DNA from: Escherichia phage T4
Strand: one strand, 5' to 3'
Sequence record: OZ209023.1
DNA length: 64,000 nt
Shown here: in pieces, positions 1-64,000 of the stretch
How positions within the stretch are numbered: the stretch's first letter is position 1
How the letters are laid out: each line of letters opens with the position of its first letter
Made by a program: the position numbers and the translations under genes
The notes under the pieces: model-generated
Databases searched by the model: none
What the model was told of the DNA's origin: nothing
The model's input: the letters and a program-made list of their open reading frames with translations, nothing else

Positions 1-11
1 AATTTTCCTTA

Positions 12-2189
12 TTAGGCCGCAAGGGCCTTCATAGTTTTAGCGATTTGGGAAACTTCATCATCACTTAAAGAGTTGCGATAACCGATGAAGTCGGAAACAA
101 TACGGAATTTCTTGGTAAACTCAGCAACCATTTTATCACTGTTTTTTGAAGCATTATTTGATAATACATCAAAAAGATTAGTTACTGTCCAAATGTCATG
201 ACCGATGGTATCTTTTCCACCATTAAAATATACACCCTGTAATGAACTAACCATATTAGCGAGTCGTGTATATTCTTCAGAAACTTCATCTATACTGAAG
301 TACTTCATCATAAAATCTAACTCAGGATACTTGATAATTTTATCAATATATCGTTTAGCTGAACTTGAATAACCTACATACTTATCATAATCTACATCAT
401 CAAAAGCATCTACATATAAATCACGCAAAGCTTCAAAAATACATTGGCACTGACCGAGTTCTTTTACCTTTTTCTGTAAAAGCGGACGAATAACATAAAA
501 TTCATTAATGCCAATAAGATTAGCCATACGAATCAAAATATTCATAGATGGATGACAAAGAGATGTAGTACCATCCATAGAGAAAATATCAGAACGATGC
601 ATATACGCTACATAACCAGTAATTTCATCTGCTTCTGATGTGAGCGTAAATAATTCCTCTTTTTCCCAGCGCCCGTCTTTAATTTCAAACTTAAACGCTG
701 TAGCAGCTTTAGGACGAGGAGCTTTACTTTTAACTACCTTTGGAATATAACTTTTTACTAAAGCTTCAATTTCTGACAAATAATGAATGTTAACTTCATC
801 ACTTTCAAACATCGCCATAATATCAGGAAGCAAATCAATCTGCGATTCTACTTCTGGATTAATAAACAGAAGACGTTCGTTATGATGAATATTCAAAGTG
901 TTATTAAATTCACTATCATCTAACGCACGTGCTAATCCACGGACAATATTAACACGATTTTTAATATTATCAATAACGATATTAATTTTTGTTGTATTAA
1001 TACCAAACAGACGATAACTTGATGCAACGGCTGAAGTTTCATGACTTTGCTTAATGCGCTTCAGTCGAGGGTCAAGATTTACTTCATACACAACTCCCGC
1101 GTTGCATAACTTACTGTCAGGTTCAAACATGCTCTGCATCTTTTTATATGACAGATTTTTAGTCGTGAATTTGACTGAATTACTAATCATATAATCTCGA
1201 GCAGAATACCCCATCTTCATCAATTCACGATATGTGTGACGAGGAGATGTAGATTCTTTAAATCGTTTTACATCTTCATTAAATGCTTTCTCACTGAGTT
1301 CTTTAACTCGTTCAATAATATTTTTACGAGTGCGATCATCCAGTGAAAGAGCCTCGCGAGATGGAGCAATATCAAGTGAACCCATTGGAAACTTAATGTA
1401 ATTCACTTCATTGCGAATGCTTAGCCAGTTACGGTCTCTAATAACACCATCGATAGGATAAACAATACCACCGTAGATAGCATATAATCCACCACGATCA
1501 GGCCAGTATCTTTCTGGATTTACACCGTAATAGTCATCAAAATCCGGAAAATAATCAATTTCGCGGTCAAGACCATTAATGATAGCCAAATCTTTGAACG
1601 GTCGCATGATATAAGAAACTTCATAAGCAAAGTTTCTAAAGTCTTTTTCTTCAACTGGAACTACGATTTCAATACCAGTTTTATCATCTGGACCCATTTC
1701 TTTTACGAATGTAGGTTTAATCTGTGGACCATCACCATCCATGTAAGCTACATAACCACGAATTTCACCTTTATGATACGAAGTAATACTAAACGTATCA
1801 GTATAACTAAACGGAGATTTAGAACCTAAACCAAATCCGCCAATAAAGTCATTAGATTCAGCTTTAGATGAACTGAAGTATGAATTATACAACCCAGGAG
1901 AATTATCATCACCTTGAATATCAAAATCACTCATACCCGGACCAAAATCTCGACAAACAAATCGTGGGTCTAAACGTCCAGGAACTTGTATGATAAATTT
2001 TTCAGGATTTCCATTAAGTGCATGAGCATCAATCATGTTAGTAATCAATTCACGGACTACTGCGCGAATCTTGTTTGTATACAAATCAGATGACAGAATT
2101 TTAAATACTTTAGGAGATGCTGTGATGCTAAATGCTTTTGATTTAGAACCATTACCAAGAATTGTTTCTTTTTCAGTGGTGATAATCAT
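12..2189 (-). CDS. rIIA: rIIA protein (membrane-associated, GHKL-type ATPase-like N-terminal region)
   Basis: 725-aa ORF; N-terminal ELITNMIDA...DFGPGM resembles Bergerat-fold ATPase motifs; length, sequence and position match T4 rIIA. Confidence 0.9.
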
Positions 2190-2199
2190 AATTTCCTCA

Positions 2200-2403
2200 T
2201 TAATTCATATTACGCTTAATAACTTCAGCAACTTCTAGTAGTTCATCTTTAGTTGCGGTGTCGGATTGAATTTTATCTCTAATATCTTTAAAGCGGGTTT
2301 TAAATTCTTCGGCTTCTCCCATATCGAAAAAGCGTTGAATGATTCTATATTCTCGATGAACTGCTTTATCAAAAAGTTCTAAATTTACTTTATATGATTT
2401 CAT
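2200..2403 (-). CDS. small hypothetical protein (rIIA.1 position)
   Basis: 67-aa ORF directly upstream of rIIA, preceded by early-promoter-like element. Confidence 0.55.
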
Positions 2404-2428
2404 TTCAATATCCTCATTTGCCCAATTA

Positions 2429-2458
2429 ATTATACCACATCCTTGTGGTAAAGTAAAC
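2429..2458 (-). promoter_or_regulatory. sigma70-type phage early promoter (-35 GTTTAC, 18-nt spacer, -10 TATAAT on minus strand)
   Basis: plus-strand gtaaac at 2453-2458 and attata at 2429-2434; A/T-rich upstream; spacer contains palindrome ccaca-tcct-tgtgg. Confidence 0.5.
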
Positions 2459-2990
2459 TACTGGCTCATCCATTCTTTACGAAGGTCAGCATTATCTCCC
2501 ATGAGCATTTCAAAAAGCTCTTTCCAGTTCTCAGGAAGTTTAACAACATCATATACTGGGTTTTGAATCATCTCACGATATTCAGATTTTTCCAAAGAGC
2601 CAAGTCCCTTAATATAACGGATGCTATGTTTAGGTAGAGCATCTTTGGCACTCTCATATTCAGCGACTGTATAAAACCATTCTTGTTTTTTACCGACCTG
2701 AGCGATGATTACAGGAGTTTTGACAAAGCGAATTCGTCCTTGCTCAAACAATTCTGGCCAATTACTAAAAAATCCGAGCAGAGAAGGATAAATAGAACCT
2801 AATCCAATAATCTCTTAATTATGAGGTATTTCTATAGATAGCCCGAAGGCTATCCATCGTGATCTGCGTCTGTCATAATAGCGACATTCGCATAGTTCAT
2901 TGAAGAGGATTTAATAGAACGACGAACATTGTTCTGCAATTTATATTTTTTCATATCAACGCTAGAAGAATCAATTTTTACAAATTTCAT
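2458..2990 (-). CDS. 60: DNA topoisomerase II small subunit gp60, decoded by ribosomal bypassing: complement(join(2458..2802,2853..2990)), 160 aa
   Basis: N-terminal ORF MKFVKIDSSS...MTDADHDG ends at GGA-TAG (2855-2850); coding resumes after landing GGA (2805-2803) with LGSIYP...FEQGRIRF; 46+114 codons. Confidence 0.9.
2803..2852 (-). other. 50-nt translational bypass (coding gap) element of gene 60
   Basis: take-off GGA followed by TAG inside a hairpin with UUCG loop (plus 2838-2853 atagcc-cgaa-ggctat), landing GGA 47 nt downstream. Confidence 0.85.
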
Positions 2991-3789
2991 TATACACCTC
3001 ATAGAACTTTTCATCAGGAATCCAACCGCGTTTAAATTCATTAAATGCTCGGCCGAATAATTTTGAATTCACAGTTATATTATTAACTGATTTCCATTTA
3101 GCAACTCCCGTTCGTTTATAATGATCGGGGTCATATTTCGTGACGTACCATTCATATAAATTTGGTATTAATTTTACAGCCTCTGGATTTGTCGCTGATT
3201 TATTATACCATGGTTTCGCTTTTTCAAGTTCAGCTGCTTTTGCAGTAGCAGCAACAGTATTTCCAATACCAACTAATTTTTCAGTTTTAATGCGTGGATC
3301 ATTAACATGAAGACGAAAAACTTCGCCCTTTTCATTTTTAAAGCATGTCATGCCTTTAATTCCAGGAAGCTTAACACCTTTATTAACACCGCACCATTCC
3401 TTTGGGTTAAATGATCCTTTAATTAATAAGGCGCATTTACCCGATTTAATACTTCTCATTAAAACTTTATCTTTCATAAAGTTTTTTGACCATTCAGATA
3501 CTGCTCTTTGATGGTAAATTCTAGCAATTTCATATAATTTACTAGAACGTAAATATTTTTCAGTGTTTAACATTCTATTCATCGCATATGCCATTTCACG
3601 ATTACGATGAATTTTATATAGTAGAAAATGTGCTAAAAAGTGTTCACGAAAAGTCAGTTTCACCAAATTTTCTTTATCATCAGAACCTCCCATTGATCTT
3701 GGAAGGATATGATGAATTTCACCCTTAAATTTAGAAACGCGGGTTTTACCCCGCACTATTAAGTCATTATAGATTTTTTCGTAATTCAC
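2971..3789 (-). CDS. mobA: freestanding HNH homing endonuclease MobA
   Basis: 272-aa ORF between genes 39 and 60; HHILPRSMGGSDDKENLV...REHF HNH motif; N-terminus MNYEKIY shared with other Mob ORFs. Confidence 0.8.
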   Translation of the reverse strand: MNYEKIYNDLIVRGKTRVSKFKGEIHHILPRSMGGSDDKENLVKLTFREHFLAHFLLYKIHRNREMAYAMNRMLNTEKYLRSSKLYEIARIYHQRAVSEWSKNFMKDKVLMRSIKSGKCALLIKGSFNPKEWCGVNKGVKLPGIKGMTCFKNEKGEVFRLHVNDPRIKTEKLVGIGNTVAATAKAAELEKAKPWYNKSATNPEAVKLIPNLYEWYVTKYDPDHYKRTGVAKWKSVNNITVNSKLFGRAFNEFKRGWIPDEKFYEVYNEICKN

Positions 3790-5320
3790 CTACTGTTATC
3801 CATTTACCATTAATCTGTACTTCATCATTTTCATTTACGATAATTGTATCGCCATTTAGCTCGAAAGTAAACCACTCGCCATCTTCTTTTTCTTCAAACG
3901 CTTTTTCACCGAGAACTAGACCAGTGATTGCGCAAATATCAAATAGTTCTTTGTTTTTAAGCATATCTGCATAAGACATACCCCAACTGTTGAGAACTTT
4001 ACCACGCAATGGATAACCACCGTGAAGTTCTTTATCACGAACATCAATAAGATATCCGATAGCCGAATCACCCTCAGTCAAGAAAAGAGTAGTATCAGCA
4101 TCTTTACCGCAAAGATTCGCTTTGATATGTTTATGAACCTTAGCTTTAGAAGCCTTTTTAGCTGCTTTAGTTTCTGCTGCTTTTTCTGCCGCCAATTTAC
4201 GAGCCAAAGCAGCTTCAATAATCGGCATTAGAATTGCTTCATTATTTAGAATAGCACGTGAAATCTTTTTAGCATCAAGTTGAATATGACTACGAATTTC
4301 GCCAAATGGAGAAGTCAAACGCTCTTTAGTTTGAGAATCAAATCGCATGTTTTTCATATCACGAACAAACATAACGATAGTCAAACATTCTTTGACACGT
4401 GCTTTAGTCACATCAATTTTGAACTTACGTTTGATTTGTGGAATAAGGTCTTCACAAATATCATCCATAGCGCAGTCAATGTGATGGCCACCATTCTTAG
4501 TATGAATGTTATTGACGTATGTTAATTGACGAAAACCATCCGGTGAACGACCAACCGCAATAGAACAATTTTCTTGCTCTTGAACAATAGCATGTTCATC
4601 ATACTGCCGTGCATATTTCTTAAAATTGCCCTGAACCTTTTTACCATTAAAGGTAAATTGAATATCAGGATAAACTACAGCAAGTGTCTGGAGACGATCC
4701 AGTGTAATGTCAAGATAAACTTGGGACAGCTCATTAGTTTCAAATGACATAAAATCAGGAATGAAAGTAACACGAGTTCCTTTCCATTTTCCAGGAATAT
4801 CTTCCCATGATTTATTTTCCATGCCATTTGAACAACGAACTACAATATTATTTTGACCGTCGCCAGTTTCACCGACAAACATCACAGAAAAAATGTTTGT
4901 CAAACTAGAACCAACACCGTTCATACCGCCGGTGACGCGTTCTTTATCATCACCAAAGTTACCACCTGCTTTTGGAATAGTCCATGCGGCAACAGGACCA
5001 GGAATTTCTTCACCGGTAGGTGTTTTAACCATCGCTTGTGGAATACCGCGACCGTTATCTTCAACTGTTACTTGATTGTTTTTAATAGTAACATTAATTT
5101 TATTCGCGAATTTAAACTTAGTACGAATACCTTCATCTACTGAGTTATCGATAATTTCATCAATAAGCTTAACAAGACCAGGTACATACTGAACACTTTC
5201 CCATTTACCAAACATAAAGCGCTCATGCGTTTCATTAGCAGAAGAGCCAATGTACATGCCACTACGCTTTTTGATATGTTCAATATCGCTCAGAATTTTA
5301 ATTTCATTCTTAATCATCAC
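3767..5320 (-). CDS. 39: DNA topoisomerase II large subunit gp39 (GyrB-like ATPase)
   Basis: 516/517-aa ORF with GHKL ATPase motifs (ELIDNSVDE, GRGIP, GGMNGVGSS); true start probably the second Met. Confidence 0.9.
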   Translation of the reverse strand: MMIKNEIKILSDIEHIKKRSGMYIGSSANETHERFMFGKWESVQYVPGLVKLIDEIIDNSVDEGIRTKFKFANKINVTIKNNQVTVEDNGRGIPQAMVKTPTGEEIPGPVAAWTIPKAGGNFGDDKERVTGGMNGVGSSLTNIFSVMFVGETGDGQNNIVVRCSNGMENKSWEDIPGKWKGTRVTFIPDFMSFETNELSQVYLDITLDRLQTLAVVYPDIQFTFNGKKVQGNFKKYARQYDEHAIVQEQENCSIAVGRSPDGFRQLTYVNNIHTKNGGHHIDCAMDDICEDLIPQIKRKFKIDVTKARVKECLTIVMFVRDMKNMRFDSQTKERLTSPFGEIRSHIQLDAKKISRAILNNEAILMPIIEAALARKLAAEKAAETKAAKKASKAKVHKHIKANLCGKDADTTLFLTEGDSAIGYLIDVRDKELHGGYPLRGKVLNSWGMSYADMLKNKELFDICAITGLVLGEKAFEEKEDGEWFTFELNGDTIIVNENDEVQINGKWITVGELRKNL

Positions 5321-5370
5321 TTATCCTCGTTTGGTTTCGGGAATATTATACTCCGGTAATCATAAAGCTA

Positions 5371-5386
5371 AAGGCCCGAAGGCCTT
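5371..5386 (-). terminator. intercistronic stable hairpin with UUCG tetraloop (mRNA stabiliser/terminator)
   Basis: plus aaggcc-cgaa-ggcctt palindrome between the lipoprotein ORF and gene 39. Confidence 0.45.
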
Positions 5387-5647
5387 TTATTTAAAACGAA
5401 TAGTTGAATCCTTAAAGAACAGCCCAGAACATACTGTTCCTTCTACTTTCTGCCCGGTAGGTCCAATAGCACGAAATCCAGTATGCTGGAAATCATTTTC
5501 AGAGCAACCGAACCAATTATATCCAGTGATTTCAATATTAGTAAAACCACTTGAAGACAAAACTTTGGTTGCATTATCAGCATCAGTACATCCTATTAAA
5601 GACACTGCTAATACTAATGCTGCAATAGAACGATTAATATATTTCAT
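5387..5647 (-). CDS. small predicted lipoprotein (39.1 position)
   Basis: 86-aa ORF; signal peptide with lipobox LIGC. Confidence 0.6.
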   Translation of the reverse strand: MKYINRSIAALVLAVSLIGCTDADNATKVLSSSGFTNIEITGYNWFGCSENDFQHTGFRAIGPTGQKVEGTVCSGLFFKDSTIRFK

Positions 5648-5649
5648 AA

Positions 5650-5826
5650 TTACCCTTTAAGCAAGTCGTAAAATCCACCATTCACATGCTTAGGAGCGGA
5701 AACTAACCGAACAGCCAGCCGATGACAATCAGGACATACATCAGTATCTCTTTCAGAAATTTTCTTGATTTTTTCGTATTCTTTTGCACAGTCTTTGGAT
5801 TGACATTTATAATCATAAAGCGGCAT
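5650..5826 (-). CDS. small zinc-ribbon protein (FmdB-like CxxC...CxxC)
   Basis: 58-aa ORF MPLYDYKCQSKDCAKEYE...CPDCH, below the ORF-track cutoff; AAGGA SD 8 nt upstream of ATG. Confidence 0.5.
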   Translation of the reverse strand: MPLYDYKCQSKDCAKEYEKIKKISERDTDVCPDCHRLAVRLVSAPKHVNGGFYDLLKG

Positions 5827-5828
5827 AA

Positions 5829-6254
5829 TTATTCCTTAAAGTAAGCTTTCAACATCTGATATAAAGACCACGCCTGATCATTATTTTCAATAGTAACTTT
5901 CATGACTGGGAATTCTGTGAAATCTTCTATTTGTTCTTGCTCTTTCTCTTCCTGCTCTTGCTCTTCAACCGCCTGATATGGATTTTCCACTTCATCAAAG
6001 AACCCAGCTTCGTTAGTAGAGAGCCAGATAAAGTTTTCGTCAAGGATATCACCGCCGGCACAACGTTTGAGTACACCTATGGATGTCATAATTTTAGTAG
6101 GACGCCCAAGATAATCAGCATCTAAAATTTTAAAAGGCTCCATACCTAAACGTCGTGCATAGATTCCGTTATCAGTATGGTCTTTAATAAAATTTTCTTG
6201 AGCTTGTTTATTTTTAAATTGATACCATTTATTAACTTCAAATTTAATAGCCAT
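5829..6254 (-). CDS. hypothetical protein with acidic C-terminal tail
   Basis: 141-aa ORF, compact minus-strand packing. Confidence 0.55.
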
Positions 6255-6469
6255 TAATAAATTTCCTTCCAGTAAGTTGTGCCGTCTTCAGTAATTTCAC
6301 GAAATACACCATAAATTGGCTGTTTATCACCGACTTTCTCATACACATAAACAGAAGTCAAGTGAGTAAACTTGCTAGTATGTTCCTTTTGAACTACTAC
6401 CAAATTTGGATCAAATAATACATCTTCAAATTCATCATTAGTGCAATTCTGAACAATTTTACGTTTCAT
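6254..6469 (-). CDS. hypothetical small protein
   Basis: 71-aa ORF; stop/start overlap with downstream gene. Confidence 0.5.
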
Positions 6470-6639
6470 TACAATTTCCTCATTAATTGAACAGTGGAGC
6501 GATACGTTTCAGAAGAGTATCAACACCTTTAGCGAATTTTCCATTTTATTCTCCAAGTTGTTTTCTGTATCAGTAGTTGATATTGATATAGTACCATAAT
6601 CAACTACTGATGTATATAGTTTTATGAAAAATTTAAACT

Positions 6640-7128
6640 TTATGCATAGAGAGCATTGCTATAGTGTTTAATCCAACTTTCAGGAATGACTTTGTATGTT
6701 CCTAAAAATACCACGTTGTACAACTTAACACCATCTTCTACCCATTGATCGGTAATGTATCCACACATAGCGCGAGTATAAACAACCCTTCCATCATCTT
6801 TAATAAAGTTAAATTCACAAGGAGCAATGAACTTGATAGCCTGACCGAGTTTCCACTTAAAGTCTACACCTACATGCGAAGTATCAATCGTTTCAATTCC
6901 TTTAGCAGGAACAGCTTTTAAAAACGCAGACTCAAGAAATTTCGCACGAACATAGCCAAACTGGGGTTTAGACTTTCCATCTTTAGGAATGATACGCACT
7001 TTTACTTCAGAATCTTCATCTTTAACACCATGCTTAAGCTGAATGCTTACAACTTCGACCAATTTTCCTGCTGCTTTAGAACGGGATTTATCAGATACAC
7101 GAGCTAATTCACCAATATTAATAATCAT
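6640..7128 (-). CDS. hypothetical protein (positionally equivalent to T4 motB)
   Basis: 162-aa ORF; C-terminal domain paralogous to the next ORF (GYITDQWVEDGVKLYNVV). Confidence 0.55.
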   Translation of the reverse strand: MIINIGELARVSDKSRSKAAGKLVEVVSIQLKHGVKDEDSEVKVRIIPKDGKSKPQFGYVRAKFLESAFLKAVPAKGIETIDTSHVGVDFKWKLGQAIKFIAPCEFNFIKDDGRVVYTRAMCGYITDQWVEDGVKLYNVVFLGTYKVIPESWIKHYSNALYA

Positions 7129-7172
7129 AGTTATCTCTCACTTGTTAAAAAGATTTTATACTCCACGGGACC

Positions 7173-7202
7173 ATTATACTCTGGTCCCAAGAGTTTGTAA
7201 AC
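7173..7202 (-). promoter_or_regulatory. early promoter (GTTTAC / TATAAT on minus strand)
   Basis: plus gtaaac 7197-7202, attata 7173-7178; -10 lies in the loop of palindrome gggacc...ggtccc (7167-7188). Confidence 0.5.
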
Positions 7203-7204
7203 TA

Positions 7205-7636
7205 TTAATTCAAAATAGCTACCACTGCACTACGAGGAACTACGGAGTACTCTCCAGCATGAACTACGTTCAGAAGTTCAACGCCATCTTCAATCCATTG
7301 GTCAGTTACCCAACCACCAATCGGATTCGCAAATGGACGACGAATGTAAACTGCCTTACACAACAAATCAGTCGGGTCTTCAGGTTTTTCAATTTCTGTC
7401 AATAGATTAAAATCTTCTTCATAGATGATGAATGATGATACCCTTCCATAATAGTTTCTAATTTCCATGTACACTGTACCAATGAGAATTCCACTATTAA
7501 CACTAATGACAGTAAAAGGATATCCGCCAGTTGTACCAAGAAGTTCCCAAAATTTGCTATCAGTCGTATTCGACATTGTCTGAAAATCAATTTCAGATGG
7601 TTTTTTCATTTGATACGCAGTATTAATTTTAATCAT
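7205..7636 (-). CDS. hypothetical protein, paralogue of the downstream motB-like ORF
   Basis: 143-aa ORF; shared C-terminal motif GGWVTDQWIEDGVELLNVV. Confidence 0.55.
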   Translation of the reverse strand: MIKINTAYQMKKPSEIDFQTMSNTTDSKFWELLGTTGGYPFTVISVNSGILIGTVYMEIRNYYGRVSSFIIYEEDFNLLTEIEKPEDPTDLLCKAVYIRRPFANPIGGWVTDQWIEDGVELLNVVHAGEYSVVPRSAVVAILN

Positions 7637-7646
7637 AATTTTCTCT

Positions 7647-8186
7647 TTAGTTTAAGGTAATAAAGCCTTTTAGTTCGGCATAGGATTTACGGAACATTAC
7701 TTGATGCCCGCCAATGATAACTTGGTCATCTGGTACTTCGTATACAGCAAGATAAAATCCTTTCGAAGCTAATTCTTCACGCTCTTCTCGTGTGAACCAT
7801 TTCATCATATCATATTCGCTAGCAAAAGCAAAATGATAAAGAGCTACAAACCATCCGGGAATATGATATTCTACTCCAACATAATCTTTCTTGAACTTAG
7901 TATTAATTACGATATTAGCATTTTTAACTAATAGTTTGTCTTCGTGCGGCACAGGAATTCTTTTATTATCATTACTATGATGCATAAAATTAGGTCTGTC
8001 ATAACCTACATGTAATAACCACTCTTCACTCCATGAATCTATTATACTTCTATACGGCGTTATTTGAACACAAAGATCTCGGCGTATTGTTATAGCGTCT
8101 TCATAATTAAGAATACTAAACGATGATTCAACACGATAAATTTTCATTTTATTATCCTCAGTAGCTATGGTGTTATAGTACCACAA
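7647..8186 (-). CDS. hypothetical protein
   Basis: 179-aa ORF. Confidence 0.55.
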   Translation of the reverse strand: MWYYNTIATEDNKMKIYRVESSFSILNYEDAITIRRDLCVQITPYRSIIDSWSEEWLLHVGYDRPNFMHHSNDNKRIPVPHEDKLLVKNANIVINTKFKKDYVGVEYHIPGWFVALYHFAFASEYDMMKWFTREEREELASKGFYLAVYEVPDDQVIIGGHQVMFRKSYAELKGFITLN

Positions 8187-8204
8187 CTAACCGAGGAAGT
8201 AAAC
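8175..8204 (-). promoter_or_regulatory. early promoter (GTTTAC / TACTAT variant -10)
   Basis: plus gtaaac 8199-8204 and atagta 8175-8180, 18-nt spacer. Confidence 0.45.
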
Positions 8205-8210
8205 AACTTT

Positions 8211-8894
8211 TTATCGTTTTGTTGGAAGAGATAGAGGATCGCATTCTTCCTCTGATGGAGCATCTTCAAGACCCATAGCATATCGCAAAGCATACTTCAT
8301 CATCAGGATGTCTTTCGCACAGTCATGAATAGAATCATGTGCAACGAATCCATCTAAAGTTCCCTTTGGAAGAAGACACGTTGTCATATCACGAACAAGC
8401 AGAAGTGCTTCAATTCTAGTACGAATATCACGCTGATTCCAAAATTTACAAGGTTCTAACTTAAATGTATCAAGCTCATTCTCGGAAACGCCGTTAAGAC
8501 GTTGAATATCGCGAATAAGATCGACTAAAATTGGAAAATCAAACGACATTCCACGGCACCAGCCTTGAGATTTCCAAGGATCGATATTATGTGCATTGAT
8601 GTAATCATTAAATTTTGCAATACCGTCGATAGTGCTTACATCTTCATCGGATGGTGCAATATTTTTTCGAGCTTCAGGAGATTGATTCTTCCACCATTCG
8701 ATAGTACTTTTAGTAAAAAGACGGTGTCCTTTTTGGCTTTTTAAATCAAATTTGATTTTAATGCCACGTGAAACTAATTCATCGAATGTTTCAACTACTT
8801 CTGGATTAGGGTCAAAAGCAATTACAGCCAAATCAATAACCGCTGCTTTTTCACCACTTCCCATTGTTTCAAAATCTATAATAAAATCAAACAT
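8211..8894 (-). CDS. dexA: exonuclease A (DEDD-family 3'-5' exonuclease)
   Basis: 227-aa ORF; N-terminal FDFIIDFETMG exonuclease motif; length matches T4 DexA. Confidence 0.85.
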   Translation of the reverse strand: MFDFIIDFETMGSGEKAAVIDLAVIAFDPNPEVVETFDELVSRGIKIKFDLKSQKGHRLFTKSTIEWWKNQSPEARKNIAPSDEDVSTIDGIAKFNDYINAHNIDPWKSQGWCRGMSFDFPILVDLIRDIQRLNGVSENELDTFKLEPCKFWNQRDIRTRIEALLLVRDMTTCLLPKGTLDGFVAHDSIHDCAKDILMMKYALRYAMGLEDAPSEEECDPLSLPTKR

Positions 8895-9151
8895 TAAATT
8901 TTCCTCGCTAAATCACGAATTTGACCTACAGTATAGTCTTGAATATAAACTTTATTAATAGGCTCATCAATAAATTTTGCCATAGATTCAATATCTTTTT
9001 GTATTTCTTCAAGACTGTATACTATCTTTGAAGCTTTTTCGCGAATAGTGATATTTTCAGGACCCGGATTTTCTTGAATGACAACTTTAACATTTGTCAT
9101 AAGAGATTTAAACTGGTACCAACTTAATTCAATCATTAATAATCGCCTCAT
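8894..9151 (-). CDS. hypothetical small protein
   Basis: 85-aa ORF; paralogous to adjacent 86-aa ORF (shared LEEI..D motif). Confidence 0.5.
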   Translation of the reverse strand: MRRLLMIELSWYQFKSLMTNVKVVIQENPGPENITIREKASKIVYSLEEIQKDIESMAKFIDEPINKVYIQDYTVGQIRDLARKI

Positions 9152-9389
9152 AAAGATAGCTAATTTCGCCTAAAACATAATCATTGATTGTAACAGTTTT
9201 AACTTCACCGCAAAAGAATTCTAACGCAATTAAATCTCGTTCAATTTCTTCTAATTGAAGCATCAACTTACTAGATTCAATTTTTACAGTTTCACGATTT
9301 TTGCTATAAGCTATTTCATAAATTTCGCTTACTTTATCTTGAAGAAGATAAAACTGATCTTTAGTTATTTCCACGAATAGCTTCCTCAA
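9129..9389 (-). CDS. hypothetical small protein
   Basis: 86-aa ORF. Confidence 0.5.
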   Translation of the reverse strand: MRKLFVEITKDQFYLLQDKVSEIYEIAYSKNRETVKIESSKLMLQLEEIERDLIALEFFCGEVKTVTINDYVLGEISYLYEAIIND

Positions 9390-9395
9390 ATTTAA

Positions 9396-10715
9396 TCATA
9401 CATAAAACACATCATAACGACCACGGGTGACACCAACATAAAGAAGTTGTTGAGCTAATTCAGCATCTGCATAATGAATACAAGGCGTATAAATGAAAGC
9501 ACGGTCTACAGACATACCCTGCGCTTTATGGAATGTTGATGTAGGAAGTGCTTTCACTTTACTAAACTGTGATTTAGCATCCCAAAAATCACTCCACGGA
9601 GCTTTTCCGCCTTTGTTCCAATTTTTATAAGTTTCTGCTGTTTTACCTAAAAATAGGTTAAACTTATACAATTCTTCGTCAGATGAAATTATTTTAATCT
9701 TTTCACGATAATATTCATCATCGCCATAAGTTTCTACTGTTAAATCCCAATGACGAATTAGATATTCTCCAGGAACACCACGGGCTTTAACAAACGTTGA
9801 TGTATACTCTGCTTCTATAATACGAACTAATTGTCCGTTATTAAAAATAATTTCTGACACAGGCTTTCCATCAATTTTATATGTTTTAATTAATGGTTCC
9901 TGCATTACAATAATTTCACCGACAATAAAATCTTTATCAGTTTCAAAAATCTTTTTACGAATAATGCTATTTAACTTGTCAACAGATTTATTCGTAAATG
10001 CCATTACGCGATTTTCAAACAAATCATCTAGTGATTTGACGATTGAAAAATAATTTACCATAAAATCGCGTAAAGCGGTATCACCAGTAAATCCACGTAC
10101 TCCATGCCCGTCAACAACTTTATCATAAATCCACTTACCGTTGCGAACGTCAGTAGCTACATCAATAATAGGAGCATTACTGCGTTTAACTTCAGTGAGT
10201 TCACACTGATAAAAATCTTTATGTGTAAAGAATGGACTGATATAAGCAGTATTTTCTCCTGGGTCAACAGGTCTGATTTGCTTATTATCCCCTATTCCAA
10301 TTATAGTACACCAAGGTGGAATAGTTGAAAGCAGAATTTTAAATAGCTTTCTATCATACATTGACACTTCGTCGCAGATTAATACTCTGCATTTGGCTAA
10401 ATCAGGTACTTCTTTTTGTTCAAAAAGAACATTTTCTTCATATGTTACTGGGTTAATTTTAAGAATACTATGAATAGTACTCGCTTCTTTCCCTGATAGT
10501 TTTGAAAGAATCTTTTTAGCTGCATGTGTAGGAGCTGCTAAAATAATACCAGTTTCACCCGTAGATATTAAAGCTTCAATGATGAACTTAGTAAGAGTAG
10601 TCTTACCGGTACCAGCAGGTCCATTAATAGTTACATGATGTTTCTTTTCTTTAATAGCCTTCATAACAATGTTAAAGGCATTTTTCTGGCCTTCGGTCAA
10701 ATCATCAAATGTCAT
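9396..10715 (-). CDS. dda: Dda DNA helicase (SF1B)
   Basis: 439-aa ORF; Walker A GPAGTGKT; length matches T4 Dda. Confidence 0.9.
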   Translation of the reverse strand: MTFDDLTEGQKNAFNIVMKAIKEKKHHVTINGPAGTGKTTLTKFIIEALISTGETGIILAAPTHAAKKILSKLSGKEASTIHSILKINPVTYEENVLFEQKEVPDLAKCRVLICDEVSMYDRKLFKILLSTIPPWCTIIGIGDNKQIRPVDPGENTAYISPFFTHKDFYQCELTEVKRSNAPIIDVATDVRNGKWIYDKVVDGHGVRGFTGDTALRDFMVNYFSIVKSLDDLFENRVMAFTNKSVDKLNSIIRKKIFETDKDFIVGEIIVMQEPLIKTYKIDGKPVSEIIFNNGQLVRIIEAEYTSTFVKARGVPGEYLIRHWDLTVETYGDDEYYREKIKIISSDEELYKFNLFLGKTAETYKNWNKGGKAPWSDFWDAKSQFSKVKALPTSTFHKAQGMSVDRAFIYTPCIHYADAELAQQLLYVGVTRGRYDVFYV

Positions 10716-11023
10716 CGTAAATTCCCTGCAATTGGTATACTAACAATACGCCCAGTATCTAAAATTCGCTGATATAATCTTTGCGTGTCTACGTCAGGCT
10801 TAACATGTTTAACTTCTATTTTATTAAACCAAAATTTACGTGGAGTCTCAACTAATCTTGGAATTCCCTTACCTAAAGCTAATCGATACTGCTCTTTAAG
10901 AGTGGTAAATACTTTATCAGCAATCTTCCATTCAAAAAATACAGCAGGACGATGTTCATCAAGCGGAACTGGCGCTGTAAATCCGTCTTTGTCTCGGTAA
11001 ACTATCGCATATACATAAACCAT
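10712..11023 (-). CDS. hypothetical protein
   Basis: 103-aa ORF overlapping dda start by 4 nt. Confidence 0.5.
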   Translation of the reverse strand: MVYVYAIVYRDKDGFTAPVPLDEHRPAVFFEWKIADKVFTTLKEQYRLALGKGIPRLVETPRKFWFNKIEVKHVKPDVDTQRLYQRILDTGRIVSIPIAGNLR

Positions 11024-11024
11024 A

Positions 11025-11771
11025 TTATCCTCGGATAAGTTTAAAAATTGAACAATTTAGCGGATATCCTCTTTTCAGTTTAAGTTTATCAATAAAAGAC
11101 AAATTTTGATACCGCTCTACACCTTGAATAATTTTATCACACATATCATATTGCATTTCTGCTTCTGACAACTTTTTCACAATTTTCCAATCCGAGCCTT
11201 TAAGAAGAACGTTCAATTTAACAACTTCAGCGCCTTCTGCTATGCGAGAACCATCAATACGTGCTTTAAGTGCTATAATTCTCAGCTTAATGTCAGAGGT
11301 CTGTTTTGATTTAGAAAGCTGAGAAATGTGTTCAATTCGATTTTCACGTTTTTTCTGTATAGCTTTAATTTGATTATAAGTCTTTTTGATTTTAGCCCAT
11401 TTCTTTTCATCTAAATTTAGTTTATGAACTTTTTTCGCAGATGAACGACCAATTCGCAAAGCAAATAAATCACGCTTTTCAATCAACTCTTCTAAAGTAT
11501 AATCAGAACGAAATGTATTATACTTTTTCTTTACTGCAATAACATTCCCTTTAATGTATCCAACGTTATTATCAAAACGTTCTAATGATAATTTCTCTCC
11601 TTCAATACGATTATCAAAAGGTTCTCCCGAGTAAGCACAAACTTTTTGATCTAAAATGTTCTTAATGTAATTGAAGTCTAAGTTAAAATCTTTAGAACGT
11701 CTTTTTGCAGATGCCTGAGTATGCTCTAAACGACGTTTAATTTTACGAATTTGGTTATTAGACAGCTTCAT
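11025..11771 (-). CDS. hypothetical basic protein (positionally equivalent to T4 srd)
   Basis: 248-aa ORF with early promoter upstream. Confidence 0.5.
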   Translation of the reverse strand: MKLSNNQIRKIKRRLEHTQASAKRRSKDFNLDFNYIKNILDQKVCAYSGEPFDNRIEGEKLSLERFDNNVGYIKGNVIAVKKKYNTFRSDYTLEELIEKRDLFALRIGRSSAKKVHKLNLDEKKWAKIKKTYNQIKAIQKKRENRIEHISQLSKSKQTSDIKLRIIALKARIDGSRIAEGAEVVKLNVLLKGSDWKIVKKLSEAEMQYDMCDKIIQGVERYQNLSFIDKLKLKRGYPLNCSIFKLIRG

Positions 11772-11807
11772 ATTTTTCTCACATCTTACGGACGGTTAAC
11801 TACTTAT

Positions 11808-11837
11808 ACTATAACATTTTTACTTTAACTTGTAAAC
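11808..11837 (-). promoter_or_regulatory. early promoter (GTTTAC / TATAGT)
   Basis: plus gtaaac 11832-11837, actata 11808-11813. Confidence 0.45.
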
Positions 11838-11893
11838 AACTTTATGAAAAATGCTTTAAAACTTTCATGGTATAATGAATCTAAGTCCTTCCA

Positions 11894-12496
11894 TTATAGA
11901 TTAAATCCTTCAAAATCAAGAGTATAGATAGTGTATGTTGAACACTTTTTATACTCATATCTATCTGCAATTCTAAATACACTTCCAGCTGGTATCATTA
12001 CTTCTTGTTCATCTGAAACTAATTCCATATTACGATAACGATGACTATCCGGAAACTTAAAGTTTGGATTGTATTCTTTACAGCGTAGAGCTTTTATAGC
12101 ATACTCCTGGAAATTGAATACCATAGGAGCTTTGAATTCAAAAATAACTTGTGTGTTATACTCTAAACCAGAAGCAAAATGTAGAGCTATATTTTTATCA
12201 TATGAAGCTGATACGACTTTATCAAATGTAATAATATCAATTCCTTGATTTAATACTTGTTTAGTCTCAGCTGGAACACCTCTCCAAAGAGGTTTATCGT
12301 TTGGAACCAAACGAGATTTGATTATTTCATTTAACCAAGAATGGTCATCTGGTTTATTAGTAATACAATGAATTAAAAGTTCAATTTCAGATAAATTAAA
12401 CCCTTCAGAAAGTAATTCTTCACGAATAGAAGCACGCACCGATGCATCCATTGATTTTATTTTAAAATCTTTTAGTTGCATTACTGAGTATTTCAT
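11894..12496 (-). CDS. modA: ADP-ribosyltransferase ModA
   Basis: 200-aa ORF; R-S-E ADP-ribosyltransferase signature (LWRG ... EQEVMIPAG); paralogous to adjacent ModB. Confidence 0.75.
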   Translation of the reverse strand: MKYSVMQLKDFKIKSMDASVRASIREELLSEGFNLSEIELLIHCITNKPDDHSWLNEIIKSRLVPNDKPLWRGVPAETKQVLNQGIDIITFDKVVSASYDKNIALHFASGLEYNTQVIFEFKAPMVFNFQEYAIKALRCKEYNPNFKFPDSHRYRNMELVSDEQEVMIPAGSVFRIADRYEYKKCSTYTIYTLDFEGFNL

Positions 12497-13116
12497 TCAA
12501 CTACCTCAATATCATAAACTTTAAATGTTCCAAATGAATCGTGTAATTTTTCTTTTGAAATAGAAGTTATTTTATACTTTCCAATTGGAATCATCCATTC
12601 TTGTTCACGCACAATCATCATTAAGTTATCAGTACGCTCTGAATCTAATCCATCAGTATCTTCATACGTGTACTTAAACTCAGTATTAGGAGAAGAAAGT
12701 ATAATATCGCTGATATGGTCAGAATAATTAAAAGCTTTATCAGTTTTTAAACGAAGTATTGTTTCAGTGAAATATTCAGCATAAGAAAAAGAACACGCTG
12801 TATGCAAACTAGTAGTAAATGAATCTACCCTGTTCGTTGAAAACACTTCTCCAACTTGTAAATCTTTAATGAGTTCTTTTGTCGATTTTGATATACCACG
12901 ATATAATTGATAAGGCGATTTAGTTAAATGCTTTTTAATGATTTCATTTAAATGCTTATGAAGAGCTTCATTCTTTTTGGCTTCCATACATTGCCAAAGA
13001 ACAGACTGCTCAAAGTCAGTAAATTTTTCACAGACCTTTTTATACATATCATATTGAAAATCAACGCTTTCAGCTTTTATAGATAACTGTTCAACATCTG
13101 CAAGATTAATAATCAT
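12493..13116 (-). CDS. modB: ADP-ribosyltransferase ModB
   Basis: 207-aa ORF; LYRG ... EQEWMIPIG; 4-nt overlap with modA start. Confidence 0.75.
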   Translation of the reverse strand: MIINLADVEQLSIKAESVDFQYDMYKKVCEKFTDFEQSVLWQCMEAKKNEALHKHLNEIIKKHLTKSPYQLYRGISKSTKELIKDLQVGEVFSTNRVDSFTTSLHTACSFSYAEYFTETILRLKTDKAFNYSDHISDIILSSPNTEFKYTYEDTDGLDSERTDNLMMIVREQEWMIPIGKYKITSISKEKLHDSFGTFKVYDIEVVE

Positions 13117-13142
13117 GATAGCCTCCGTATACTTCAGAAGCT

Positions 13143-13172
13143 ATCATATCATCGTTAGAAAGGAAAGTAAAC
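13143..13172 (-). promoter_or_regulatory. early promoter (GTTTAC / TATGAT)
   Basis: plus gtaaac 13167-13172, atcata 13143-13148. Confidence 0.4.
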
Positions 13173-13183
13173 AACTTTTTGAA

Positions 13184-13366
13184 TTATTTTGCCCAGGGAG
13201 CCCAAGGCGGAGGGTCAAGATGGTATGAAGCTAGTTCTTCTAGAAGAGCATCTGGGGCTTCAATTCCATAATTCTGTAATACTATACGGTACTCTTTCTT
13301 ATAATCACTAGAATCATTCTGGTTATTCGTAGAATGATTATCTTCTAACATCTCAAATAAATCCAT
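13184..13366 (-). CDS. hypothetical small protein
   Basis: 60-aa ORF. Confidence 0.45.
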   Translation of the reverse strand: MDLFEMLEDNHSTNNQNDSSDYKKEYRIVLQNYGIEAPDALLEELASYHLDPPPWAPWAK

Positions 13367-13374
13367 ATTAATTC

Positions 13375-13845
13375 CTAGCGATAAAAACCAAATTTACGAT
13401 TAGTTTCAATGATCTTTCTTTCTTCTTCGGACATTCTCCAGCGTAGTCCAACATCAAAATGAGCCCAGACCATCCTAACAAATGCATTTATATCTTTAAT
13501 ATCTTCAATAATGAATGTTTTACTTTTAGAAGGTTGACTCGCTAATTTAACTTTATCGTCTTCAAACATGTCAAAAAGACCATATTCATGAGCTCTTTTA
13601 TAGCCTTTAATAGTTAAAGCTTCAGAAGAAGAAAATGGTGAATCTGTATTCTGCAAAATATCTTCAGTATGCTTTATAATTAGAATAATATTTTCTGGAT
13701 ATTTTCTTTCTTTTATATCTTTAATTAAAAAATCCGGATTTTCTGCTAAAGGAATAATTAATGAGCAATTTTTATCAAGTGTATTTACTGATTTACCTTC
13801 TTTAGACATAAATTCTATTGAATATAATTTTGCTACTTCAATCAT
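13375..13845 (-). CDS. hypothetical protein
   Basis: 156-aa ORF. Confidence 0.5.
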
Positions 13846-13998
13846 GTGATTTCCTTTTGCCTACTAATGGACCGTCAGGAATTTTATTTTCCTGGATATA
13901 TTTCTCATTTTCTTCCATCATTTTACTGCCAATTTTAAGAAGCAAATCCATTGCTTCATTTGCTTTTGCTTTAGCTTCTTCTAACGTCATATCTTTGT

Positions 13999-14202
13999 TC
14001 ATGATTTATCACCATAGATGTCTCTCATCAATTTAAGCGCTGAGCGTTCTAGTTTCTTTTCTTTCTCAGCACTAATCATTGATTTCATCCATTCTTCTGA
14101 TTCATTCTGCATTTCTTTATTTGCTTGTTCAACCCAACCGTCATCAATATACATTGAGTTTGGTCTATTGAACCATTCAAGCATCTTCTTCAGAACTTTC
14201 AT
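13999..14202 (-). CDS. hypothetical small protein
   Basis: 67-aa ORF. Confidence 0.45.
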
Positions 14203-14674
14203 TCGTTTTACCTAAAACAATAGTAGGAGCATCGTCAAATTTATGAATTTTTAGCAAATTTGGATTTAAATTATTCCATAAAGAGGTAATAAAATATGAT
14301 AGCGCACTTTCGTCCGTAATTATAAATTTATTTCCTTTATCTATTTTCCAATCATATATTGAATCATATGAATAGAAGGATAACGGTTTATTATTATAAT
14401 ATGCTTCAGCAACATCAATATAGTTAGATTTAGTAAATGCTTGAATTGCCATAAATGGAGAATTTTGTACAGTTTCAATAATTCCGATCTTTTTAAGTTT
14501 TATTTCAACATCTTCTGGAATTGGCATTGAAATAAAATCTTCTACTAGATACATATTATTGTCATATCTTTTATCAATCATTACTGCTACAGTAATTGGA
14601 ACATCCTTGACAAACGCCATACTAATACTATTGATAGACATTTCAAACAAAATTGCTTCCATAATTTTCCTCAA
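14177..14674 (-). CDS. hypothetical protein
   Basis: 165-aa ORF. Confidence 0.5.
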
Positions 14675-15012
14675 TCACAAGATGTAGATGAACAACTAGA
14701 ATCACAAGAACTTCCACATGAATCACCTGCCCATACATGAACAGGAACATTAGTATCATATGAATCAGAACTAGACTGTGTATTCTGTGTGTTAGATGAT
14801 GTAGTAGGTGTTGACCAGCGCCAAGGATTTTTATAATATTCTTGGGCTTCTTCATAAGTCATAGTAACTGCTTCTACTGTTCCATCTCCCATATAAACAT
14901 ATTCAACTACAGTTAAAGGAAGGTAGTCATTTGAAATAGGAACTACACCTTCCCCAGGAGTTGTAGAGAAAAAATCCGTAAAGAAACTTTTAAACCAATT
15001 AAAGATAAACAT
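14671..15012 (-). CDS. hypothetical protein with N-terminal hydrophobic segment and Cys/Ser-rich C-terminal tail
   Basis: 113-aa ORF ending [18 protein letters not shown]. Confidence 0.5.
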
Positions 15013-15218
15013 TACAAAAAGCCTCTTTTGAATTCGACTTGCTTCTCACCATAATCATATCGAATCTCTGCATTAAATTCGACAGAACCATCTGCGTACA
15101 TCATAAATGAATGCACAACAACTTCTGTAGACCATGGTTGTAGTTCATATTTCTTCATTACATGTCGTGAAATGATAATATCTAAATCTTCATTTGGTTT
15201 AATCCAACGATTTAACAT
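15012..15218 (-). CDS. hypothetical small protein
   Basis: 68-aa ORF. Confidence 0.45.
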   Translation of the reverse strand: MLNRWIKPNEDLDIIISRHVMKKYELQPWSTEVVVHSFMMYADGSVEFNAEIRYDYGEKQVEFKRGFL

Positions 15219-15244
15219 AGTACTCTCCTCTATAAGATAATTCT

Positions 15245-15274
15245 ATTATACCATACTCATTTTGGAAAGTAAAC
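15245..15274 (-). promoter_or_regulatory. early promoter (GTTTAC / TATAAT)
   Basis: plus gtaaac 15269-15274, attata 15245-15250. Confidence 0.5.
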
Positions 15275-15289
15275 CATTTAAATGAAAAA

Positions 15290-15309
15290 AGGACTCCCGA
15301 AGGAGTCCT
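15290..15309 (-). terminator. rho-independent terminator after soc (UUCG-loop hairpin + U-tract)
   Basis: plus aggactcc-cgaa-ggagtcct followed on the minus strand by TTTTTTT. Confidence 0.6.
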
Positions 15310-15316
15310 TGAGTTA

Positions 15317-15559
15317 TTAACCAGTTACTTTCCACAAATCTTCATTTGCAGCAATCCATTCAGTACGTTGATTTTCTTCATATACTGTAGAATATGCTGC
15401 TTTTTCTGAAGGGAATGTCTGGTAATGAGCGCCAGAAATTTTGTGAACGTCAGAATAAAGAGGGAAAGCTACAGAAATTTCCTTTCCTTCAATTTTCTTA
15501 TTTCCATCTAATTTCTGCTCAAATGTTTTGATATTAACATAACCGCGAGTACTAGCCAT
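15317..15559 (-). CDS. soc: small outer capsid protein Soc
   Basis: 80-aa ORF MASTRGYVNIKTFEQ...; recognised sequence. Confidence 0.9.
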   Translation of the reverse strand: MASTRGYVNIKTFEQKLDGNKKIEGKEISVAFPLYSDVHKISGAHYQTFPSEKAAYSTVYEENQRTEWIAANEDLWKVTG

Positions 15560-15588
15560 GTAATTCTCCTTTATTTAAATTACATGAT

Positions 15589-15596
15589 TATTTATA
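15589..15596 (-). promoter_or_regulatory. T4 late promoter TATAAATA upstream of soc
   Basis: plus tatttata = minus TATAAATA, about 30 nt upstream of soc ATG. Confidence 0.5.
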
Positions 15597-16281
15597 CATC
15601 TTCTTTTCTGAATAAGTAAATTAAATTCTTAAGAGCCGAACTTGTTACATCATATTTTCCTTTAAGCGCCTTTACAACCGGGCCTGTTGCTGGTTTACCT
15701 AAAGAAACCCATAACTCGTGTATTTCGCTTTTAAGTGGTTCATGCCAATGCGGTGCTTTTCTTTGCGCCCTTGAAGTTCCTTCTGAAATCTTTTTATTTC
15801 CGCCATTCGAATAAAACTTTTTCATTACTTCAGATTGCCGAGCTTTTCTTTCTGCCCTATTTTGGGCTATACGTTGTGAATTCTTCATCCGAGTTTTTGT
15901 TTCAGGATTGTTTAATCTAAGTTTATGTTCTAATCGTTGTTGCTCAGTCCATTTTCTTCCTTCTCCACCCTGACCACCAGGAGAAATATTAATGCAAGTA
16001 TCTGGGTGTTTACGTTTTAATGCAGATATTAGCTCACGTTCAACTTCATATGATTTTTCTCTAGAACCATGGCATTTTGACCATCGTATTTTATAATTAA
16101 ATCCATACTTACGATATATGTTCCATAGTATTTTACCTGAACCCGGATATTTATCATTATATGGATTTACAATAAATGATTCATGTTTCCCAGCGTACCA
16201 AAAGACGCCTTTCGGCGTCCTAACTTTTACTATATATGTTCTATAAAATTTTTGTTTAATATCCATTATCTTGACGTTCAA
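15592..16281 (-). CDS. segF: GIY-YIG homing endonuclease SegF
   Basis: 224-229-aa ORF; GIY-YIG-like N-terminus (YIVKVRT...FWYAGKH); located between soc and gene 56; start may be the internal Met at 16266. Confidence 0.65.
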   Translation of the reverse strand: MNVKIMDIKQKFYRTYIVKVRTPKGVFWYAGKHESFIVNPYNDKYPGSGKILWNIYRKYGFNYKIRWSKCHGSREKSYEVERELISALKRKHPDTCINISPGGQGGEGRKWTEQQRLEHKLRLNNPETKTRMKNSQRIAQNRAERKARQSEVMKKFYSNGGNKKISEGTSRAQRKAPHWHEPLKSEIHELWVSLGKPATGPVVKALKGKYDVTSSALKNLIYLFRKEDV

Positions 16282-16771
16282 AATTATGTTTGTTCTTCAG
16301 ATAATAAAGTTTAAAGATTTCTTCCGCATTCATTCCAAGGCCAACAAACATATTTAATACGAAATGAAATATATCCACAAGCTCAAATTTAATTTCGAGC
16401 TGGTCTTCGGGGGACATTTCATCAATGCGTTTTTCTTGCGCTTCAATATAACGTGCTTTCCATTTTTTCCATACAGCAGAAGCTTCTTTTTCACCACGTG
16501 ACATTTCACCAAGAGAAGTCAGAAGTTCGCGGAATTCATCATCAATACAGTCTTTTTGTTCACGCATCCAAGAAACAACATCACCGGCAGTTTCTAATTT
16601 ATCTGGATGATAGCAGTATTCGCGGACATTAGCCAAACGAATCTGTAAAGACCGCTGCATATCAAGCATAACTTGCAGCGGATCTTTTTCATCACCGAGA
16701 ATATCCCAGTATTCATTTTGAGCTTTATCAACACCTTCGATCAAATGAGCACATTCATTAAAGTGAGCCAT
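16256..16771 (-). CDS. 56: dCTP pyrophosphatase gp56 (MazG-like)
   Basis: ORF MAHFNECAHLIEG..., 171 aa from the Met at 16771; recognised sequence. Confidence 0.85.
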   Translation of the reverse strand: MAHFNECAHLIEGVDKAQNEYWDILGDEKDPLQVMLDMQRSLQIRLANVREYCYHPDKLETAGDVVSWMREQKDCIDDEFRELLTSLGEMSRGEKEASAVWKKWKARYIEAQEKRIDEMSPEDQLEIKFELVDIFHFVLNMFVGLGMNAEEIFKLYYLKNKHNFERQDNGY

Positions 16772-16831
16772 TAGTTTTCCTTTCAATTCATTAATAAGTT
16801 AAATAATTATATCATTTGAGTATGTAAGCAA

Positions 16832-17620
<789 letters not shown>

Positions 17621-17723
17621 TCATTTATTGCAGCAAAAATGAATTATACAATTCTTCATCATATGTATTTGATAGTAATACTAACACGTTTTGCGATAAA
17701 TATTAATTTAAAGGAGGATATAT

Positions 17724-17924
17724 ATGGTACAAAAATTAATGGCACTTGTTAATGCCATAAAAGGTAATAAGAAACGTATAGCTTTTACTATTTCTGCTAT
17801 GGTAGGAATTTTACTCTGGAACTTTATTTTATCACCTGTTGCAATTGCACATGGTGTTAATATTCCAGTAGTTACTCTTGATACATTCGTAGATTTAGCA
17901 TTTGCTTTAGTTGGGTTAATTTAA
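17724..17924 (+). CDS. candidate small membrane protein on the opposite strand
   Basis: 66-aa ORF with consensus SD AGGAGG 7 nt upstream of ATG; hydrophobic sequence; in the dam-61 intergenic region. Confidence 0.4.
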   Translation: MVQKLMALVNAIKGNKKRIAFTISAMVGILLWNFILSPVAIAHGVNIPVVTLDTFVDLAFALVGLI

Positions 17925-18949
17925 ATCTTAGCATATTTAGATAGCCGCATTTTAGCCATTAACCCCTGGGCAATATTATTTTTCATATATTCCATAATTT
18001 GTTCAGGGGTTGCACCTTCCTTTCTAATCATATCATTAACATCTTTTGATTTCCAGGGAGATTTATCCCAAAACATAACCCTTTCTCCTGCATCAACTAA
18101 TTTAGTCATTCGTTTAATAGTGTCAGGGTGACGAGGTTCATTATCTAAGACCCACACACGTCTATCTTTAAATGGAACAACTTCTAGGTCTAATTGACCG
18201 CCCGTAATAGCTATACCATTTTCAATAAAAAGTGAATCTATAGGTCCTTCTAGAACATATACATCACCATCTTTAACTCGTTCGACTCCATAGATTTTTG
18301 TTGCCTCAGGATAAGCTTTGATGGTGATATATTTTTGAGGAGCATCTTTCTTTAATGCACGTCCTTGAAAAGACTCAGCTTTTCCATTAGCATTATAAAT
18401 TGGAATAACAAGACGAGGCTCAGAAATTTCCTTTTTGTATGTTCCCGGTGCTATGCTATTAACTAATTTAGGCCATTCGGTTGTAAACCAAAGATATTTC
18501 CATTTATCCTTTGGAATACAACGAGCTTTTACGTATTTTATAATTGGATGGTCTTCCGCCAGTTTATCTAATCTAACACATGACGGAAGAGATTTAATTA
18601 TTTTCTTCTCGGGTTGTTTAGGAAGTTCTTTAGGTTTTTCTATTGGACGACTTTTACCTTTTTCTTTTCTTATTTCAAAGATATACTCACGATATAAATC
18701 GGGTTCAAACTCCTTTAAATATATTCCGATTGGTGCATGATAGTTACAGTTATAACAATGAATATTTCCTTCATTATTATCACCATAATACCATCCACGG
18801 GCTTTATTCTGGTCGGTTTTTGAATCTCCACAAACAGGGCATCTAAACCGTAATTTAAAAGTTGAACTATTATTTACTTGTGTGAATTTAGGTAAATGAG
18901 CTAATGCACGGTATGCAAACTCATTATCAATCCAAGGTATTGATGACAT
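17921..18949 (-). CDS. 61: DNA primase gp61
   Basis: 342-aa ORF; N-terminal zinc ribbon CPVCGDS...CYNC and TOPRIM-like core; length matches T4 gp61. Confidence 0.9.
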   Translation of the reverse strand: MSSIPWIDNEFAYRALAHLPKFTQVNNSSTFKLRFRCPVCGDSKTDQNKARGWYYGDNNEGNIHCYNCNYHAPIGIYLKEFEPDLYREYIFEIRKEKGKSRPIEKPKELPKQPEKKIIKSLPSCVRLDKLAEDHPIIKYVKARCIPKDKWKYLWFTTEWPKLVNSIAPGTYKKEISEPRLVIPIYNANGKAESFQGRALKKDAPQKYITIKAYPEATKIYGVERVKDGDVYVLEGPIDSLFIENGIAITGGQLDLEVVPFKDRRVWVLDNEPRHPDTIKRMTKLVDAGERVMFWDKSPWKSKDVNDMIRKEGATPEQIMEYMKNNIAQGLMAKMRLSKYAKI

Positions 18950-19117
18950 TTTTACTCTTCTTTTTCTTTAGATTCCTCTTTTTTCTTTTTAGGAATCTGT
19001 TCAGGACCTTTATTTACTACAGCGCCTGATGTTGTTCCAGTAGAGATATTTTCAGGATTACCACCTGAATCTCCAGCGACCATATCTTCTTTGATAAATT
19101 CTTTAAATGTTTTCATA

Positions 19118-19744
19118 TTAACCTCTATTCATAAAAGCATTAAAAATTTGGTCATCAATAGAAACATTTACTTTAGGCTGTTTTTCAGATGGCAATTCAT
19201 ATCCACATATTACAATTTTATGATCAATATCAAAATACACAGAAGCAATATGATTAATGATATTTTCAGTAAAGTCTAAATCAACATCAATATCTTTTTG
19301 ACCAAAGCCCAAAGGATAAATAATGCGAGTAATTCGATTATCTTTAACAAAGATTCCACCGACATACTCTGTGCTGCGTTTAAAGTCTACACGCCGACGA
19401 AATGAAAAATATTCAGGCTCTTTATGAGCTCGGCTCATAGGACACAACGAATAACTAGAATAAGAGATGTCAAATCCTACGCCTTCAATATGAACTAAAT
19501 TGTCATGATTAAACCAATTATAATCATATGCCAAGTCCATTAGATTGTCATATGTGAAAGGCACCGGATTAACATCATTGGTCACAAGCATATAATTAGC
19601 AACTGCTATAATTTCATTATTTTTAACGAATACAAACCGTGATTGATGCGAATGGCCTGGACCTGCGTTTTCACGATTAATGATATAACACTGGGCACCT
19701 TTATATTTGTACGTGTCTTTACACTTGTGCATTTGATAAAGCAT
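19118..19744 (-). CDS. hypothetical protein (61.1 position)
   Basis: 208-aa ORF. Confidence 0.55.
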   Translation of the reverse strand: MLYQMHKCKDTYKYKGAQCYIINRENAGPGHSHQSRFVFVKNNEIIAVANYMLVTNDVNPVPFTYDNLMDLAYDYNWFNHDNLVHIEGVGFDISYSSYSLCPMSRAHKEPEYFSFRRRVDFKRSTEYVGGIFVKDNRITRIIYPLGFGQKDIDVDLDFTENIINHIASVYFDIDHKIVICGYELPSEKQPKVNVSIDDQIFNAFMNRG

Positions 19745-20037
19745 TATTCACCTACCACTTCAGCGATGATATTTTTGTTATTAAAGTTTTTATCGAAATA
19801 CAGAACATAATTATACTGCATTACACCACCAGACTTAAGCTGTTTTTGCACTTCAGCTTTCATTTCAGGACGATCACGCTTAACGATATTCATAATATCT
19901 GCTTCAATTTGAGTTTCAACCTCAGTCTGATCCGCAGTCATAGACCATTCGCACAAATCTTTATCATAACCTGCCATAGCAGGCTGAGCAGCACAAGAAG
20001 CTAAAGCAAAAATTGTAGCAAAGATGAATTTTTTCAT
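19744..20037 (-). CDS. hypothetical secreted/lipoprotein-like protein
   Basis: 97-aa ORF with signal peptide MKKFIFATIFALASCAA. Confidence 0.55.
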   Translation of the reverse strand: MKKFIFATIFALASCAAQPAMAGYDKDLCEWSMTADQTEVETQIEADIMNIVKRDRPEMKAEVQKQLKSGGVMQYNYVLYFDKNFNNKNIIAEVVGE

Positions 20038-20097
20038 GATAATCTCCTCAGTAGTTTATGTTTATATAGTATCTCAATTTCCAACAAAAGTAAACAG

Positions 20098-20397
20098 TTA
20101 TTTTAAAATTTCTGCGTAATCACATGTTACAAACTGTTTCTCTAACTTGACGATTTTACGAAAGTATCTTTTGCATTGGCGAATCTGCCTCTTCGTAGGG
20201 CGAACAGCAAACTTAATAAATTCCACTCGACCAAATGGAGGGCTTTCTTCTGCTGGAATATCTAACACCAATTCCCACGTATCTGCAATAAGTGCTTTGA
20301 ATTGCGTATTTTTCCTGACGTTATACGGAGTAGGTTTAAATAAAACAATATGCATATTATCCTCGGCAATCCACTTCACATACTTTCTTGTCATCAA
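20098..20397 (-). CDS. hypothetical basic protein
   Basis: 99-aa ORF. Confidence 0.5.
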   Translation of the reverse strand: MMTRKYVKWIAEDNMHIVLFKPTPYNVRKNTQFKALIADTWELVLDIPAEESPPFGRVEFIKFAVRPTKRQIRQCKRYFRKIVKLEKQFVTCDYAEILK

Positions 20398-20539
20398 TGA
20401 AAGCTTTAACTAATGCTTTATTAACTTCAGCATATTGAGTAGTAGCCCATTGAACGTCATCTTTCATCATTGTGATTTCTTTAGTAAACATGCTTTCATT
20501 CTTAAACCACCCCATAAAAACTACCTTTACCAATTCCAT
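20357..20539 (-). CDS. dmd: Dmd, antitoxin against host RnlA/LsoA RNase toxins
   Basis: 60-aa ORF immediately downstream of gene 41; size, position and sequence consistent with T4 Dmd (gene 61.5). Confidence 0.6.
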   Translation of the reverse strand: MELVKVVFMGWFKNESMFTKEITMMKDDVQWATTQYAEVNKALVKAFIDDKKVCEVDCRG

Positions 20540-20568
20540 AACAATCTCCTCATTTAACCGACAAGACT

Positions 20569-20598
20569 ACTATACCATAGTCTTGTCAGCTTGTAAAC
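20569..20598 (-). promoter_or_regulatory. early promoter (GTTTAC / TATAGT)
   Basis: plus gtaaac 20593-20598, actata 20569-20574. Confidence 0.4.
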
Positions 20599-22025
20599 TA
20601 AAATTTTAATTCATTCGCCAAAGCATCTAACTGAGCTCGAGTCGATTCATTTCTTTGATAGCGATTCTGCTCAGCCTGAATCTGTTGTGAACCTGCTACT
20701 TCGTTCACTTCAGTTGGAGTAGAATCTTGTTCAATTTCTACCCATTTTTGATTTCCTTTTTGAACACCCATCAAAAACTTATTCCACTTATTCTTATCAC
20801 CATATCGTGATTTGATTTGCTTAATGAGTTGTTGTTCAGCAGCTGCTAGCTCCTCGGTTTCAATGACCGCAAGCATAAAATCGGCTGTTGCTGGAAGACC
20901 GGCAGATTCTGCAATATCGCTCATGTTAACATCGGAAGAGTCCCAAGCTTGTTTACCAACCTGTGCTGCAGTCCAAAGAACAGTTTCGGTTTCAACAGCC
21001 AGAGCACGTAATTCCTCTGCAATAGCTTTAACAGTTGTGTAACTATTTTCTGAATAAACTCTAATGCGGCAAGATTTACAAATACCTAGATAGTCGACAA
21101 TAATGATTGTTGGAACAAAATTCTTCTTGAGCTTCAATTCGTTTAAAAGTGATCGAAATGTATTAGCGTCTGCTCCACCAGTAGGATACTGTTTAACGAT
21201 TAAACGACCAAGAGTAGATTTCTCACGCCATTTTTCCATTTTTCCTTTATACTCAGCGTAAGAAATATGCCCATCATCAATGTCATCAAGAGAAACATCA
21301 AGCATATTAGCGTCAATACGTTTAGCACAGACTTCTTCTGCCATTTCCATGGAAATGTAAAGAACATTATGTCCGAGCTGTAAATAATCTGCCGCTAATG
21401 AACACAATCCTAATGATTTACCAACGTTAACGCCAGCCATTAAAACGTTCAGTGTTCCAGTTTCAGCTCCGCCTTTCGTAATTTTGTTCAGAATTCTGAG
21501 TTTAAATGGAACCTTACGAGCTTTATTCATATAAGATAGCCAACGTGCTTCGTAGTCATCCATCCAATCATGACCAACGTAACTATCAAATGAAATTGAT
21601 AATGCCTGGCGCATGATGTCAGGAATAGCACCAACATCCGGCATTTTCTTATTTCGTTTTTCCGGAGGAAGCTCAGCATTAGTTTGAATTTCGATTATTT
21701 TAGACGTAGCATTAAACATCGCCCTTTGCTGAACATATTTTTCTGTTTCTTTTACTAACCAGCTGTGGTCTTCCGGAGAATCAGCCAGTTTTGAAATAAG
21801 TGTTTTTACACCAGAATATTCTGTTTCAGTAAATGAACTATTTTCTAATGCAACATTTAACGCATTAATAGATGGAACGCTATGGTACTCATTAACATGA
21901 GATTTAATTAATTTGAATGTATTTTTAGCTGGACCACTTTCAAAATATTCTGAATCCATATATGGCCAAACTTTTGAAAAATAAGCTTGATCAAATATGA
22001 GATGAGAAAGAATAATTTCTACCAC
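20598..22025 (-). CDS. 41: replicative DNA helicase gp41 (DnaB-like)
   Basis: 475-aa ORF; Walker A GVNVGKS; length matches T4 gp41. Confidence 0.9.
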   Translation of the reverse strand: MVEIILSHLIFDQAYFSKVWPYMDSEYFESGPAKNTFKLIKSHVNEYHSVPSINALNVALENSSFTETEYSGVKTLISKLADSPEDHSWLVKETEKYVQQRAMFNATSKIIEIQTNAELPPEKRNKKMPDVGAIPDIMRQALSISFDSYVGHDWMDDYEARWLSYMNKARKVPFKLRILNKITKGGAETGTLNVLMAGVNVGKSLGLCSLAADYLQLGHNVLYISMEMAEEVCAKRIDANMLDVSLDDIDDGHISYAEYKGKMEKWREKSTLGRLIVKQYPTGGADANTFRSLLNELKLKKNFVPTIIIVDYLGICKSCRIRVYSENSYTTVKAIAEELRALAVETETVLWTAAQVGKQAWDSSDVNMSDIAESAGLPATADFMLAVIETEELAAAEQQLIKQIKSRYGDKNKWNKFLMGVQKGNQKWVEIEQDSTPTEVNEVAGSQQIQAEQNRYQRNESTRAQLDALANELKF

Positions 22026-22034
22026 ACTTACTCC

Positions 22035-22397
22035 TTAAAAGAATTTAAATTTTTTCTTTGACCTTTTATTAAATGCATCTTGCAGTTGCATTGTAATACA
22101 TTTTTCTACATGAGGAGCTAACTCAGCTTTTCTTTCTTGGTCAAGAACAGCAAAGTCCATTACAACCTTTCCATCAACCCAATCCAGTTTAGTTACATAC
22201 ACTATATGCGTAGAACCATCTTCTAGTTTAATGACAATCTCCTGGATAACATTTTCCATAGCAGATTTAATTATCTTAAGAGACTCATTAAAAAGACGTT
22301 CTTTTCTTTCTTCTTCCCCCTCCGAAGAGGGGGATTCATCGATAATTTCTAGATCTAAATCTAAATCATCTTTATTCATTAAATTCTTCCATATCAC
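22035..22397 (-). CDS. hypothetical acidic protein (gene 40 position)
   Basis: 120-aa ORF between 41 and uvsX. Confidence 0.55.
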   Translation of the reverse strand: MIWKNLMNKDDLDLDLEIIDESPSSEGEEERKERLFNESLKIIKSAMENVIQEIVIKLEDGSTHIVYVTKLDWVDGKVVMDFAVLDQERKAELAPHVEKCITMQLQDAFNKRSKKKFKFF

Positions 22398-23547
22398 TTA
22401 GCTGTTCGAGGTCAGTTTCTAAATCAGCAGCTGATTTACTTTTACTTTCTGGAGATTTAAATTTTTCAACCTTTGAGTTAATCAATTCATCAACTTCAGC
22501 TTCAACAATTTCATTACTATCAATAGCACCTAACTGATAAGCACGTTTAATAGCATCTCGGAATGGTTGATGCTTAAATAAAGGACCCCAGAATGTAGTG
22601 CAGTTGGTATCTTTTGCACGCCAAGATTTTTCTTCGCGAATCATCTCGCCAGTTTCTTCGTCAAGAAATTCACGAGCATACCAGCCATTTTTAGGTTTTA
22701 CCACGAATCCTAATTCTAGAGCCATATCTAACAATCCAGAATAAGGATCGATACCACCGTCAAATTTAACATCAATAAAGAATTTACTTTTTTCTTTAAC
22801 GGTACGAGATTTTTCTACATTTAGAACAAATTGATACCCCTGAAGATCAGAACCATCTTTAATCTGGCGTTTACCGATAATGAATACGGTATCAGCCGAA
22901 TACATCGGTCCAGTACCACCTCCCATAACTGTTTTACTAAACATTTCTTGTGTTTCGTATGTATGGTTAATAGCAATACATGGAATATTTTTAGTACTAA
23001 AATAGGGAGTTACGATACGAAATAAGCTTTTCATTGTTTTAGCTCTAGTCATATCACTAACAACTTTTTCATTTAAAGCATCTTCAGTTTCTTTCTTAGA
23101 AGCTAAGTTACCAAGTGAATCGATAAAAACGACTACCTTTTCGCCGCGTTCAATTGCATCCAATTGATTAACCATGTCAATACGTAATTGCTCAAGTGAT
23201 TGAACCGGAGTATGAATTACTCGTTCTGGATCGACTCCCATAGACCGCAAATAAGCAGGAGTAATACCAAATTCACTATCATAAAACAAACATACTGCAT
23301 CAGGATATTGACGCATGTAAGATGACACCATTGTTAATCCAAAGTTTGATTTAAATGATTTTGATGGACCTGCCAAAATTAACAGACCAGATTGCATACC
23401 ACCAGTAATTTCACCAGAAAGTGCAATATTCATCATAGGAATTTTTGTTCGAACTACATCTTTTTCATTAAAGAATTTAGATGCTGTTAATTCTGCAGTC
23501 AATTTAGAAGTAGAAGCTTTAATCAAACGAGATTTTAAATCAGACAT
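22372..23547 (-). CDS. uvsX: UvsX recombinase (RecA/Rad51 family)
   Basis: 391-aa ORF; Walker A GPSKSFKS; length matches T4 UvsX. Confidence 0.9.
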   Translation of the reverse strand: MSDLKSRLIKASTSKLTAELTASKFFNEKDVVRTKIPMMNIALSGEITGGMQSGLLILAGPSKSFKSNFGLTMVSSYMRQYPDAVCLFYDSEFGITPAYLRSMGVDPERVIHTPVQSLEQLRIDMVNQLDAIERGEKVVVFIDSLGNLASKKETEDALNEKVVSDMTRAKTMKSLFRIVTPYFSTKNIPCIAINHTYETQEMFSKTVMGGGTGPMYSADTVFIIGKRQIKDGSDLQGYQFVLNVEKSRTVKEKSKFFIDVKFDGGIDPYSGLLDMALELGFVVKPKNGWYAREFLDEETGEMIREEKSWRAKDTNCTTFWGPLFKHQPFRDAIKRAYQLGAIDSNEIVEAEVDELINSKVEKFKSPESKSKSAADLETDLEQLSDMEEFNE

Positions 23548-23555
23548 ATAATACC

Positions 23556-24233
23556 TTATAGTAGTGTTCTTGTTCCACGAAATACTTCGAGCATTCTTGC
23601 ATAAGATTTATTTGGAAATCCAGCTTCAATTGCTAATTTTTTAAGCTTAATAGCACCGGGTTTTCCAGAGTTTTCCCATATTTCTTTAATCTTTTCAATG
23701 TTATCCCACATTATTGGGTCACGTTTATGTGATGGTTTATTTCTATTATAACCATATGGATTATTAAGCAAAGCTTCTTTTCGTTTTGCTTTAGTTTCTT
23801 CTGACTGCTTTTTGCCTAGCTGGGCTTTCCGGCAAACATCACTAAATCCAAGATGTTTTGGTTTTCCTTTTTGAGCTTTTGAAATTTTTTCTTTGGTTTC
23901 TGATGAAACTCTATAACCAATTCTTCTACCACCCTCTCCACCAATTTTTAAATTATAAGTCATAGGATCATTTACCACATCTATTGTTACTAATTCTCTT
24001 TCAGCATCACGGGCTGATTTAAAATCTTTATAAAACCCAAGAATGCTTAAATTAAAATTTTTCTTACCATACTTTTTCTTGGCTTGTGCTAATAAAGTTC
24101 CTGATCCCATATAACCATCATTTAAATCATCGGTTGAATGAGTTCCATAGTAAATTTTATTATTAACTAAATTAGTTATAACATAAGTATAATTATATTT
24201 CTTTTCTTTATGTCTTTTCATGTCATTAATCAA
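23556..24233 (-). CDS. segA: GIY-YIG homing endonuclease SegA
   Basis: ORF with YVITNLVNNKIYYGTHS...YMGSG GIY-YIG motif between uvsX and beta-gt. Confidence 0.7.
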   Translation of the reverse strand: MINDMKRHKEKKYNYTYVITNLVNNKIYYGTHSTDDLNDGYMGSGTLLAQAKKKYGKKNFNLSILGFYKDFKSARDAERELVTIDVVNDPMTYNLKIGGEGGRRIGYRVSSETKEKISKAQKGKPKHLGFSDVCRKAQLGKKQSEETKAKRKEALLNNPYGYNRNKPSHKRDPIMWDNIEKIKEIWENSGKPGAIKLKKLAIEAGFPNKSYARMLEVFRGTRTLL

Positions 24234-24385
24234 CTGCTATTCGATGAACTTCTCTCTTTTCTAATCAATATAACAAAAGAAGTCCCAAAAAGCAAACAGA
24301 CCTAAACCGATAATAAGCAATAAAGGTCCTAACATTTATTCCACCGGTTAAAGATAAATAACTTTCTAATAATAGTTCATAATTT

Positions 24386-25441
24386 TTATAAATCAATAGC
24401 TTTTTTGAACGCATCTTGCCATTCGGCTTTCTTTGCACGGGTTTTATTTAAAATATCATGTTAAATAGAAAGCATCTCTTTACGCAAAACATCACTGTGT
24501 TTTAACTCATTGACTCTATCAATGAGTTCAGCACGATTATTTACATAAAAACGAGCATCATTAATAATTCGATGTTTGGTATCAAATTCTTCGTCAATTA
24601 GCATCACTGCATCAGATGCCATTGTTTCCCAGACGCGTAAGGTAATAAAGTTGTCATTATAATTCTTGTCACCAATAATTAATGCAGCAATAGCTTGACT
24701 ATTCTTTTCAGATACCATGTTCATAGGAATTTTTCCAGTGAACACCGGAGCTTTGGTCCAAGGATATTTAGGATTTTTAAACTGTTTTTCTCGTGCATTG
24801 CCAAAAAACTCAATATTTAAACCGGTGTCAAATAAGAATTCTACCATCTTGGATTCGCGTTGACCGGACCGAAATGAACCGCCATAAATAACATCCAAAG
24901 TTTTCTTGGTAGGCTTAGATAATTGAAAATCGTTCATATGAATTTTATATTGTTCAATAGGAAAATATTCAAATTCAATAACATTATCAACTTTCTTATG
25001 CGCAGCCTTAGCAATGTCTAAATTTATACCTTGGGAAATCACTTTAATTGGTGATTTAATTAATAGCTCTTCTTCAGTGTACAAATATGCCCATGGTCTA
25101 TTTTTAACATTTGGCCAAGACTGCGAAAACGGCAAACGTATATCTGTAAATAAATAATAAATTTTACTTTTGTATTTTGCCATAAATTTTTGCGCAGATA
25201 AAATTGCTAAATTAGGTTTACCGCCAAAAAAGTTAATAGAAGAATTAACAACTATCAAACGGTCATAATCATTAACATCTACTTCATCAAAAGATTTAGT
25301 GTAAACACCATTTTTAAGAGAAATAATGTCGACATTAAGACCCATTTCAGAAATAACTTTAAAAAGATAAATAGTTTCAGAAGATGGAACAGTTTTAAAA
25401 TTAATAACATTATTACCCATATTAATTATAGCAATTTTCAT
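24386..25441 (-). pseudogene. bgt: DNA beta-glucosyltransferase gene interrupted by in-frame ochre codon at 24461-24463 (product 326 aa instead of 351)
   Basis: ORF MKIAIINMGNNVINFKTVPSSETIYL... stops at TAA; the next 24 codons continue in frame (HDILNKTRAKKAEWQDAFKKAIDL) to a second stop at 24386, restoring a 351-codon gene. Confidence 0.7.
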
Positions 25442-25464
25442 ATTATTCCTTTTATGTTAAACGA

Positions 25465-26205
25465 TTAAGCGTATTTTCCTACATAATCTTTTTTCGAAAT
25501 ATGTGTTTCGCCAGTTTTCCACCAATGATCAACCAAATAAAAATGACGAGAATACACATGTAGGCTTCCAACATTCCATATAATGGAACCTGCTTTATAC
25601 TGGCGAGTTGAATCACCTGCATTCAAATCAGATACTAATTTATCTAATACGTATTTTTGCCATGCATAATCATTACGGAATCCGAAGACCACGTCATTTG
25701 AGCGCATGTTAACAACCGCATTGATTTTCTTGTCACGAATCAGGTATTGTACTGTATTCGTGCACATGAAATCTGACATACCATCTTTATTATAGTCAAA
25801 CTGCATAGATGGACGAGTATAAATCATGATACCACGTCGAGAATCAGGATTTTGACCAAGTTCAGCTAAACACATGTCATACTGAGCATAGTTATCTTCT
25901 GACCAGATAGCCCAACCATAATTCGAGTTAATTTCACCTTTAGAAGATGCTACTTGTTGCCAAATCTTCGGTGTTTCACCCGGAATATCTTTAACGAACA
26001 AGCTTTTAGATTTATACCATTCAAGTTCACGCTGAATGTATTCATCATTAAGAGCGCCAAAAATAAACGGTTCATCTGCTACAAATGATGCGCCAATAAT
26101 TTCAATAGTTTTAACACCTGTTTTATCAACTACGAAATCTTTTTCTTTTAATGCAAGCCCCAAATGAAGACGGATTTCTTCAACTGTCATAGAGTCACTA
26201 ATCAT
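25465..26205 (-). CDS. 42: dCMP hydroxymethylase gp42
   Basis: 246-aa ORF, thymidylate-synthase-like fold; recognised sequence. Confidence 0.9.
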   Translation of the reverse strand: MISDSMTVEEIRLHLGLALKEKDFVVDKTGVKTIEIIGASFVADEPFIFGALNDEYIQRELEWYKSKSLFVKDIPGETPKIWQQVASSKGEINSNYGWAIWSEDNYAQYDMCLAELGQNPDSRRGIMIYTRPSMQFDYNKDGMSDFMCTNTVQYLIRDKKINAVVNMRSNDVVFGFRNDYAWQKYVLDKLVSDLNAGDSTRQYKAGSIIWNVGSLHVYSRHFYLVDHWWKTGETHISKKDYVGKYA

Positions 26206-26358
26206 TTAAACCTCAATTGATACATTCATATTTAACTTGTAACAGTAATAAACTCCAACCTAAAATAATAGTTGGAATCATAAGAGGAACCGTTACACTA
26301 TAGTATATACTTATTATAATCATCAAGATTAAAAGCAATGCTGCTATAATTTTGCTTT

Positions 26359-26610
26359 TCATTCCTTCTCTCTGATGATAATTACCTGATTTGGCTGCGC
26401 AGACTTTTTAGTTTCACCTGCAATTGACCAAATAAATGTAATAAACCAACCAATAATTGACCAGTTAAACAGTAAAGATGCGAAAAAGATTCCTACTGTC
26501 GATTTTGACCCACGCATCAAGGCGATAAACCATGGAAGCATGTATATAATAATAGCCAACACGCCTGAAACTAAAACCATAAAAATTGAACCTGCTACTA
26601 AAGTTTCCAT
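26359..26610 (-). CDS. imm: superinfection immunity membrane protein Imm
   Basis: 83-aa ORF with two hydrophobic helices. Confidence 0.8.
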   Translation of the reverse strand: METLVAGSIFMVLVSGVLAIIIYMLPWFIALMRGSKSTVGIFFASLLFNWSIIGWFITFIWSIAGETKKSAQPNQVIIIREKE

Positions 26611-26617
26611 GTTTTCC

Positions 26618-27010
26618 TCACTTAGTCAAATTTTTTACACATGAATTATAAGAATTCACTACATACTCCATCGGAGCGTTTTTACCTGTACGCCACTGGT
26701 AATTATTAGCCCAATTTGCCCAAAGCTCAGCGCAGTAGTTTTCAATTTTTTCTTCGCGTGTAATTACATCTGAATTACGATATGCTTGAGCAGATTCATT
26801 TGGACGAATAGCTTCGTCAAAATTCGCCTGCATTTGTTCTACTGTCTGTTTTGGAGCTTCTTTATAACACTTGACATTAGGATTATAAAATTTGCTTGAA
26901 CAGTTTACAATTTTTCCTACATCAGACTGATTTACTACCGGTCCTTGAGCTACACAACCAGCAAGACCTAATGCAATAACCAAAATAGCGATTTTCATTT
27001 CATTCTCCAA
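26618..27010 (-). CDS. hypothetical secreted protein (imm.1 position)
   Basis: 130-aa ORF with signal peptide and Cys residues. Confidence 0.55.
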   Translation of the reverse strand: MENEMKIAILVIALGLAGCVAQGPVVNQSDVGKIVNCSSKFYNPNVKCYKEAPKQTVEQMQANFDEAIRPNESAQAYRNSDVITREEKIENYCAELWANWANNYQWRTGKNAPMEYVVNSYNSCVKNLTK

Positions 27011-27035
27011 ATCCGTATCAGTAGTTGATAGTTGT

Positions 27036-27065
27036 ATAGTACCATGGAAGAACAGTCTTGTAAAC
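27036..27065 (-). promoter_or_regulatory. early promoter (GTTTAC / TACTAT) within a repeated 22-nt block
   Basis: plus gtaaac 27060-27065, atagta 27036-27041; block agttgatagttgtatagtacca also at 52824 and 54265. Confidence 0.45.
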
Positions 27066-27182
27066 AGTTTTGTGAAAAAATTTTTAGGGAATCCAAAGGG
27101 TCCAGAATCATCTCTTTTTCATAAGTATAGATTTATATTACTTGTATGAAAAAGGGACCTGGAGGTCCCTAGATTTATTCTA

Positions 27183-29879
27183 TCAGCCAAACAGGAAGTC
27201 TAACGAAGCTTTTTCTTCATAGTCCATGCCAGCCGATTCACACATACCCGCAAGCGGTTTAACAAACGATTTTTGGAACAAAGTTGAGTGGTCAATCCAA
27301 GATAGCACATCAGAACGAATTTCTTTTGGAAGTTCTGTACCCGATGGCCAAGCAATGCACTTGTCACCAAATGGATTTCCTTCACGTAATGGAAGAACCA
27401 TTACTTTATTTCCATCCAAAATTGGAGCTACACCTAAACCGCTAACAGCTCGACGATAAGTTAGCACACCACGAATATGGAACGGGCATTTAAATCCTGG
27501 CCAACCTTTATCATCATATTTCGCTATATCGTTCGCAGTTTTTACTTCAGCAATAACTTTATAGTCAAGTTGACGATATTCTTTCTCGAAGTTCTTGTAG
27601 TATTCTTGGACAGACTCTTCACCTTCCTGAAGAATACGACGAATACTTTCTTCGAGAGCTTCTTGCACTGCTTTTGGTGTTGAACTCTGCTGAGTTTCCA
27701 TACCCATGATTTTTAGATGCGGTTCAGCAAATCGCTTATCTTCCATATCATAAACGTTCAGAGCATAACGCTTTTTCGCTTTCCAAAATCCACCAACGCC
27801 CTTTGAACCAAGCGGAGGGCAAGAAATAGCTTCACGGTCCATATGCATCAGATGCTCGCGGTTATTCATATAATCACATAACTCACGATATGCAACATCA
27901 ATCATAGGTTCCATCTTTTTCTTACCGAACTGATTCATGAATTCAACCAAATCGTTCTGCTCTTTGAATCGGTCAAGACCAACTTTTTCAATAACTTTAT
28001 CTACGCAAACATATACCGAATCAGTATCACCTGCTGCAATGAAATCTTCATCATTAGTTCCGCATACTTTATTCAGATATTCATTAATTTTACGAGCAAT
28101 CCACTGAATACCGACTTGGCCGAAAATTGTGATAGCAGTAGCATTTCGCAAATCATAGTAACGGAAATGAATATTACCAAGAGCACCATAAAGACTGTTA
28201 ATGAGAATTTTACGGTTCAGCTGATTTGTATTAGCAAGTGTAGCTGCTTTTTCACATTCTTCAATCAGACTATTGAGAACAGATTCGGTGTAATTCGATA
28301 GTTCATTTAAGAAATCATCACTGAACTTAACATATCGTTCAACTTCTGGTTTAGTTGAACAAGACCCTGCGCCTTTCATAATAATCTTTTTAATAGCTTC
28401 GGCATTCATTTCTTCAGCGAACATTTTCTTTTTCCAGTCTTTACGCTGGAAAAATACTTTAGCGATTTCCTTTGGAATGATACCTTCTTGATGTTTATCA
28501 TACATCCATCCATTCGGAGAACAAGAATATTCATCACTCGGTTTAGGAGCTGTTCCTGCGATATATTCATGAATTGGATGAACTTTAAACTGACCACGAA
28601 TAGTTTCAGGACTAATGTTAACCTGGCGAATAATGCTCGGATACAGAGACGTCAAGTCAAAACTCATAATGTATCGACGTGCAATTGGTTTAGGTTCAAA
28701 CACAAATGCACCCGGAAAACTCTGTTTAACGTGCGAACCTTGTTGAGGAATAACCTTATGTTCACCTTTCAATGAGTTAAAAATAATAGCATCCCAAGTT
28801 TTAATAGGACTCATTACATCAGAAAAAGGCATTTTAGCGTAATAAGACATACTTAAAACTAGATCGATAAACCCACGAATTTTATCGATTGCTTGAACTG
28901 ATTCTACGTCAATGATGTTATAACTAATGTATCGTTGATGATTAGTCTCACGAAGTTTATTAATAGGACCGTCGTATGGTAATTTACCTTTTTTGGTTTC
29001 ATGTTGAGCAACTGATTCCAAAGAGAATGACGGCAAATTAGTAAAAGCGAATTTCTTGTACAAATCTAAATAATCAAGAATAGATACGCCATCAATAGAA
29101 TAAATTTCTTTGCTACCGTACATATTTTGAATTAGTTTAGATTTTACCCGACCGATTGGAGAGAAACGTTTCATACTACGTTCACCCAGAATCATTTTAA
29201 CACGATTCATGATATACGGAACGTCAAACCCCTCAATATTCCAACCAGTAAAAATAGCAGGTCGTTTCTGTTCCCAAAGATTGATATATTCCATGAGCAT
29301 ATCACGCTCATTATCGAATGGCATATAAATTACTCGGTCAAGAATTTCTTGAGGAACTTCATCACCACCTTCACAGTCAAGCTTAGCAGCTAACTTTGCA
29401 TCCCATTTTGATACTGAACCGTACATTGAATTCAAAAGGTCGAAAACATAAAAACGATCGTCAATTGAATCGTAATGAGTGATAGCATCAATTTCATATT
29501 CTGCTTTCATTGGGTCAGGAAATTTATCACCAGTAACCTCAATGTCACAGTTAGCTACACGAACAAATTTTCGGTCATAAACAATTTCTGAACCATATGT
29601 ATCACTTATATAAGCGAGTTTAAAATCGTTCATACCGAGAGCTTCGAGACCGATGTCTTCCATTCGCTTCATCCAATCTCGAGCATCTTTCATTGATGGA
29701 AATTTTTGAGGAGCGCAGTTTTTACTATAGATGTCTTTGTATTTTGACTCTTCCTTACAATGCCTAAACATAGTTGGAAGATATTCTACTTCACGGGTAC
29801 GTTCCTTTCCATTTTCATCAATATAACGTTCAACAATGTTATTTCCGACTGTTTCAATAGAGATATAAAATTCTTTCAT
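27183..29879 (-). CDS. 43: DNA polymerase gp43 (family B)
   Basis: 898-aa ORF; exo motifs (FDIE), polymerase motifs (DTDS, KILINSLYGALG). Confidence 0.95.
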   Translation of the reverse strand: MKEFYISIETVGNNIVERYIDENGKERTREVEYLPTMFRHCKEESKYKDIYSKNCAPQKFPSMKDARDWMKRMEDIGLEALGMNDFKLAYISDTYGSEIVYDRKFVRVANCDIEVTGDKFPDPMKAEYEIDAITHYDSIDDRFYVFDLLNSMYGSVSKWDAKLAAKLDCEGGDEVPQEILDRVIYMPFDNERDMLMEYINLWEQKRPAIFTGWNIEGFDVPYIMNRVKMILGERSMKRFSPIGRVKSKLIQNMYGSKEIYSIDGVSILDYLDLYKKFAFTNLPSFSLESVAQHETKKGKLPYDGPINKLRETNHQRYISYNIIDVESVQAIDKIRGFIDLVLSMSYYAKMPFSDVMSPIKTWDAIIFNSLKGEHKVIPQQGSHVKQSFPGAFVFEPKPIARRYIMSFDLTSLYPSIIRQVNISPETIRGQFKVHPIHEYIAGTAPKPSDEYSCSPNGWMYDKHQEGIIPKEIAKVFFQRKDWKKKMFAEEMNAEAIKKIIMKGAGSCSTKPEVERYVKFSDDFLNELSNYTESVLNSLIEECEKAATLANTNQLNRKILINSLYGALGNIHFRYYDLRNATAITIFGQVGIQWIARKINEYLNKVCGTNDEDFIAAGDTDSVYVCVDKVIEKVGLDRFKEQNDLVEFMNQFGKKKMEPMIDVAYRELCDYMNNREHLMHMDREAISCPPLGSKGVGGFWKAKKRYALNVYDMEDKRFAEPHLKIMGMETQQSSTPKAVQEALEESIRRILQEGEESVQEYYKNFEKEYRQLDYKVIAEVKTANDIAKYDDKGWPGFKCPFHIRGVLTYRRAVSGLGVAPILDGNKVMVLPLREGNPFGDKCIAWPSGTELPKEIRSDVLSWIDHSTLFQKSFVKPLAGMCESAGMDYEEKASLDFLFG

Positions 29880-29937
29880 AGATATTCCTTAGTTTATAGC
29901 CCGAGTTATTAGGCTCTTGATATATTATACTCCAAAT

Positions 29938-29955
29938 AAGGGGCCGAAGCCCCTT
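29938..29955 (-). terminator. intercistronic UUCG-loop hairpin
   Basis: plus aaggggc-cgaa-gcccctt between regA and gene 43. Confidence 0.4.
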
Positions 29956-29957
29956 GC

Positions 29958-30326
29958 TTAATTACCAATCGTATATTTAGGAACGAGCTTCCATTCATGT
30001 TTTTGTTTAAAAGAAATAACTCGGAAGTTATTAGTTAAATCTTTCATAAAAGTTCTTTGACCAGGAACGATTTCAATTAGTCCCCAATCTTCTAATAGCC
30101 ATGCAATCGAATCACGACGAACTTCATCTTCTTCTGTCATTTCAACTTGACGACCATCCATACGAAGCATTTCTTTAAAATGAACGATATAGTATAGTCC
30201 TTTTTTCTGAAGAATATGACAGGACTGATATAGAACTTTATCTTTATTATTAGCAATTCCCATACGAGTCAAAGTTTCTTTTACTTTCAGAAAATCTTCA
30301 GGTTTTTTAAGAGTAATTTCAATCAT
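29958..30326 (-). CDS. regA: translational repressor RegA
   Basis: 122-aa ORF; recognised sequence. Confidence 0.85.
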   Translation of the reverse strand: MIEITLKKPEDFLKVKETLTRMGIANNKDKVLYQSCHILQKKGLYYIVHFKEMLRMDGRQVEMTEEDEVRRDSIAWLLEDWGLIEIVPGQRTFMKDLTNNFRVISFKQKHEWKLVPKYTIGN

Positions 30327-30327
30327 T

Positions 30328-30891
30328 TTACCATTCCAATGCTAGTTTTTTGAGTTGTTTCTGTTCTTTTACGTTCTTAGTCACTTCTTTCAAAAAATCA
30401 TCCGTGACTAAACCTTTTAGTTCTTTTAATACTAAAGGAAGTTTTCCATTTTTAGTAAGAATTGATTTATAGTTAATTGCATCATTTGTATTAACTTGAT
30501 ACCGCTTAGCAAGTAACTTAATAATCAATACTTCGGTGGAATCTTCAACCAGTTTTGCCCATTTACCATATCTTTTACCACGAGGAACTGCAGCCATTAG
30601 ATAATTAAAATGAGCTTCATCACTTAAGCCTGATCCAATTAAATTCATAGCATATACAGCTGGCATACACTCTGGAAATTGTGATAATGCATTTTCAACC
30701 ATGAATTTTGAATAATCTTTTTGAGCAATAGAGCATTTAGTTTTATTATTAATAGCTCCAATTATTTCAAAAAATTCATTTTCTGCTTTTTCTTTAAAAG
30801 AATCAGCAGCGGATTGGACAGCTGTCCAATCTTTTGAATACCAAGCAACTTGATGCTCGTTTAATTGAATATCATCTTTAAATAAGCTCAT
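30328..30891 (-). CDS. 62: clamp loader small subunit gp62
   Basis: 187-aa ORF; position in 45-44-62-regA operon. Confidence 0.85.
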
Positions 30892-30892
30892 A

Positions 30893-31852
30893 TCACTTCC
30901 ACTGCATTTCGCATGCTAATTGAATGAAAAGATAAGCTAAATGCAATTCAGTATTAGCTGCAATACCATGATACTGATTATTTTCGCCGACAATTTCGTA
31001 CATACGAATAATACTTTGTGGAGTTACACGTGAATAGATTTCTTCGGCAAGTTTACCCACGAACCACGAATAATCAGCCGCATATTTTGGTGCTAAAGCT
31101 CTGAGTTGTTTAACATCTTTATTTTTGAGAGACTCAAGAACATCATCAATAGCACCACGATCGTTAGTAACCAGTGATAAAATACCAGCATCCAAAACAC
31201 CTTTAGACGAATAACTATCGAGCTCGCCAATAGTTTTACGAAAATCAGGAAAATTCTTTTTAACCAAAGCTGCTACAACTTTCATATCAGCTATAGCAAT
31301 TCCTTCATGCTTGCAGATTTCAGTCAATCGACGAATCATCTGCTTCATCATTTCAATTTTATCTTCATCAGTTGGTTGACCGAATGTAATAACTCGGCAG
31401 CGTGACTGAAGCGGTTTAATAATACCATCAATATTATTAGCAGTAATAATAATACTACAGTTTGAACTATAAGCTTCCATAAAGGAACGAAGATGTCGCT
31501 GAGACTCTGCTAACCCTGAACGGTCAAATTCATCAATAACGATTACTTTTTGACGACCATCAAATGAAGCGGCGCTGGCAAAATTAGTCAAAGGACCACG
31601 AACGAAATCAATTTTACAATCTGACCCATTCACAAACATCATATCAGCATTTACATCATGACATAATGCTTTTGCTACAGTTGTTTTACCTGTTCCTGGA
31701 GAAGGAGAATGAAGAATAATATGTGGAATCTTACCTTTACTTGTAATAGATTTAAAGGTTTCTTTATCAAAGGCGGGAAGAATACATTCATCGATAGTAA
31801 ATGGACGATATTTCTGTTCAAGAATGTGTTCTTTTTCATTTACAGTAATCAT
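30893..31852 (-). CDS. 44: clamp loader ATPase gp44 (AAA+)
   Basis: 319 aa from [17 protein letters not shown]; Walker [14 protein letters not shown] Walker B. Confidence 0.9.
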
Positions 31853-31886
31853 AATTTCCTCATTCAAGTTTTAGTGTAAATTATAA

Positions 31887-31900
31887 AGGGCCGAAGCCCT
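31887..31900 (-). terminator. intercistronic UUCG-loop hairpin
   Basis: plus agggc-cgaa-gccct between genes 45 and 44. Confidence 0.4.
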
Positions 31901-31903
31901 CTA

Positions 31904-32590
31904 TTAAAAATCGTGGGTAGAATCAGCTTCAAGAGCTACCACATAATTCGCGTGTTCACCTTCAAATTTAGCAGCACCTTGTTTACCTTTTGCCCAAAGC
32001 AGAAGTTTATAATTTCCTGGTTGCATTTTCATATTTGCCATATTGATAATGAAATTAAATGTATTTTCACCATCATAATCACCAAGAGTCAAAGAATATT
32101 TAACACGGGTCAGAGCAGAATCTTCTACTTTATTAAAACCGTTAATTACGATTTTACCTTCTTTTACCGTGATAGCAATTGTATCAATTTGCAGACCACG
32201 AGATACACGCAACAGCTGTTGAAGGTCTTCAGCTTTAATTTCAGTAACAGCAGATGCTACCGGGAATGGAATTGGTTTATTAGGAGCAACTACTGTACTC
32301 GGATCGGCTGCTGGCCAAAAAATTGTTGAGCGGGCATCAGCAATTTTAATATTTCCATCTTCTGACTGGGAAATTTCTGCATCATCATTAACTAAAGACA
32401 GAATACCGAGAAAACCGTTCAAATCGTAAATTGCTACATCAAAATCAATAACGTCAGAAATATTTGCTTCCGCATAAGTTGTACCATTAACTGCGCGAGT
32501 CATAATAAATTGACCGGATTTAAGCATAATACCAGAGTTAATAGTAGCGAAATTTTTAAGCAGAGCAGTAGTATCTTTAGACAGTTTCAT
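31904..32590 (-). CDS. 45: sliding clamp gp45
   Basis: 228-aa ORF; recognised sequence. Confidence 0.9.
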   Translation of the reverse strand: MKLSKDTTALLKNFATINSGIMLKSGQFIMTRAVNGTTYAEANISDVIDFDVAIYDLNGFLGILSLVNDDAEISQSEDGNIKIADARSTIFWPAADPSTVVAPNKPIPFPVASAVTEIKAEDLQQLLRVSRGLQIDTIAITVKEGKIVINGFNKVEDSALTRVKYSLTLGDYDGENTFNFIINMANMKMQPGNYKLLLWAKGKQGAAKFEGEHANYVVALEADSTHDF

Positions 32591-32645
32591 GTAATTTCCT
32601 TCAATTCAAATGAGATTTAATTTTATAACTAATTTAATAAAGCAA

Positions 32646-33035
32646 TTAACGATTAAAATCAGCCGCAATTGTTTCCGCAACAATTTGAGCAGCAACAATT
32701 AGACGTTCATCTGCATTACCGCAATAATCATCTTCAAGGCGTTCACCACATGAAGTCATAATAAATTTAGCACCGGCGTTTAGGGATTCTGTAGTATGTT
32801 TGCGCATTAGTTCAATCCATTTATTACTTACTTCACGATCGATAGCTTCATAATACGCATGACGAGCAGGTGCAGATTTAATTTTGTTCTGAATAACTTC
32901 CATTGCGTTATCAGAAAGAGACAAAACCCATGCTCGACGAATTTTATTTTGGTTTTGTGGATTTGATTCAGAACGCACGTGTTTTGGCTGAATATCTTTT
33001 ACATCAACAGTATAATTCACAGTAATTTTAGTCAT
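32646..33035 (-). CDS. rpbA: RNA polymerase binding protein RpbA
   Basis: 129-aa ORF directly upstream of gene 45. Confidence 0.65.
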
Positions 33036-33044
33036 AATACACCT

Positions 33045-33233
33045 TTAGTCATAATAATCAGTAACAGTCCAAGCTTCATTTCTATTGGACATTATTTTTG
33101 TATATTCTGCTTTAAATGCATTCCTAAGCATAGATTCAGTAACTATATGCTCTTCATTAGAAAAATTATTTCTCAGAATATATCGTTTTATTTCAGGAAT
33201 AGTTAATAGATGCTGTCCAGTTGAATATTCCAT
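33045..33233 (-). CDS. hypothetical small protein
   Basis: 62-aa ORF. Confidence 0.45.
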   Translation of the reverse strand: MEYSTGQHLLTIPEIKRYILRNNFSNEEHIVTESMLRNAFKAEYTKIMSNRNEAWTVTDYYD

Positions 33234-33288
33234 GTTTTTCCTCCATAGAGATTATACTCTAATAAATTAAAGCATAATCTCTTATAAA

Positions 33289-34971
33289 TTAAACCATTAC
33301 AGTAAATCGACCAACTTTCTTCATTTGAAGATGCTGACCATATTCTTGCGGGTCATGGTCTTTATGCGAAATTATAAAAACGTTAGTGTTTTTCATTGAA
33401 TTTATAATATTAGCTACACCTTTAATACCTTCGGCATCAAATGACCCATCAAACACTTCATCAAGAATTAATGTACTAATACTAACACCAGATACGATAG
33501 AAGCAATATCACGCCAAGTAAATAAAAGAGCAATATCGATTCGTGCCTTTTCACCTTCACTAAATGAAGCATAACTAAAATCTTCACGACCACGGGATTT
33601 AATTGTCTCATTAAATTCTTCATCTAATGTAAACACATAATCCGCTTCCATTATTTTAAGATAATGGTTAATCTGCTTATTAAATAATGGAATGTACTTT
33701 TTAATAATAGCACCTTTAATACCAGAATCTTTGAGCATATCAGTCAAAATTCCTCGGTGGTATTTTTCCATTACTAAATTAGTTTTTGTCTTAACAATTT
33801 TATCAAGTTCTTCTTGAAGCAGTGCTATTTCATCAGCATGGTCAATAAACTCAGAAGATGCTTTTTCTATAGCCGCTTTAACTTTTTTAGCTTTATCTAC
33901 TGCTGCGATCAGAGATTGCTTTTTATTGCGAATATCATTTGCCAACGACTGCTGGGTTTTAATATTATCTCGGTATTCATCAACAAGAACTTTTAAATTA
34001 TCACGATGTGTTGAAAGCTGTTCAAACGAATGTGTGCATTCAGAAACTTTATCTTTAATTTTAGAAACAACTTTATCACCGGAACTCAATTGTGACAAAC
34101 AGGTTGGACATAATCCACCTTCGTGATACATATTAATGACTTTATTATACGAGTCAATTTTTGATTTAATTAAAAATGCTTCTTGACCGATTTTATTAAA
34201 TGCATCAGTCGGGTCTTCGTCCAAAACAATATTAACTAATCTTTCGTTAGCTTCTTCTATTTCCGATTTTAGCGTTCTAGCTTCTTTTGCCAAATCATCA
34301 TACATATTTTGTAGACGAGTAAGGTTGTCACCCGTTAATTTTTTCTGGCGTTCAACATTATCATTATATATTTTAATTTGTTGGATAATACTATCTTTTT
34401 TAACATCAAGCACTTGGTTCTGCGAATTTAATTCACGTATTAGTGCTTTATTAAGCTTATCCATTTCAGCTAATGTTCCTACCTCAAGCAGGTCTTCCAC
34501 AAGCTTTCTTCGCGCAGGGGTCGACAAACCCATGAAAGGGGTATACCCTGCTGTACCAAGGACAACAATCTGCTTGAAACTGGCATATGACATTCCGATA
34601 AGCTGTTCAAATTCTGCTTGGAAATCTTTACTGCTGGCAGATTCATTAAGACGTGTACCGTTAACGGTGATTTCGAAAACGTTTGGTTTTTGTCCTCTTT
34701 TGATATAGTACTTTTTCTCATCATATTCCATCCACAGTTCAACTAAAAGTTCTTTCTTATTTGTGCTGTTTATTAATTGACCTTTCTTTACATCGCGAAA
34801 TGGCTTACCAAAAAGCCCAAATGTGATGGCTTCTAGCATAGTAGACTTACCACCGCCATTTCGTCCAGTAATAAGAGTTTTTTGAACCTTATCTAATTGA
34901 ATGTCAATCCCATTTTGACCAACTGACATTATATTTTTATATTTTACTCTATTAAGTTTAAAATTCTTCAC
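33289..34971 (-). CDS. 46: recombination nuclease subunit gp46 (Rad50/SbcC-like ATPase)
   Basis: 560-aa ORF; Walker A GRNGGGKST, coiled-coil middle, CPTC zinc hook, signature/Walker B at C-terminus. Confidence 0.9.
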   Translation of the reverse strand: MKNFKLNRVKYKNIMSVGQNGIDIQLDKVQKTLITGRNGGGKSTMLEAITFGLFGKPFRDVKKGQLINSTNKKELLVELWMEYDEKKYYIKRGQKPNVFEITVNGTRLNESASSKDFQAEFEQLIGMSYASFKQIVVLGTAGYTPFMGLSTPARRKLVEDLLEVGTLAEMDKLNKALIRELNSQNQVLDVKKDSIIQQIKIYNDNVERQKKLTGDNLTRLQNMYDDLAKEARTLKSEIEEANERLVNIVLDEDPTDAFNKIGQEAFLIKSKIDSYNKVINMYHEGGLCPTCLSQLSSGDKVVSKIKDKVSECTHSFEQLSTHRDNLKVLVDEYRDNIKTQQSLANDIRNKKQSLIAAVDKAKKVKAAIEKASSEFIDHADEIALLQEELDKIVKTKTNLVMEKYHRGILTDMLKDSGIKGAIIKKYIPLFNKQINHYLKIMEADYVFTLDEEFNETIKSRGREDFSYASFSEGEKARIDIALLFTWRDIASIVSGVSISTLILDEVFDGSFDAEGIKGVANIINSMKNTNVFIISHKDHDPQEYGQHLQMKKVGRFTVMV

Positions 34972-35231
34972 AAAAGATTCCTTTTAATGTATCTTTTAGA
35001 CCATTCTATCATATCATCATAATCTAAAAAGTATTCATCAAATTCAGCCATGCAAACAACGCCTTGTGCTGTTTTTGATGTGATATAAATTATTCCAACA
35101 TATCTAGAATCTTCTTCGGTATAATCAATATTTGCTATGAATTCATCATTAATGTCAAATGTCGAAAACTTCACAGTATGCATCCTTAATACAAGATACA
35201 GCCATATCTCGTAATGATTTAGGTGTGTCAT
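34968..35231 (-). CDS. hypothetical small protein
   Basis: 87-aa ORF. Confidence 0.45.
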   Translation of the reverse strand: MTHLNHYEIWLYLVLRMHTVKFSTFDINDEFIANIDYTEEDSRYVGIIYITSKTAQGVVCMAEFDEYFLDYDDMIEWSKRYIKRNLL

Positions 35232-35418
35232 TATCTAAAATGTTGAAGTTAAAAGATACAGCCCAGTCAGTGCAGACAGTAACCTTTTTAATACAATTAT
35301 CTTCAACCTCTAACGGTTCAAACCAGTATTCAATAATTTCTTTATGACCAATATCATCTTTTACTTCACATTTAAAATGCTGACTCATCATAACATTTTT
35401 AAATTCATCAAAAGTCAT
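35155..35418 (-). CDS. hypothetical small protein
   Basis: 87-aa ORF. Confidence 0.45.
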   Translation of the reverse strand: MTFDEFKNVMMSQHFKCEVKDDIGHKEIIEYWFEPLEVEDNCIKKVTVCTDWAVSFNFNILDNDTPKSLRDMAVSCIKDAYCEVFDI

Positions 35419-36434
35419 TGTGTTGCCTCTACATATAGCTGATTTGCATATTGAATAAGTGCTTCACGGTCAGAATCAGTGATGTCTGGAATTGCATTAA
35501 TATACTCTTCCATTAATGTCTGAAGCGATTGAACTTCAACTTCTTCACTGTCATCTGACTCGACAGAGTTATCAATCTTTGACACAACTCGTAATGAATG
35601 CACAACTTTTTCTAGTTCAGATTCGAACTTCGTCAGATTTTTGTCTACTTCAGTTACTATAACACGTACTGATAGATTTGTAAAATCTTTATAGTCAATT
35701 TTTCCTTTAAATGGATAATGAATTCTACGATGCCAGGTAGTATTGTTTGGAATAAATTCCGTTCGTTCTGTTTCTGTATCAAACATCCAGAACCCACGAG
35801 GGTCATTCTCGTCACCTGCGGTTAGTGTCCATGGTGTCCCAATATATCTGACGTTTGCAGCCTCAGAAATAGTATGGAAGTGACCAGACCACACTTCTTT
35901 ATAAGTCTTAAGGAAATCGGGTTCAAGACCATGAGATTTCATTCCTTTATAAAAATAAAATCCATTCAGTTCCCAGTGACCAACACAAAAAGAAGCAGAT
36001 GAAGTTTTGATATGCTCAAGAATTTCACCAGTATTTTCTTCGCACATCCAAGGAATCAAATCAATCAAACACCCGTCAAAATCTACTGTAGTAGGCTTAT
36101 CATACACTTTAACATTAGGATATTTAGCCAAAAGCTCAGTAGAAGCATTTGGATGCATTACATTTTTATAGTGGAGATCGTGATTTCCTACAATAGTGTG
36201 TAATGTAATTCCAGCATCATCAAGCGTTTGAACTATTTCACGGGCAAACTCCATAGTTTTATGTGTGATCGCTTTTCGCACATCAAAAATATCACCGTAT
36301 TGAATCCAGGTAGTAATTCCATTTTTCTTAGAATATTCTATCGCTTGCTTAATTCCATCAATTTGAATACCGCGAATCCACTCATCATCAGCTTTAACGC
36401 CTAAATGCCAATCACCTAAATTTAAAATTTTCAT
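35415..36434 (-). CDS. 47: recombination nuclease subunit gp47 (Mre11/SbcD-like phosphoesterase)
   Basis: 339-aa ORF; calcineurin-like motifs (LGDWH, GNHD, GHWE). Confidence 0.9.
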   Translation of the reverse strand: MKILNLGDWHLGVKADDEWIRGIQIDGIKQAIEYSKKNGITTWIQYGDIFDVRKAITHKTMEFAREIVQTLDDAGITLHTIVGNHDLHYKNVMHPNASTELLAKYPNVKVYDKPTTVDFDGCLIDLIPWMCEENTGEILEHIKTSSASFCVGHWELNGFYFYKGMKSHGLEPDFLKTYKEVWSGHFHTISEAANVRYIGTPWTLTAGDENDPRGFWMFDTETERTEFIPNNTTWHRRIHYPFKGKIDYKDFTNLSVRVIVTEVDKNLTKFESELEKVVHSLRVVSKIDNSVESDDSEEVEVQSLQTLMEEYINAIPDITDSDREALIQYANQLYVEATQ

Positions 36435-36571
36435 ATATCAAGAACCGTCATTGAAATGCAAAATAAAATTATTGAAATAAATCCATCTGGAGTGCTAAAG
36501 AACCCAATCCAACATGCTCTAGTGAATAGATAAAATGCAAGAAAAAGTATCACATATCCAAGAAATATCAT
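36431..36571 (-). CDS. small hydrophobic protein translationally coupled to gene 47
   Basis: 46-aa ORF MIFLGYVILFLAFYLF...; GGAG SD; its TGA stop overlaps the gene 47 ATG (ATGA). Confidence 0.45.
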   Translation of the reverse strand: MIFLGYVILFLAFYLFTRACWIGFFSTPDGFISIILFCISMTVLDI

Positions 36572-36594
36572 TATATCAAACTCCGTATAAAGCT

Positions 36595-36612
36595 AAAGGG
36601 CCGAAGCCCTTT
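36595..36612 (-). terminator. UUCG-loop hairpin overlapping stop of the alpha-gt remnant
   Basis: plus aaagggc-cgaa-gcccttt. Confidence 0.4.
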
Positions 36613-36748
36613 ATTTTGTAATAATGTCAAACTGTTCTTTAAAGCAGAAGCTTGAATCTTGATGCTGATACAAAAATTCATATGCTTTTTCTCGCTCACG
36701 GTCATAAAGAGCTCGGTCAGCTCGAGCCATAAAAATGCAAATACGCAT
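36611..36748 (-). pseudogene. agt: remnant of DNA alpha-glucosyltransferase gene: 45-codon in-frame fusion of extreme N- and C-terminal codons
   Basis: ORF MRICIFMAR-A-DRALYDREREKAYEFLYQHQDSSFCFKEQFDIITK with SD; T4 alpha-GT is about 400 aa and lies between 47 and 55; about 1.07 kb of coding sequence is absent. Confidence 0.65.
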
Positions 36749-36806
36749 AGTTTTCCTCTTTTCATTTAATAAATCATGTAAATAATATTTTATTTTCTAT
36801 AAAACG

Positions 36807-37601
36807 CTACGAATAGGCCCAAACATATCCATAAGCAATTTTGCTTTTTCCAGATATGCACTTTTTAATATTAGACATGCATCCTTTAACGGATACAGCT
36901 GCGTCTTTAATTCTAGGAAATACTCGTAATAATTTTCCAGTAGTATCATATTGAAATACTGGCACATTTCTTTTCTGAGTTATCCCACGTTTAGATTTAG
37001 ACATTTTTTGTTTAGTTGCATTAGACATCCTAGAGGGCTTTCCTATGTTATCAGAATAATAATATTTCCATTGAAATCCTCCAGCGGTTTTCCTTTTACC
37101 ATCTACACATTGTTTAATTGAAGTTGAACAGCTATATGACATATCTTCTGCAGCATCTGTAATACATCTATATTTGCGAATAAAATTTCCATTTAAATCA
37201 TATTGATAAATTGGTTTTCCAGCATTTCGTCTAGCGTTAGACATGTATTTTTTATTATCATCATCTTTCCAGAACTCTTTCATGCTTTCCGATATTGAAG
37301 AAGATACAGCTGTTTTAATCCATCCATACATTTTATTATTTAGTCTTGTTCCGTCAGAACTATAACACATCATACGAATAGCTAAAGCCAATTTAGGAAG
37401 TCTATAAATTTTAAATAATAATAAATGCGCGGTAAAATGTTCTTCTGGTGTCAAAAGAACTAAATTAGTTTTATCATCTGTACCACCCATACATCTAGGA
37501 ATTATATGATGTGTTTCAGTATAGTATGTCAAAAGACTTTTATCATTGTCTCTGTTTAGTCCTTTTTCGATCAGTAAATTATATATGTTTAAATAATTCA
37601 T
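36807..37601 (-). CDS. mobB: freestanding HNH homing endonuclease (MobB-like)
   Basis: 264-aa ORF; N-terminus MNYLNIY, HHIIPRCMGGTDDKTNLVLLTPEEHF HNH motif. Confidence 0.6.
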   Translation of the reverse strand: MNYLNIYNLLIEKGLNRDNDKSLLTYYTETHHIIPRCMGGTDDKTNLVLLTPEEHFTAHLLLFKIYRLPKLALAIRMMCYSSDGTRLNNKMYGWIKTAVSSSISESMKEFWKDDDNKKYMSNARRNAGKPIYQYDLNGNFIRKYRCITDAAEDMSYSCSTSIKQCVDGKRKTAGGFQWKYYYSDNIGKPSRMSNATKQKMSKSKRGITQKRNVPVFQYDTTGKLLRVFPRIKDAAVSVKGCMSNIKKCISGKSKIAYGYVWAYS

Positions 37602-37652
37602 TTTAGTTTATTTTACCAAAAAATTTATAAAGCAATATAAGAGCCGAAGCTC

Positions 37653-37844
37653 CTATCCACATAATACGCCATACAGAGGCTCGTTAGAACTTTTAAATTT
37701 TATGCGCTTATATGTTATAGTTCCTTCTGCTTTAGCTTTATCATGAGCCTCTTTAAAGCGTCTCATCATTTCCTCTCTAGAGGAACGAATTTTATTATAA
37801 TCTATTTCAGAAGTCGGATGTTCATCTTTCACAGTTGCCACCAT
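37653..37844 (-). CDS. hypothetical small protein
   Basis: 63-aa ORF. Confidence 0.4.
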   Translation of the reverse strand: MVATVKDEHPTSEIDYNKIRSSREEMMRRFKEAHDKAKAEGTITYKRIKFKSSNEPLYGVLCG

Positions 37845-38035
37845 TTTTTGACTTGATAAGAATCAACCCACACTTTCATATTAGGGTCTGCTCTTACAAT
37901 AGGAGGATTAACTTCTTTGATTGAACTATCACGGTATTCTTTTTCAGAAATTTTCACGCAAAGATGACCATTCAAAGATTCAGTAAATCCTGCATTAATT
38001 TTAAGACGCTTGAATTTTACGTGTGTAAGCATCAA
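37829..38035 (-). CDS. hypothetical small protein
   Basis: 68-aa ORF. Confidence 0.4.
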   Translation of the reverse strand: MMLTHVKFKRLKINAGFTESLNGHLCVKISEKEYRDSSIKEVNPPIVRADPNMKVWVDSYQVKKWWQL

Positions 38036-38318
38036 TCATATCCTCAATCTGCGATCTAGTAGTCTTCCAAAGAATACTGATGAGTTCATCGTTATATGGC
38101 TGTTTTAGAATATCCCGACTTTTCTTGATAGCATATTCGTATTGAGCAAAATTATTATTTTCAGCTGCGATCTGAGCGTGCTTATAAAGACGATTCAGTT
38201 CGCGTTTGTTTTTAGACAATAACTTATTTGCTTTTCTTTCTGCTTCAAGACGGTTCTTTTCTTCAATAGAAGAAATAAGCTTTTCCACTTCATCATTAAT
38301 TTCGGGTTTATCAGTCAT
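38001..38318 (-). CDS. hypothetical protein
   Basis: 105-aa ORF. Confidence 0.45.
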   Translation of the reverse strand: MTDKPEINDEVEKLISSIEEKNRLEAERKANKLLSKNKRELNRLYKHAQIAAENNNFAQYEYAIKKSRDILKQPYNDELISILWKTTRSQIEDMIDAYTRKIQAS

Positions 38319-38319
38319 A

Positions 38320-38565
38320 TTATTTCTCTAATATAAAATAAAAATCATCATCTGTTAAATGATACCGATAGTTTAATTCTACACCATTAGATTTAAAAGC
38401 GGTATCATACGGATTTTCTGGATCAATATCAATGTCAAGAGCTAAAACTTCCCTGAGATACATTTTAAGTAAATAGGGAATAGCTTCAACTTCAGGTATT
38501 TCTTCCAAGAATCCGGAGAGGTTAATCGTTAGCCTCATATAAAAAATCCAAACTAGGAGAATCAT
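38320..38565 (-). CDS. hypothetical small protein
   Basis: 81-aa ORF. Confidence 0.45.
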
Positions 38566-39079
38566 CTACAACACTTTTCTTTTCAGCCCCCGGTGTTCTA
38601 TAGGTTGATTCTTCGTAATGCGTCATTTTATCATAGATGTCTTGAATAAAAGTTTCATCTACTAACGCAACCATATCGTCGTCACGGCTGTCATAGACAT
38701 TGTGAACGAAGTAACTATATTTCTTTGCAACTTCCTTACGTTCTTTTTTAATACGTTGGACGAATGCATTAAAACAAGCTTGAGTTATATACGCATGTGG
38801 GTTTTTATATTTCGTTTCATCAAAATTGTGAAGCCCCTTAATAGAAGCTTCTATACCATCTGCAATCATTTCTTGTTTCCAAGACTGGGTGTATCCTGAA
38901 AAGTTGAAACGTTTAGATAAGCCTTCTGCAATAAGCATAATGGCTAATCCGATAGTATCATTCTGACGAACTACTTTATTTGGGTCTTTATTATTTGCTA
39001 ATTCTGTTTTCCAATCAATAATAGCTTGTAAAAGCTCTTTATTGTTTACGTAATTATATTTAGGCTTAGTTTCTGACAT
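38522..39079 (-). CDS. 55: late transcription sigma factor gp55
   Basis: 185 aa from [24 protein letters not shown]; recognised sequence. Confidence 0.85.
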
Positions 39080-39161
39080 TTTCACCTCTTAGCTCAATTC
39101 ATAGATCTATTATATCATAATATTTGAAGACCTATCTTAAAGCATAGAGGATGAATCAATT

Positions 39162-39377
39162 TCAAGCATTCATCAGATTAGCCGCTCCAAGAGCTGCATC
39201 TAGTGAATCAAATTGGTCAACATATTCAATTAATTCGCCGTAATTAGCGTATAACCACCATTGGCTAAATTCATACTCAAGGATGAATCCATTTCCTTCA
39301 ATTTGAGTTAAACCAATGCCATTTGTATTTACTTCATACCCAGCGAGACGTAAATCGTTAATAAGAGCTTCGTTCAT
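39162..39377 (-). CDS. hypothetical small protein
   Basis: 71-aa ORF. Confidence 0.45.
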   Translation of the reverse strand: MNEALINDLRLAGYEVNTNGIGLTQIEGNGFILEYEFSQWWLYANYGELIEYVDQFDSLDAALGAANLMNA

Positions 39378-39379
39378 AA

Positions 39380-39706
39380 TTATACCTTAGTAATTTTCAG
39401 GTCTGCAAATTTTTTCTTGCGTTGATTTTTCATGCGACGAATAGTTTTATCGGAAATTTCATGCTTTTGATAAGCTTTAGATTCTACACCAAAAGCTTTA
39501 ACATCAAATTCTGACAAGATATATTGAACCAACAATTCACGGACAGTATTGCGTCCAATCTTCTGATCATTCTGTTTCATCGTCTGATGAAGCTCTTTTT
39601 CCCATTTATCCAAAATTTGAGGAGTTACAATATCGCCTTTTTCTAGCAAAGAAACTACTTTATCATATGCGTAAGAATTGATGGCGTTTTTAATTTGAAT
39701 AGTCAT
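39380..39706 (-). CDS. hypothetical protein
   Basis: 108-aa ORF. Confidence 0.45.
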   Translation of the reverse strand: MTIQIKNAINSYAYDKVVSLLEKGDIVTPQILDKWEKELHQTMKQNDQKIGRNTVRELLVQYILSEFDVKAFGVESKAYQKHEISDKTIRRMKNQRKKKFADLKITKV

Positions 39707-39758
39707 ACATTATCCTCAATTACGTTAAAATTTTATTATCCAAAAAGGGCCGAAGCCC

Positions 39759-39959
39759 TTAGCTAAACTTTTTGGCACCCTTCCAGCCTTCGTACATCAT
39801 TGCGACTGACAATGACAAAGCTCCTTCACATGCTGCATACTTATTATTCCAGAACCAATTTAGAAAAACTTCATCCTCAATACCGTTGTGTTTCATGTTC
39901 TGGAAAAATTTGGCGCGTTCTTCAGCAATTCGCTGCGATAATTTAGATTCAGGATTCAT
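39759..39959 (-). CDS. hypothetical small protein
   Basis: 66-aa ORF. Confidence 0.45.
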   Translation of the reverse strand: MNPESKLSQRIAEERAKFFQNMKHNGIEDEVFLNWFWNNKYAACEGALSLSVAMMYEGWKGAKKFS

Positions 39960-40175
39960 TTAAATTTCCCAATTGCCATTTTCATCAATAAATTTAATCC
40001 AGTCATTTACTGACCACTTGGTCGTATCGCCTTTTGGAGTAACATTTAAAGTGTATAGCCCTTGCTTAAAAAGCATGCGTTTGATATTCATATTTTCCTC
40101 AGCTGTAACGATAACACTCGTTTGATTTACGTTTAGCAACTCGTTGAGAAGTATTATAATCAAAATCATCATCAA
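39960..40175 (-). CDS. hypothetical small protein
   Basis: 71-aa ORF. Confidence 0.4.
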   Translation of the reverse strand: MMMILIIILLNELLNVNQTSVIVTAEENMNIKRMLFKQGLYTLNVTPKGDTTKWSVNDWIKFIDENGNWEI

Positions 40176-40437
40176 TGTAAACTGATTTTTTCAACTTTCT
40201 TACTTCACCGCGTAATTGACGATTTAACTCATCTTTAACTTCTGAATCAATACCTTTCATTCTACGCCATTTATCTGAGCGAAAAATGTTTTCAACCATA
40301 TCTTTATGACTTACCCCATCAGGAGCTTTACGCTTTCCGAAATAGTCATAATCACGCACTTTTAAGTCTTTACGACGATACGTTTTACCCATGGAGTTTA
40401 ATTTCCTTAGCAACTGAACTAAATACAGCACGATCAC
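40099..40437 (-). CDS. hypothetical basic protein
   Basis: 112-aa ORF, likely internal start. Confidence 0.4.
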   Translation of the reverse strand: MIVLYLVQLLRKLNSMGKTYRRKDLKVRDYDYFGKRKAPDGVSHKDMVENIFRSDKWRRMKGIDSEVKDELNRQLRGEVRKLKKSVYIDDDFDYNTSQRVAKRKSNECYRYS

Positions 40438-40567
40438 AAATCATACGTTTATGTAACTTGAGTATAAGATAGTAAACATCAAAACCATTTACATAAGTAA
40501 CACGAACAACATTACCATTCACGAGATAATACTGTCCCTTTTTAATCTCTTTATCAACCACAACCAT
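40385..40567 (-). CDS. hypothetical small protein
   Basis: 60-aa ORF with early-promoter-like element upstream (40598-40627). Confidence 0.4.
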   Translation of the reverse strand: MVVVDKEIKKGQYYLVNGNVVRVTYVNGFDVYYLILKLHKRMICDRAVFSSVAKEIKLHG

Positions 40568-40708
40568 ATCAATTCCTCAAAGGTAATTCATATGTTAATA
40601 ATACCACGGTTTGAACTTGTTGTAAACAACTTTGTGAAAAATATTTTAGGGAATGATAAGAAAGGAACGATAGCTTAGAATGGTAATATACAGAATGTGA
40701 GAAAGAAA

Positions 40709-40722
40709 GGCCCAGAGGGCCC
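40709..40722 (-). terminator. hairpin downstream of nrdH
   Basis: plus ggccc-agag-gggcc. Confidence 0.35.
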
Positions 40723-40725
40723 GTC

Positions 40726-41034
40726 TTAATCTTCTATGATATCTCTATCATATCCAAGTGAAATGAGAGTTTCTTTGAAGTGTTTAATGTTCTTTTGTCT
40801 AGAATCATTAATGAAAATGACTGGATAACGAATGTTAAGAGATGTGAATCCAGCGCGTTTAGCAAGAGATACAATCAGCGGACGATCATACTCAATCTTA
40901 CCATTATTTGTAAGAACTTTATAGAAAGTAAAAGGAGCATTGAGCTCCTTTAGAAGTTTTGTAACTGATTGACATCCAGGACAACGACCTACTTCATCTG
41001 GAATTCCATAGACTTCAATCTTATTTTGTTTCAC
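40726..41034 (-). CDS. nrdH: glutaredoxin-like protein NrdH
   Basis: 102-aa ORF with CPGC redox motif. Confidence 0.75.
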   Translation of the reverse strand: MKQNKIEVYGIPDEVGRCPGCQSVTKLLKELNAPFTFYKVLTNNGKIEYDRPLIVSLAKRAGFTSLNIRYPVIFINDSRQKNIKHFKETLISLGYDRDIIED

Positions 41035-41036
41035 AA

Positions 41037-41249
41037 CTATTCCTTACTAAGAGCAGCATTCAGCTTGTTAGTAATTTTATCCAGACGCTCATTGAATTCA
41101 CTAGAAGATAAGCCCTTTTCTGGAGAAATCAAACTAATCACGAAAAATATAGCAATAAAAGGAATAAGGAAAATAGCTCCAACTGCCATAAACAGAAAGA
41201 ATGTTACAGTTGTAAGAAAATCAGCTAAACCTTTACGAAATTTATACAT
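41037..41249 (-). CDS. small membrane protein
   Basis: 70-aa ORF with central hydrophobic helix. Confidence 0.45.
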   Translation of the reverse strand: MYKFRKGLADFLTTVTFFLFMAVGAIFLIPFIAIFFVISLISPEKGLSSSEFNERLDKITNKLNAALSKE

Positions 41250-41367
41250 TTACATTTACCTTTAATTGATTAACCAAGCATTGATAAGCACTAAACTATA
41301 CTGCGAATAAAATTCTGGATCAAAATGAAAAATCATATCATTTATAGTATCCATAATGTAATTCAAT

Positions 41368-41838
41368 TTAATCATGTTTCCACACCCCATCGGTATTTGA
41401 CCAAAGTCGCTGATTATCTGATCCTCGCCACAGCTTTTTGGTCGGAAGATTTTTCTCATACTTCCCATCAATAATAACATCAACATATTTAAGCATTTCT
41501 AGTTGTTTAATATCTTCAAACTTATATCCTGTCCACAACCAGATATCTTTCTCCGGAAATCTTGCTTTAACCCAAGAAACTAAATTTGAAATCTCTTCTC
41601 GGTTCTGTGGATAAAGTGGGTCACCGCCGGTTAAGGTAAGGCCTTGGATATACGATTTGCTTAAATGGGACGCAAGTTCTTTAACGGTATTCATAGTGAA
41701 TAACTGTCCGTTACGAGCATTCCAAGTACTACGATTATAACAACCTTCGCATTTATGCAAACATCCAGTGACGAAGAGAACGACCCTACATCCAGGGCCG
41801 TTAACGAAATCGCATGGATAAATTCTATCATAATTCAT
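41368..41838 (-). CDS. nrdG: anaerobic ribonucleotide reductase activating protein NrdG (radical SAM)
   Basis: 156 aa from MNYDRIYPCDFVNGPGCR...CxxxCxxC radical-SAM cluster motif. Confidence 0.85.
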   Translation of the reverse strand: MNYDRIYPCDFVNGPGCRVVLFVTGCLHKCEGCYNRSTWNARNGQLFTMNTVKELASHLSKSYIQGLTLTGGDPLYPQNREEISNLVSWVKARFPEKDIWLWTGYKFEDIKQLEMLKYVDVIIDGKYEKNLPTKKLWRGSDNQRLWSNTDGVWKHD

Positions 41839-42460
41839 CTTTATATTTCCAAGTATATCCCTTATGAATAGATTGAATTCCTTTGCAACATTTATAAACA
41901 GCAGAATGAAAAAATCCTGCATTTCTTATTTCAGTTGCTCCAGTTAGTTCTATTGTATTTCCGTCTGGTGAATAGCCAATAACCGTTTTGGTGTTAAAGC
42001 GATTTCTAGAACTATTTTTGATATGCTCTTTATGATTAGTAGACAAAGTTCTTCCTGTTAGCCCATCAGATATCCTTTTTCCAAAATCATCAGGAAGAGT
42101 TACTTTAGACCTAGCTATGCTCATTAGCTTCTTAGTTTTATCGCTTCTTTTTGCGCCACGCTGATTTTCAAATTTCTTAGCTTTTGCATACGCGTATTGT
42201 GAAGAAGTAACTTTTCTATGCTTACTATTACTCATTATCCAATATGCATCATACATCTTTCCACCATATATTTTAGCCAATAAATGGTGAGCAGTATAGT
42301 GGGCCTTATAAGTTAAAAATACTAAGTTGTCTAAATCATCTGAACCACCCATACTTCTTGGAATTATATGATGAAGTTCATACCCGGCTTTAGTTTGACG
42401 GGGCTTAGATGGGTGTTCAGCAGAATTAACTAGATTTGAATAGATTCTGTCATAATTCAT
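41828..42460 (-). CDS. mobC: freestanding HNH homing endonuclease MobC
   Basis: 210-aa ORF; HHIIPRSMGGSDDLDNLVFLTYKAHY HNH motif; between nrdD and nrdG. Confidence 0.7.
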   Translation of the reverse strand: MNYDRIYSNLVNSAEHPSKPRQTKAGYELHHIIPRSMGGSDDLDNLVFLTYKAHYTAHHLLAKIYGGKMYDAYWIMSNSKHRKVTSSQYAYAKAKKFENQRGAKRSDKTKKLMSIARSKVTLPDDFGKRISDGLTGRTLSTNHKEHIKNSSRNRFNTKTVIGYSPDGNTIELTGATEIRNAGFFHSAVYKCCKGIQSIHKGYTWKYKDEL

Positions 42461-45307
42461 TGGTGCTTAACCCTATGCATGATTTCTTTATTTTTACCGA
42501 GATTAAATCCGCGTTCGTTCGGATTTCCCAAATAACCACATGTTCTTCTTATGGTATTCATCTTTTTAGGATCAGTTTCTCCACAAATAGAACAAACAAA
42601 TCCGTTTTCAGTAGGAGTCATTTCATGGGTACTTCCACATGTAAAACATTTATCTACTGGCATATTAACACCAAAATAATCTAAATGCTGTGCAGCATAA
42701 TCCCACACGGCCTCAAGACCTTTTAAGTTATTTTTCATATCAGGAAGTTCAACATAAGAAATGTGACCACCTGTCGCAATGAAATGATATGGCGCTTCAC
42801 GAGAAATCTTTTCAAACGGAGTAATATTTTCTTCTACTGAAACATGGAAACTGTTAGTGTACCAGCCTTTATCGGTAACATCTTTTACGCTTCCATATTT
42901 TTCTGTATCGAGTTTACAGAAGCGATAACACAGGTTTTCAGCAGGAGTCGAATATAAACTAAAAGCAAATCCGGTTCTTTCAGTCCACTGTTTAAGATGA
43001 GCATTCATTTTAGTTAAAATTTCTCGTCCAATATCACGACCGACAAGAATATTCAATTCGTGAATACCAATGTATCCTAAAGACACTGAACTTCTACCGT
43101 TTTTAAATAACTCAATTATGTCGTCATCAGGTTTAAGACGAACCCCGAATGCACCTTCTTGGTAAAGAATAGGAGCAACAGTAGCTTTAACTCCTTTTAA
43201 GGAACTAATTCTACACATCAAAGCTTCAAAACATAAATCCATTCGTTCATTAAATAGCTCAACAAATTTCTGTTCATTGAACTGTGTTCCAATATAAGAA
43301 TCTAACGCGATGCGAGGAAGATTCAGTGTTACAACACCAAGATTATTGCGTCCATCAAGAATTTCATTGCCAGTCGAATCTTTCCATACGCTCAAGAAAC
43401 TACGGCAACCCATCGGAGAAACAGGAACAGATGAACCAGTGATAGCTTTATTGTTCTTAGCTGAAATAATATCAGGATACATCCTTTTGCTTGCGCACTC
43501 TAGAGCAAGCTGTTTAATATCATAGTTCGGATCGTCTTTATAAAGATTAACACCTTCTTCAACGAACATAACAAGCTTAGGGAAAATAGGAGTTATCCCA
43601 TCACGACCAAGACCTTTAATACGATTTTTCAGAATTGCTTTCTGAATCATTCGTTCAGTCCAGTCAGTTCCCGTACCAAATGTAATTGTTACAAAAGGAG
43701 TCTGTCCGTTTGAACTGAATAACGTGTTCACTTCATCAATGTGTTCAGTAGAGTTCGCTACTTCTCTACCCGTTTATATGAAACAATGTAATTTGGATAA
43801 TTGTCATCTAAACACAAATCTTTAATACGACTTGGGTGGAGTTTTAAATCTTTAGCAGCATCCACAAATGATTTATAGATATTGTCATTTATTTTAACAT
43901 ATTCTGGGACGGGATGAATTGTTATTTTTATATCTATAACATTTGGATGATTACTAACCTGTTCTTCAGAGCATTTAAGAAATTTTGCAGCTGATTTAAA
44001 ACTTCTAAATTTATTTCCGGATTTTAAAGCTATAGAAACAGTCTTTTTAGCCGTTCTACTACCAATATTATTTTTAACATGAGCTTCACTTCTACTATTA
44101 TTTTTATAATGCTCAATCAATTTCTCTCGTATCTTATCTTTATGTTTTAAAGATAAGATTTTACCTTTATGGGCATTACTAAGTTTTTGCTTATGTTCTT
44201 CTGAATCCGGATATTTGTTAAATTTATATCCACCTATAGATTTATTAAGAATAAATTCGTTATTAAAATATTTCCTAATAAGCATTTCTTCATGTTTAAG
44301 GGCCGATTCATAAGAATCAAAAACTTGAAGAATTATCCACTTAGCTTTATAATCTTTAAGCTTTTCTTTAACAAGCTTAGATGACGAATTGTATTCTTTC
44401 CAATTTGTATCTTTACCATATATAGTTTTGAATTTTTTAAAACCTATATAAAAAGACTTATCAGGAAATCTTACCATATAGGTAAATGCTACAGAATTGG
44501 CAATTTTTAAGCTTTTTCTTAATTTCCATTTCATCGTTTCACCTCGTATTCATATTTATACGAGGATAAACAGCTGCATGTCACCATGCAGTTCAGACTA
44601 TATCTTCAACTCTTAGAGTTGTCTGCCGTTTCGGGTCGCTTGACCCTACTCCCTTACATTCATCAGGGATAGTCGTTGGGCATTTACAGCTACTGCTGAT
44701 TTAGCAACGGATTGTCTCAGTGAGAGTTTCCCGTTTTAGGCAGATTTTACATGAGCTTGACTTACGTTAACTCATAAGCTTGGAATGCATCGTATACGTC
44801 TTTTTCTGTTTTAGATTGAGCATAATTCAACGCATCAGCGATTTGCCATTTTTCTGCATCCTCAATATGTTTTGCATAGGTGCGTTTAACATAAGGAGAA
44901 AGTACTTTATCTACATTCGCAAAAGTCGTTCCGCCGTATTGGTGAGAAGCAACTTGCGCAGTAATTTGTGCCATAATTGCAGTAGCAACTCCAATTGATT
45001 TAGGAGTTTCAATCTGCGCATTACCAAGCTTAAATCCGTTTTCAAGCATTCCTTTTAAATCTACTAAACAGCAATTAGTAAATGGAAGAGCAGGGGAATA
45101 ATCAATATCATGCACGTGAATAATTCCGCTTTCATGCGCTTTCATAATAAAAGACGGGACCATATTTTTGGCAATGTGTTTAGACACAATACCAGCCATA
45201 AGGTCCCGTTGAGTTGGAAAAACACGAGAATCTTTATTAGCATTCTCGTTTAAAAGGTCTTTATTAGTTTTATGAATTAATCCTTCAATTTCTTTTTCAA
45301 TTGTCAT
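42457..45307 (-). CDS. nrdD: anaerobic ribonucleoside-triphosphate reductase NrdD, interrupted by group I intron: complement(join(42457..43736,44770..45307)), 605 aa
   Basis: exon 2 has C-terminal glycyl-radical motif RRTCGYLG and Cys cluster; exon 1 ORF runs into intron; splice sites placed so exon 1 ends in U, intron ends in G and is 1033 nt. Confidence 0.8.
43758..44534 (-). CDS. I-TevII: intron-encoded GIY-YIG homing endonuclease I-TevII
   Basis: 258-aa ORF inside the nrdD intron; N-terminal FYIGFKK GIY-YIG-like motif. Confidence 0.8.
   Translation of the reverse strand: MKWKLRKSLKIANSVAFTYMVRFPDKSFYIGFKKFKTIYGKDTNWKEYNSSSKLVKEKLKDYKAKWIILQVFDSYESALKHEEMLIRKYFNNEFILNKSIGGYKFNKYPDSEEHKQKLSNAHKGKILSLKHKDKIREKLIEHYKNNSRSEAHVKNNIGSRTAKKTVSIALKSGNKFRSFKSAAKFLKCSEEQVSNHPNVIDIKITIHPVPEYVKINDNIYKSFVDAAKDLKLHPSRIKDLCLDDNYPNYIVSYKRVEK
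44542..44565 (-). promoter_or_regulatory. late promoter TATAAATA (44553-44560) embedded in a hairpin that sequesters the I-TevII SD
   Basis: palindrome cctcgtat...atacgagg; minus-strand TATAAATA and GAGG SD just upstream of I-TevII ATG. Confidence 0.6.
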
Positions 45308-45777
45308 TTTAAACTCTTTCTAAGCTGCTTCTTGAATGAAGCTATTAATTGTGTTTTGGTGTCAGATTCATTATATTCAAATCCTCTTTGAAGCATCTCG
45401 GCCATCATTTCCTCTTTTCCTAAACGAGAAAATTCCTTTGATTTATCTCCAACAAAGTTAGGGTGAATATTATTTTGGGTGTAATCGGATTTTAAATAAG
45501 TAAGTAAATTTTCTAACCATTCAAGATAATCAACACCTTGTCCCTTTAAGCCAGAACGATTAAATTTATGCTTCATTTGACCTTCTGCAGCATTGCATAG
45601 ATTACAAAGCAATCCACGCACCTTTCCTGCTTTTGGTCCATTTAATTCATGGTCATGGTCGAGGTGATTAGCTTGAACATCAGGATTTAGTTCTCGTTGG
45701 CAAATTAAGCATTTACCGTTTTGTGCATCATAAAATTTCTGTTTTTCTTCTTTGTATAATTTGCCAGTCAATAACAT
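45304..45777 (-). CDS. 49: endonuclease VII (Holliday junction resolvase) gp49
   Basis: 157-aa ORF; zinc-binding CLICQ...CNLCN and HxxxH motifs; recognised sequence. Confidence 0.9.
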   Translation of the reverse strand: MLLTGKLYKEEKQKFYDAQNGKCLICQRELNPDVQANHLDHDHELNGPKAGKVRGLLCNLCNAAEGQMKHKFNRSGLKGQGVDYLEWLENLLTYLKSDYTQNNIHPNFVGDKSKEFSRLGKEEMMAEMLQRGFEYNESDTKTQLIASFKKQLRKSLK

Positions 45778-45818
45778 AATAAACCCTTACCTTAAATAGA
45801 TAAGGGTATTTATTATTT

Positions 45819-46322
45819 TCAAGTATTGTAAAACATTTGATGCAATCGCTTATATTGCTGAATCATTCGGTCAGAAAAAGAAATTTGAGTTTCAAGCCAT
45901 TCAATGTACTCTGCGGCAGCTTGCATTAAATTTCCTTCATAGCCATCGTTATTTTCTTGTGCAGCTAATTTAGCTAATGCGTATGAAATACGTTCACCTT
46001 GAAAATCGGCTTTAGGCTTCTGAACAACTTGATTAGTTCGCTCTACAACTTCTTCAATTTCGCCATTTTCTACTGATTCAGTATTCCACAAACACCAATA
46101 CGTAATTGGCTTATCGTAGATGTTAATAATCTTTCCATCAGAAAGTTCAATTTCAATAATTCCAGTGTCAGGCTCTATATCATCTTCACATTCTTTTACA
46201 AGTTCACGAACTTTAAAGACAGTACCTGCACTAAGTTCCGGCCAGTAATTACACAGCCCTGTATCAGCACGATTAATTCTAAACCATTTATCTACTGTAA
46301 TCATGTCCCATCTCCATATCAA
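45819..46322 (-). CDS. pin: protease inhibitor Pin (positional assignment)
   Basis: 161-167-aa ORF immediately upstream of gene 49. Confidence 0.5.
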   Translation of the reverse strand: MIWRWDMITVDKWFRINRADTGLCNYWPELSAGTVFKVRELVKECEDDIEPDTGIIEIELSDGKIINIYDKPITYWCLWNTESVENGEIEEVVERTNQVVQKPKADFQGERISYALAKLAAQENNDGYEGNLMQAAAEYIEWLETQISFSDRMIQQYKRLHQMFYNT

Positions 46323-46427
46323 TTAAGTCATTTATCGTTGGTTCATTATACACCGTTTCTTCATCAGTGTAAACCGGTTCTTCCGGCTCTGGCTCTACAG
46401 TTTCCCATCTAGCCGCCCACCAAGGTT

Positions 46428-46748
46428 TTATAGCGTAATCCATTCTCGTACTGTCTGAGTTACTACACGTTCTCGAAGCTCAACCAGTTCAACAGTAGGA
46501 ACTGCATAATACCAGTCAGAATGGTAAGAACCTGAGCGAGATTCATTTACAGCCACATGTACATTATGTTTTGGACTAAAATAAACACACTGACGATATT
46601 GGCATTTACCATCTTGCACCCAGTCTTCTATTTCGATAGGTTTAAGATAGTCGGAAAAATCGAAATCATAGTTTTCCGAAAATGCATCATGGTCTTCAAT
46701 GATTTCGCTCAGAACTGCATCAACATCTAATTTATTTTCAATATTCAT
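46428..46748 (-). CDS. hypothetical acidic protein
   Basis: 106-aa ORF. Confidence 0.5.
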   Translation of the reverse strand: MNIENKLDVDAVLSEIIEDHDAFSENYDFDFSDYLKPIEIEDWVQDGKCQYRQCVYFSPKHNVHVAVNESRSGSYHSDWYYAVPTVELVELRERVVTQTVREWITL

Positions 46749-47053
46749 TTTTCACACCACCAACTGCTTACTTCAAAATCGGGTTCGCCATGTTCCCAGA
46801 ACCAGGGGCCGATAGGAATCCACTTACCTTCATCGGTGACGTCATATTCTTCGGATTTAAGCCCAACGTATCGCCATTCGACTTCATAAGCGGTACCACC
46901 GATTACAACTGTGTTCTCGCCATACGGGTTAGACACAACAAAGTCTATACCTTCTGCTTTAGCTAACCAAATCATGTATTCATAGAGTTTATATTCCAGG
47001 TCGCCTTCTGTTCCATCGCCTAGAAAAATAATTTGTTCATTTAATTCTATCAT
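46745..47053 (-). CDS. hypothetical protein
   Basis: 102-aa ORF; overlapping stop/start with neighbours. Confidence 0.5.
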   Translation of the reverse strand: MIELNEQIIFLGDGTEGDLEYKLYEYMIWLAKAEGIDFVVSNPYGENTVVIGGTAYEVEWRYVGLKSEEYDVTDEGKWIPIGPWFWEHGEPDFEVSSWWCEK

Positions 47054-47313
47054 TTAAAGTATTCCCGCAATTGGTCAAATCCACCAATATGACTTCCATC
47101 AGGAGCAAATACCTGAGGCATTGTTAAGCCGATTTGAGTATCACGACCTAGTTTAGTCAGAAGCTCAGCAATTTTCTCATCATCAAAAACACCTTTTTCC
47201 GGCATAATGTTGATAAATTCAAACGGCTGTTTCTTCACAGTCAAAAGACGTTTTGCATTATCGCAATACACACATTTATGAATGTTGCTATCATAACCAT
47301 ATACTTTAAACAT
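47050..47313 (-). CDS. nrdC: glutaredoxin/thioredoxin NrdC
   Basis: 87-aa ORF with CVYC redox motif; recognised sequence. Confidence 0.85.
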   Translation of the reverse strand: MFKVYGYDSNIHKCVYCDNAKRLLTVKKQPFEFINIMPEKGVFDDEKIAELLTKLGRDTQIGLTMPQVFAPDGSHIGGFDQLREYFK

Positions 47314-47314
47314 A

Positions 47315-47557
47315 TTATTCCTTAATTCCTAGTACTTGTTTAAAAGTCTCGTCGTAATCAAGACTTTGGCCCGTTTGTTCTTTATGCTTGTATATAATAT
47401 CACTTACTTCTGATAGCATATTTTTATATGAACGAGTTAAAGCAGATTTAAGCACGCTGTATCTATCAGGAAATTTACCGTGTTCATTATAATAAGCTAT
47501 TGCTAATTCACGGACTGCCTTTTCAGCAGTCTCCATATATTCTTTACGCTTTGTCAT
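47315..47557 (-). CDS. hypothetical protein
   Basis: about 80 aa from internal Met (MTKRKEY); longer ORF overlaps upstream gene. Confidence 0.45.
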
Positions 47558-47858
47558 TTTCTTCTCGGTCAAATCGGTGTTTACAATGGCGACATTTATA
47601 ACGAAGATTATTAGTCTGCCAATGGACCAATTGCACCTGTTCAGTTCCACATTCAGGGCAATTAGGAACGTTTTTAGAAGCCCTTTCGCGACGTTCAACC
47701 ATGACCATTACAGAATCCCAATTAACAGGAGGGCTATAATCATCACAACCATAAATCTTTCCACGCATTTCCAGATCGTCTTCTTCACCAGCCATAATAA
47801 TTTTAATTAGACTAGAATTACTTGAAGCTGCAATGTCTTCTAATAGACGCTTTTTCAT
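47544..47858 (-). CDS. zinc-ribbon protein
   Basis: 104-aa ORF with CPECG...CRHCKH. Confidence 0.5.
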
Positions 47859-48781
47859 TTCAATACCTCAATAGCATTACGTAAACCATTTGCTTTGGCG
47901 GTTAAATCCTTAAGAACTTTAGTATGCTCTTCAATCTGTTTTTCAACTTCAATCAAACGGGTACTGAGATATTCGCGTTCTTCTTTCATAGTATCATTCC
48001 CATGATTGGGCTTTGGCGTAGGTTTAAATTTATTAGGGTCCTTTAACTTAATAACAACTTTAGTTTCAAACAGTGAAAGACCATAATTCGTATTATCATC
48101 AAAGGATTCAACTACGTCCATTTTAGACAATAACGTACGAAGATTATAAGTCAAAGAACGAATCGTTTTATTATGTTTATTAGCTTCACATGGTTTCATA
48201 TATGGAAGATTTTTATATATTTCATGCGGAGCACAAACAATAATTAACAATTCAAATGGTCCATTCTGTGATGATGGAATGAATTTAGCCGTAACCCAAT
48301 CTTTTACATTTACATTAATAGTACGATCATCGCCATGACAAAACAGTCTACGAGAATGCTTAAAAAGCATATTCACATTATTATTAAATTCGTGTGAAAA
48401 CTCACTGGCAAATTTTTCTTTACTATCTTTAGAAAACCATTCTTCTAAATAAGTTCTTTTCACGTCGTTAATAATATTAAATGTAACAACATTATCATTT
48501 GATACATTAGTCTCAATGTAGCTTGGATACATAAATTTTTTAACATTATTAACAGCTATCACAGAAGATAGTAATCGGGAACGTTTGAACCACTCGAGCA
48601 AAGAACCAAGAGAATGTGAATACGCATTTTGTGTATCTTTACAAATATGGTTTTCCCATCCAATATAGTCTAAAAAATCACGAAGAATATTATTGATTAC
48701 TTCTCTATGTCCTTTCTGATAATCACGATGTTTAGTAATAAGACTGTCAAAATAATCAATATAATGTTTACGAGTTTTCAT
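47855..48781 (-). CDS. hypothetical protein with C-terminal coiled coil (member of tandem family)
   Basis: 308-aa ORF. Confidence 0.55.
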   Translation of the reverse strand: MKTRKHYIDYFDSLITKHRDYQKGHREVINNILRDFLDYIGWENHICKDTQNAYSHSLGSLLEWFKRSRLLSSVIAVNNVKKFMYPSYIETNVSNDNVVTFNIINDVKRTYLEEWFSKDSKEKFASEFSHEFNNNVNMLFKHSRRLFCHGDDRTINVNVKDWVTAKFIPSSQNGPFELLIIVCAPHEIYKNLPYMKPCEANKHNKTIRSLTYNLRTLLSKMDVVESFDDNTNYGLSLFETKVVIKLKDPNKFKPTPKPNHGNDTMKEEREYLSTRLIEVEKQIEEHTKVLKDLTAKANGLRNAIEVLK

Positions 48782-48835
48782 GTTCTTCTCACTTGGTTAA
48801 TGATTTATACTCCGAGCCATCCTTGGCTTTAAATT

Positions 48836-49837
48836 TTACTTAATTAACTGCAAAGCTTGTTCTAGACGATCAAGACGATTAACGGATTCTTCCCAAATCT
48901 TTTTAGCCTGCTCATATTCTTTCTGCGCTTTATTAGAAATTTCTAGAACTTCTTTATAAGCTTTTTCTAGTGCAATAACTTCTGGACGAATTTCTATCGG
49001 TTCAGGTGAATCATCAAGACATTCCATTAGTTCCTCAAGGGTAGTTTCTTCTTTAGGAGTATTCACAATTTCATCACATTTTTGTTGGTAAATTTCTTTA
49101 CTAGTAGGTGAATAAGCACATTTCACTTCACGAAGGCTAATTACGAGTTTATATCCTTCCCAACCGCATATATTCTTAAAAGGATATGTATGAATATTTT
49201 CTACTGTTTCCATACAAAGTAATGCGGTCTCTAATTGACGAGTTATAGTGCTAGCAATTGAGAAAAATTTATTAATATTCTTTTGGTTAGTTTCTGGTGT
49301 AAAAAATCCATAATTCACAAAAATAGATACTTTATTTTTATCAAGTTCATATTCTTTTATGATAATCATATCAGAAGCCAAAGGATGAATTTGACGATAA
49401 TCGCCATAACATAATTTAGAAGCTGATTTTAGAATTTGCTTCTTGAAAAGTCTGAAATTACTAATCCAACGACGAGTAAAAATATTCTCAGGGTCTTCTT
49501 TATTATTGAGATGATAAGAATTAACATCACCGAACCAATTATATCCTACTACATCTTTAGTTCGTTTAATTTCTTTCCCAAAATTACCAAGAATATCCCG
49601 ATTAACCAAATATGAAAGAAGACGAGACTCTTTAAAGGTTTTCTTGATAACATCTTTATCTACACGGCTAGAAATTTTACGAATTTCATGAATAAATTTA
49701 GTAGAAGAAACAATACTTGCATCAACACTATTGAGCCACTGATTGATAATAGAAAGAACGCTATTTTGGCCAAACATCGGTATAGCTTTATCATCAATAA
49801 CGCTATTGAATGATTTGATATATTCGTTACGAGTCAT
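48836..49837 (-). CDS. hypothetical protein, paralogous family member with C-terminal coiled coil
   Basis: 333 aa from Met preceded by GAGGAG SD; shares RRWISNFRLFKKQILKSASKL block with the next ORF. Confidence 0.55.
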   Translation of the reverse strand: MTRNEYIKSFNSVIDDKAIPMFGQNSVLSIINQWLNSVDASIVSSTKFIHEIRKISSRVDKDVIKKTFKESRLLSYLVNRDILGNFGKEIKRTKDVVGYNWFGDVNSYHLNNKEDPENIFTRRWISNFRLFKKQILKSASKLCYGDYRQIHPLASDMIIIKEYELDKNKVSIFVNYGFFTPETNQKNINKFFSIASTITRQLETALLCMETVENIHTYPFKNICGWEGYKLVISLREVKCAYSPTSKEIYQQKCDEIVNTPKEETTLEELMECLDDSPEPIEIRPEVIALEKAYKEVLEISNKAQKEYEQAKKIWEESVNRLDRLEQALQLIK

Positions 49838-49865
49838 ATTAATCTCCTCAGTAGAAAGTAAGAAC

Positions 49866-49895
49866 ATTATACCACATCCTTGTGGCAAAGTAAAC
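49866..49895 (-). promoter_or_regulatory. early promoter (GTTTAC / TATAAT), near-identical copy of the element at 2429-2458
   Basis: plus attataccacatccttgtgg(c/t)aaagtaaact shared with 2428-2459. Confidence 0.5.
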
Positions 49896-50917
49896 TAGTT
49901 CAGTGCATTTAGTGCATTGTTCAGTTTAGAACGTTGCTTTGTCAGATTTTGAACCCTTGACTGAGCTTGTTCTAACGCCTTTTCAGCTTCTAGCACTTCA
50001 TTGGTCGCTTTAACTAATTCAGCATCTACTGCCTTAAGAGACTTCTCAATCGCATCCGCGTGCCATTTTTCAACAGGTTTAAGACTTGGATTTTCAACAG
50101 GAAGAAAATTCACTTTATTGAATTTCCATGCATCTTTATTACCTGAGCTATACATCCAAAATTTAGGATCGTTTGATAAGTAATTAGATAAATTTAAGTT
50201 ATCTTGCACTTCTTGCTTTTTCTCTTGTGTGACTTCGTCCTTTCTCAAAAATTCATATTTAAATGAAACGATCATATCAAGTTCATATGATGTTGTATCT
50301 AACTTAAATCGTTCAAAACGAGGTAAAATCTTAGATTGAACAGCAGCAACAACATCCATATACTTAAATGCTTCTGTCAACTGCGATTTAAGGCATTCGC
50401 AAATTGAAAGAGAATTTTTTGTATTAGGTTTAAAGCTAATTCGTGCAGTTCTATTATTTTCTTTTAACGGTCTTACTTCCATCTGAAGAGTATAACCATC
50501 AAATTTCAGATTCTTTAAGTTAATGTCAGAGCCTTTTAATCGACTAGCAGTAGACAAAATTTGCTTTAATTGTCTACGGAACAGAGCAATAAATCTCCAT
50601 TCAATACGATAATGATTTGGATTGAAAAATCCAGATGATAAATCGACCTTACTTTGACCAACGCCTTGAACAAATAGAGGATTTTTATAATCAATAGTTT
50701 TACAGAAATCGGTGAGCTGTTCACGAGCAGTCATTTGAGTAATATACCCTGCTTTACTAAAATTACGCACCCATTCACTGCTATTCGTATACTTAAAGTG
50801 ATGAATAACACGATTAACTTTATCAGGGTCTAAATTATTTTCACACAAAAATGTCATAACATCACGAGTATAGCTGGCATTACGAACCATATCTTCAATT
50901 TGAGAACGAGTTTTCAT
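49895..50917 (-). CDS. hypothetical protein, paralogous family member with C-terminal coiled coil
   Basis: 340-aa ORF; RIEWRFIALFRRQLKQILSTASRL block. Confidence 0.55.
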   Translation of the reverse strand: MKTRSQIEDMVRNASYTRDVMTFLCENNLDPDKVNRVIHHFKYTNSSEWVRNFSKAGYITQMTAREQLTDFCKTIDYKNPLFVQGVGQSKVDLSSGFFNPNHYRIEWRFIALFRRQLKQILSTASRLKGSDINLKNLKFDGYTLQMEVRPLKENNRTARISFKPNTKNSLSICECLKSQLTEAFKYMDVVAAVQSKILPRFERFKLDTTSYELDMIVSFKYEFLRKDEVTQEKKQEVQDNLNLSNYLSNDPKFWMYSSGNKDAWKFNKVNFLPVENPSLKPVEKWHADAIEKSLKAVDAELVKATNEVLEAEKALEQAQSRVQNLTKQRSKLNNALNALN

Positions 50918-50925
50918 GGTGTTCC

Positions 50926-51840
50926 TTAAGATTTAAGTAAATCAACAATTTTAATTAACTTTTCACGCTCAGATTTAGCTTTACTACTCAATCCAGATAG
51001 TCTGAAAATTTCATCATCATATTGTTGAATAGAAATATTCAGCTCTTCAATTTGCTTATTAAAATAATCAATTTGTTCAGAATGTTTTTCGTTACTACGA
51101 ACTGGTACAGGTTTTGTAGGCAATTTAGTTGAACTGGATTCATTCGGGCGATAAATTAAAATGCAATTTGAACCAATCGGGCATTTAGCACCAGATGAAT
51201 ATTCTAACGTTCCAGCTTCTTTTAAAACTTCAAAAGCTAAACAGAGATGATGCCCCATATTAACATAATCAGTAGAGCGAGCTCTGATGTAATAATCATC
51301 TCCACGAGTGCTAAATTTAAAGCATTTAAGGTCTTCTGTATTATTAGTTTTAAAAATCATTTGTTTATCTAGACCTTTAGCCAATCGAGCACCTAATGCT
51401 AATAATCGTCGTTGATTTTCCCACAAATCTGCGATCATTTGGTCAAATGATAATTTCGGCATTAGCCGACCATAAAGGTCATATCCTTTATTATAATTGC
51501 GAAGGATTTCACTCGCATTAATACGAGACAACGCTCCAATTTTATTAAGGGCTTTCATAATACGATTAGATAAACTCATTCCAGACCCGTTTGTTCGCTG
51601 TAAATGTTTTTCTAATCCAAATCCAATATCAACTTTAAATTTATCTAAAATTTCAGCATGAACATCTCTGTCAATAACATTCAAATCCAAAGTTGGGTTA
51701 AATCTATGAAAAAATTTATCTGGCTCTCCACGACGTAAAACAGTCCATTCATTCATCATTTTTTTATTAACTAAAGATTTAATTACTGCGTTGACATTAT
51801 TAATTACTACTGACATATTTTCCTCACTCAATTTTACCAA
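50926..51840 (-). CDS. hypothetical protein, paralogous family member with C-terminal coiled coil
   Basis: 304-aa ORF; WENQRRLLALGARLAKG block. Confidence 0.55.
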   Translation of the reverse strand: MVKLSEENMSVVINNVNAVIKSLVNKKMMNEWTVLRRGEPDKFFHRFNPTLDLNVIDRDVHAEILDKFKVDIGFGLEKHLQRTNGSGMSLSNRIMKALNKIGALSRINASEILRNYNKGYDLYGRLMPKLSFDQMIADLWENQRRLLALGARLAKGLDKQMIFKTNNTEDLKCFKFSTRGDDYYIRARSTDYVNMGHHLCLAFEVLKEAGTLEYSSGAKCPIGSNCILIYRPNESSSTKLPTKPVPVRSNEKHSEQIDYFNKQIEELNISIQQYDDEIFRLSGLSSKAKSEREKLIKIVDLLKS

Positions 51841-52225
51841 TTACGCGGAATAAGATTGAACAGACTATATAAGTACCACATATAGATTGAACTAATGCCA
51901 TTCCAAAGAACCAAACAATATTATCAAACCATGTCTGTTTTACGTCGAAAGGACGTAAACTTACAGTAATATTATCACCTTTTTCTATTGAAGAATACAT
52001 CTCTGGGGAAATATATTCACTAAATCTATAACCGTCTTTGAGTTCATATACAGCAATAAACGATAAACTAGACCCCTTTCCTTGAGTTCCTGTAAGGGTA
52101 TTAACTACAGTAACATCATAATCTTTATAATGCATATAATCATTAATTGCGTAATAACCATATGCAATTACTATACATAAACAACATATCAATAAATTCA
52201 ATCTTTTAATTATCAACTGTTTCAT
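51824..52225 (-). CDS. small membrane protein
   Basis: 133-aa ORF with two hydrophobic segments. Confidence 0.5.
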   Translation of the reverse strand: MKQLIIKRLNLLICCLCIVIAYGYYAINDYMHYKDYDVTVVNTLTGTQGKGSSLSFIAVYELKDGYRFSEYISPEMYSSIEKGDNITVSLRPFDVKQTWFDNIVWFFGMALVQSICGTYIVCSILFRVIGKIE

Positions 52226-52280
52226 AATAATCTCAATTAAAAGGGCTTAGAACCATTATACCATCCTTGGTATAAAGCGG

Positions 52281-52808
52281 TTATGCGAGTACCGTATTTA
52301 ACCGTTCTTCAAACTTCCGAAGAGTGTTCTGGCGTTCAGCTCTTTGCTTTTTGTAAGTTTCAATACGCTCTGAAATGAGAGTGTATCGTTCATTTACTGA
52401 TTCTTTCATAAAATCAGGAATTTCACGAGAAGCTTTAATCTCGTCAAATTTATCAATAACAGCTTGCTCTTCAGCAATTAAGTTATCATACATCAAAATA
52501 TCTTTCTTGATGAACTCAATATCTTCTTGAGTTACACGAGATAATTTAGATGCTTTATCCTTTTTGTACTGTTCGTTAGTATCACGAGACCAGTGTAATG
52601 TACGATTTTTATTCGTATTCTTGTAAATTTCTACAATACCAATCTCATCGATAATAACGATCCAATTCCAACGGGATTTGTAAATTTGTCCTCCATTAAC
52701 AGTGATTTCACCTCCGATTGAGATGTCATTAAAGAACTTGCTTTGTGCTTCTGATTTAAATTTACCATCGTTGTAATTTACCAGGTTGAAAATATCTTTA
52801 GCGTTCAT
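52281..52808 (-). CDS. hypothetical protein
   Basis: 175 aa from Met preceded by GGAGG SD. Confidence 0.5.
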   Translation of the reverse strand: MNAKDIFNLVNYNDGKFKSEAQSKFFNDISIGGEITVNGGQIYKSRWNWIVIIDEIGIVEIYKNTNKNRTLHWSRDTNEQYKKDKASKLSRVTQEDIEFIKKDILMYDNLIAEEQAVIDKFDEIKASREIPDFMKESVNERYTLISERIETYKKQRAERQNTLRKFEERLNTVLA

Positions 52809-52836
52809 TTTGTGTTCCTCCGTAGTTGATAGTTGT

Positions 52837-52866
52837 ATAGTACCACAGAGGAACGGTCTTGTAAAC
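52837..52866 (-). promoter_or_regulatory. early promoter (GTTTAC / TACTAT) in repeated 22-nt block
   Basis: plus gtaaac 52861-52866, atagta 52837-52842. Confidence 0.45.
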
Positions 52867-52868
52867 AA

Positions 52869-53183
52869 CTAAAAGAAACTTCTTTCACAATTTTTTCCAC
52901 TGAACCAAGCGCTCACTGCTTTCTTAGTTTCAGGAGCAGTGTTATCCATAAACCATTCAAAGGCAGCCTTTTTATGATTCTGGAGGGCTTCTCGGGCTTT
53001 AATCTGCTCACGGTCTATTAACACTAACATATGAGCCTTTCTTGTCACCAGGGGCTTCTTATGATTTTTTGAATACTCCCAATCATTTGTCCATCGCATC
53101 GTTGTTGCGAATTGAAATACAGCTTCTTTAATCTTAGTTTCGTAAATTTCACGAGCCTTTGAGTATAACATCATTACCTCCAT
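52869..53183 (-). CDS. hypothetical protein
   Basis: 104-aa ORF. Confidence 0.5.
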   Translation of the reverse strand: MEVMMLYSKAREIYETKIKEAVFQFATTMRWTNDWEYSKNHKKPLVTRKAHMLVLIDREQIKAREALQNHKKAAFEWFMDNTAPETKKAVSAWFSGKNCERSFF

Positions 53184-53273
53184 TTACCAGTTTAATTCTA
53201 GTCATCTTTTTGATGGCAGTCCATATAATCTATTTCTGAACTGCCTTTTTGTCTTAGAAGGCCTCTTATGAAT

Positions 53274-54254
53274 TTATTTCAGAAGAGTAACCGTAGCGAT
53301 TTCTTCCCAACCGTTTTTGTCGGTCATAATAAAGTCAGCAAGATAAAGTGCAGTACGCAGTGAAACATTACGTAAACGGTTAACATTGACTTTCATCCAT
53401 GATAATGCTTTATAAGTTTCTTCATCAGAAAGACCACGCTTTTGCATCATGTCGGTTGAAAGAATAACATCTTCAACCCTGACCATAATTTCTTCATTAG
53501 TGTGAACACCCAAATCCAAATAAACTGAGCGGGACACTAATGCTTGTAAATGTGGAGCAAGTTTAGTACCACGGTCTAATTCGCGGTCAATGTCAACGTT
53601 TGTGATAAAAACAATTGTTCCTTTAAATTCAAACTCACGCTCAATGCCTTTTTCTTCTAAGTAAGAAGATGCAGTGCTCCAGCAGACTTTACGGGTCTCT
53701 CCAGTGTCCAGAGCAGCTTTCAGAAGATTAAGAATGTCCATATCAGAGAAAACATCCACATCATCAATCAAAAGGACAGAATTCTCTTCACGATTATTCC
53801 AAAGCTGTTCATAAAGACCGATACCAGAGATTTTACCGTTAATGCTTTTATACTCAATGTATCCAATATCATTTGCTTTATTCAAAGCTTTATCTAAAGA
53901 ATATGTTTTACCAATACCCGCCGCACCAGAGATAATTAATGAACGAATATTTCCGTTAATAATACCATTCGTCATCATTCCCATAACATTAAATCTTTTA
54001 TTAATGCGGGTTTTCATATCTTCATATGATTCTTTAACTTCTTCAACTTTTACACCATCATATGAAATGTCTGATTTGTAAACCCAAACACCGCGACGTT
54101 TACCGTCAATTTCAACAAAAACTTTACCATCTCCTTGTGCATCTACCGGAGCATTATCAGGGAACCATTCACCTAAGAGCTCAAAAGTTCCAGAGATTTC
54201 TTTACCGAAGTAGATACCCTTATTGATAGTTACAGTTTTCATTTTATTCTCCAA
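53274..54254 (-). CDS. P-loop NTPase of unknown function
   Basis: 326-aa ORF; Walker A GAAGIGKT, Walker B LLIDDVD. Confidence 0.6.
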   Translation of the reverse strand: MENKMKTVTINKGIYFGKEISGTFELLGEWFPDNAPVDAQGDGKVFVEIDGKRRGVWVYKSDISYDGVKVEEVKESYEDMKTRINKRFNVMGMMTNGIINGNIRSLIISGAAGIGKTYSLDKALNKANDIGYIEYKSINGKISGIGLYEQLWNNREENSVLLIDDVDVFSDMDILNLLKAALDTGETRKVCWSTASSYLEEKGIEREFEFKGTIVFITNVDIDRELDRGTKLAPHLQALVSRSVYLDLGVHTNEEIMVRVEDVILSTDMMQKRGLSDEETYKALSWMKVNVNRLRNVSLRTALYLADFIMTDKNGWEEIATVTLLK

Positions 54255-54277
54255 ATCCGTATCAGTTGATAGTTGTA

Positions 54278-54307
54278 TAGTACCATAAAGCTTTATGCTT
54301 GTAAACC
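54278..54307 (-). promoter_or_regulatory. early promoter (GTTTAC / TACTAT) in repeated 22-nt block
   Basis: plus gtaaac 54302-54307, atagta 54278-54283, A/T-rich UP-like tract upstream. Confidence 0.45.
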
Positions 54308-54337
54308 GTTTTGTGAAAAAATTTTGAAATAAAAAAG

Positions 54338-54355
54338 GGAGCCCGAAGGCTCCCT
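54338..54355 (-). terminator. rho-independent terminator (UUCG-loop hairpin + U-tract)
   Basis: plus gggagcc-cgaa-ggctccc followed on minus strand by TTTTTTATTT. Confidence 0.55.
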
Positions 54356-54356
54356 A

Positions 54357-55403
54357 TCATTTATAATAACTTCGATGGTTTTCAAGATAAACCCTCTCAA
54401 GGAAGTCATCCCAGAAACTCATGTCTACTTTTTGCTGCATACCGTTCTTAGAAGCTTCAGTAGATGCTGCTTCTACTTGATCGACCACATCTTCCAAAAA
54501 CTCTTGAACGGTTTTAAATGGATGCTTACCCAACTTCACGTCGAGAATAAATGGAGCATCTTGGAGTGGATAAACCAAGTCACCAGTTTTGTAAATTTCC
54601 AATAGTTGAAGTCCACCACGACAAGCATGGCTCAGAGCTTTCCAGTCAATGCCTTCATTGGCTTCGGCCTTACGAGCACGTTCGCCGTATTCAGCATCTA
54701 ATTTGTTCAGTGACTGCTTAAGCTCAATAAGAGAAAGCGTTGTCTGATATTTACGACCCAACACTGTGTAAAACGTTTGTGGGCCTGTTTTCTCATGATT
54801 ATGGAACACCCATTCACAGAATTCGTTTTCTGGAAGACGATGCTTAATATCTTCAACTTTAGTACGACGCTGCTTAATGGAACCATCTTCTTGGTAATCA
54901 ACCCATTGCTCAGGGATTTGATTAACTACTTTCAATACATCGCGTAATGCAGCCAAACGAGAACCCTTGACGCCGTATTTAGAAGCTTGCTTGCGGACAT
55001 ATCCTAAATATGATTTCATGTTAGTCGTATAAAAACGAGAACGGTTGTCTTGAATAAACTTCCACACATCAGGCAAATCGGATTTAACCACTAGTTCAGG
55101 TGGAGTGTGGAGCATATCCAATGCTACAGTTTCACCATCTGCTGCTAATTTAAAGAAATACTTAAGACTATACAATTCGTGGTCAATATCATCTTTAGTG
55201 TTTTTAGATGATGTGTTGTTGGTATTTTTACTCATGTGCTCTTTGACGTTTCCAATAAGAATATCGCGAGCAGGAGGAACAAAGATTTCTTTAAAATCTA
55301 CATCAGATTCTGGAGTAGAAGTTCCATAAAGATGACTACCAAAATAAGACTTAACTACAGTTTTCATTATTAGACCTTTCATAATCTTCATTAAATTGTA
55401 CAA
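54357..55403 (-). CDS. predicted nucleotidyltransferase-fold protein
   Basis: 348-aa ORF; YFGSHLYGTSTPESDVDF matches the minimal nucleotidyltransferase hG[GS]...DxD signature. Confidence 0.55.
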   Translation of the reverse strand: MYNLMKIMKGLIMKTVVKSYFGSHLYGTSTPESDVDFKEIFVPPARDILIGNVKEHMSKNTNNTSSKNTKDDIDHELYSLKYFFKLAADGETVALDMLHTPPELVVKSDLPDVWKFIQDNRSRFYTTNMKSYLGYVRKQASKYGVKGSRLAALRDVLKVVNQIPEQWVDYQEDGSIKQRRTKVEDIKHRLPENEFCEWVFHNHEKTGPQTFYTVLGRKYQTTLSLIELKQSLNKLDAEYGERARKAEANEGIDWKALSHACRGGLQLLEIYKTGDLVYPLQDAPFILDVKLGKHPFKTVQEFLEDVVDQVEAASTEASKNGMQQKVDMSFWDDFLERVYLENHRSYYK

Positions 55404-56130
55404 TCAATCGATGATAATTAGATTTTGGATATCCTAATTTACTTATATAAGTTCCGAATGACCCACGTTTAGGTCTATTTAATTTAATCCATAACTTATA
55501 AAGTAAGTCATAGTCTTGCCAATGTTTACCAGTTCTTTGTCTAATTTTAGATGAATTTGATTGTTTCTTTTTAGTTTCAAAATTATTCAAAGATTTTTTG
55601 ACTGCAGCAGAGTGTTTTTCTTTAACTCCCGGTCGTTTAAAAGCAGCTTTCACCCCTTTAGATATTTTTTCTTTAACTTCCGGTTTGTTTTGTGCTTCTA
55701 ACTGGGATTCTGAAATTTTAGCCCTTATTTCAGGAAGACTTAATGTTATCGAACGTTTTTCTCTGTATTCATTAGACTTCCACATTTCTTTCATTGTATT
55801 AGAATGTATTTTTGAAAATTTTTCTCTAACTAACTGATATCCTCTTGAAGTTAATTTGAGATTTCTTCCTAAAGAATCTTCTCCAAAATTATAAAATGAC
55901 CACCATGCATAAATTAATCCAGGCGAATTGTAATGAATTTTAGCTAAAAGCCAATGGGCTATAAAATGCTCTCTAGCTGTTAATAAAACTAGATTATCAG
56001 AATCATCATTACCACCAATACAAGATGGAATAATATGATGCTTTTCCGTATAAAAATTTAATTTAGATTTATCTAATTTTCTGAGTTTTCCTTTCTTAAT
56101 TAAATTATTATATACTTTAGTATAATTCAT
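55351..56130 (-). CDS. mobD: freestanding HNH homing endonuclease MobD
   Basis: 259-aa ORF; MNYTKVY N-terminus, HHIIPSCIGGNDDSDNLVLLTAREHF. Confidence 0.7.
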   Translation of the reverse strand: MNYTKVYNNLIKKGKLRKLDKSKLNFYTEKHHIIPSCIGGNDDSDNLVLLTAREHFIAHWLLAKIHYNSPGLIYAWWSFYNFGEDSLGRNLKLTSRGYQLVREKFSKIHSNTMKEMWKSNEYREKRSITLSLPEIRAKISESQLEAQNKPEVKEKISKGVKAAFKRPGVKEKHSAAVKKSLNNFETKKKQSNSSKIRQRTGKHWQDYDLLYKLWIKLNRPKRGSFGTYISKLGYPKSNYHRLIVQFNEDYERSNNENCS

Positions 56131-56204
56131 TGGTTCTTCGTCTCATTTAATTTTGCTTTGCATTTATAACACATGTCTGTTCCACTTGAAATAAACATAT
56201 TTCC

Positions 56205-56750
56205 TCACTTTGAAATCATAGTTGGAATAACAGAATCAAGATAAGTCTTTAGTGCAATAGCTTCGTCTTTGTTTAATGTAATGATATGTGATCGAAAATC
56301 ATCAATTTGACGAATAGATACTACATCTCCCTCTTCATAGCATTTTGAAACATTTAAAATAGTTTCATCATTCTGATTACAGGAGTTAGTAATAATAGCA
56401 TTACATTTTTTAAACCATTTTAAATTATGTTTTCTTTTAGTAGAATCATAAAAATATTTAATGTTAGTTATAAAATTATCCCAATTATTAATTGATAAGC
56501 ACATTGACTCGCTTTTAATATTAAATCCTGGGCATGAAGAATAAAAATGAATTTTATGCTCATCATTAATGCTTACAATTTTATCAGTGTAAGCATATTC
56601 AATTTGGGTTAAACGAACAATTTCGCTAGGCGTAAAATATAGCATGTCATCTTCTTGCGTCAAACGATACATGTTATTTACTTTTTCTATAGCCAATTCA
56701 CCAAAAAGTGGACTAACTTCTAATACTAGTCGTTTCGCCTCGCTCATCAT
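56205..56750 (-). CDS. hypothetical protein
   Basis: 181-aa ORF with early-promoter-like element upstream (56883-56912). Confidence 0.5.
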   Translation of the reverse strand: MMSEAKRLVLEVSPLFGELAIEKVNNMYRLTQEDDMLYFTPSEIVRLTQIEYAYTDKIVSINDEHKIHFYSSCPGFNIKSESMCLSINNWDNFITNIKYFYDSTKRKHNLKWFKKCNAIITNSCNQNDETILNVSKCYEEGDVVSIRQIDDFRSHIITLNKDEAIALKTYLDSVIPTMISK

Positions 56751-57077
56751 TACATACTCCTCTGAATCATATTAATAATGTTATTCACCAGATTATAAGT
56801 AAACATTGGGTAATTATATTGAATCATCACATATATAACAAACAAAACTTTCATTCTCTTCTCCTTGGCAGTTGACAAGATTACTATACCATAATCTTGT
56901 CAACTTGTAAACCATTAAATGACGTTTTCGATAAAATTTTGAAGCTTTGTATGAGCATCAACCATGATTTTCATTTCTTCCTTGGCAAAAGCTGTGCCTC
57001 TTTCCCGAGAAGAACATTCATAGTCAGAAACTGCATTAGCATATTCTTCAATTAGCTTCATTAAAAACATCTGTTTT

Positions 57078-57272
57078 TCAGTTTTCATTATTCCACCTAA
57101 TCATTTCAAGATATTGAACTAACTTAGCTTTGGATTTATCCAAATCCCTTTTAGCTGCTTCTATACCGTCGTATGAATATCCTTCACAATGCTCAACTGC
57201 TAATTGATATGAATCTATTTCAATATCATGCGCTAATTTAATGATTTTTTCAAACTGTTCGCGTGTTAGCAT
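57078..57272 (-). CDS. hypothetical small protein
   Basis: 64-aa ORF. Confidence 0.4.
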   Translation of the reverse strand: MLTREQFEKIIKLAHDIEIDSYQLAVEHCEGYSYDGIEAAKRDLDKSKAKLVQYLEMIRWNNEN

Positions 57273-57274
57273 AC

Positions 57275-57493
57275 TTAAACTCTCGTATTATGATCGATAA
57301 TTTCATCAAGAAACATATCTAACGCTTCTACAGCATTATTAACTTTAGCTTCAAATTCTTCAATACCTGATAAGGCAAAGTTAATGCGTTCCTCATCTGC
57401 TTTACGAATTAAAGCTACCAATTCCTTAATTTTATCCGCTTGTTCGATACTAATCATTATTCCACCACATATGAAAGAGAGAATATTGCACAC
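57275..57493 (-). CDS. hypothetical small protein
   Basis: 72-aa ORF. Confidence 0.4.
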
Positions 57494-57690
57494 GCCATGT
57501 GAGTTGCAACTTCATCACACATATTATAACGTTTCTTAAGAAGTTCTACAAGTTCTTCACTAGTAACTTCATCCATGTCGACGAAAAAATCACCATTAAT
57601 GATGACGTAGATATTTCCTTCTTGATTGAGTGCTTCAATTTTCATGATGTTCTCCTCTTTATCCGATGGTTGTATAGTACCACAGCTCAA
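57457..57690 (-). CDS. hypothetical small protein
   Basis: 77-aa ORF. Confidence 0.4.
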
Positions 57691-57703
57691 ACGGAAAGTA
57701 AAC
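57674..57703 (-). promoter_or_regulatory. early promoter (GTTTAC / TACTAT)
   Basis: plus gtaaac 57698-57703, atagta 57674-57679. Confidence 0.45.
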
Positions 57704-57719
57704 CGGTAAAATGAAAAAA

Positions 57720-57735
57720 GTCTCCCGAAGGAGAC
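57720..57735 (-). terminator. rho-independent terminator (UUCG-loop hairpin + U-tract)
   Basis: plus gtctcc-cgaa-ggagac followed on minus strand by TTTTTT. Confidence 0.55.
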
Positions 57736-57740
57736 TAATG

Positions 57741-57962
57741 TTATTCGAGGGAAAGAAGATACTTACTCTGGTAAAACATTCCAGTAATATCATCTATCGT
57801 GCTTTGGATGGCTGGAGGCATTTCTTTATAAATGCTGTTAGATTGGTCTAGTATGCGATCAATCATTTTAATTGTGTCGGTAGGAAGTTTACTGGCATCT
57901 GGAATTGAAGGCGTGTATTTTCGACCAGAATACCCCAAATATTGCTCACCCAAATTTATCAA
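57741..57962 (-). CDS. hypothetical small protein
   Basis: 73-aa ORF. Confidence 0.45.
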
Positions 57963-58128
57963 TCAAATCTGGCAACTCGGAAAAAATAAAATCGTATGCT
58001 TTGTGTCTAGCATAACTTTTAGTTTCAAAATGTGCAGAATGAAAATAAGCTTGTGCAGCCATTAATAAACCTAAGTATTCATCTGCCTTTGAAGGTTTTC
58101 CACTTTGTGAAAAGTCGCTGAATTTCAT
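57946..58128 (-). CDS. hypothetical small protein
   Basis: 60-aa ORF. Confidence 0.4.
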   Translation of the reverse strand: MKFSDFSQSGKPSKADEYLGLLMAAQAYFHSAHFETKSYARHKAYDFIFSELPDLIDKFG

Positions 58129-58418
58129 TCAGTCTCCAATTTAATGTTCATAATTCTAGCGTATGATTGTGCCATCTCCGCGCCTCGCTCTATACATTCA
58201 AAATCAGAAGAGCACGGGTCATTTTTATAGGTCGTTCTCATAAAACTATAGAATTGTTCAGACGATTCTACGCTTTTATTTTCAAAAAGCATATAAACGT
58301 GCCTAATACCAGATTCCATAAATTTATCAAAATGAGGATCGACATTCGCTTCAATCGATGGAGATAAAACAAATGACAATCCTAGCATGGCAAAAAGTGC
58401 TGTTGCTTTTAAGGCCAT
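58125..58418 (-). CDS. rI: lysis inhibition regulator rI (periplasmic, signal-anchor)
   Basis: 97-aa ORF; N-terminal hydrophobic segment; size and position upstream of tk match T4 rI. Confidence 0.75.
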   Translation of the reverse strand: MALKATALFAMLGLSFVLSPSIEANVDPHFDKFMESGIRHVYMLFENKSVESSEQFYSFMRTTYKNDPCSSDFECIERGAEMAQSYARIMNIKLETE

Positions 58419-58430
58419 AAAGGCCTCCTA

Positions 58431-58643
58431 TCATTTTTGTCCTGTATTTACTTTGTGCCGATGCACGGCCTTAACTTTATCAAGGTATTTTTCAAAATTT
58501 CGCAATCTAGTATAGTCTGCCGGAGATTGGTTGAGTGATACTTCTCGACGCAAAGCTGAAATGATATTTCCAACTTCCCTACGAATTTCATCTAATTGAA
58601 GAACAGTAAGATTGCGAAGTTGCTTTTCAGTTAATTGTAGCAT
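58431..58643 (-). CDS. hypothetical small protein (rI.1 position)
   Basis: 70-aa ORF. Confidence 0.5.
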
Positions 58644-58668
58644 ATATACCCCTTTAGTTAGATAAACC

Positions 58669-58676
58669 TATTTATA
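58669..58676 (-). promoter_or_regulatory. T4 late promoter TATAAATA upstream of the rI region
   Basis: plus tatttata = minus TATAAATA, 26 nt upstream of the ORF starting at 58643. Confidence 0.5.
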
Positions 58677-58685
58677 ACTTTTGCA

Positions 58686-59267
58686 CTAACCGAGCTTTTT
58701 AGTTAATTCATTCCAATGTTTTCTACACAAAGAAACATAAATTTCATCACCAATACAAATTTGATTACCTTCTTTAACTGGTGTTCCATCTTCCATTAAT
58801 CGAGCTGTCATAATCGCTTTTTTACCACAATGACAAACTGCTTTTAGTTCAATAAGTTTATCTGCAATCGCTAAAAGTTCTTTAGAACCTTCAAATAATT
58901 TTCCAGCGAAATCAGTCCTTAGCCCATAAGCCATAACAGGAACATTATATGTATCAACAATTCGGCTCAATTGATGCACCTGTTCAGTTTTTAAAAACTG
59001 AGCTTCATCTACAAATACGCAATGAATATCTTTTTGTGCTTCAGCCCATTTATAGAACTCGAAAATATCCATATCATCTGTAATAATATTCGCTTCCTGC
59101 TTAATTCCAATGCGAGAAACGACTTCACAGACAGAATCGCGAGTATCAATAGCAGGCTTAAGAACTAATACACTCATTCCACGTTCTTTATAATTATGTG
59201 CAGCAGTCAAAAGAGAAGCAGATTTTCCAGCATTCATTGCTGCATAAGTAAAAATTAAACTCGCCAT
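58686..59267 (-). CDS. tk: thymidine kinase
   Basis: 193-aa ORF; Walker A AAMNAGKS; zinc ribbon CHCGKK...C; recognised sequence. Confidence 0.9.
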   Translation of the reverse strand: MASLIFTYAAMNAGKSASLLTAAHNYKERGMSVLVLKPAIDTRDSVCEVVSRIGIKQEANIITDDMDIFEFYKWAEAQKDIHCVFVDEAQFLKTEQVHQLSRIVDTYNVPVMAYGLRTDFAGKLFEGSKELLAIADKLIELKAVCHCGKKAIMTARLMEDGTPVKEGNQICIGDEIYVSLCRKHWNELTKKLG

Positions 59268-59268
59268 C

Positions 59269-59457
59269 TTAGTCCTTAGTTAAATTTTCTAAATATGTTT
59301 CTAAATCATTTTCAGCTTTATCGATAGATTTTACTAATTCGTAATATGTTTCGGCATCTCCATATTCAGAAGATATTTCAAAAGACAAATCCTTTTCTAA
59401 ACTAATAATTTCACCAACTAAAAATAATATTTCGTTCTTTTGTTCGCGAGTAATCAT
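59269..59457 (-). CDS. hypothetical small acidic protein
   Basis: 62-aa ORF. Confidence 0.45.
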   Translation of the reverse strand: MITREQKNEILFLVGEIISLEKDLSFEISSEYGDAETYYELVKSIDKAENDLETYLENLTKD

Positions 59458-59645
59458 AAGGAATTTATATAATCAATGAGTTCTTGTTCTTTATTATCGA
59501 ATTCTTTAGAAAGTTCTTCGTACTCGTTTGCGCTAAAAGGACCGCATTCATTACAAACTTTTTCCAATTCACTATTTTTATCCATAACTTCGTGGATAAG
59601 AGAAAAGAGTGTGTCTTTTTGTTCTTTGCTTAAACTCATAACCAT
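59454..59645 (-). CDS. hypothetical small acidic protein (paralogue of previous)
   Basis: 63-aa ORF, similar E-rich pattern. Confidence 0.45.
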   Translation of the reverse strand: MVMSLSKEQKDTLFSLIHEVMDKNSELEKVCNECGPFSANEYEELSKEFDNKEQELIDYINSL

Positions 59646-59863
59646 GTCACCTTTAAGCAGTATTCTTCTACATGCTGTTTACGACCTTTCTTATCAATAA
59701 AGGTATATTCAACGAATGTTCCAATGTAGTCTTTATCTACATCATGTGGACTATTAATTGGACATTTAGTGCGACAAATGCGTTCCCATTGACGAATAAT
59801 TACTGCCTTATTCTTTGGGTCATATGGATGTGGATAATGTATATTCATAATAATGGTTCCCAA
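59636..59863 (-). CDS. hypothetical small protein
   Basis: 75-aa ORF. Confidence 0.45.
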   Translation of the reverse strand: MGTIIMNIHYPHPYDPKNKAVIIRQWERICRTKCPINSPHDVDKDYIGTFVEYTFIDKKGRKQHVEEYCLKVTWL

Positions 59864-60312
59864 TCAACAATCACAATTTCTAATTTAGAGGAATATGTAT
59901 CTAAAATCCCCTCAATAATATCCCAGTTCCCTTTACCTATGCCTGCACCAATCCTAGGCATATAGATTGTAGGTTTAATCAGTTTATTTTCACCAAACTC
60001 ATTTAATTCTAACATACAATTCATTAAAGCGGAATACTCAAAATTTGGCCCTGGTTGAAATTGAGTATAAAGATTGAAGCAGTAAGCTTTATGAGTCCTA
60101 AAGTATTTTTCATAGACTGAGTAAGAACCGAGTTTAGTTACATCACCCCATTCAGTCTGTAATTTATCAGCTTCCAAAATTTTAGGGAAAGCTTTGGTTA
60201 ATTGACCCGCTACGCCTGAACCCATAGTATGAAAACAATTACATCCATGTGCAATATTTTTACCTTCAGCGAAAAGGGCGACAATATCGCCCTTGATATA
60301 TTTTACAATCAT
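59845..60312 (-). CDS. macro-domain protein (putative ADP-ribose binding/processing)
   Basis: 155-aa ORF; N-terminal KGDIVALFAEGKNIAHGCNCFHTMGSGVAGQL resembles macro-domain GDI...N/H...G.G.A signature. Confidence 0.55.
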   Translation of the reverse strand: MIVKYIKGDIVALFAEGKNIAHGCNCFHTMGSGVAGQLTKAFPKILEADKLQTEWGDVTKLGSYSVYEKYFRTHKAYCFNLYTQFQPGPNFEYSALMNCMLELNEFGENKLIKPTIYMPRIGAGIGKGNWDIIEGILDTYSSKLEIVIVDWEPLL

Positions 60313-60656
60313 CTAGTACTCAATCCTCGATTATAAGAATCTACCAAACGGTCAACCATTGAATGACAAGCGGCTTTATCTTTCTCCTCCGCAACTGAAC
60401 ATTCTAAGGTATTCCACTTTTTAGCATATCGTTTTAACAATGTATCGTTTTTGTATCTGCTTGATTTATCTCTTTCTCCGTCTTTATATGCATATATTAA
60501 TTTCTGTGCAAATTCAGCTTGGCATGCCTTATTTTTCCCACAATAATCTGCCGCAGTGCGGTTTACATATTCTCTAATTTCAGTATATGATGTATCTGCT
60601 GACGCAGAAGCAGAAAATGAAATTAATCCTATACATAAAACCAAAATTTTAGTCAT
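60309..60656 (-). CDS. secreted small protein (T4 vs position)
   Basis: 115-aa ORF with signal peptide MTKILVLCIGLISFSASASA. Confidence 0.5.
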   Translation of the reverse strand: MTKILVLCIGLISFSASASADTSYTEIREYVNRTAADYCGKNKACQAEFAQKLIYAYKDGERDKSSRYKNDTLLKRYAKKWNTLECSVAEEKDKAACHSMVDRLVDSYNRGLSTR

Positions 60657-61194
60657 TTACTATTTCCAAAAGTTTATTATTTTTAAGGTAATTAGCCTTT
60701 TCTAGGACTTCAGAAGCATATTTAGAACCTGCTTTAACATTCCATCCCGAATTATAAGAGGATATTGCTTTTCTTATATCGCCCTTATGTATATTTAACC
60801 AATAAGAAAGTTCAATGTACGCCCAGGAAGCTGAATTGGATCGTTTATTCAACATTCTTTTTATTTCAGCATCGGTCATATTATAACCAAGTTCCTTAAC
60901 TCTTGCTCGCATAGTAGGCAAATAATTTTGGAACATTCCGTAGGCGTGATGCTTTGGTTTAGATTTTAAATTAACTCCGCCAGAGCTTTCTTGCCATAAA
61001 ATGGCAGCCATTATATGACCTAATCCGCTCTTGTGGATATTTTTGTGTGTTTTATATTTTCCATCCTTAGAAAATTGTTCCCCGAATTGATACGCGTAAC
61101 GCATGTTATCGAGTTGGACATTACTGAAAGTATGCTCGGAGCTATGTGCCATCATTGAAATGGCCAATAGACCAGCGAGTAGTGCTTTTCTCAT
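60649..61194 (-). CDS. secreted protein with lytic-transglycosylase-like region
   Basis: 181-aa ORF; signal peptide; motif ILWQESSGG resembles SLT-domain catalytic region. Confidence 0.45.
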   Translation of the reverse strand: MRKALLAGLLAISMMAHSSEHTFSNVQLDNMRYAYQFGEQFSKDGKYKTHKNIHKSGLGHIMAAILWQESSGGVNLKSKPKHHAYGMFQNYLPTMRARVKELGYNMTDAEIKRMLNKRSNSASWAYIELSYWLNIHKGDIRKAISSYNSGWNVKAGSKYASEVLEKANYLKNNKLLEIVND

Positions 61195-61201
61195 GCTTAC
61201 C

Positions 61202-61663
61202 TCATTGAGTTTTAATTACTGCTTTAGAAGCCTTTCCTGGTAAACGACGACTGTTGATAATTGCCATCCTACATTGAAGTGACGGGTCTTTGAACTTCTC
61301 GTTAGGTTTACAAACTGTAAATCCAAGCCAAAGATTTCCATCTGTGATTTCTAAACGTCCAGGACGATATTCAACCCCATCAATAAAATCCTCGTCAATG
61401 TCAGGACGCGGAGGCATACTCAGGAATTCATTAACTTCTAAAACATGGTCTTTTATTTTATGGAATAATTCAAAAACGTATGTCTCATCAATCTCCCGTT
61501 GAATTGCGCGATCAAGAAGATGTTGAGAATATTTTAGATGAAACGATGAGACTCCTGCTGCTTTTGATGCCTCACGAATCTCATTGTTAATTTGACGAAA
61601 CTCCGACTCAAAGTGACGACGAAGCTTATTTCGACGGATAAAAACTTCTGTATTGATAGTCAT
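61202..61663 (-). CDS. regB: sequence-specific endoribonuclease RegB
   Basis: 153-aa ORF MTINTEVFIRRNKLRRHFE...; recognised sequence; early promoter upstream. Confidence 0.85.
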   Translation of the reverse strand: MTINTEVFIRRNKLRRHFESEFRQINNEIREASKAAGVSSFHLKYSQHLLDRAIQREIDETYVFELFHKIKDHVLEVNEFLSMPPRPDIDEDFIDGVEYRPGRLEITDGNLWLGFTVCKPNEKFKDPSLQCRMAIINSRRLPGKASKAVIKTQ

Positions 61664-61690
61664 GTTATTCTCCTCTTAACTGATAGAAAA

Positions 61691-61720
61691 ATTATACCAC
61701 AGTCAAGAGGAAAAGTAAAC
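61691..61720 (-). promoter_or_regulatory. early promoter (GTTTAC / TATAAT) upstream of regB
   Basis: plus gtaaac 61715-61720, attata 61691-61696. Confidence 0.5.
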
Positions 61721-61722
61721 AG

Positions 61723-62043
61723 TTATTCTTTAAATCTAATCAATTTATTCATAGACTTTGAAACTTCGGCACGAACCTCATGTAGATTTTTGAGCTGTTC
61801 AAGACGCTGCGTATAGTAAGCAATTTCATCTTCTTCGAGACAGTCCTGCGAATCTTCTTTAAGATAACGTGCATAGTCCTGGAAAGCGTTACGGACTACT
61901 TCCTGGAAGTCATCAAGACTTTGAATTTTCTTAGGAGCAACAGATACACGACGAGGGGCAGTATAATACTCATAACCAAACCCTGCGCTTAATTGAGCCA
62001 TTAGTATTTTTCCTCTGGTTGGAACACTGCACGACAAGCCCAC
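61723..62043 (-). CDS. hypothetical small protein
   Basis: ORF of 92-106 aa depending on start. Confidence 0.45.
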
Positions 62044-62303
62044 ATACTGGCTTCTTTGAGTTTCGTTTTAGCAATAGTTAACTGATCGAGACTTTCAGCA
62101 TAATTCTTCGCGAATTCACAGTCTTCGCAATTATCTAGTGCTTCCCAGAATTCATCATATAAAGCATCAAAGATAAGTCCTAAACGAACTTCAGCGTCTT
62201 TAATAGCATTTACTTTACCGATTTTCTCTTCAGTATGTGGTTTATAACCCTTAATATCTTCAATCATATTTGACTTCCTCACCAGTACATAAATCGTATT
62301 CAA
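62001..62303 (-). CDS. hypothetical small protein
   Basis: ORF of 88-100 aa; GAGGAAG SD before internal Met. Confidence 0.45.
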
Positions 62304-62481
62304 CTAAACGAATAGGTTCATGAATGCCATAGCCTTGAACAGAAATTTCTGTCGTAGGATAAATTCCATCAATATCACCCATATTCCACGCTTCATTAAA
62401 TTGCTGTTCGCCTGAGTTACTAAACCACTCGGCGAAAGCATTTAGCACATCTTCAGAACCTTCAATAATTATCTTTGCCAT
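62260..62481 (-). CDS. hypothetical small acidic protein
   Basis: 73-aa ORF. Confidence 0.45.
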   Translation of the reverse strand: MAKIIIEGSEDVLNAFAEWFSNSGEQQFNEAWNMGDIDGIYPTTEISVQGYGIHEPIRLVEYDLCTGEEVKYD

Positions 62482-62843
62482 TACAAACTTTCAGTAAAGG
62501 TACGAGCGATAACGTCGCGCTGCTGTTCCGGAGTCAGAGAGTTAAAGCGAACTGCATAACCGGATACACGGATGGTCAGCTGCGGATATTTTTCCGGATG
62601 CTTAACTGCATCTTCCAGAGTTTCACGACGCAGAACGTTAACGTTCAGGTGTTGACCACCTTCAATTTTAACTGTAGGTTGTGGCTCAATTTCAATTTCA
62701 CGGGCATGCAAACCATAGAAAATTTCTGGGTCTACAAAAGAGTCCTCTTTAAAGGTTTTAGAGACAATAATTCGTGCTTGAATACCATCTTCAAAATAAA
62801 TAGTACCTTTATGTGTGCCTTCAAGAATTTGATATGCTTTCAT
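62481..62843 (-). CDS. autonomous glycyl-radical cofactor (GrcA/YfiD-like; T4 Y06I-type)
   Basis: 120-aa ORF with C-terminal glycyl radical motif RVSGYAVRF; 3' half visibly more G+C-rich than surrounding phage DNA. Confidence 0.8.
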
Positions 62844-62850
62844 ATAAACC

Positions 62851-63231
62851 TCAATTAGAAAATAAATTTATCCAAGATTGTTCTTTAATTAAAAATGGCT
62901 CAGAATCATATGCCATTAAACTTTGCGTAATTAATCCTTTAAAAGGTCCATCAATAAATTCCATGGTAAAATATGGAATTTTATTCATTAGCCGTGCATT
63001 AGGAGCAGTGCACAAAACTCTGCATCCTTTGAATACGCCTTTTTGTAATTTGTATTGCTTGGGATAAAATTCGCTCAAAATGTTATTTTTTGCCAAAATT
63101 TCAAAATGATTCACCAATTTATTTTTAATAGTTTTTGGCGAAAAATAAAGATATTCGAAAAGCTGAGTGTCTGTCATCATTGCATTCCGATTACGAAAAA
63201 CTGTGGACGAGTAATACCACCAATGCAACAT
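62851..63231 (-). CDS. hypothetical protein
   Basis: 126-aa ORF. Confidence 0.45.
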
Positions 63232-63827
63232 TTACTATTACAGCAGTAGTGTACGGTGTCAATATGGACACTATAAATCTTATCCATATCAGGAGATTTG
63301 ACAGGCTCATCAATTATATACAAAATTCGCGAAAGCTTTAAACCTCTGAACTTGCTTCCTTTATTACCAATAAAACTGCGTACAGAATCAGTAAATAAAC
63401 GAAAACGTATATCATCATTAGAATAACGCGAAAATTCCTTTTTGATGTTATTTGCAGAAATTTTAGCATAAGCTGAAGTATTAGAAAGAACAATAACTGT
63501 TCCGCCATCATACAACCAATTAGCAGCAAAGTTAGTCACAGCAATTGATTTACCGGATTGACGTCCACCATCTAGTCGAAGTGTACAATACTGTTTAAGT
63601 AAGTCTTCAAATGGCGGGATATATTCGTTTTTACAAATTTCTTCTACTCTAGCATCAGAATGGTGTGTAAAAGCATTCATCAGGGATAGATAAGGACCAG
63701 TTAAAAATGTTCTCATTTCTTCTCTATAAGTTTGGGCCATTCCGTGGCGCATGAATTGTCCATTTCTGTATTTACCCATTACCGCGCTTGGGCTCGACCT
63801 TATTACAGGTTGGCGGGAATCCCTCAT
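63177..63827 (-). CDS. hypothetical P-loop protein
   Basis: ORF up to 216 aa with Walker A-like GGRQSGKS and hhhhDE (ILYIIDEP); start codon uncertain. Confidence 0.45.
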   Translation of the reverse strand: MRDSRQPVIRSSPSAVMGKYRNGQFMRHGMAQTYREEMRTFLTGPYLSLMNAFTHHSDARVEEICKNEYIPPFEDLLKQYCTLRLDGGRQSGKSIAVTNFAANWLYDGGTVIVLSNTSAYAKISANNIKKEFSRYSNDDIRFRLFTDSVRSFIGNKGSKFRGLKLSRILYIIDEPVKSPDMDKIYSVHIDTVHYCCNSKCCIGGITRPQFFVIGMQ

Positions 63828-63853
63828 ATAATCATGAGGTCCAGGTTGTTCCC

Positions 63854-64000
63854 TTATGCATAAATCGCCTTACCGTAGTATTTGTACCAAGTAGGACGTT
63901 GTGCAATTTTTTCATCTAAACGAGCTTGTGATATAGCAATAGAAGCTTCATGGGGAATATAATCACCACGGAATTCCTGAGGAATATCACTAATATCCTG
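63854..64000 (-). CDS. denV: endonuclease V (pyrimidine dimer DNA glycosylase) DenV, C-terminal 48 codons; gene continues beyond window
   Basis: minus-strand translation of window end gives ...[48 protein letters not shown] stop; recognised T4 DenV C-terminus. Confidence 0.85.

What the first reader, a model, noticed from the sequence alone, without database searches (positions are those of the whole stretch)
44534..44570. Late promoter inside an SD-sequestering hairpin upstream of I-TevII
Immediately upstream of the I-TevII ATG, an 8-bp palindrome (cctcgtat / atacgagg, 44542-44565) encloses a minus-strand TATAAATA (44553-44560) and the GAGG SD. Read-through early transcripts would fold the hairpin and occlude the SD. 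Transcripts started at the late promoter begin inside the hairpin and leave the SD free. This is a compact temporal and translational switch for the endonuclease.
Basis: partly seen in the sequence, partly recalled or inferred. Interest (0 to 1): 0.5.

Follow-up and report, generated by a model that had tools for sequence, protein, structure and literature searches.

The report
Known T4 I-TevII expression switch
This is the control region of the phage T4 intron-encoded homing endonuclease I-TevII, published in 1988: a late promoter sits inside an RNA hairpin that hides the ribosome-binding site on read-through transcripts, so the feature is real but not new.

Summary
The window is phage T4 (100% identical to AF158101.6). 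The stem is CCUCGUAU (44565-44558) / AUACGAGG (44549-44542). TATAAATA lies at 44560-44553, the Shine-Dalgarno sequence (SD) GAGGU at 44545-44541, and the I-TevII ATG at 44534.

Folding predicts that GAGG is paired (P unpaired 0.00) in every RNA that includes the 5' arm. In RNAs starting at the predicted late start (about 44547) it is largely free (0.8-0.96 with short 3' ends, 0.33-0.53 with more of the ORF).

A second nrdD-intron lineage, whose endonuclease is only 56% identical, keeps the promoter and the SD arm unchanged. Its 5' arm has changed only in ways that preserve or extend pairing.

TATAAATA is depleted in the window (3 copies against about 11 expected). All three copies lie on the minus strand, each just upstream of an ORF start.

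The interpretation matches the published model: Gott et al. 1988, as reviewed by Edgell, Gibb and Belfort 2010 and by Uzan and Miller 2010. The SD arm also resembles the I-TevII homing site (14/17). That too is published, as the Loizos 1994 pseudo-target and the Edgell 2004 putative operator.

Verdict: confirmed, correctly interpreted, already known. Low interest.

The parts
44535..44572 (-). Complete switch hairpin in read-through RNA: outer helix UGUUU (44572-44568) / AAACG (44539-44535), 2x2 internal loop, inner 8-bp stem, 8-nt loop
   Evidence: RNAfold MFE -15.5 kcal/mol, z = -4.0, 0 of 200 shuffles as stable. The same structure is kept in 101- to 431-nt contexts.
44558..44565 (-). 5' arm CCUCGUAU (anti-SD). 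Present only in transcripts that start upstream (nrdD pre-mRNA or excised intron).
   Evidence: Sequence. In the IME537-type lineage it is UCUUGUAU: two G-C to G-U changes with pairing kept.
44553..44560 (-). T4 late-promoter consensus TATAAATA (gp55-dependent -10 element)
   Evidence: Exact match, one of only 3 in the window against 11.0 +/- 3.5 expected. Conserved in the diverged lineage. PMC2988022, citing Gott 1988, reports that primer extension located the promoters driving the three intron endonucleases, and places a late promoter with the RBS-sequestering hairpin upstream of I-TevII.
44545..44549 (-). Predicted late transcription start zone (about 44547, 6 nt after the last A of TATAAATA), inside the 3' arm
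   Evidence: Inferred from the usual T4 late-promoter spacing (own knowledge). I have no 5'-end data. RNAs starting at 44552-44545 cannot form the stem.
44542..44549 (-). 3' arm AUACGAGG, which contains the SD
   Evidence: Sequence. It lies within a 19-nt block, TATGAATACGAGGTGAAAC, that is identical in a lineage only about 72% identical overall.
44541..44545 (-). Shine-Dalgarno GAGGU, 7 nt (after GAGG) upstream of the AUG
   Evidence: P(unpaired) of GAGG is 0.00 in long RNAs. In late-start RNAs it is 0.8-0.96 with short 3' extent and 0.33-0.53 with 64-100 nt of ORF.
43758..44534 (-). I-TevII ORF (258 aa, GIY-YIG plus NUMOD1 homing endonuclease)
   Evidence: ORF list. 100% identical to the annotated I-TevII of AF158101.6. 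Pfam SegE_GIY-YIG and NUMOD1 matches are marginal, just below their cut-offs.
44538..44554 (-). Homing-site-like 17-mer TATGAATACGAGGTGAA (14/17 to the nrdD exon junction, -7..+10). It is a published pseudo-target and putative I-TevII operator, and it overlaps the promoter end, the start site and the SD.
   Evidence: Best match in the whole window on both strands; 8 of 2000 local shuffles reach 14/17. The fused ORF flanks match the target at 19/24. Literature: PMC3984707 (Loizos 1994) and PMC2988022 Fig. 4B.
43737..44769 (-). nrdD (sunY) group I intron, 1033 nt
   Evidence: Boundaries come from comparison with the intronless nrdD of phage ESCO47. The Rfam RF00028 match covers 44805..44574 at 105.3 bits.
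44574..44591 (-). Last helix of the Rfam intron core (P9-type hairpin CUGCAUG-GUGA-CAUGCAG), 1 nt upstream of the switch hairpin
   Evidence: Rfam alignment; fold. Also flagged as weakly terminator-like.
43748..43769 (-). 3'-terminal intron helix GUAGAG/CUCUAC, with the I-TevII stop codon (43760-43758) in its loop
   Evidence: Sequence. The IME537-type lineage has GCAUGA/UCAUGC, so 4 of 6 pairs are changed on both sides.

Best explanation
This is the known temporal and translational switch of the T4 homing endonuclease gene I-TevII, which lies inside the group I intron of nrdD (sunY).

The nrdD pre-mRNA is made from upstream early or middle promoters and must be transcribed through the intron ORF. 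On that RNA, and on the excised intron, the sequence CCUCGUAU pairs with AUACGAGG and an outer helix reaches the base before the AUG. The SD GAGG is therefore buried and ribosomes do not load.

Late in infection, gp55-RNA polymerase initiates at the TATAAATA element that spans the 5' arm and loop, about 6 nt downstream and inside the 3' arm. That RNA lacks the 5' arm and cannot form the hairpin. It carries a 5'-proximal, mostly accessible SD, so I-TevII is translated only late.

The same 3' arm also resembles the I-TevII target (exon junction). This reflects the published 'endonuclease invasion' pseudo-site and may also serve as an autorepressor operator.

**Shown here:** the sequence anatomy, the predicted folds and accessibilities, conservation in a second lineage, and the gene context. 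**From the literature:** promoter mapping by primer extension and late expression. **Inferred:** the exact +1 position, the size of the translational effect for I-TevII specifically, and autorepression.
For: - **Identity:** the window is 100% identical to T4 AF158101.6, with I-TevII and the split nrdD annotated there.
- **Intron:** a group I intron match at 105 bits ends 1 nt before the hairpin.
- **Hairpin stability:** -15.5 kcal/mol, z = -4.0.
- **SD accessibility:** GAGG has P(unpaired) 0.00 for every 5' end at or upstream of 44565, in 52-431-nt contexts. For 5' ends at 44552-44545 it is 0.80-0.96 (3' end 20-35 nt past the AUG) or 0.33-0.53 (64-100 nt past the AUG).
- **Promoter motif:** TATAAATA is depleted (3 against 11.0 +/- 3.5). 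All three copies are on the minus strand, each upstream of an ORF start (the Soc-like ORF, I-TevII, and the ORFs that follow the thymidine-kinase-like ORF).
- **Second lineage:** in the IME537/JB75/TH58 type (endonuclease 56% aa identity, about 45 phage records), TATAAATA and the 19-nt SD arm are identical. The 5' arm changes are G-C to G-U twice. T4's two mismatches become A-U and C-G, giving 11 contiguous bp. GAGG has P(unpaired) 0.001 in long RNAs and 0.24-0.74 from the predicted start.
- **Literature:** PMC2988022 sections 9, 10, 12 and Fig. 5; PMC3014915 section 29; PMC3984707 section 12.
Against: - I have no transcript 5'-end or translation data. The primary paper (Gott 1988) and the T4 genome review were not readable here.
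- Between the two lineages only the 5' arm varies, so there is no two-sided compensatory change. Conservation of the 3' arm could be due to the SD or the target-like sequence rather than to pairing.
- Late-start RNAs are not predicted to be fully open once 64-100 nt of ORF are included (P unpaired 0.33-0.53).
- In the IME537-type lineage, a start 1-2 nt earlier than predicted would allow a weak alternative SD hairpin (UAUCUU/GAGGUG).
- A leader with the SD only about 2 nt from the 5' end may translate poorly.
Confidence: 0.9

Rival explanations
1. The hairpin is mainly a structural peripheral helix of the sunY intron, a P9.1-type element following P9. Alternatively its main role is to keep ribosomes out of the intron so that it can fold and splice, as shown for I-TevI/td. 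On this view timing of the endonuclease is secondary and the promoter location incidental.
For: - The hairpin starts 1 nt after the last core helix found by Rfam.
- It is kept intact in introns whose endonuclease ORF has been deleted (BYEP01 and 215Ecol030PP).
- For I-TevI, deleting the hairpin impaired td splicing (PMC2988022 section 14; PMC3014915).
Against: - The Rfam core model does not need this helix.
- The ORF-deleted introns are otherwise identical to their parents, so retention may only mean the deletions are recent.
- The promoter and the SD arm are precisely conserved and positioned.
- Protecting splicing works through the same SD occlusion, so this is a difference of purpose, not of mechanism.
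Confidence: 0.2
2. The key element is at the DNA level. The 17-mer 44554-44538 mimics the homing site and is an operator where I-TevII binds and represses its own late promoter, as I-TevI does. The inverted repeat would then be a by-product.
For: - 14/17 identity to the exon junction (-7..+10). It is the best match in the whole window, and 8 of 2000 shuffles reach it.
- It is perfectly conserved between lineages.
- It covers the predicted start site.
- It is proposed in PMC2988022 Fig. 4B, which marks it as not experimentally shown for I-TevII.
- A fusion of the ORF flanks is cleaved by I-TevII, according to PMC3984707 citing Loizos 1994. The fused flanks match the target at 19/24.
Against: - It explains only the 3' arm. 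It does not explain why the 5' arm changes between lineages preserve or extend pairing.
- Autorepression is untested for I-TevII.
- The similarity may be a relic of the invasion event.
- It is compatible with the RNA switch as an extra layer rather than being an alternative to it.
Confidence: 0.35
3. The co-occurrence of an AT-rich motif and a short palindrome in an AT-rich genome is chance.
For: 8-bp perfect hairpins are fairly common, 33 in 64 kb. TATAAATA is an AT-rich octamer.
Against: - TATAAATA is three- to four-fold depleted, with only 3 copies.
- The fold has z = -4.0.
- The whole arrangement is conserved in a lineage with 56% aa identity.
- Experimental promoter mapping is reported in the literature.
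Confidence: 0.02

Closest known systems
I-TevI / td intron switch of T4 (Gott et al. 1988; Edgell et al. 2004; Gibb & Edgell 2010)
   Same: An intron-encoded GIY-YIG endonuclease inside an early or middle gene. A late promoter lies immediately upstream, the SD is sequestered by a hairpin that only long transcripts can form, and a homing-site-like operator overlaps the promoter (PMC2988022).
   Different: - For I-TevI the hairpin and the autorepression have been tested by mutant phage and binding assays. For I-TevII they are inferred.
- The I-TevII ORF lies after the catalytic core (after P9), not in the P6 loop (own knowledge for td).
- td is not in this window, so I made no sequence comparison.
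This very locus as published: I-TevII / sunY (nrdD) intron regulatory region (Gott et al. 1988, Genes Dev 2:1791; Fig. 5 of Edgell, Gibb & Belfort 2010)
   Same: The sequence is identical to T4. The promoter, hairpin and RBS are described in the review.
   Different: Nothing differs. What I add is quantitative accessibility and the comparison with the IME537-type lineage.
T4 lysozyme gene e, and gene 49 (McPheeters et al. 1986; Barth et al. 1988)
   Same: Late genes that lie on long early transcripts. An inhibitory helix covers the SD and/or AUG. Late promoters sit so that late RNAs lack the 5' strand (PMC3014915). Gene 49 is in this window and shows the same geometry.
   Different: These are ordinary phage genes, not mobile-element genes. 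There is no intron and no target-like operator. Gene 49 uses a 7/8 promoter match (AATAAATA).
mobE of Aeromonas phage Aeh1 (Gibb & Edgell 2007, 2009)
   Same: A homing endonuclease whose RBS is sequestered by an RNA hairpin, with multi-layered control (PMC2988022).
   Different: It is a free-standing HNH endonuclease between nrd genes, in a different phage and with a different sequence.

Membership tests
T4-type 'late promoter inside an RBS-sequestering hairpin' switch (e, 49, I-TevI class) | T4 late-promoter element TATAAATA shortly upstream of the ORF, on the coding strand | tested here: met
   Exact TATAAATA at 44560-44553 (-), 19 nt upstream of the ATG. It is one of 3 in the window against 11 expected.
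T4-type 'late promoter inside an RBS-sequestering hairpin' switch (e, 49, I-TevI class) | SD and/or start codon base-paired in a stable helix in transcripts that start upstream | tested here: met
   Prediction only. MFE -15.5 kcal/mol, z = -4.0. P(unpaired GAGG) is 0.00 in 52- to 431-nt RNAs.
T4-type 'late promoter inside an RBS-sequestering hairpin' switch (e, 49, I-TevI class) | The late transcript starts downstream of the 5' strand of the helix, so the helix cannot form | tested here: inconclusive
   The spacing rule puts +1 at about 44547, in the 3' arm. RNAs from 44552-44545 have an open or partly open SD. The actual 5' end cannot be measured here. PMC2988022 reports primer-extension mapping, citing Gott 1988.
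T4-type 'late promoter inside an RBS-sequestering hairpin' switch (e, 49, I-TevI class) | The gene is embedded in an earlier transcription unit, so read-through RNA exists | tested here: met
   The ORF lies inside the nrdD intron, between exon 1 and exon 2 on the same strand. An 11/12 sigma-70-like promoter lies upstream at 46373-46345 (-).
T4-type 'late promoter inside an RBS-sequestering hairpin' switch (e, 49, I-TevI class) | The protein is made only late, and translation is blocked on long RNA | not testable with these tools
   Literature only (PMC2988022 section 12; PMC3014915 section 29).
Group I intron (Rfam RF00028) | Covariance-model match above the gathering score, with an insertion that restores the host ORF on removal | tested here: met
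   105.3 bits against a gathering score of 50. Removing 44769..43737 gives ...AYEYEVNTLFSS..., as in the intronless ESCO47 nrdD.
GIY-YIG homing endonuclease I-TevII | Sequence identity to I-TevII; GIY-YIG catalytic and NUMOD DNA-binding modules | tested here: met
   100% identity to the annotated I-TevII. The Pfam matches are just below their cut-offs: SegE_GIY-YIG 21.6 against 25 bits, and NUMOD1 22.5 against 22.8.
Endonuclease autorepressor operator (I-TevI type) | A homing-site-like sequence overlapping the endonuclease's own promoter | tested here: met
   14/17 at 44554-44538, the best match in the window, reached by 8 of 2000 shuffles.
Endonuclease autorepressor operator (I-TevI type) | The endonuclease binds the operator and lowers promoter activity | not testable with these tools

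The most novel reading that the evidence does not exclude
The least ordinary reading still open has three linked parts.

1. The 3' arm does three jobs at once: it is the SD, the anti-sense partner of the switch helix, and a target-mimic operator for I-TevII autorepression.
2. That triple constraint would explain why 19 nt are frozen between lineages whose endonucleases are only 56% identical, while only the 5' arm and the loop evolve.
3. In the IME537-type lineage the loop has gained 9 nt, which form a nested hairpin (AUAAGA/UCUUAU) over the promoter and start site.

The nested-hairpin haplotype and I-TevII autorepression have, as far as I could find, not been tested.
Probability: 0.3. Interest if true: 0.25.

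Novelty: already known. Interest (0 to 1): 0.07.

Why it matters
It is a compact, textbook example of how a selfish endonuclease gene is kept silent inside an essential host transcript and expressed only late. The mechanism also protects intron folding. For this scan its value is as a positive control: the first-stage reader recovered a real, published regulatory device from raw sequence, with correct coordinates and mechanism. It opens no new question beyond the still-untested I-TevII-specific details, namely the size of the hairpin effect and autorepression.

Tried and rejected
- **Primary literature.** Gott 1988, Miller 2003 and Gibb & Edgell 2009 are not held in the library, so I relied on reviews that cite them.
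- **More haplotypes, to test covariation.**
  - The search for related loci in viral contigs gave only one T4-like contig.
  - Exact 16-mer scans with GAATACGAGGTGAAAC in viral and metagenome contigs gave one T4-like contig. All the other hits lacked TATAAATA and the ATG context and so were chance matches.
  - tblastn against phage genomes shows only two lineages, the T4 type and the IME537 type. No two-sided compensatory change could therefore be tested for the switch helix.
- **Literature on a named P9.1 helix of the sunY intron.** The search found nothing usable.
- **Modern T4 transcription-start data.** The search returned nothing specific to I-TevII.
- **RegB cleavage motif.** The SD is GAGG, and there is no GGAG in 44572-44532 (read from the sequence). 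I rejected this idea.
- **P9 hairpin as a terminator.** The P9 hairpin plus CUGUUUAUCC is flagged as terminator-like. I rejected it because the U-run is weak and nrdD exon 2 must be transcribed through it.
Full report
**Identity of the locus.** The 1.1 kb around the finding is 100% identical to phage T4 (AF158101.6, NC_000866.4 and other T4 records). In the T4 record this stretch carries the split nrdD (sunY) gene and, inside its intron, I-TevII.

All features lie on the minus strand of the window.
- The I-TevII ORF is 44534..43758, 258 aa.
- Rfam finds a group I intron core at 44805..44574, 105.3 bits against a gathering score of 50.
- Comparison with the intronless nrdD of phage ESCO47 places the intron at 44769..43737, 1033 nt. 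Removing it restores ...AYEYEVNTLFSS....

**Check of the observation.**
- The 5' arm CCTCGTAT is at 44565-44558 and the 3' arm ATACGAGG at 44549-44542, with an 8-nt loop.
- TATAAATA is at 44560-44553, covering the last three bases of the 5' arm and five loop bases.
- GAGG(U) is at 44545-44541, in the 3' arm.
- The ATG is at 44534.
- RNAfold adds an outer 5-bp helix (44572-44568 with 44539-44535) across a 2x2 internal loop, so pairing reaches the base before the AUG.

The structure is unusually stable. It folds at -15.5 kcal/mol, against -6.2 +/- 2.3 for shuffles (z = -4.0; none of 200 shuffles as stable).

Base rates:
- The window holds 33 perfect 8-bp hairpins with 3-10 nt loops, against 14.6 +/- 3.5 in shuffles.
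- It holds only 3 exact TATAAATA on both strands, against 11.0 +/- 3.5 expected.
- All three copies are on the minus strand, each just upstream of an ORF start: the Soc-like ORF, I-TevII, and the ORFs that follow the thymidine-kinase-like ORF.

The depletion suggests that spurious late promoters are selected against, so the copies that remain are likely functional. Chance co-occurrence is not credible.

**Test of the mechanism by folding.** I computed the pairing probabilities of the SD for RNAs with many 5' and 3' ends.
- For every 5' end at or upstream of 44565, in 52- to 431-nt contexts that include the whole intron core, GAGG has P(unpaired) = 0.00.
- For 5' ends at 44552-44545, which bracket the predicted late start, the stem cannot form. 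The usual T4 spacing puts that start about 6 nt after the last A of TATAAATA, at about 44547 (own knowledge).
- For those late-start RNAs, P(unpaired) of GAGG is 0.80-0.96 when the RNA ends 20-35 nt after the AUG.
- It is 0.33-0.53 when 64-100 nt of ORF are included, because weak alternative pairings with the coding region appear.

The model therefore predicts 'fully closed' against 'mostly or partly open', not a perfect on/off switch. Read-through RNA must exist, because nrdD exon 2 lies downstream of the ORF within the same intron. An 11/12 sigma-70-like promoter lies upstream at 46373-46345.

**Comparative evidence.** tblastn and megablast against 50,697 phage records show just two lineages of nrdD-intron endonuclease. 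One is the T4 type (24 records, at least 95.9% aa identity). The other is a second type (IME537, JB75, TH58 and about 40 others) with 56% aa identity and about 72% nt identity.

In the second type:
- TATAAATA is kept.
- The 19-nt block TATGAATACGAGGTGAAAC (loop end, 3' arm, SD and spacer) is identical.
- The 5' arm reads UCUUGUAU, which is two G-C to G-U changes.
- The two T4 mismatches (U.U and A.G) become A-U and C-G, giving 11 contiguous base pairs.
- The loop has 9 extra nt that form a nested hairpin, AUAAGA/UCUUAU.

GAGG has P(unpaired) 0.001 in long RNAs of this type and 0.24-0.74 from the predicted start. All the changes lie on one strand, so this is conservation of pairing, not two-sided covariation. 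By contrast, the 3'-terminal intron helix shows true covariation. T4 has GUAGAG/CUCUAC at 43769-43748 and the other lineage has GCAUGA/UCAUGC, so four of six pairs changed on both sides.

Introns whose endonuclease ORF has been deleted (BYEP01, 215Ecol030PP) still carry the intact switch. Scans of IMG/VR and of metagenomes for further haplotypes gave only chance matches.

**A second layer on the same bases.** The 17-mer at 44554-44538, TATGAATACGAGGTGAA, matches the nrdD exon junction (TATGAGT|ATGAAGTGAA, positions -7 to +10) at 14 of 17 positions.
- It is the best match in the whole window on both strands, and 8 of 2000 local shuffles reach it.
- Joining the upstream flank of the ORF to the last 11 nt of the intron gives 19/24 identity to the target.

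This is also published. Loizos et al. 1994 noted that the sequences flanking the I-TevII ORF resemble its target, and they showed that the fused flanks are cleaved (as told in PMC3984707). Edgell et al. 2004 proposed that the site upstream of I-TevII is an autorepressor operator like that of I-TevI. [quoted passage not shown]

**Comparison with what is known.**
- PMC2988022 (sections 9 and 12, Fig. [quoted passage not shown] 1988).
- It states that all three have an SD sequestered in a very stable RNA structure.
- PMC3014915 repeats this and lists e, soc, 49 and I-TevI as the classical cases.

The locus meets the sequence-level defining features of that class (see the membership table). The functional features (late-only 5' ends, blocked translation) rest on the literature. 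For the hairpin's effect itself, they rest on analogy with I-TevI and mobE.

**Rivals.**
- A purely structural or splicing-protective role is possible, but it works through the same SD occlusion.
- The operator reading explains only the 3' arm and is best seen as an added layer.
- Chance is excluded by the conservation and the statistics.

**Verdict.** The feature is already known. Interest is low (0.07). The only loose ends are I-TevII-specific tests of the hairpin effect and of autorepression, and the undescribed nested-hairpin variant in the IME537-type lineage.

Noticed in passing
window 45777-45816 (-): The gene 49 (endonuclease VII) leader has the same design, 1.25 kb upstream. A 10-bp hairpin, ACCCUUAUCU/AGGUAAGGGU (45807-45783), holds the SD in its 3' arm, and an outer helix reaches the AUG at 45777. 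A 7/8 late-promoter match, AATAAATA, lies at 45814-45807. The long RNA folds at -16.4 kcal/mol (z = -3.3); an RNA from the predicted start at about 45801 folds at -2.0. This case is known (Barth et al. 1988, cited in PMC2988022).
   Followed up: partly
window 15557-15596 (-): In the soc leader, TATAAATA (15596-15589) is followed by a 10-bp hairpin, CAUGUAAUUU/GAAUUACAUG. The hairpin contains the AUG (15559) and has the SD AAGGAG in its loop. A late start at about 15583 would remove only 2-3 pairs, leaving -5.6 kcal/mol, so the geometry differs from I-TevII.
   Followed up: partly
whole window; sites 15589-15596, 44553-44560, 58669-58676 (all -): Exact TATAAATA is three- to four-fold depleted: 3 copies against 11.0 +/- 3.5 in dinucleotide shuffles, and all 100 shuffles had at least 3. 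All three copies are on the minus strand, each upstream of an ORF start. The third follows the thymidine-kinase-like ORF and precedes a 70-aa ORF and a 97-aa ORF beginning MALKATALF..., with no significant hairpin.
   Followed up: partly
window 43748-43769 (-); L002 about 2540-2570: The 3'-terminal intron helix GUAGAG/CUCUAC has the I-TevII stop codon UAG (43760-43758) in its loop. The IME537-type intron has GCAUGA/UCAUGC at the same place, so four of six pairs are changed on both sides. This is clear covariation for a helix after the ORF.
   Followed up: partly
L007 (BYEP01) 1780-1870; L010 (215Ecol030PP) 1465-1660: These are natural deletion derivatives of the IME537-type intron. Most of the endonuclease ORF is lost, apparently between short repeats (AAAAGACGTTG / AAAGAACGTTG), yet the promoter-hairpin-SD-ATG block is intact. 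In BYEP01 the downstream nrdD CDS is annotated as starting at the former endonuclease ATG, which looks like a mis-annotation of an unrecognised intron.
   Followed up: partly
L002 1733-1779 (IME537-type phages): This is a variant switch haplotype. It has 11 contiguous base pairs over GAGGUGA, and a 9-nt loop insertion creates a nested hairpin, AUAAGA-UUA-UCUUAU, that overlaps the end of TATAAATA and the predicted start. A late start 1-2 nt early would allow a weak alternative SD hairpin, UAUCUU/GAGGUG.
   Followed up: partly
window 44574-44591 (-): The last core helix of the intron (CUGCAUG-GUGA-CAUGCAG) followed by CUGUUUAUCC is flagged as terminator-like by the simple scan. It is probably not a terminator, because nrdD exon 2 lies downstream.
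   Followed up: no
window 41828-42460 (-): An HNH endonuclease ORF of 210 aa, annotated mobC in T4, overlaps the end of nrdD exon 2 by 4 nt. The nrdD region therefore carries two different homing-endonuclease genes within 2.7 kb.
   Followed up: no

What the first reader, a model, noticed from the sequence alone, without database searches (positions are those of the whole stretch)
47855..51840. Tandem array of four paralogous genes with C-terminal coiled coils
Four consecutive ORFs (308, 333, 340 and 304 aa) share conserved blocks, for example RRWISNFRLFKKQILKSASKL, RIEWRFIALFRRQLKQILSTASRL and WENQRRLLALGARLAKG. Each ends in a heptad-like coiled-coil segment (ALEKAYKEVLEISNKAQKEYEQAKK; AEKALEQAQSRVQNLTKQRSKLNNAL). 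Serial duplication with divergence in a non-essential region is typical of host-range or anti-defence families under diversifying selection.
Basis: seen in the sequence. Interest (0 to 1): 0.5.

Follow-up and report, generated by a model that had tools for sequence, protein, structure and literature searches.

The report
Diverged four-gene anti-defence paralogue array in T4
Four neighbouring phage T4 genes (nrdC.3 to nrdC.6) are very diverged copies of one ancestral gene, and because one copy (nrdC.5) is already known to disarm the bacterial Dsr1 immune protein, the other three are good candidates for undiscovered immune-evasion genes.

Summary
The window is phage T4. The four ORFs are nrdC.3, nrdC.4, nrdC.5 and nrdC.6. 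Pairwise BLAST is non-significant for five of six pairs. Profile-profile comparison links nrdC.3 to nrdC.4 (E 2e-14), nrdC.3/4 to nrdC.5 (E 1e-7), and the enriched nrdC.3/4/5 profile to nrdC.6 (E 1.6e-7; reversed controls E about 0.3). Two bridging singletons from other genera, matching AlphaFold2 secondary-structure order and shared Foldseek hits agree. Each protein has a ~230-aa globular domain with no characterised relative, a variable linker and a conserved 45-60-aa C-terminal helix. Copy number is 1, 3 or 4 depending on the genus. The genes diverge far faster than their neighbours. nrdC.3 has deep allele classes confined to its globular domain, and natural fusions and partial duplications exist. 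Gene-wide dN/dS stays at or below 0.34 in all informative comparisons. Published work shows nrdC.5 counters Dsr1 and that flanking genes inhibit OLD, Septu and Druantia III. Most likely this is an old, diverged gene expansion of binding-type anti-defence proteins. The mechanism is inferred, not shown.

The parts
47855..48781 (-). nrdC.3, 308 aa, array member (Pfam Phage_T4_Y04OP / phrog_1435)
   Evidence: ORF; naming; phrog_1435 E 7.7e-101; hhalign to the nrdC.4 family 98.3%, E 2e-14
48836..49837 (-). nrdC.4, 333 aa from the ATG with a GAGGAG Shine-Dalgarno (the ORF list extends it to a TTG at 49888), array member
   Evidence: PF26897 Phage_T4_Y04OP
49895..50917 (-). nrdC.5, 340 aa, array member; Pfam DUF7235; the published anti-Dsr1 gene
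   Evidence: DUF7235 E 5e-126; literature; AF2 model; hhalign F34-F5 94.1%, E 1.3e-7
   Evidence: AF2 model pLDDT 79; hhalign F345-F6 93.9%, E 1.6e-7, with reversed controls at E 0.3; the IME523 bridging protein
48323..48373 (-). nrdC.3 copy of the conserved helix-pair block (NMLFKHSRRLFCHGDDR, residues 137-153)
   Evidence: coordinates; position judged from the nrdC.3/nrdC.4 family alignment
49412..49474 (-). nrdC.4 conserved block RRWISNFRLFKKQILKSASKL (residues 122-142)
50537..50608 (-). nrdC.5 conserved block RIEWRFIALFRRQLKQILSTASRL (residues 104-127), which is helices 105-115 and 117-127 of the AF2 model; the least variable region within the family
51373..51423 (-). nrdC.6 conserved block WENQRRLLALGARLAKG (residues 132-148), within helices 124-133 and 135-145 of the AF2 model; nearly invariant in 100 homologues
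47858..47983 (-). nrdC.3 C-terminal helix module (residues 267-308), ending ...[10 protein letters not shown]; stays at 91% nucleotide identity where the rest of the gene drops to 53-67%
48839..48985 (-). nrdC.4 C-terminal helix module (residues 285-333), ending ...RLEQALQLIK
49898..50062 (-). nrdC.5 C-terminal helix module (residues 286-340; the AF2 helix spans 281-339), ending ...KLNNALNALN
50929..51081 (-). nrdC.6 C-terminal helical hairpin (residues 246-296), ending ...KLIKIVDLLKS
49866..49894 (-). promoter-like site with a small AGGA-loop hairpin upstream of nrdC.4 (TTTACT, 17-nt spacer, TG-extended TATAAT)
48804..48825 (-). related hairpin plus TATAAA element upstream of nrdC.3

Best explanation
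nrdC.3, nrdC.4, nrdC.5 and nrdC.6 are four old, strongly diverged tandem duplicates of a single ancestral gene. That gene sits just upstream of nrdC.2 in T4-like phages. It is single-copy in Marfavirus and Kanagawavirus, present in three copies in Mosigvirus, Gaprivervirus and Dhakavirus, and in four copies in Tequatrovirus. Each protein has a ~230-residue alpha/beta globular domain with no characterised relative, a variable disordered linker and a conserved 45-60-residue C-terminal amphipathic helix. The family is a set of early-expressed, dispensable anti-defence proteins. nrdC.5 neutralises the SIR2-domain defence protein Dsr1 (published). The other three most likely neutralise other defence proteins or other variants. 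The most likely mode of action is inferred, not shown: non-enzymatic, stoichiometric binding. The fast-evolving, exchangeable globular domain would recognise the target, for Dsr1 plausibly its capsid-sensing domain, which would be blocked before the late capsid protein appears. The constant C-terminal helix would provide oligomerisation. Confidence by component: four-way paralogy about 0.9; the family as a whole being anti-defence about 0.6; a direct-binding mechanism about 0.4.
For: Paralogy: profile-profile and HMM evidence with controls, matching AF2 topology in register and shared full-length Foldseek hits to the Mineola and Cronus proteins. Copy-number series 1/3/4 at a syntenic position. 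Function: nrdC.5 expressed in trans restores plating on Dsr1 hosts (PMC9391042). All four genes are non-essential on K-12. The genes lie in an anti-defence island: gp49.2 inhibits OLD (PMC13096335), nrdC.1 inhibits Septu, and the nrdC.8 orthologue bas37_0203 inhibits Druantia III. Binding rather than catalysis: no enzyme domain in Pfam, NCBIfam or PDB. The invariant columns across nrdC.3/4/5 are T3, R4 and three phenylalanines. Modularity: the nrdC.3 allele divergence is confined to the globular domain while the C-terminal helix stays at 91%. The helix block and C-terminal helix are the most conserved parts. A natural protein joins the nrdC.5 C-terminal helix to an unrelated N-terminus (P0235). 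All members share the C-terminal motif R-x-K-L-x-x-A-[ILM]-x-x-L-K. Timing: Srikant et al. describe nrdC.5 as an early gene. The Dsr1 sensor domain recognises major capsid proteins (PMC13581612), which in T4 are late products (my own knowledge).
Against: No experiment addresses nrdC.3, nrdC.4 or nrdC.6. They were not among the reported hits in HIDEN-SEQ screens against several defence systems and clinical isolates. No physical interaction of NrdC.5 with Dsr1 has been reported in the literature I could search. Capsid-protein sensing by Dsr1 was shown for Drexlerviridae phages, not T4. Gene-wide dN/dS is below 1 in every comparison. nrdC.6 is as constrained as housekeeping neighbours within Tequatrovirus. 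The nrdC.6 link rests on probabilities of 94-97%, not 100%. The AF2 model of nrdC.5 is only moderate (pLDDT 69.5). Coiled-coil oligomerisation is untested, and the heptad signal in nrdC.3 is weak.
Confidence: 0.55

Rival explanations
1. The four genes are true paralogues, but only nrdC.5 is an anti-defence gene. The others have unrelated host-takeover roles, are redundant back-ups for the same target, or are decaying copies.
For: Only nrdC.5 has a phenotype. nrdC.3, nrdC.4 and nrdC.6 gave no reported hit in HIDEN-SEQ screens. nrdC.3 or nrdC.4 is absent from whole genera. Natural fusions delete nrdC.4.
Against: All copies keep intact ORFs with dN/dS well below 1 across hundreds of genomes. nrdC.6 is strongly constrained, so they are not pseudogenes. 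Flanking genes on both sides are validated anti-defence genes. Divergence is concentrated in the putative recognition domain.
Confidence: 0.25
2. The family acts indirectly rather than by binding the defence protein. It might mask or chaperone the phage trigger (capsid protein), or act enzymatically on NAD+ or its breakdown products.
For: NAD+-reconstitution pathways are a known way to beat Dsr1-type systems (abstracts). The Dsr1 trigger is a phage structural protein. The nrdC.5 model has weak Foldseek similarity to tail completion and tail terminator proteins (E 3e-3 to 4e-2).
Against: There is no enzyme domain, no conserved polar catalytic-type residues across the paralogues and no PDB or NCBIfam relative. 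Early expression fits pre-emptive sensor blocking better than masking of a late protein. The tail-protein hits are short and low in TM-score.
Confidence: 0.12
3. The similarity is not homology. The four ORFs are unrelated genes of similar size that share only a compositionally biased C-terminal helix.
For: Pairwise BLASTP is non-significant for five of six pairs. Pfam keeps nrdC.5 and nrdC.6 in families separate from nrdC.3/4.
Against: The significant profile matches lie in the globular region, not the helix. Reversed-sequence controls and unrelated neighbouring ORFs score E about 0.3. Bridging sequences hit several families by plain hmmsearch. Independent AF2 secondary structures fall into register.
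Confidence: 0.03
4. The proteins are packaged into the capsid and injected with the DNA, like T4 internal proteins. The conserved N-terminus M(K)TRxEYI resembles, from my memory, the MKTYQEFIAE capsid-targeting sequence.
For: The N-terminal motif is conserved across nrdC.3/4/5-type members. Internal proteins are anti-defence factors.
Against: The resemblance is recalled, not tested. No conserved (L/I)-x-E protease site follows the motif. nrdC.6-type members lack it. nrdC.5 works when expressed from a plasmid in the host cytoplasm and is described as an early gene.
Confidence: 0.03

Closest known systems
T4 NrdC.5 as the anti-Dsr1 factor (Srikant, Guegler and Laub 2022, eLife, PMC9391042)
   Same: It is one of the four genes of this array. 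It is dispensable, described as early-expressed, and sufficient in trans to overcome Dsr1 from ECOR17.
   Different: That paper treats nrdC.5 as a single uncharacterised gene. It proposes no mechanism, fold or relationship to nrdC.3, nrdC.4 or nrdC.6.
Pfam PF26897 Phage_T4_Y04OP, PF23882 DUF7235, PF26899 Phage_T4_Y05B; PHROG 1435, 2351, 2257
   Same: These families cover the four proteins. Pfam Y04OP and phrog_1435 already merge nrdC.3 with nrdC.4.
   Different: nrdC.5 and nrdC.6 are kept as separate families. Here all three groups are linked into one superfamily with bridging singletons. I could not check whether Pfam places them in one clan.
DSAD1, the phage inhibitor of the SIR2-domain defence protein DSR2
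   Same: It is a phage protein used to evade a SIR2-domain NADase defence (abstract of PMC10973363). From my own knowledge it binds the sensor region and competes with the phage structural-protein trigger. That is the mode of action I infer for NrdC.5.
   Different: No sequence or fold relationship was seen or tested here. DSAD1 is a single small protein, not a tandem family with a C-terminal helix. It targets DSR2, not Dsr1.
Gene-accordion expansions of anti-defence genes: T4 tifA and T6 segmental amplifications, and poxvirus K3L (my own knowledge)
   Same: Tandem copy-number change of counter-defence genes in a dispensable region by recombination. Natural fusions and partial duplications in this array show the same processes.
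   Different: Those amplifications are recent, identical repeats selected for dosage. This array is ancient, with copies below about 25% identity and presumably different specificities.
NAD+ reconstitution pathways NARP1 and NARP2
   Same: They also let phages escape DSR1-type NAD+ depletion.
   Different: They are enzymatic pathways. The nrdC array proteins show no enzyme domain or conserved catalytic residues.

Membership tests
Single nrdC.3-6 superfamily (four-way paralogy) | Statistically significant sequence-profile similarity outside low-complexity or coiled-coil regions, with controls | tested here: met
   hhalign f3-f4 E 2e-14. F34-F5 E 1.3e-7 over globular columns. F345-F6 E 1.6e-7 local and 1e-10 global, with reversed controls at E 0.28-0.29. 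Unrelated 257-aa neighbours score E about 0.3.
Single nrdC.3-6 superfamily (four-way paralogy) | Intermediate sequences that hit more than one subfamily | tested here: met
   P0236/Marfa gp080 hits F5 at 2.7e-12, f4 at 1.3e-11 and f3 at 1.4e-6. IME523 gp085, which was not used in any profile, hits F6 at 3.9e-9 and F345 at 2.1e-15 by hmmsearch and at 94.7% and 97.8% by hhalign.
Single nrdC.3-6 superfamily (four-way paralogy) | Same fold | tested here: inconclusive
   Two of the four were modelled. They show the same order of secondary-structure elements, Q3 0.74 in register versus 0.27-0.55 at shifts of 8 or more, and shared full-length BFVD hits. Direct 3D superposition of the models was not possible with the tools, and nrdC.3 and nrdC.4 were not modelled.
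Pfam DUF7235 (PF23882) | Score above the gathering threshold of 30 bits | tested here: met
   nrdC.5 scores 420.6 bits. nrdC.3 scores only 11.7 bits (E 0.17, C-terminal helix only), and nrdC.4 and nrdC.6 give no hit. So only nrdC.5 is a member.
Phage anti-defence protein | Expression in trans, or deletion, specifically changes sensitivity to a defined defence system | not testable with these tools
   Published for nrdC.5 against Dsr1. No data exist for nrdC.3, nrdC.4 or nrdC.6, which were not reported as hits in HIDEN-SEQ.
Phage anti-defence protein | Dispensable on a defence-poor laboratory host and located among other anti-defence genes | tested here: met
   All four are classed non-essential (literature supplement). 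Validated neighbours are gp49.2, nrdC.1 and the nrdC.8 orthologue.
Coiled-coil protein | Long C-terminal helix with heptad periodicity | tested here: met
   AF2 helices span 281-339 in nrdC.5 and 246-295 in nrdC.6. The heptad score beats shuffles at p<=0.015 for nrdC.4, nrdC.5 and nrdC.6. nrdC.3 is borderline and its signal is not in the C-terminus.
Coiled-coil protein | Forms homo- or hetero-oligomers through that helix | not testable with these tools
   No multimer prediction or experiment was available.
Gene family under diversifying (positive) selection | dN/dS above 1, gene-wide or at a class of sites | tested here: not met
   Gene-wide Nei-Gojobori dN/dS is 0.06-0.34. One near-identical pair gives 0.82 with dS 0.019, which is uninformative. 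Site models were not run. Elevated relative rate and allele replacement are shown.
NAD+-salvage or other enzymatic counter-defence (NARP-like) | Recognisable enzyme domain or conserved catalytic residues | tested here: not met
   No significant Pfam, NCBIfam or PDB match. The invariant residues are T3, R4 and three Phe.
DSAD1-like inhibitor of SIR2 defence | Sequence or structural similarity to DSAD1 | not tested
   DSAD1 was not compared directly. It did not appear by name among the BFVD hits listed. The analogy is functional only.

The most novel reading that the evidence does not exclude
The nrdC.3-6 family is a modular, expandable set of blockers of bacterial pattern-recognition sensors. 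Each paralogue's fast-evolving globular domain would plug or mimic the ligand of a different member of the large Avs7/Dsr1 capsid-sensing receptor family, which has over 9,000 proteins with many effectors. The shared C-terminal helix would assemble the paralogues into homo- or hetero-oligomers. One early-expressed complex would then pre-emptively blind several capsid sensors before the late capsid protein is made.
Probability: 0.15. Interest if true: 0.75.

Novelty: new member of a known kind. Interest (0 to 1): 0.5.

Why it matters
T4 is the best-studied phage, yet most of its dispensable early genes have no known function. Showing that nrdC.3, nrdC.4 and nrdC.6 are remote paralogues of the only known anti-Dsr1 protein turns three 'hypothetical proteins' into specific, testable candidates for new immune-evasion factors. 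The result points to a recognition module (the globular domain) and a constant module (the C-terminal helix) that could guide mutagenesis. It also offers a natural, long-term record of how gene-accordion amplifications of anti-defence genes, so far seen only in short laboratory evolution, can become fixed and diversify. In addition, it flags a widespread annotation error, since these genes are labelled 'thioredoxin' in many GenBank records.

Tried and rejected
- **Pairwise BLASTP of the four proteins:** it supports only nrdC.3-nrdC.4, marginally, so it is insufficient on its own.
- **Transitive nrdC.5-nrdC.6 link through ~280-aa ORFs in VR20 and KIT01:** rejected. Those ORFs are positional nrdC.5 orthologues lying next to separate nrdC.6 orthologues.
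- **The Druantia III inhibitor bas37_0203 as an array member:** rejected. Its length of 528 bp and its position make it the nrdC.8 orthologue.
- **Profile searches against PDB sequences, and NCBIfam:** nothing significant.
- **Pfam:** only DUF7235 for nrdC.5.
- **Scan of viral contigs with nrdC.3:** only two near-identical loci.
- **Exhaustive HMMER search of 1.84 billion representatives:** only 18 hits, with no cellular homologues and no direct nrdC.6 hit.
- **Rfam:** no RNA family in the array.
- **Other copies in the 64-kb window:** none.
- **Enzymatic (NARP-like) reading:** considered and set aside for lack of any catalytic signature.
- **Capsid-targeting-sequence idea:** considered, but it rests only on a remembered resemblance.

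Full report
**Identity of the region.** The 3,986-bp segment is 100% identical to phage T4 and is conserved at 90-96% in about 500 Tequatrovirus genomes. All four ORFs lie on the minus strand. By RB51 and T4D naming they are nrdC.3 (47855-48781, 308 aa), nrdC.4 (48836-49837, 333 aa), nrdC.5 (49895-50917, 340 aa) and nrdC.6. The ATG at 51816 has a GAGTGAGGA ribosome-binding site and is where the database homologues begin, giving 296 aa. The genes sit between nrdC.2 and nrdC.7 in the dispensable nrdC-mobD region. Many GenBank records mislabel them 'thioredoxin'.

BLASTP gives nrdC.3-nrdC.4 at E=0.002 (23.6% identity over 271 aa) and nothing better than E=0.16 for the other five pairs. Family libraries put nrdC.3 and nrdC.4 together (phrog_1435; Pfam Phage_T4_Y04OP). 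They keep nrdC.5 (DUF7235) and nrdC.6 (Phage_T4_Y05B) apart.

I built family alignments from database homologues and from annotated loci of other genera, then compared profiles.
- nrdC.3 versus nrdC.4: 98.3% probability, E 2e-14.
- Merged nrdC.3/4 versus an nrdC.5 profile that includes its 23-27%-identical orthologues: 94.1%, E 1.3e-7 over 176 columns of the globular region.
- An exhaustive HMMER search of 1.84 billion cluster representatives returned only 18 hits. One of them, P0236, hits the nrdC.5, nrdC.4 and nrdC.3 profiles at 2.7e-12, 1.3e-11 and 1.4e-6.
- With these additions, the nrdC.3/4/5 profile aligns to the nrdC.6 profile collinearly end to end: 93.9%, E 1.6e-7 locally and 97.2%, E 1e-10 globally. 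Reversed-sequence controls give E 0.28-0.29.
- A second bridge is the single-copy IME523 protein, which was absent from every profile. It hits nrdC.6 at 3.9e-9 and nrdC.3/4/5 at 2.1e-15 by plain hmmsearch (hhalign). Unrelated neighbouring ORFs score E about 0.3.

**Structural support.** I obtained AlphaFold2 models of nrdC.6 (pLDDT 79) and nrdC.5 (pLDDT 69.5). They show the same order of elements: N-terminal helices, a helix pair (the conserved block), a beta-hairpin, a helix, a second beta-hairpin, a low-confidence linker and a long C-terminal helix or helical hairpin. Mapping nrdC.5 onto nrdC.6 through the sequence alignments gives 74% three-state agreement, or 70% without the C-terminal helix. 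Shifts of 8 or more residues give 27-55%. Both models hit the same uncharacterised Straboviridae proteins over their full length in BFVD: Mineola A0A2Z4QAR2 at 4e-9 and 5e-4, and Cronus A0A2S1GM98 at 1e-8 and 2e-4. I could not superpose the models directly and did not model nrdC.3 or nrdC.4, so 'same fold' remains strongly suggested rather than proven. I put four-way paralogy at about 0.9.

**Anatomy.** All members share three features.
- The nrdC.3/4/5-type members begin with M(K)TRxEYI.
- The helix-pair block is the least variable part within each family.
- The C-terminal module starts near a P-[VA]-E-x-x-H motif and ends in R-x-K-L-x-x-A-[ILM]-x-x-L-K at the very C-terminus.

**Evolution.** Copy number at the syntenic position upstream of nrdC.2 varies by genus.
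- One copy in Marfavirus and Kanagawavirus.
- Three copies in Mosigvirus (nrdC.6, nrdC.5, nrdC.3 types) and in Gaprivervirus and Dhakavirus (nrdC.6, nrdC.5, nrdC.4 types).
- Four copies in Tequatrovirus.

There is no further copy in the window. Between genera the array proteins are 23-61% identical, whereas gp49, NrdC, nrdC.10 and nrdC.11 are 77-90% identical.

Within Tequatrovirus, gene-wide dN/dS is 0.13-0.34 for nrdC.3-5 and 0.06-0.09 for nrdC.6. One near-identical nrdC.3 pair gives an uninformative 0.82. The values for gp49, NrdC, nrdC.8 and nrdC.10 are 0-0.11. This means faster evolution but no demonstrated positive selection.

nrdC.3 exists in allele classes of >=90%, about 60% and about 56% identity. 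For T4 versus Bas45, synonymous divergence in nrdC.3 is 0.88 against about 0.2 in flanking genes. The low-identity stretch (53-67% nucleotide identity) is confined to window ~48,730-47,990, the globular domain, and the C-terminal helix segment returns to 91%. This looks like exchange of an old allele of the recognition domain.

Databases also hold rearranged versions.
- An in-frame nrdC.5::nrdC.3 fusion that removes nrdC.4, confirmed in a 167-kb T4-like genome.
- An nrdC.6 with an internal in-frame duplication of residues 177-259 (phage Sf25).
- A protein that joins the nrdC.5 C-terminal helix to an unrelated N-terminus.

**Function.** Srikant et al. (PMC9391042) found that an evolved T4 clone with deletions lost the ability to plate on ECOR17, that deleting dsr1 from the host restored plating, and that plasmid-borne nrdC.5 restored plating on MG1655 carrying dsr1. 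They give no mechanism. In HIDEN-SEQ all four genes are non-essential on K-12.

Neighbouring genes are validated inhibitors: gp49.2 of OLD, nrdC.1 of Septu, and bas37_0203 of Druantia III. I identified bas37_0203 as the nrdC.8 orthologue from its size and position. The locus is therefore an anti-defence island.

A 2026 Nature paper (PMC13581612) reports that the Dsr1 sensor domain is shared with Avs7 and recognises phage major capsid proteins.

From this I infer, without direct evidence, that NrdC.5 is a non-enzymatic binding inhibitor made early, most plausibly occupying the Dsr1 sensor before capsid protein accumulates. I also infer that the paralogues carry different specificities in the globular domain on a constant oligomerising helix. 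The rival readings are that only nrdC.5 is anti-defence, or that the action is indirect or enzymatic. Both remain open. Chance similarity and virion packaging are unlikely.

**Novelty and score.** The genes and the nrdC.5 phenotype are known, and nrdC.3/nrdC.4 are already grouped by Pfam and PHROGs. I did not find the following in the searchable literature: the linkage of nrdC.5 and nrdC.6 to them, the 1/3/4 copy-number series, the modular pattern of divergence, and the resulting prediction that three further T4 genes are anti-defence candidates related to the anti-Dsr1 factor. I rate this as new members of a known kind, with interest 0.5. It is useful and directly testable, but not a surprise in kind.

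Noticed in passing
window 48804-48825, 49866-49894, 52255-52269 and 2429-2445 (all minus strand): A repeated intergenic element consists of a small hairpin with an AGGA loop followed by a TATAAT-like hexamer (CAAGGATG, 0-12 nt, TATAAW). It occurs 4 times against 0.05 expected. Three copies lie upstream of nrdC.3, nrdC.4 and nrdC.7, and the fourth lies upstream of a 67-aa ORF (2200-2403). nrdC.5 and nrdC.6 follow their upstream genes after only 8 and 7 nt. This suggests the transcription units nrdC.7-6-5, nrdC.4 and nrdC.3 onward.
   Followed up: partly
window 52281-52808 (minus strand), nrdC.8: By length (528 bp) and position this gene is the orthologue of bas37_0203, which the HIDEN-SEQ preprint reports as an inhibitor of Druantia type III. 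Together with nrdC.1 (47315-47557, Septu inhibitor) and 49.2 (46428-46748, OLD inhibitor), it makes 46.4-52.8 kb an anti-defence island.
   Followed up: partly
databases: P0056 (L010 5001-5900), P0121 (Shigella phage Sf25), P0235: Natural rearrangements of array members exist. P0056 is an in-frame nrdC.5(146-272)::nrdC.3(134-308) fusion that removes nrdC.4, with an N-x-VN microhomology at the junction. P0121 is an nrdC.6 with an internal in-frame duplication of residues 177-259. P0235 is a 173-aa protein that joins an unrelated N-terminus to the nrdC.5 C-terminal helix.
   Followed up: partly
window 47544-47858 (nrdC.2): This zinc-ribbon protein (weak Pfam zinc-ribbon hits) has a synonymous divergence of 0.54-1.2 between T4 and other tequatroviruses, several times that of its neighbours. 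The deep allele classes therefore extend from nrdC.3 into nrdC.2.
   Followed up: no
window 53274-54254 (nrdC.10) and 54357-55403 (nrdC.11): An AAA/STAND-like ATPase sits next to an RlaP-type nucleotidyltransferase. Both are well conserved across genera (77-84% identity) and both are non-essential. They may form a functional pair.
   Followed up: no
window 44574-44805 and 43758-44534 (minus strand): A group I intron (Rfam RF00028, 105 bits) interrupts nrdD, and an adjacent 258-aa ORF lies inside the interrupted gene. From my own knowledge of T4 this ORF is the intron homing endonuclease I-TevII.
   Followed up: no
GenBank records of T4-like phages: nrdC.3-6 homologues are widely annotated as 'thioredoxin'. 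This appears to be a name propagated from the locus label nrdC.x. None of them has any thioredoxin signature.
   Followed up: yes
nrdC.5 AF2 model (window 49895-50917): The model gives weak Foldseek matches to phage tail completion, tail terminator and head-tail connector proteins (E 3e-3 to 4e-2, about 90-130 columns, TM 0.35-0.49 relative to the target). This could be chance or a hint of mimicry of a structural protein.
   Followed up: no
N-termini of nrdC.3, nrdC.4 and nrdC.5 and their relatives: The conserved start M(K)TRxE[YF]I (T3 and R4 are invariant in 54 sequences) resembles, from memory only, the capsid-targeting sequence MKTYQEFIAE of T4 internal proteins. nrdC.6-type proteins start MS[VQ][VA]IN instead.
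   Followed up: no

What the first reader, a model, noticed from the sequence alone, without database searches (positions are those of the whole stretch)
59845..60312. Macro-domain ORF in a genome that also encodes ADP-ribosyltransferases
The 155-aa ORF begins KGDIVALFAEGKNIAHGCNCFHTMGSGVAGQL, resembling the ADP-ribose-binding pocket of macro domains. The same window encodes the ModA/ModB ADP-ribosyltransferases (11894-13116). A phage macro domain could reverse or read ADP-ribosylation, or degrade ADP-ribose-derived defence signals.
Basis: inference. Interest (0 to 1): 0.5.

Follow-up and report, generated by a model that had tools for sequence, protein, structure and literature searches.

The report
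T4 Tk.4 (AdfM) macrodomain, anti-DarTG2
The ORF is phage T4 gene tk.4, a real macrodomain that a 2025 preprint already showed protects T4 from the bacterial DarTG2 defence, which ADP-ribosylates DNA; nothing ties it to T4's own ModA/ModB enzymes.

Summary

It is not new. RefSeq already notes an "A1pp phosphatase motif", and a 2006 paper reported the domain. A November 2025 preprint (HIDEN-SEQ) found tk.4 as the only T4 gene needed on hosts carrying DarTG2. A clean knockout became sensitive, and the gene was renamed adfM.

The likely mechanism is removal of ADP-ribose that DarT2 puts on thymidine in single-stranded phage DNA. This is inferred, not shown.

My added detail: Tk.4 is not a DarG copy. 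It lacks DarG's C-terminal DarT-binding half. It also carries an invariant glutamine (Q84) where DarG and TARG1 have their catalytic lysine, as in Streptomyces SCO6735, a proven thymidine-ADP-ribose hydrolase.

The proposed link to ModA/ModB is unsupported. The macrodomain family occurs in 2,750 phage records and ModB homologues in 1,010, and many macrodomain carriers belong to phage groups absent from the listed ModB hosts.

Verdict: real and already known. Interest is low.

The parts
59845..60312 (-). tk.4 / adfM coding sequence: 155 aa, a stand-alone macrodomain.
60235..60249 (-). Codons H22-G-C-N25-C. These correspond to SCO6735 His24 and Asn27; N25 is the asparagine conserved in active macrodomains.
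   Evidence: In the 106-sequence alignment, H is 101/106 and N is 105/106. N is 141/141 among further cluster representatives. The same columns hold H and N in Streptomyces SCO6735-like proteins. SCO6735 N27S lowers activity.
60208..60225 (-). Codons M30-G-S-G33-V-A35, the first ADP-ribose-binding glycine loop. S32 sits where SCO6735 has Lys34.
   Evidence: G33 and A35 are invariant. The S32 column is K or R in 104 of 109 aligned SCO6735-like proteins. SCO6735 K34E nearly abolishes activity on DNA.
60061..60075 (-). Codons N80-L-Y-T-Q84. Q84 occupies the position of the catalytic lysine of TARG1 (K84) and DarG (K80), and of Gln85 in SCO6735.
   Evidence: The profile alignment puts nlYTQ on TARG1 yLITK. 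Q84 is invariant in 106/106 and 141/141. Gln fills the same column in 110 of 112 aligned SCO6735-like proteins. SCO6735 Q85A and Q85E are inactive.
59923..59958 (-). Codons P119-R-I-G-A-G124-I-G126-K-G-N-W130, the phosphate-binding loop. G124 corresponds to SCO6735 Gly128. G126 sits where TARG1 has its catalytic Asp125.
   Evidence: P119, I121, G122 and G124 are invariant. Alignment to 5e3b LPRIGCGLAGGTW and to TARG1 MPRIGCGLDRLQW. SCO6735 G128E lowers activity.
60309..60312 (-). ATGA overlap between the vs stop codon and the tk.4 start codon, an operon-like, translationally coupled arrangement.
   Evidence: Minus-strand sequence ...ACTAGATGATTG.... ORF coordinates.
59845..59848 (-). ATGA overlap between the tk.4 stop codon and the annotated tk.3 start codon.
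   Evidence: Minus-strand sequence ...CCATTATTATGAATA.... The RefSeq tk.3 start maps here.

Best explanation
This is phage T4 gene tk.4, recently renamed adfM. It encodes a 155-aa stand-alone macrodomain of the ALC1/TARG1-like class and serves as a counter-defence against the bacterial DarTG2 toxin-antitoxin system.

During infection, DarT2 ADP-ribosylates thymidine in TNTC motifs of single-stranded DNA, and such DNA cannot be replicated. Tk.4 most likely binds the ADP-ribose in its macrodomain cleft and hydrolyses the thymine-ribose bond, restoring usable phage DNA. In effect it is an orphan antitoxin carried by the phage.

The active site is the glutamine type known from Streptomyces SCO6735 (H22, N25, Q84, G124). 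It is not the lysine type of DarG and TARG1. Catalysis would therefore run through a positioned water molecule rather than a lysine nucleophile.

What is shown: the macrodomain fold, the class assignment and the residue pattern (my tools), and the DarTG2-specific requirement for tk.4 (preprint genetics). What is inferred: hydrolysis of thymidine-ADP-ribose by Tk.4 and the water-mediated chemistry.
For: - Identity: the window is 100% identical to T4, and the gene is tk.4.
- Defence-library models: PADLOC DarG E 1.3e-9 and NCBIfam antitoxin_DarG E 2.5e-7, both over the macrodomain part only.
- Genetics, from preprint 10.1101/2025.11.20.689424: tk.4 was the single significant transposon-sequencing hit on a DarTG2 host, and a clean knockout was sensitised to DarTG2. 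Independently, T4 lacking adfA and adfN stayed DarTG2-resistant, which predicted a further factor (PMC11825919).
- Active site: Q84 aligns with TARG1 K84 and is invariant in 247 homologues. SCO6735-like proteins have Gln, His and Asn in the same columns. SCO6735 cleaves thymidine-ADP-ribose on DNA, protects against DarT, and needs Gln85 (PMC9411070).
- Consistency check: T5, which the preprint uses as a DarTG2-sensitive control, has no member of this family. Its best six-frame hit is 9.6 bits, against 212 bits for tk.4.
Against: - No biochemical assay of Tk.4 on ADP-ribosylated DNA was found. The preprint itself says removal of ADP-ribose "seems likely".
- The genetic evidence is one not-yet-peer-reviewed preprint.
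- Tk.4 lacks the counterparts of SCO6735 Lys34 and Lys89 (it has S32 and G88). These help position DNA, and K34E nearly abolishes SCO6735 activity on DNA.
- Tk.4 is mildly acidic overall (pI 5.9), which does not suggest DNA binding.
- Catalytically dead SCO6735, DarG and TARG1 can still inhibit DarT in vitro, so protection need not be purely enzymatic.
Confidence: 0.78

Rival explanations
1. Tk.4 protects against DarTG2 mainly without catalysis. It would bind and inhibit DarT2, or bind and shield ADP-ribosylated sites, rather than turn over the modification.
For: Catalytically inactive SCO6735 (Q85A), DarG (K80A) and TARG1 (K84A) all reduce DarT activity in vitro, SCO6735 most strongly (PMC9411070). 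Tk.4 lacks the lysines that position DNA in SCO6735.
Against: Tk.4 has no counterpart of DarG's C-terminal DarT-binding domain: it covers only positions 2-146 of the 329- and 338-position DarG models. Every residue needed for catalysis in SCO6735 (His, Asn, Gln, Gly) is invariant or nearly so across 247 diverse homologues, which suggests selection for enzymatic activity. The PhiKZ macrodomain AdfM removes ADP-ribose enzymatically (PMC13309987).
Confidence: 0.1
2. One reading: Tk.4 reads or erases ADP-ribose marks, or RNA chains, laid down by T4's own transferases Alt, ModA and ModB, tuning their effect on host proteins.
For: ModA and ModB are in the same genome and window. TARG1-class enzymes do act on some protein-linked ADP-ribose (SCO6735 on auto-modified PARP1). 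An arginine-specific macrodomain, MavL, is cited in the reference list of PMC13036486.
Against: The genes are about 47 kb apart, with no operon link. The macrodomain family is in 2,750 phage records and ModB homologues in 1,010. The macrodomain is common in Pseudomonas, Vibrio, Acinetobacter and Aeromonas phages, genera not among the ten most frequent ModB hosts listed. The preprint presents anti-defence genes as dispensable under standard conditions, and tk.4 read counts fell specifically in the presence of DarTG2. No TARG1-class enzyme was seen to cleave arginine-linked ADP-ribose in the papers read.
Confidence: 0.05
3. Tk.4 is a small-molecule enzyme. It would be an ADP-ribose-1''-phosphate phosphatase or O-acetyl-ADP-ribose deacetylase (the historical "A1pp phosphatase" label), or a degrader of ADP-ribose-derived immune signals.
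Against: The phosphatase label is a transfer from a domain name, not a test. This role does not explain the DarTG2-specific phenotype, because DarT2 modifies DNA. No signalling-based defence phenotype is reported for tk.4.
Confidence: 0.05

Closest known systems
T4 Tk.4 = AdfM (anti-DarT factor Macrodomain), HIDEN-SEQ preprint, bioRxiv 10.1101/2025.11.20.689424
   Same: It is the same gene. The window protein is identical to NP_049723.1. The preprint reports the macrodomain fold, its similarity to DarG, and the DarTG2-specific requirement.
   Different: Nothing differs in sequence. The preprint compares it only with M. tuberculosis DarG. It does not mention the glutamine-for-lysine active site or the missing DarT-binding domain in the passages I read.
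Streptomyces coelicolor SCO6735 (PDB 5e3b) and Bacteroides BT1257 (PDB 2fg1/2afc): stand-alone TARG1-like macrodomains with Gln at the catalytic position
   Different: Only about 25-29% identical. The local motif is LYTQ rather than M[IV]GQ. Tk.4 has Ser32 and Gly88 where SCO6735 has the DNA-positioning Lys34 and Lys89. Tk.4 is phage-encoded. Its activity has not been assayed.
DarG, the macrodomain antitoxin of DarTG2 (PDB 5m31, 5m3i, 7omu)
   Different: Tk.4 is 155 aa and covers only about the first 146 of roughly 330-340 model positions, so it has no DarT-binding domain. Its NCBIfam score is 30.3 bits against a cut-off of 250. It has Gln84 in place of the catalytic Lys80. It is not next to a darT gene.
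Human TARG1/OARD1 (PDB 4j5r)
   Same: Best Foldseek match, E 2.3e-10. Profile E 4e-16. TARG1 also removes thymine- and uracil-linked ADP-ribose.
   Different: The TARG1 catalytic pair Lys84/Asp125 is Gln84/Gly126 in Tk.4.
PhiKZ gp104, also named AdfM (Cell Rep 2026, PMC13309987)
   Same: A phage-encoded stand-alone macrodomain that counters DarTG2. For gp104, removal of ADP-ribose from DNA was shown in vitro.
   Different: A separate lineage. BLASTP finds only a 23-residue match to Tk.4, and gp104 scores 37 bits against the Tk.4 family profile, compared with 62 for TARG1. It carries an FPTK motif like the Thr-Lys of DarG and TARG1, although my profile alignment does not place that lysine exactly on Q84. 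It is imported into the phage nucleus, which T4 does not have.
T4 AdfN (gp30.3, NADAR domain) and AdfA (gp61.2)
   Same: These are other T4 anti-DarT factors. AdfN is likewise an orphan antitoxin-like ADP-ribosyl glycohydrolase (PMC11825919).
   Different: AdfN has a different fold and is specific for guanine marks made by DarT1. Neither AdfN nor AdfA counters DarTG2.

Membership tests
Macro domain (Pfam PF01661) | Score above Pfam's curated cut-off | tested here: met
   27.7 bits against a cut-off of 22, covering 2-113 of 118 profile positions.
Macro domain (Pfam PF01661) | Three-layer alpha/beta/alpha macro fold | tested here: met
Macro domain (Pfam PF01661) | Binds ADP-ribose | not testable with these tools
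   Only the conserved glycine loops (M30-G-x-G33-x-A35 and I121-G-x-G124) and N25 are seen. This needs a binding assay.
ALC1/TARG1-like macrodomain class | Closest structural neighbours are TARG1, DarG, Poa1p and BT1257 rather than MacroD, PARG or viral types | tested here: met
DarG antitoxin (NCBIfam NF048014 equivalog) | Full-length match above the curated cut-off, including the C-terminal DarT-binding domain | tested here: not met
   30.3 bits against a cut-off of 250. Only model positions 2-146 of 338 are covered. PADLOC DarG is covered at 2-145 of 329.
DarG antitoxin (NCBIfam NF048014 equivalog) | Catalytic lysine (Lys80 in T. aquaticus DarG, equivalent to TARG1 Lys84) | tested here: not met
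   Gln84 occupies that column. It is invariant in 247 homologues. The equivalence of K80, K84 and Q85 is stated in PMC9411070.
DarG antitoxin (NCBIfam NF048014 equivalog) | Encoded next to a darT toxin gene | tested here: not met
   The neighbours are vs and tk.3.
SCO6735/BT1257-type (Gln-type) thymidine-ADP-ribose hydrolases | Gln at the catalytic position, with the conserved His, Asn and loop Gly | tested here: met
   H22, N25, Q84 and G124 align with H24, N27, Q85 and G128.
SCO6735/BT1257-type (Gln-type) thymidine-ADP-ribose hydrolases | DNA-positioning lysines Lys34 and Lys89 | tested here: not met
   Tk.4 has Ser32 and Gly88 in those columns. Its family has A or S at position 32 and G at position 88.
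SCO6735/BT1257-type (Gln-type) thymidine-ADP-ribose hydrolases | Hydrolyses thymidine-linked ADP-ribose on single-stranded DNA | not testable with these tools
   No assay of Tk.4 was found in the literature searched.
AdfM of phage T4 (tk.4) | Sequence identity with T4 Tk.4 and position between vs and tk.3 | tested here: met
   Identical to NP_049723.1. The synteny is shown.
AdfM of phage T4 (tk.4) | Needed for growth on DarTG2-expressing hosts | not testable with these tools
   Reported in the preprint. Consistent with this, DarTG2-sensitive T5 lacks the family.

The most novel reading that the evidence does not exclude
Tk.4 may do more than undo DarT2 marks on DNA. As a glutamine-type TARG1-like hydrolase made during infection, it could also act on RNA (uracil-linked ADP-ribose, which SCO6735 and TARG1 cleave) or on products of T4's own transferases, including ModB's RNA-protein conjugates. 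That would link the phage's offensive and defensive ADP-ribosylation chemistry. My evidence does not exclude this, and nothing positively supports it.
Probability: 0.08. Interest if true: 0.6.

Novelty: already known. Interest (0 to 1): 0.15.

Why it matters
The finding correctly spots a macrodomain from raw sequence. However, both the domain assignment (RefSeq note; Virol J 2006) and the biological role (anti-DarTG2, 2025 preprint) are already on record, so it opens no new question by itself.

What remains useful is mechanistic. T4's factor is a glutamine-type, stand-alone enzyme closer to SCO6735 and BT1257 than to DarG, while PhiKZ's factor of the same name belongs to a different lineage. 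This suggests phages recruited macrodomains against DarT2 at least twice.

The Tk.4 family is also very large: 19,027 clusters at 50% identity in metagenomes and 2,750 phage records. Countering DNA ADP-ribosylation may therefore be a common phage need.

Tried and rejected
- Single-sequence AlphaFold gave pLDDT 37.8 and was unusable. Only the alignment-based model was used.
- Pairwise BLASTP of Tk.4 against TARG1 misaligned the central strand. I relied on profile alignments instead.
- The sigma-70 promoter scan found 20 sites against 19.4 expected, so it is uninformative. No MotA-box middle-promoter pattern lies on the minus strand between 58.3 and 64 kb. Timing of expression could therefore not be derived. 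Co-transcription with vs.1 and vs from a promoter upstream (for example 61719..61691) is only an inference.
- I could not print a direct alignment to PDB 5e3b across Q84, because only the C-terminal loop aligned by phmmer. I got round this by fetching Streptomyces SCO6735-like genes with a DNA pattern scan and aligning them to the family profile.
- Homologues labelled as bacterial genome bins (P0072, P0118) turned out to lie on T4-like phage contigs, so they say nothing about a bacterial origin.
- The plasmid collection holds only 27 weak matches.
- T5 gene T5.105, annotated "Sir2", was checked as a possible hidden macrodomain. It does not match the family profile.

Full report
**Observation**

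The ORF is real. It lies at 59845-60312 on the minus strand and encodes 155 aa beginning MIVKYIKGDIVALF....

The window is phage T4: 59000-61200 is 100% identical to several T4 records. The protein is identical to NP_049723.1.

**Is it a macrodomain?**

Yes, by every test I could run.
- Pfam Macro scores 27.7 bits against a cut-off of 22.
- PHROG 335 matches at E 1e-65.
- Single-sequence search of solved structures finds BT1257 (E 1e-9), Poa1p, SCO6735, DarG and TARG1.
- A profile of 106 homologues raises these to 1.8e-19 (BT1257), 4e-16 (TARG1), 3.6e-15 (SCO6735), 3e-14 (Poa1p) and 5e-14 (M. tuberculosis DarG).
- Single-sequence AlphaFold failed (pLDDT 37.8), but the alignment-based model is confident (pLDDT 96.1, pTM 0.91).
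- Foldseek ranks TARG1, Poa1p, BT1257 and DarG first.

Tk.4 therefore belongs to the ALC1/TARG1-like class.

**What is already known**

- A 2006 comparative paper reported the A1pp domain in tk.4 orthologues (PMC1524935).
- A November 2025 preprint (10.1101/2025.11.20.689424) used transposon sequencing in T4. tk.4 was the single significant hit on E. coli expressing DarTG2. A clean knockout became DarTG2-sensitive. The predicted structure aligned with M. tuberculosis DarG, and the gene was renamed adfM. The authors say enzymatic removal of ADP-ribose from DNA "seems likely".
- This fits an earlier result: T4 lacking both AdfA and AdfN remained DarTG2-resistant, which implied a further factor (PMC11825919).
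- A separate 2026 paper gave the same name, AdfM, to PhiKZ gp104 and showed that it removes DarT2-made ADP-ribose from DNA in vitro (PMC13309987).

**Tk.4 is not a DarG copy**

Tk.4 matches only the macrodomain part of the DarG models: positions 2-145 of 329 in PADLOC and 2-146 of 338 in NCBIfam. The NCBIfam score is 30.3 bits against a cut-off of 250. It therefore has no DarT-binding domain, and it has no darT neighbour.

The profile alignment puts Tk.4 N-L-Y-T-Q84 on TARG1 Y-L-I-T-K84, and Tk.4 G126 on TARG1 D125.

Q84 is invariant in the 106-sequence alignment. It is also invariant in 141 further cluster representatives, as is N25.

PMC9411070 states that Streptomyces SCO6735 has Gln85 at the position of DarG Lys80 and TARG1 Lys84. 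In that paper Q85A and Q85E are inactive, N27S and G128E reduce activity, and the enzyme cleaves thymidine-linked ADP-ribose on DNA and protects against DarT. The authors propose a water-mediated mechanism.

To tie Tk.4 to that enzyme directly, I fetched 120 loci with a DNA pattern for PRIGCGLAGGTW, most of them Streptomyces SCO6735-like genes. Aligned to the Tk.4 family profile, they carry Gln in the Q84 column (110 of 112 aligned), plus His and Asn in the H22 and N25 columns. The residue spacing reproduces the paper's H24/N27/K34/Q85 numbering. Tk.4 G124 corresponds to SCO6735 G128.

Two differences remain. SCO6735 Lys34 and Lys89 help position DNA, and K34E nearly abolishes its activity on DNA. 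In Tk.4 these are Ser32 and Gly88. Tk.4 is also mildly acidic, with pI 5.9.

PhiKZ gp104 is only distantly related. BLASTP finds a 23-residue match, and gp104 scores 37 bits against the Tk.4 family profile. It has an FPTK motif resembling the Thr-Lys of DarG and TARG1. The two proteins called AdfM look like separate recruitments, although my alignment of that lysine is ambiguous.

**Context and distribution**

The tk.4 start overlaps the vs stop (ATGA, 60309-60312). Its stop overlaps the tk.3 start (ATGA, 59845-59848). This points to co-expression within the leftward vs.1-vs-tk.4-tk.3 run. Promoter scans were uninformative.

Distribution of the family:

| Search | Result |
|---|---|
| Clusters at 50% identity, E at or below 1e-3 | 19,027 |
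| Clusters at 50% identity, E at or below 1e-30 | 1,353 |
| Further representatives among the best 150 hits | 119 of 141 are 200 aa or shorter |
| Phage records with a Tk.4-family match (tblastn) | 2,750 |
| Phage records with a ModB-family match (tblastn) | 1,010 |

The 2,750 phage records include Pseudomonas (184), Vibrio (129), Acinetobacter (92) and Aeromonas (86) phages, and phages of about 88-137 kb such as wV8 and slur16. Among the ten most frequent host genera listed for ModB homologues, all are enterobacterial and none is one of those four. The macrodomain is thus not tied to ModA/ModB.

T5, the DarTG2-sensitive control in the preprint, has no family member. Its best six-frame hit is 9.6 bits, against 212 bits for tk.4.

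**Mechanism and rivals**

Best explanation (confidence about 0.78): Tk.4 is an orphan, antitoxin-like ADP-ribosyl glycohydrolase that strips DarT2's thymidine marks from phage single-stranded DNA, using a Gln-type, SCO6735-like active site.

Rivals:
- Mainly non-catalytic inhibition of DarT2 (about 0.1). Dead SCO6735, DarG and TARG1 inhibit DarT in vitro, but the invariant catalytic residues argue for enzyme activity.
- Erasing marks made by T4's own Alt, ModA or ModB (about 0.05). It has no genetic, positional or distributional support.
- A small-molecule phosphatase, deacetylase or signal degrader (about 0.05). The "phosphatase" label is only a transferred domain name.

**Verdict**

The feature is already known, so interest is low.

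The only modest addition is that T4 AdfM is glutamine-type and not a DarG orthologue. This bears on how it works and where it came from, and it gives clear mutants (Q84A, N25A) for the missing biochemistry.

Noticed in passing
window 36720/36721 (remnant ORF 36611-36748, - strand): The window lacks 1,065 bp present in RefSeq T4 (NC_000866 36734-37798), which is nearly all of the alpha-glucosyltransferase gene a-gt. An in-frame 45-aa remnant is left. This looks like an engineered or selected a-gt deletion strain of T4.
   Followed up: partly
window about 19118-19744, - strand: Gene 61.2 (NC_000866 19132-19758) lies in the same window. It is T4's AdfA, another anti-DarT factor according to PMC11825919. 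The window therefore holds two of T4's three known anti-DarT genes.
   Followed up: partly
window 60309-60656 (vs) and 60649-61194 (vs.1), - strand: Vs, the "valyl-tRNA synthetase modifier", begins MTKILVLCIGLISFSASASA, which looks like a secretion signal peptide and is odd for a partner of a cytoplasmic enzyme. Vs.1 also has a signal-like N-terminus, and records annotate it as an SLT transglycosylase. The preprint reports vs as the gene most depleted in minimal medium.
   Followed up: no
L005-L007 (phage T5, NC_005859): T5 has no Tk.4-family macrodomain in any of the six reading frames. It does carry two genes annotated Sir2 (T5.102 and T5.105). T5.105 does not match the macrodomain profile.
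   Followed up: yes
L003 41-3739 and L004 6001-8941: Contigs labelled as Bacilli and Culicoidibacterales genome bins are T4-like phage contigs. In these the macrodomain gene sits beside RNA ligase 1, a DUF4326 gene and a Dda-like helicase (L003), or near an SLT gene and polynucleotide kinase (L004). The neighbourhood therefore varies between T4-like phages.
   Followed up: no
window 60205-60207 (codon 36 of tk.4): Laboratory T4 sublines differ at Tk.4 residue 36 (Ser36Gly, PMC8573959). The window and RefSeq both have Gly36, the commonest residue in the family. One sequenced T4 stock (OL964745) has two features annotated "macro domain-containing protein" under the 2.2-kb match, so tk.4 may be split there.
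   Followed up: no
window 59636-59863, - strand (tk.3): The mechanical ORF list starts tk.3 at a TTG (59863, 75 aa). RefSeq starts it at the ATG at 59848 (70 aa), which overlaps the tk.4 stop codon. RefSeq also labels the tk.3 product "Tk.2".
   Followed up: no
literature (PMC13309987 and bioRxiv 10.1101/2025.11.20.689424): Two only distantly related phage macrodomains, T4 Tk.4 and PhiKZ gp104, were independently given the same name, AdfM. The 2026 paper states that no macrodomain anti-DarT factor had been reported.
   Followed up: partly

Follow-up and report, generated by a model that had tools for sequence, protein, structure and literature searches.

The system closest to the gene considered here is the repair of PFL by small spare-part proteins. 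According to the account given in PMC8683613, Wagner et al. (2001; Knappe and co-workers) described E. coli YfiD and T4 Y06I as spare parts of ~14 kDa, which receive the glycyl radical from the PFL activase PFL-AE and restore activity in vitro to PFL after its cleavage by oxygen at Gly734; the same account gives the two proteins as the only validated PFL spare parts. Gly734 is the radical site as well as the cleavage site of PFL. Residues 61-127 of YfiD form a structured domain that copies PFL residues 693-759, and residues 1-60 are disordered and help in the binding to cleaved PFL and in activation (PMC8683613). The gene, vs.6, and the PFL-rescue activity of its product are already known (Wagner et al. 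2001, cited in PMC8683613).

At the level of gene structure, the closest precedent for intragenic recombination between host and phage is cyanophage psbA (Sullivan et al. 2006; PMC1484495). Like psbA/psbD, vs.6 is a phage copy of a damage-prone host component with fast turnover, one that would sustain host energy metabolism after shut-off, and a mosaic in which host and phage appear to have exchanged segments. The two systems differ in that vs.6 concerns PFL in enterobacteria and psbA photosystem II. Moreover, the swap in vs.6 is one sharply bounded tract equal to a structural domain, essentially identical to the host gene and apparently replaced in parallel in two phage and two host genera. 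The literature on Y06I, on vs.6, on YfiD with T4 and on GrcA with phage yielded no description of a nucleotide-level mosaic or of host tracking; either may still be mentioned by Wagner et al. (2001) or in the 2003 review of the T4 genome (Miller et al.; PMC150520). From the analyses presented below, vs.6 is very probably a chimera encoding a GrcA-type cofactor, with an old phage 5' half and a 3' tract that has been overwritten, repeatedly, by host grcA.

The vs.6 gene, its product and its putative role

The open reading frame of 120 aa with a glycyl-radical C-terminus, which the initial annotation likened to GrcA/YfiD, was found where it had been placed on the minus strand, ends with the signature quoted there, and corresponds to the T4 gene vs.6 (Y06I; Table 1). 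The 1.4 kb surrounding it are 100% identical to several T4 genome records and 99.7% identical to RefSeq T4, in which the product is named "autonomous glycyl radical cofactor GrcA". The gene is part of a tightly packed run in the early region (denV, vs.8, vs.7, vs.6, vs.5, vs.4, vs.3, regB) and encodes a stand-alone protein, since vs.7 upstream has its own stop and vs.5 downstream begins at the vs.6 stop. Every T4-like phage in the alignment has the TAATG of this overlap, whether or not it carries a host-like tract; the E. coli sequence is TAAGG. The GAGG motif listed in Table 1 ends 5 nt upstream of the vs.6 ATG and overlaps the TGA stop of vs.7, and scans for promoters, terminators and Rfam families near vs.6 gave nothing above background. 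A plus-strand open reading frame of 127 aa (62475-62858) was set aside as an antisense frame of the conserved gene.

Table 1. Features of the vs.6 locus, with positions in the stretch analysed.
Feature	Position	Strand	Basis or remark
vs.6 (Y06I) CDS, 120 aa and stop	62481..62843	-	ORF list, T4 records, RefSeq, Pfam, PDB
Phage-type 5' half, from codon 1 to the first base of codon 60	62666..62843	-	A+T-rich
Host-derived tract, codons 61-120 and stop	62481..62665	-	Corresponds to E. coli GrcA residues 68-127
Gly95 codon, predicted radical glycine in RVSGY	62559..62561	-	Translation and alignments to YfiD and PFL
TAATG, vs.6 stop overlapping vs.5 start	62479..62483	-	Phage-type; 3' limit of the host-derived tract
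GAGG, putative Shine-Dalgarno-like motif	62849..62852	-	Sequence pattern only

The Pfam family Gly_radical (PF01228) matched Vs.6 with E = 2.8e-18 (66.8 bits, cut-off 22.2). The closest solved structure is E. coli YfiD/GrcA (PDB 6owr, E = 8.6e-42), and the second relative in the PDB is PFL residues 697-759 (E = 5e-26), with 50 of 63 residues (79%) identical. Vs.6 shares with this part of PflB the fold element and the radical loop, and differs from PflB as a whole, which is an enzyme of 759 residues. By alignment, Gly95 of Vs.6 is the equivalent of GrcA Gly102 and PFL Gly734. Like E. coli GrcA, Vs.6 is a small stand-alone protein for which activation by PFL-AE and rescue of cleaved PFL have been reported (PMC8683613), and its C-terminal domain is 100% identical to GrcA residues 68-127, including the RVSGY loop. 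In contrast, Vs.6 is 7 residues shorter, its distantly homologous N-terminal half is ~31% identical, and the gene lies in a phage early-region cluster whereas grcA lies beside ung. In YfiD, it is the counterpart of this divergent N-terminal half that mediates the binding to cleaved PFL and contributes to activation (PMC8683613). Since the tract corresponds to GrcA residues 68-127 and the structured domain of YfiD to residues 61-127, the tract is essentially the structured radical domain.

Homology to GrcA extends into the 5' half of the gene. BLASTP aligned Vs.6 residues 22-120 with GrcA residues 28-127, and profiles of the N-terminal halves, built from nine phage and ten bacterial sequences, matched each other in hhalign with a probability of 92% (E = 6e-7, 31% identity, 48 columns). 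The product of the 5' half also matches PHROG 1209 at model positions 1-60. As read from these profiles, it is the entire vs.6, and not its 3' half alone, that descends from a grcA-like ancestor. This N-terminal homology is found without DNA similarity, and the 5' half would therefore be an old, phage-adapted derivative and the 3' half a part that was overwritten recently. Because of its divergent N-terminal half, Vs.6 scored 153.3 bits (residues 20-120) against the NCBIfam GrcA equivalog TIGR04365, under the cut-off of 170, compared with 233.9 bits for E. coli GrcA.

Conservation of vs.6 in all T4-like genomes compared has been described earlier (PMC1524935). We found homologues in 1,588 phage records, comprising T4-like, T5-like and jumbo phages, and the family is listed in PHROGs (phrog_1209) as of unknown function. 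The other phage homologues share with Vs.6 the two-part architecture and the near-invariant C-terminal domain. Most of them differ in having phage-type codons in the 3' part, with 70-84% identity to any bacterial grcA (RB16, RB43, KP15, CC31 and T5-like phages), and a near-identical host tract is confined to a clade of Tequatrovirus, Mosigvirus and Jiaodavirus.

Infection by T4 puts an end to the expression of host genes and breaks down the host chromosome, and the infected cell would therefore be without new PflB or GrcA. In the proposed mechanism, PFL-AE would put the radical on Vs.6, and Vs.6 would dock into PFL lacking the oxygen-cut C-terminus and bring its activity back; a phage spare part of this kind would sustain fermentative production of acetyl-CoA and formate in the low-oxygen gut. 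Rescue of either NrdD or host PFL had been suggested in the initial annotation. The PFL part of this suggestion agrees with the rescue in vitro of cleaved PFL by Y06I (PMC8683613), and the NrdD part was not supported, as the domain is of the PFL type and NrdD chains were absent from the PDB matches to Vs.6 up to E = 10. That Vs.6 might be a spare part for the phage NrdD, or for another glycyl radical enzyme, instead of host PFL, is in line with an early comparative paper that proposed, from the Gly_radical match alone, a function in nucleotide metabolism (PMC1524935), and a vs.6 homologue adjoins nrdG in the Aeromonas phages PX29 and phiWae14. Set against the identity of the domain to host GrcA, its similarity to PFL residues 697-759 and the rescue experiment, however, we consider such a role unlikely.

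Composition of vs.6 and identity of its 3' tract to grcA

The contrast between a G+C-rich 3' half and an A+T-rich 5' half, which had been noted by eye, was borne out by computation, with a GC content of 0.48 in the 3' half (GC3 0.41) versus 0.34 in the 5' half (GC3 0.19). The step itself had been put at about 62660, and its exact position is 62665/62666. For comparison, the GC content of the window, by which we mean the whole 64-kb stretch of T4 DNA that was analysed, is 0.34, and of all its 183-nt segments no more than 0.12%, in three places, reach the GC content of the 3' half of vs.6. The other two places, 20823-21027 and 46745-46968, are without an E. coli match; the former lies inside an open reading frame of 475 aa (20598-22025), which we take to be the gene 41 helicase, and the latter in an open reading frame adjoining one that is presumably nrdC. 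The codons CTG, CCG and CGC occur five, three and two times in the tract, respectively, and each is absent from the 5' half of vs.6. In T4, CTG accounts for 7% of the Leu codons, CCG for 16% of the Pro codons and CGC for 11% of the Arg codons, and the mean RSCU of the tract falls within the lowest 5% of T4 60-codon windows.

At the DNA level, the tract 62481-62665 is identical to grcA at 183 of 185 positions (98.9%) in every one of 5,426 complete E. coli genomes, including a perfect run of 178 nt (62488-62665). The two mismatches are both synonymous and are located in the last two codons (AGT TTG in T4, AGC CTG in E. coli). Upstream of 62665 the identity collapses at once, and in a global alignment the 5' half of vs.6 is 56% identical to the 5' half of grcA, compared with 55.5 ± 3.5% for shuffled sequence. 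The phage-type 5' half was found in none of the 5,426 E. coli genomes, nor was any place in them covering at least 80% of the vs.6 query. When the whole window was searched against E. coli genomes by megablast, no match was obtained besides the 62481-62665 tract. Other places in the E. coli genomes matched vs.6 far more weakly than grcA did; hits of the tract from phage JD18 to pflB and tdcE suggest that these are pflB and its paralogues. As the grcA identity is 98.9% and the other places are far weaker, the T4 tract comes from grcA rather than from pflB.

The identity is above the level expected from conservation of the protein. When back-translated with T4 codon usage, the same 60 residues gave 77.1 ± 2.2% identity to E. 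coli grcA, and the highest value in 100,000 trials was 86.1%. As controls, we compared phages that share the protein tail: RB16 and RB43 show only 82-84% DNA identity to E. coli grcA, and RB16, which encodes the same 60 residues as the tract (Ka = 0), is 83.9% identical. Compared with grcA genes of 80 bacteria, the corresponding tracts of RB16, RB43, KP15 and CC31 reach only 75-84% identity to any of them, the encoded protein in RB43, KP15 and CC31 being nearly that of the tract. Ks to E. coli grcA was 0.05 for the T4 tract and ~2 for RB16. The proposal that a 3' segment of host grcA was acquired recently is thus upheld by the comparison with the control phages as well as by the back-translation.

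Over 168 nt, the T4 tract does not differ from E. coli grcA (100% identity), and its identity to the grcA of other bacteria is 98.8% for a cryptic Escherichia sp., 92.3% for Citrobacter, 88% for K. pneumoniae and 83% for Salmonella. The grcA of any non-Escherichia genus sampled is at most about 92% identical to the T4 tract, Citrobacter being nearest, and by these identities the donor of the tract is Escherichia specifically. A K. aerogenes record (L168) was excluded from the comparisons due to a frameshift in grcA.

Host tracking and the origin of the identity

Phage records were searched with grcA of different hosts. With E. coli grcA as query, 624 phage records matched with at least 95% identity, belonging to Tequatrovirus and to Mosigvirus such as RB69, and all of these matches begin at one query base; ~106 records, mostly from Klebsiella phages, matched at 80-90%. 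With K. pneumoniae grcA as query, 106 records matched at 95-99% and 526 records at 80-90%. Among the matches listed, the former are all Klebsiella-type T4-like phages, with KPV15 at 98.2%, KP17 at 97.6%, and Nispero and PSE-D1 at 97.1%, and the latter are E. coli-type phages. Salmonella grcA was included as a negative control, in search of a Salmonella-derived tract, and retrieved no phage record above 90%.

Over the same 168 nt, the KPV15 tract is 97.6% identical to K. pneumoniae grcA, with a perfect run of 140 nt, and 87% identical to E. coli grcA. The JD18 tract (Jiaodavirus) is 95.8% and 87.5% identical to K. pneumoniae and E. coli grcA, respectively, and a separate search gave 95.4% and 87%. 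Both phages carry the Klebsiella-type motif LLDAVEH, the E. coli type being LEDAVKH. The step in composition is larger in JD18 than in T4, the GC content rising from 0.37 (5' half) to 0.55 (3' half). A neighbour-joining tree was built from 98 tracts, with 500 bootstrap replicates. Ten Tequatrovirus and Mosigvirus tracts, the T4 group, cluster in it with E. coli and Escherichia sp. (bootstrap 93%), a placement that agrees with the host origin first proposed, and the tracts of JD18 and KPV15 cluster with K. pneumoniae (bootstrap 91%). As judged from this tree, with which the reciprocal searches are in accord, the vs.6 tract follows the host, each phage group nesting inside the grcA clade of its own host. 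A mosaic of the psbA type is recognized by such nesting, here found in two phage-host pairs, and by a tract matching the host gene beside a segment at the level of shuffled sequence, which are the 3' tract and the 5' half of vs.6. An IMG/VR contig (L031) with 91% identity to Yersinia grcA was considered as a third case of host tracking and rejected, being a bacterial fragment in which ung lies beside a bacterial-type grcA.

Could the match to the host have arisen without any transfer of DNA, the protein being held identical to GrcA and host-like codons being favoured? In all phage homologues, constraint on the C-terminal 60 residues is indeed very strong (Ka ~0), and phages without the host-like tract still match the host residues, KP15 with LLDAVEH and RB16 and RB43 with LEDAVKH. 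Yet it is these controls, RB16, RB43 and KP15, that contradict convergence: RB16 has the same 60 residues at the DNA identity given above, with saturated Ks. Moreover, the maximum reached by back-translation stays below the observed identity, the codons of the tract are unusual for T4, and codon preference cannot yield a perfect run of 178 nt, all of which makes convergence extremely improbable. E. coli has served as the laboratory host of T4 for decades, and one might therefore suspect that host reads entered the phage assembly or that T4 stocks acquired the change in the laboratory. However, the tract occurs in over 600 phage genomes that were sequenced independently and stem from many sources, among them the Sanger-era record X04567, it is in frame with a fixed junction, and Klebsiella phages carry the Klebsiella version; the chance of an artefact is negligible.

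The direction of transfer is not given by DNA identity alone, and the 3' half of bacterial grcA might have been derived from T4-like phages. Against this, the grcA 3' tracts of 80 bacterial species diverge gradually with relatedness, the identity to the E. coli tract falling from 98.8% in Escherichia sp. to 92% in Citrobacter and 88% in K. pneumoniae, and grcA adjoins ung both in E. coli and in the Yersinia-like fragment. As bacterial divergence tracks species relatedness and grcA stays beside ung, transfer from phage to host was ruled out. The composition of the tract is also host-like (GC 0.48-0.57) and unlike that of the phage, two different hosts are matched by two phage genera, and the phage-type 5' half is in no E. 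coli genome, so that a phage origin of the bacterial sequence is very unlikely. Another possibility is a single ancient capture in a T-even ancestor, after which the phage copies diverged in parallel with their hosts, and the 5' junction common to all phages with a host-like tract would fit such a history. Each phage-host distance should then be at least as large as the distance between the hosts. Instead, the distance is 0 between T4 and E. coli (168 nt) and 2.4% between KPV15 and K. pneumoniae, against 12% between the E. coli and K. pneumoniae grcA tracts, and the phage tracts were monophyletic in none of the 500 bootstrap replicates. The common junction is accounted for by the lack of DNA similarity upstream. 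Given these distances and the tree, we regard a single capture with co-divergence as ruled out, its probability being very low. Overwriting by host grcA, on at least one occasion for each host genus, is the reading followed below.

Junctions, proposed mechanism and age of the replacements

The 5' junction is identical in the T4 and Klebsiella phage groups, AAA(A/G)T|TGAAGG, because similarity between phage and host DNA is absent upstream. The 3' junctions vary between phages. Phage-type sequence resumes ~25 nt before the stop in KPV15 and JD18, ~10 nt before the stop in RB69, and within the last two codons in T4. In OES_C-2, a phage-type GAG is found three codons before the stop, followed by the E. 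coli-type AGC CTG up to the stop. The tract thus ends at or inside the limits of similarity, as predicted by homologous (patch) recombination. Host DNA is fragmented by T4, whose highly active, UvsX-dependent recombination readily uses homologous, cytosine-containing plasmid DNA. Homologous recombination between phage and host DNA would have replaced the 3' 185 nt of vs.6 by host grcA, with the start of the tract set by the exact onset of phage-host similarity and its end falling within a few codons of the stop. This route, as read from the pattern of the junctions, is the likely one. The replacement would have happened more than once, introducing an E. coli tract in Tequatrovirus/Mosigvirus and a K. 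pneumoniae tract in Jiaodavirus, and the sequences firmly indicate two host-specific events.

The age of the tract was addressed by comparing T4 with RB69. Ks between the two phages was 0.78-2.4 for the flanking genes vs.8, vs.7, vs.5, vs.4 and regB, 0.39 for the 5' half of vs.6 and 0.09 for the 3' tract, the two halves being different from each other (Fisher p = 0.012). By its low Ks, the tract is thus much younger than the split between Tequatrovirus and Mosigvirus, which is evidence that inheritance alone does not account for its presence in the E. coli phages. Each genus could have captured the tract separately from E. coli, or the tract could have spread from phage to phage.

What is new here is a natural case, in the best-studied lytic phage, in which host chromosomal DNA appears to have overwritten part of a phage gene, with boundaries that are precise to the base and a parallel occurrence in phages of a second host genus. 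The vs.6 tract is T4's sole high-identity E. coli DNA within the 64 kb examined. It would carry over to enteric phages, and to anaerobic metabolism, the picture drawn from psbA, in which the phage copy of a damage-prone host part is renewed by host sequence. The gene offers a tractable system for measuring gene conversion from host to phage, and allows one to ask whether a radical domain that matches that of the host is a matter of fitness or a neutral by-product of T4 recombination. For therapeutic phages of the T4 type, the tract might also serve as a marker, at the sequence level, of their recent hosts.

Tentatively, the tract may even be kept matched to the grcA of the current host by recurring gene conversion, so that virus and host genes evolve in concert, although we think it somewhat doubtful that this is the case. 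If true, near-identity to the host gene would ease further conversion, the tract would be a built-in record of the recent host species of a T-even lineage, and it would provide a stretch of identity promoting exchange among co-infecting phages. The tract of phage Killian differs from E. coli at 8 of 168 bases (95.2%). Another E. coli allele was considered as its source and rejected, since no E. coli genome exceeded the same 95.2%, and the Killian tract is more probably an older copy that has decayed. Even when isolated on Yersinia, Proteus, Citrobacter or Hafnia, Tequatroviruses retain the E. coli-type tract, and taken together with the divergence of Killian, this indicates that replacement is too infrequent to track every host switch.

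Differences from the RefSeq T4 genome

Comparison of the window with the RefSeq T4 genome (NC_000866.4) revealed four differing places, at positions 62626, 62432, and 62293-62294. Position 62626 lies within the host-derived tract of vs.6, the GrcA-type gene, where the window carries a G, as does E. coli grcA, and RefSeq an A that would turn Arg73 into His. At 62432, the two sequences are separated by a 1-nt indel, as a result of which the vs.5 ORF comprises 73 aa in the window versus 58 aa in RefSeq; the vs.5 of RB69, with 74 aa, is close in length to that of the window. The remaining differences are two neighbouring mismatches at 62293-62294. At these sites, RefSeq seems to carry either old sequencing errors or differences between strains.

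Homologues of vs.6 in related phages

Residues of the host type were also found in vs.6 homologues that contain no host-like DNA tract. Codons 76-82 encode the Klebsiella-type sequence LLDAVEH in the Klebsiella phage KP15 (L019) and the E. coli-type sequence LEDAVKH in RB16 (L016) and RB43 (L018), and in all three phages the host-specific residues are written in phage-type codons. This match to the host could reflect selection at the protein level, or the residues could be remnants of old, short conversion patches.

In the IMG/VR copy of the Klebsiella phage KPV15 (L028, about 1500-1863), a frameshift splits vs.6 and puts its N-terminal part, which is of phage type, out of frame with the Klebsiella-type C-terminal part. 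The frameshift could be a sequencing error, or this copy of the gene could be a pseudogene. Several PLSDB records labelled as plasmids are chromosome-sized, e.g. CP125156.1 (5.37 Mb) and NZ_OL790696.1 (4.80 Mb), and contain chromosomal genes including grcA and pflB; our K. pneumoniae grcA sequence was taken from one such record.

The gene context of vs.6 in T4 differs from that in the T4-like Aeromonas phages PX29 (GU396103.1) and phiWae14 (LC778249.1; matches H230 and H231), where the homologue directly adjoins nrdG, which encodes the anaerobic ribonucleotide reductase activase. Such a neighbourhood hints at a link to NrdD/NrdG in these two phages.

Other features of the window

When 183-nt stretches were compared across the whole window, only two further regions proved as GC-rich as the vs.6 tract (see table), and megablast searches of E. 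coli genomes returned zero matches for either. The 475-aa ORF holding one of them is presumably the gene 41 helicase, and the ORF downstream of that holding the other is taken to be nrdC. Most likely, the ORF antisense to vs.6 has arisen as a side effect of the conserved gene encoded opposite it.

The Pfam Acb2/Tad1 hairpin domain (PF24729) was identified in T4 vs.4 (E = 1.1e-19). The family comprises proteins with which phages sequester cyclic-nucleotide immune signals; T4 Vs.4 has been published as Acb2.

Coordinates of additional features in the window
Feature	Position	Strand	Remarks
GC-rich stretch	20823-21027		Within 475-aa ORF 20598-22025
GC-rich stretch	46745-46968		In ORF upstream of putative nrdC
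vs.4	62001-62267	minus	Second gene downstream of vs.6; PF24729 match
127-aa ORF, TTG start	62475-62858	plus	Antisense; spans all of vs.6
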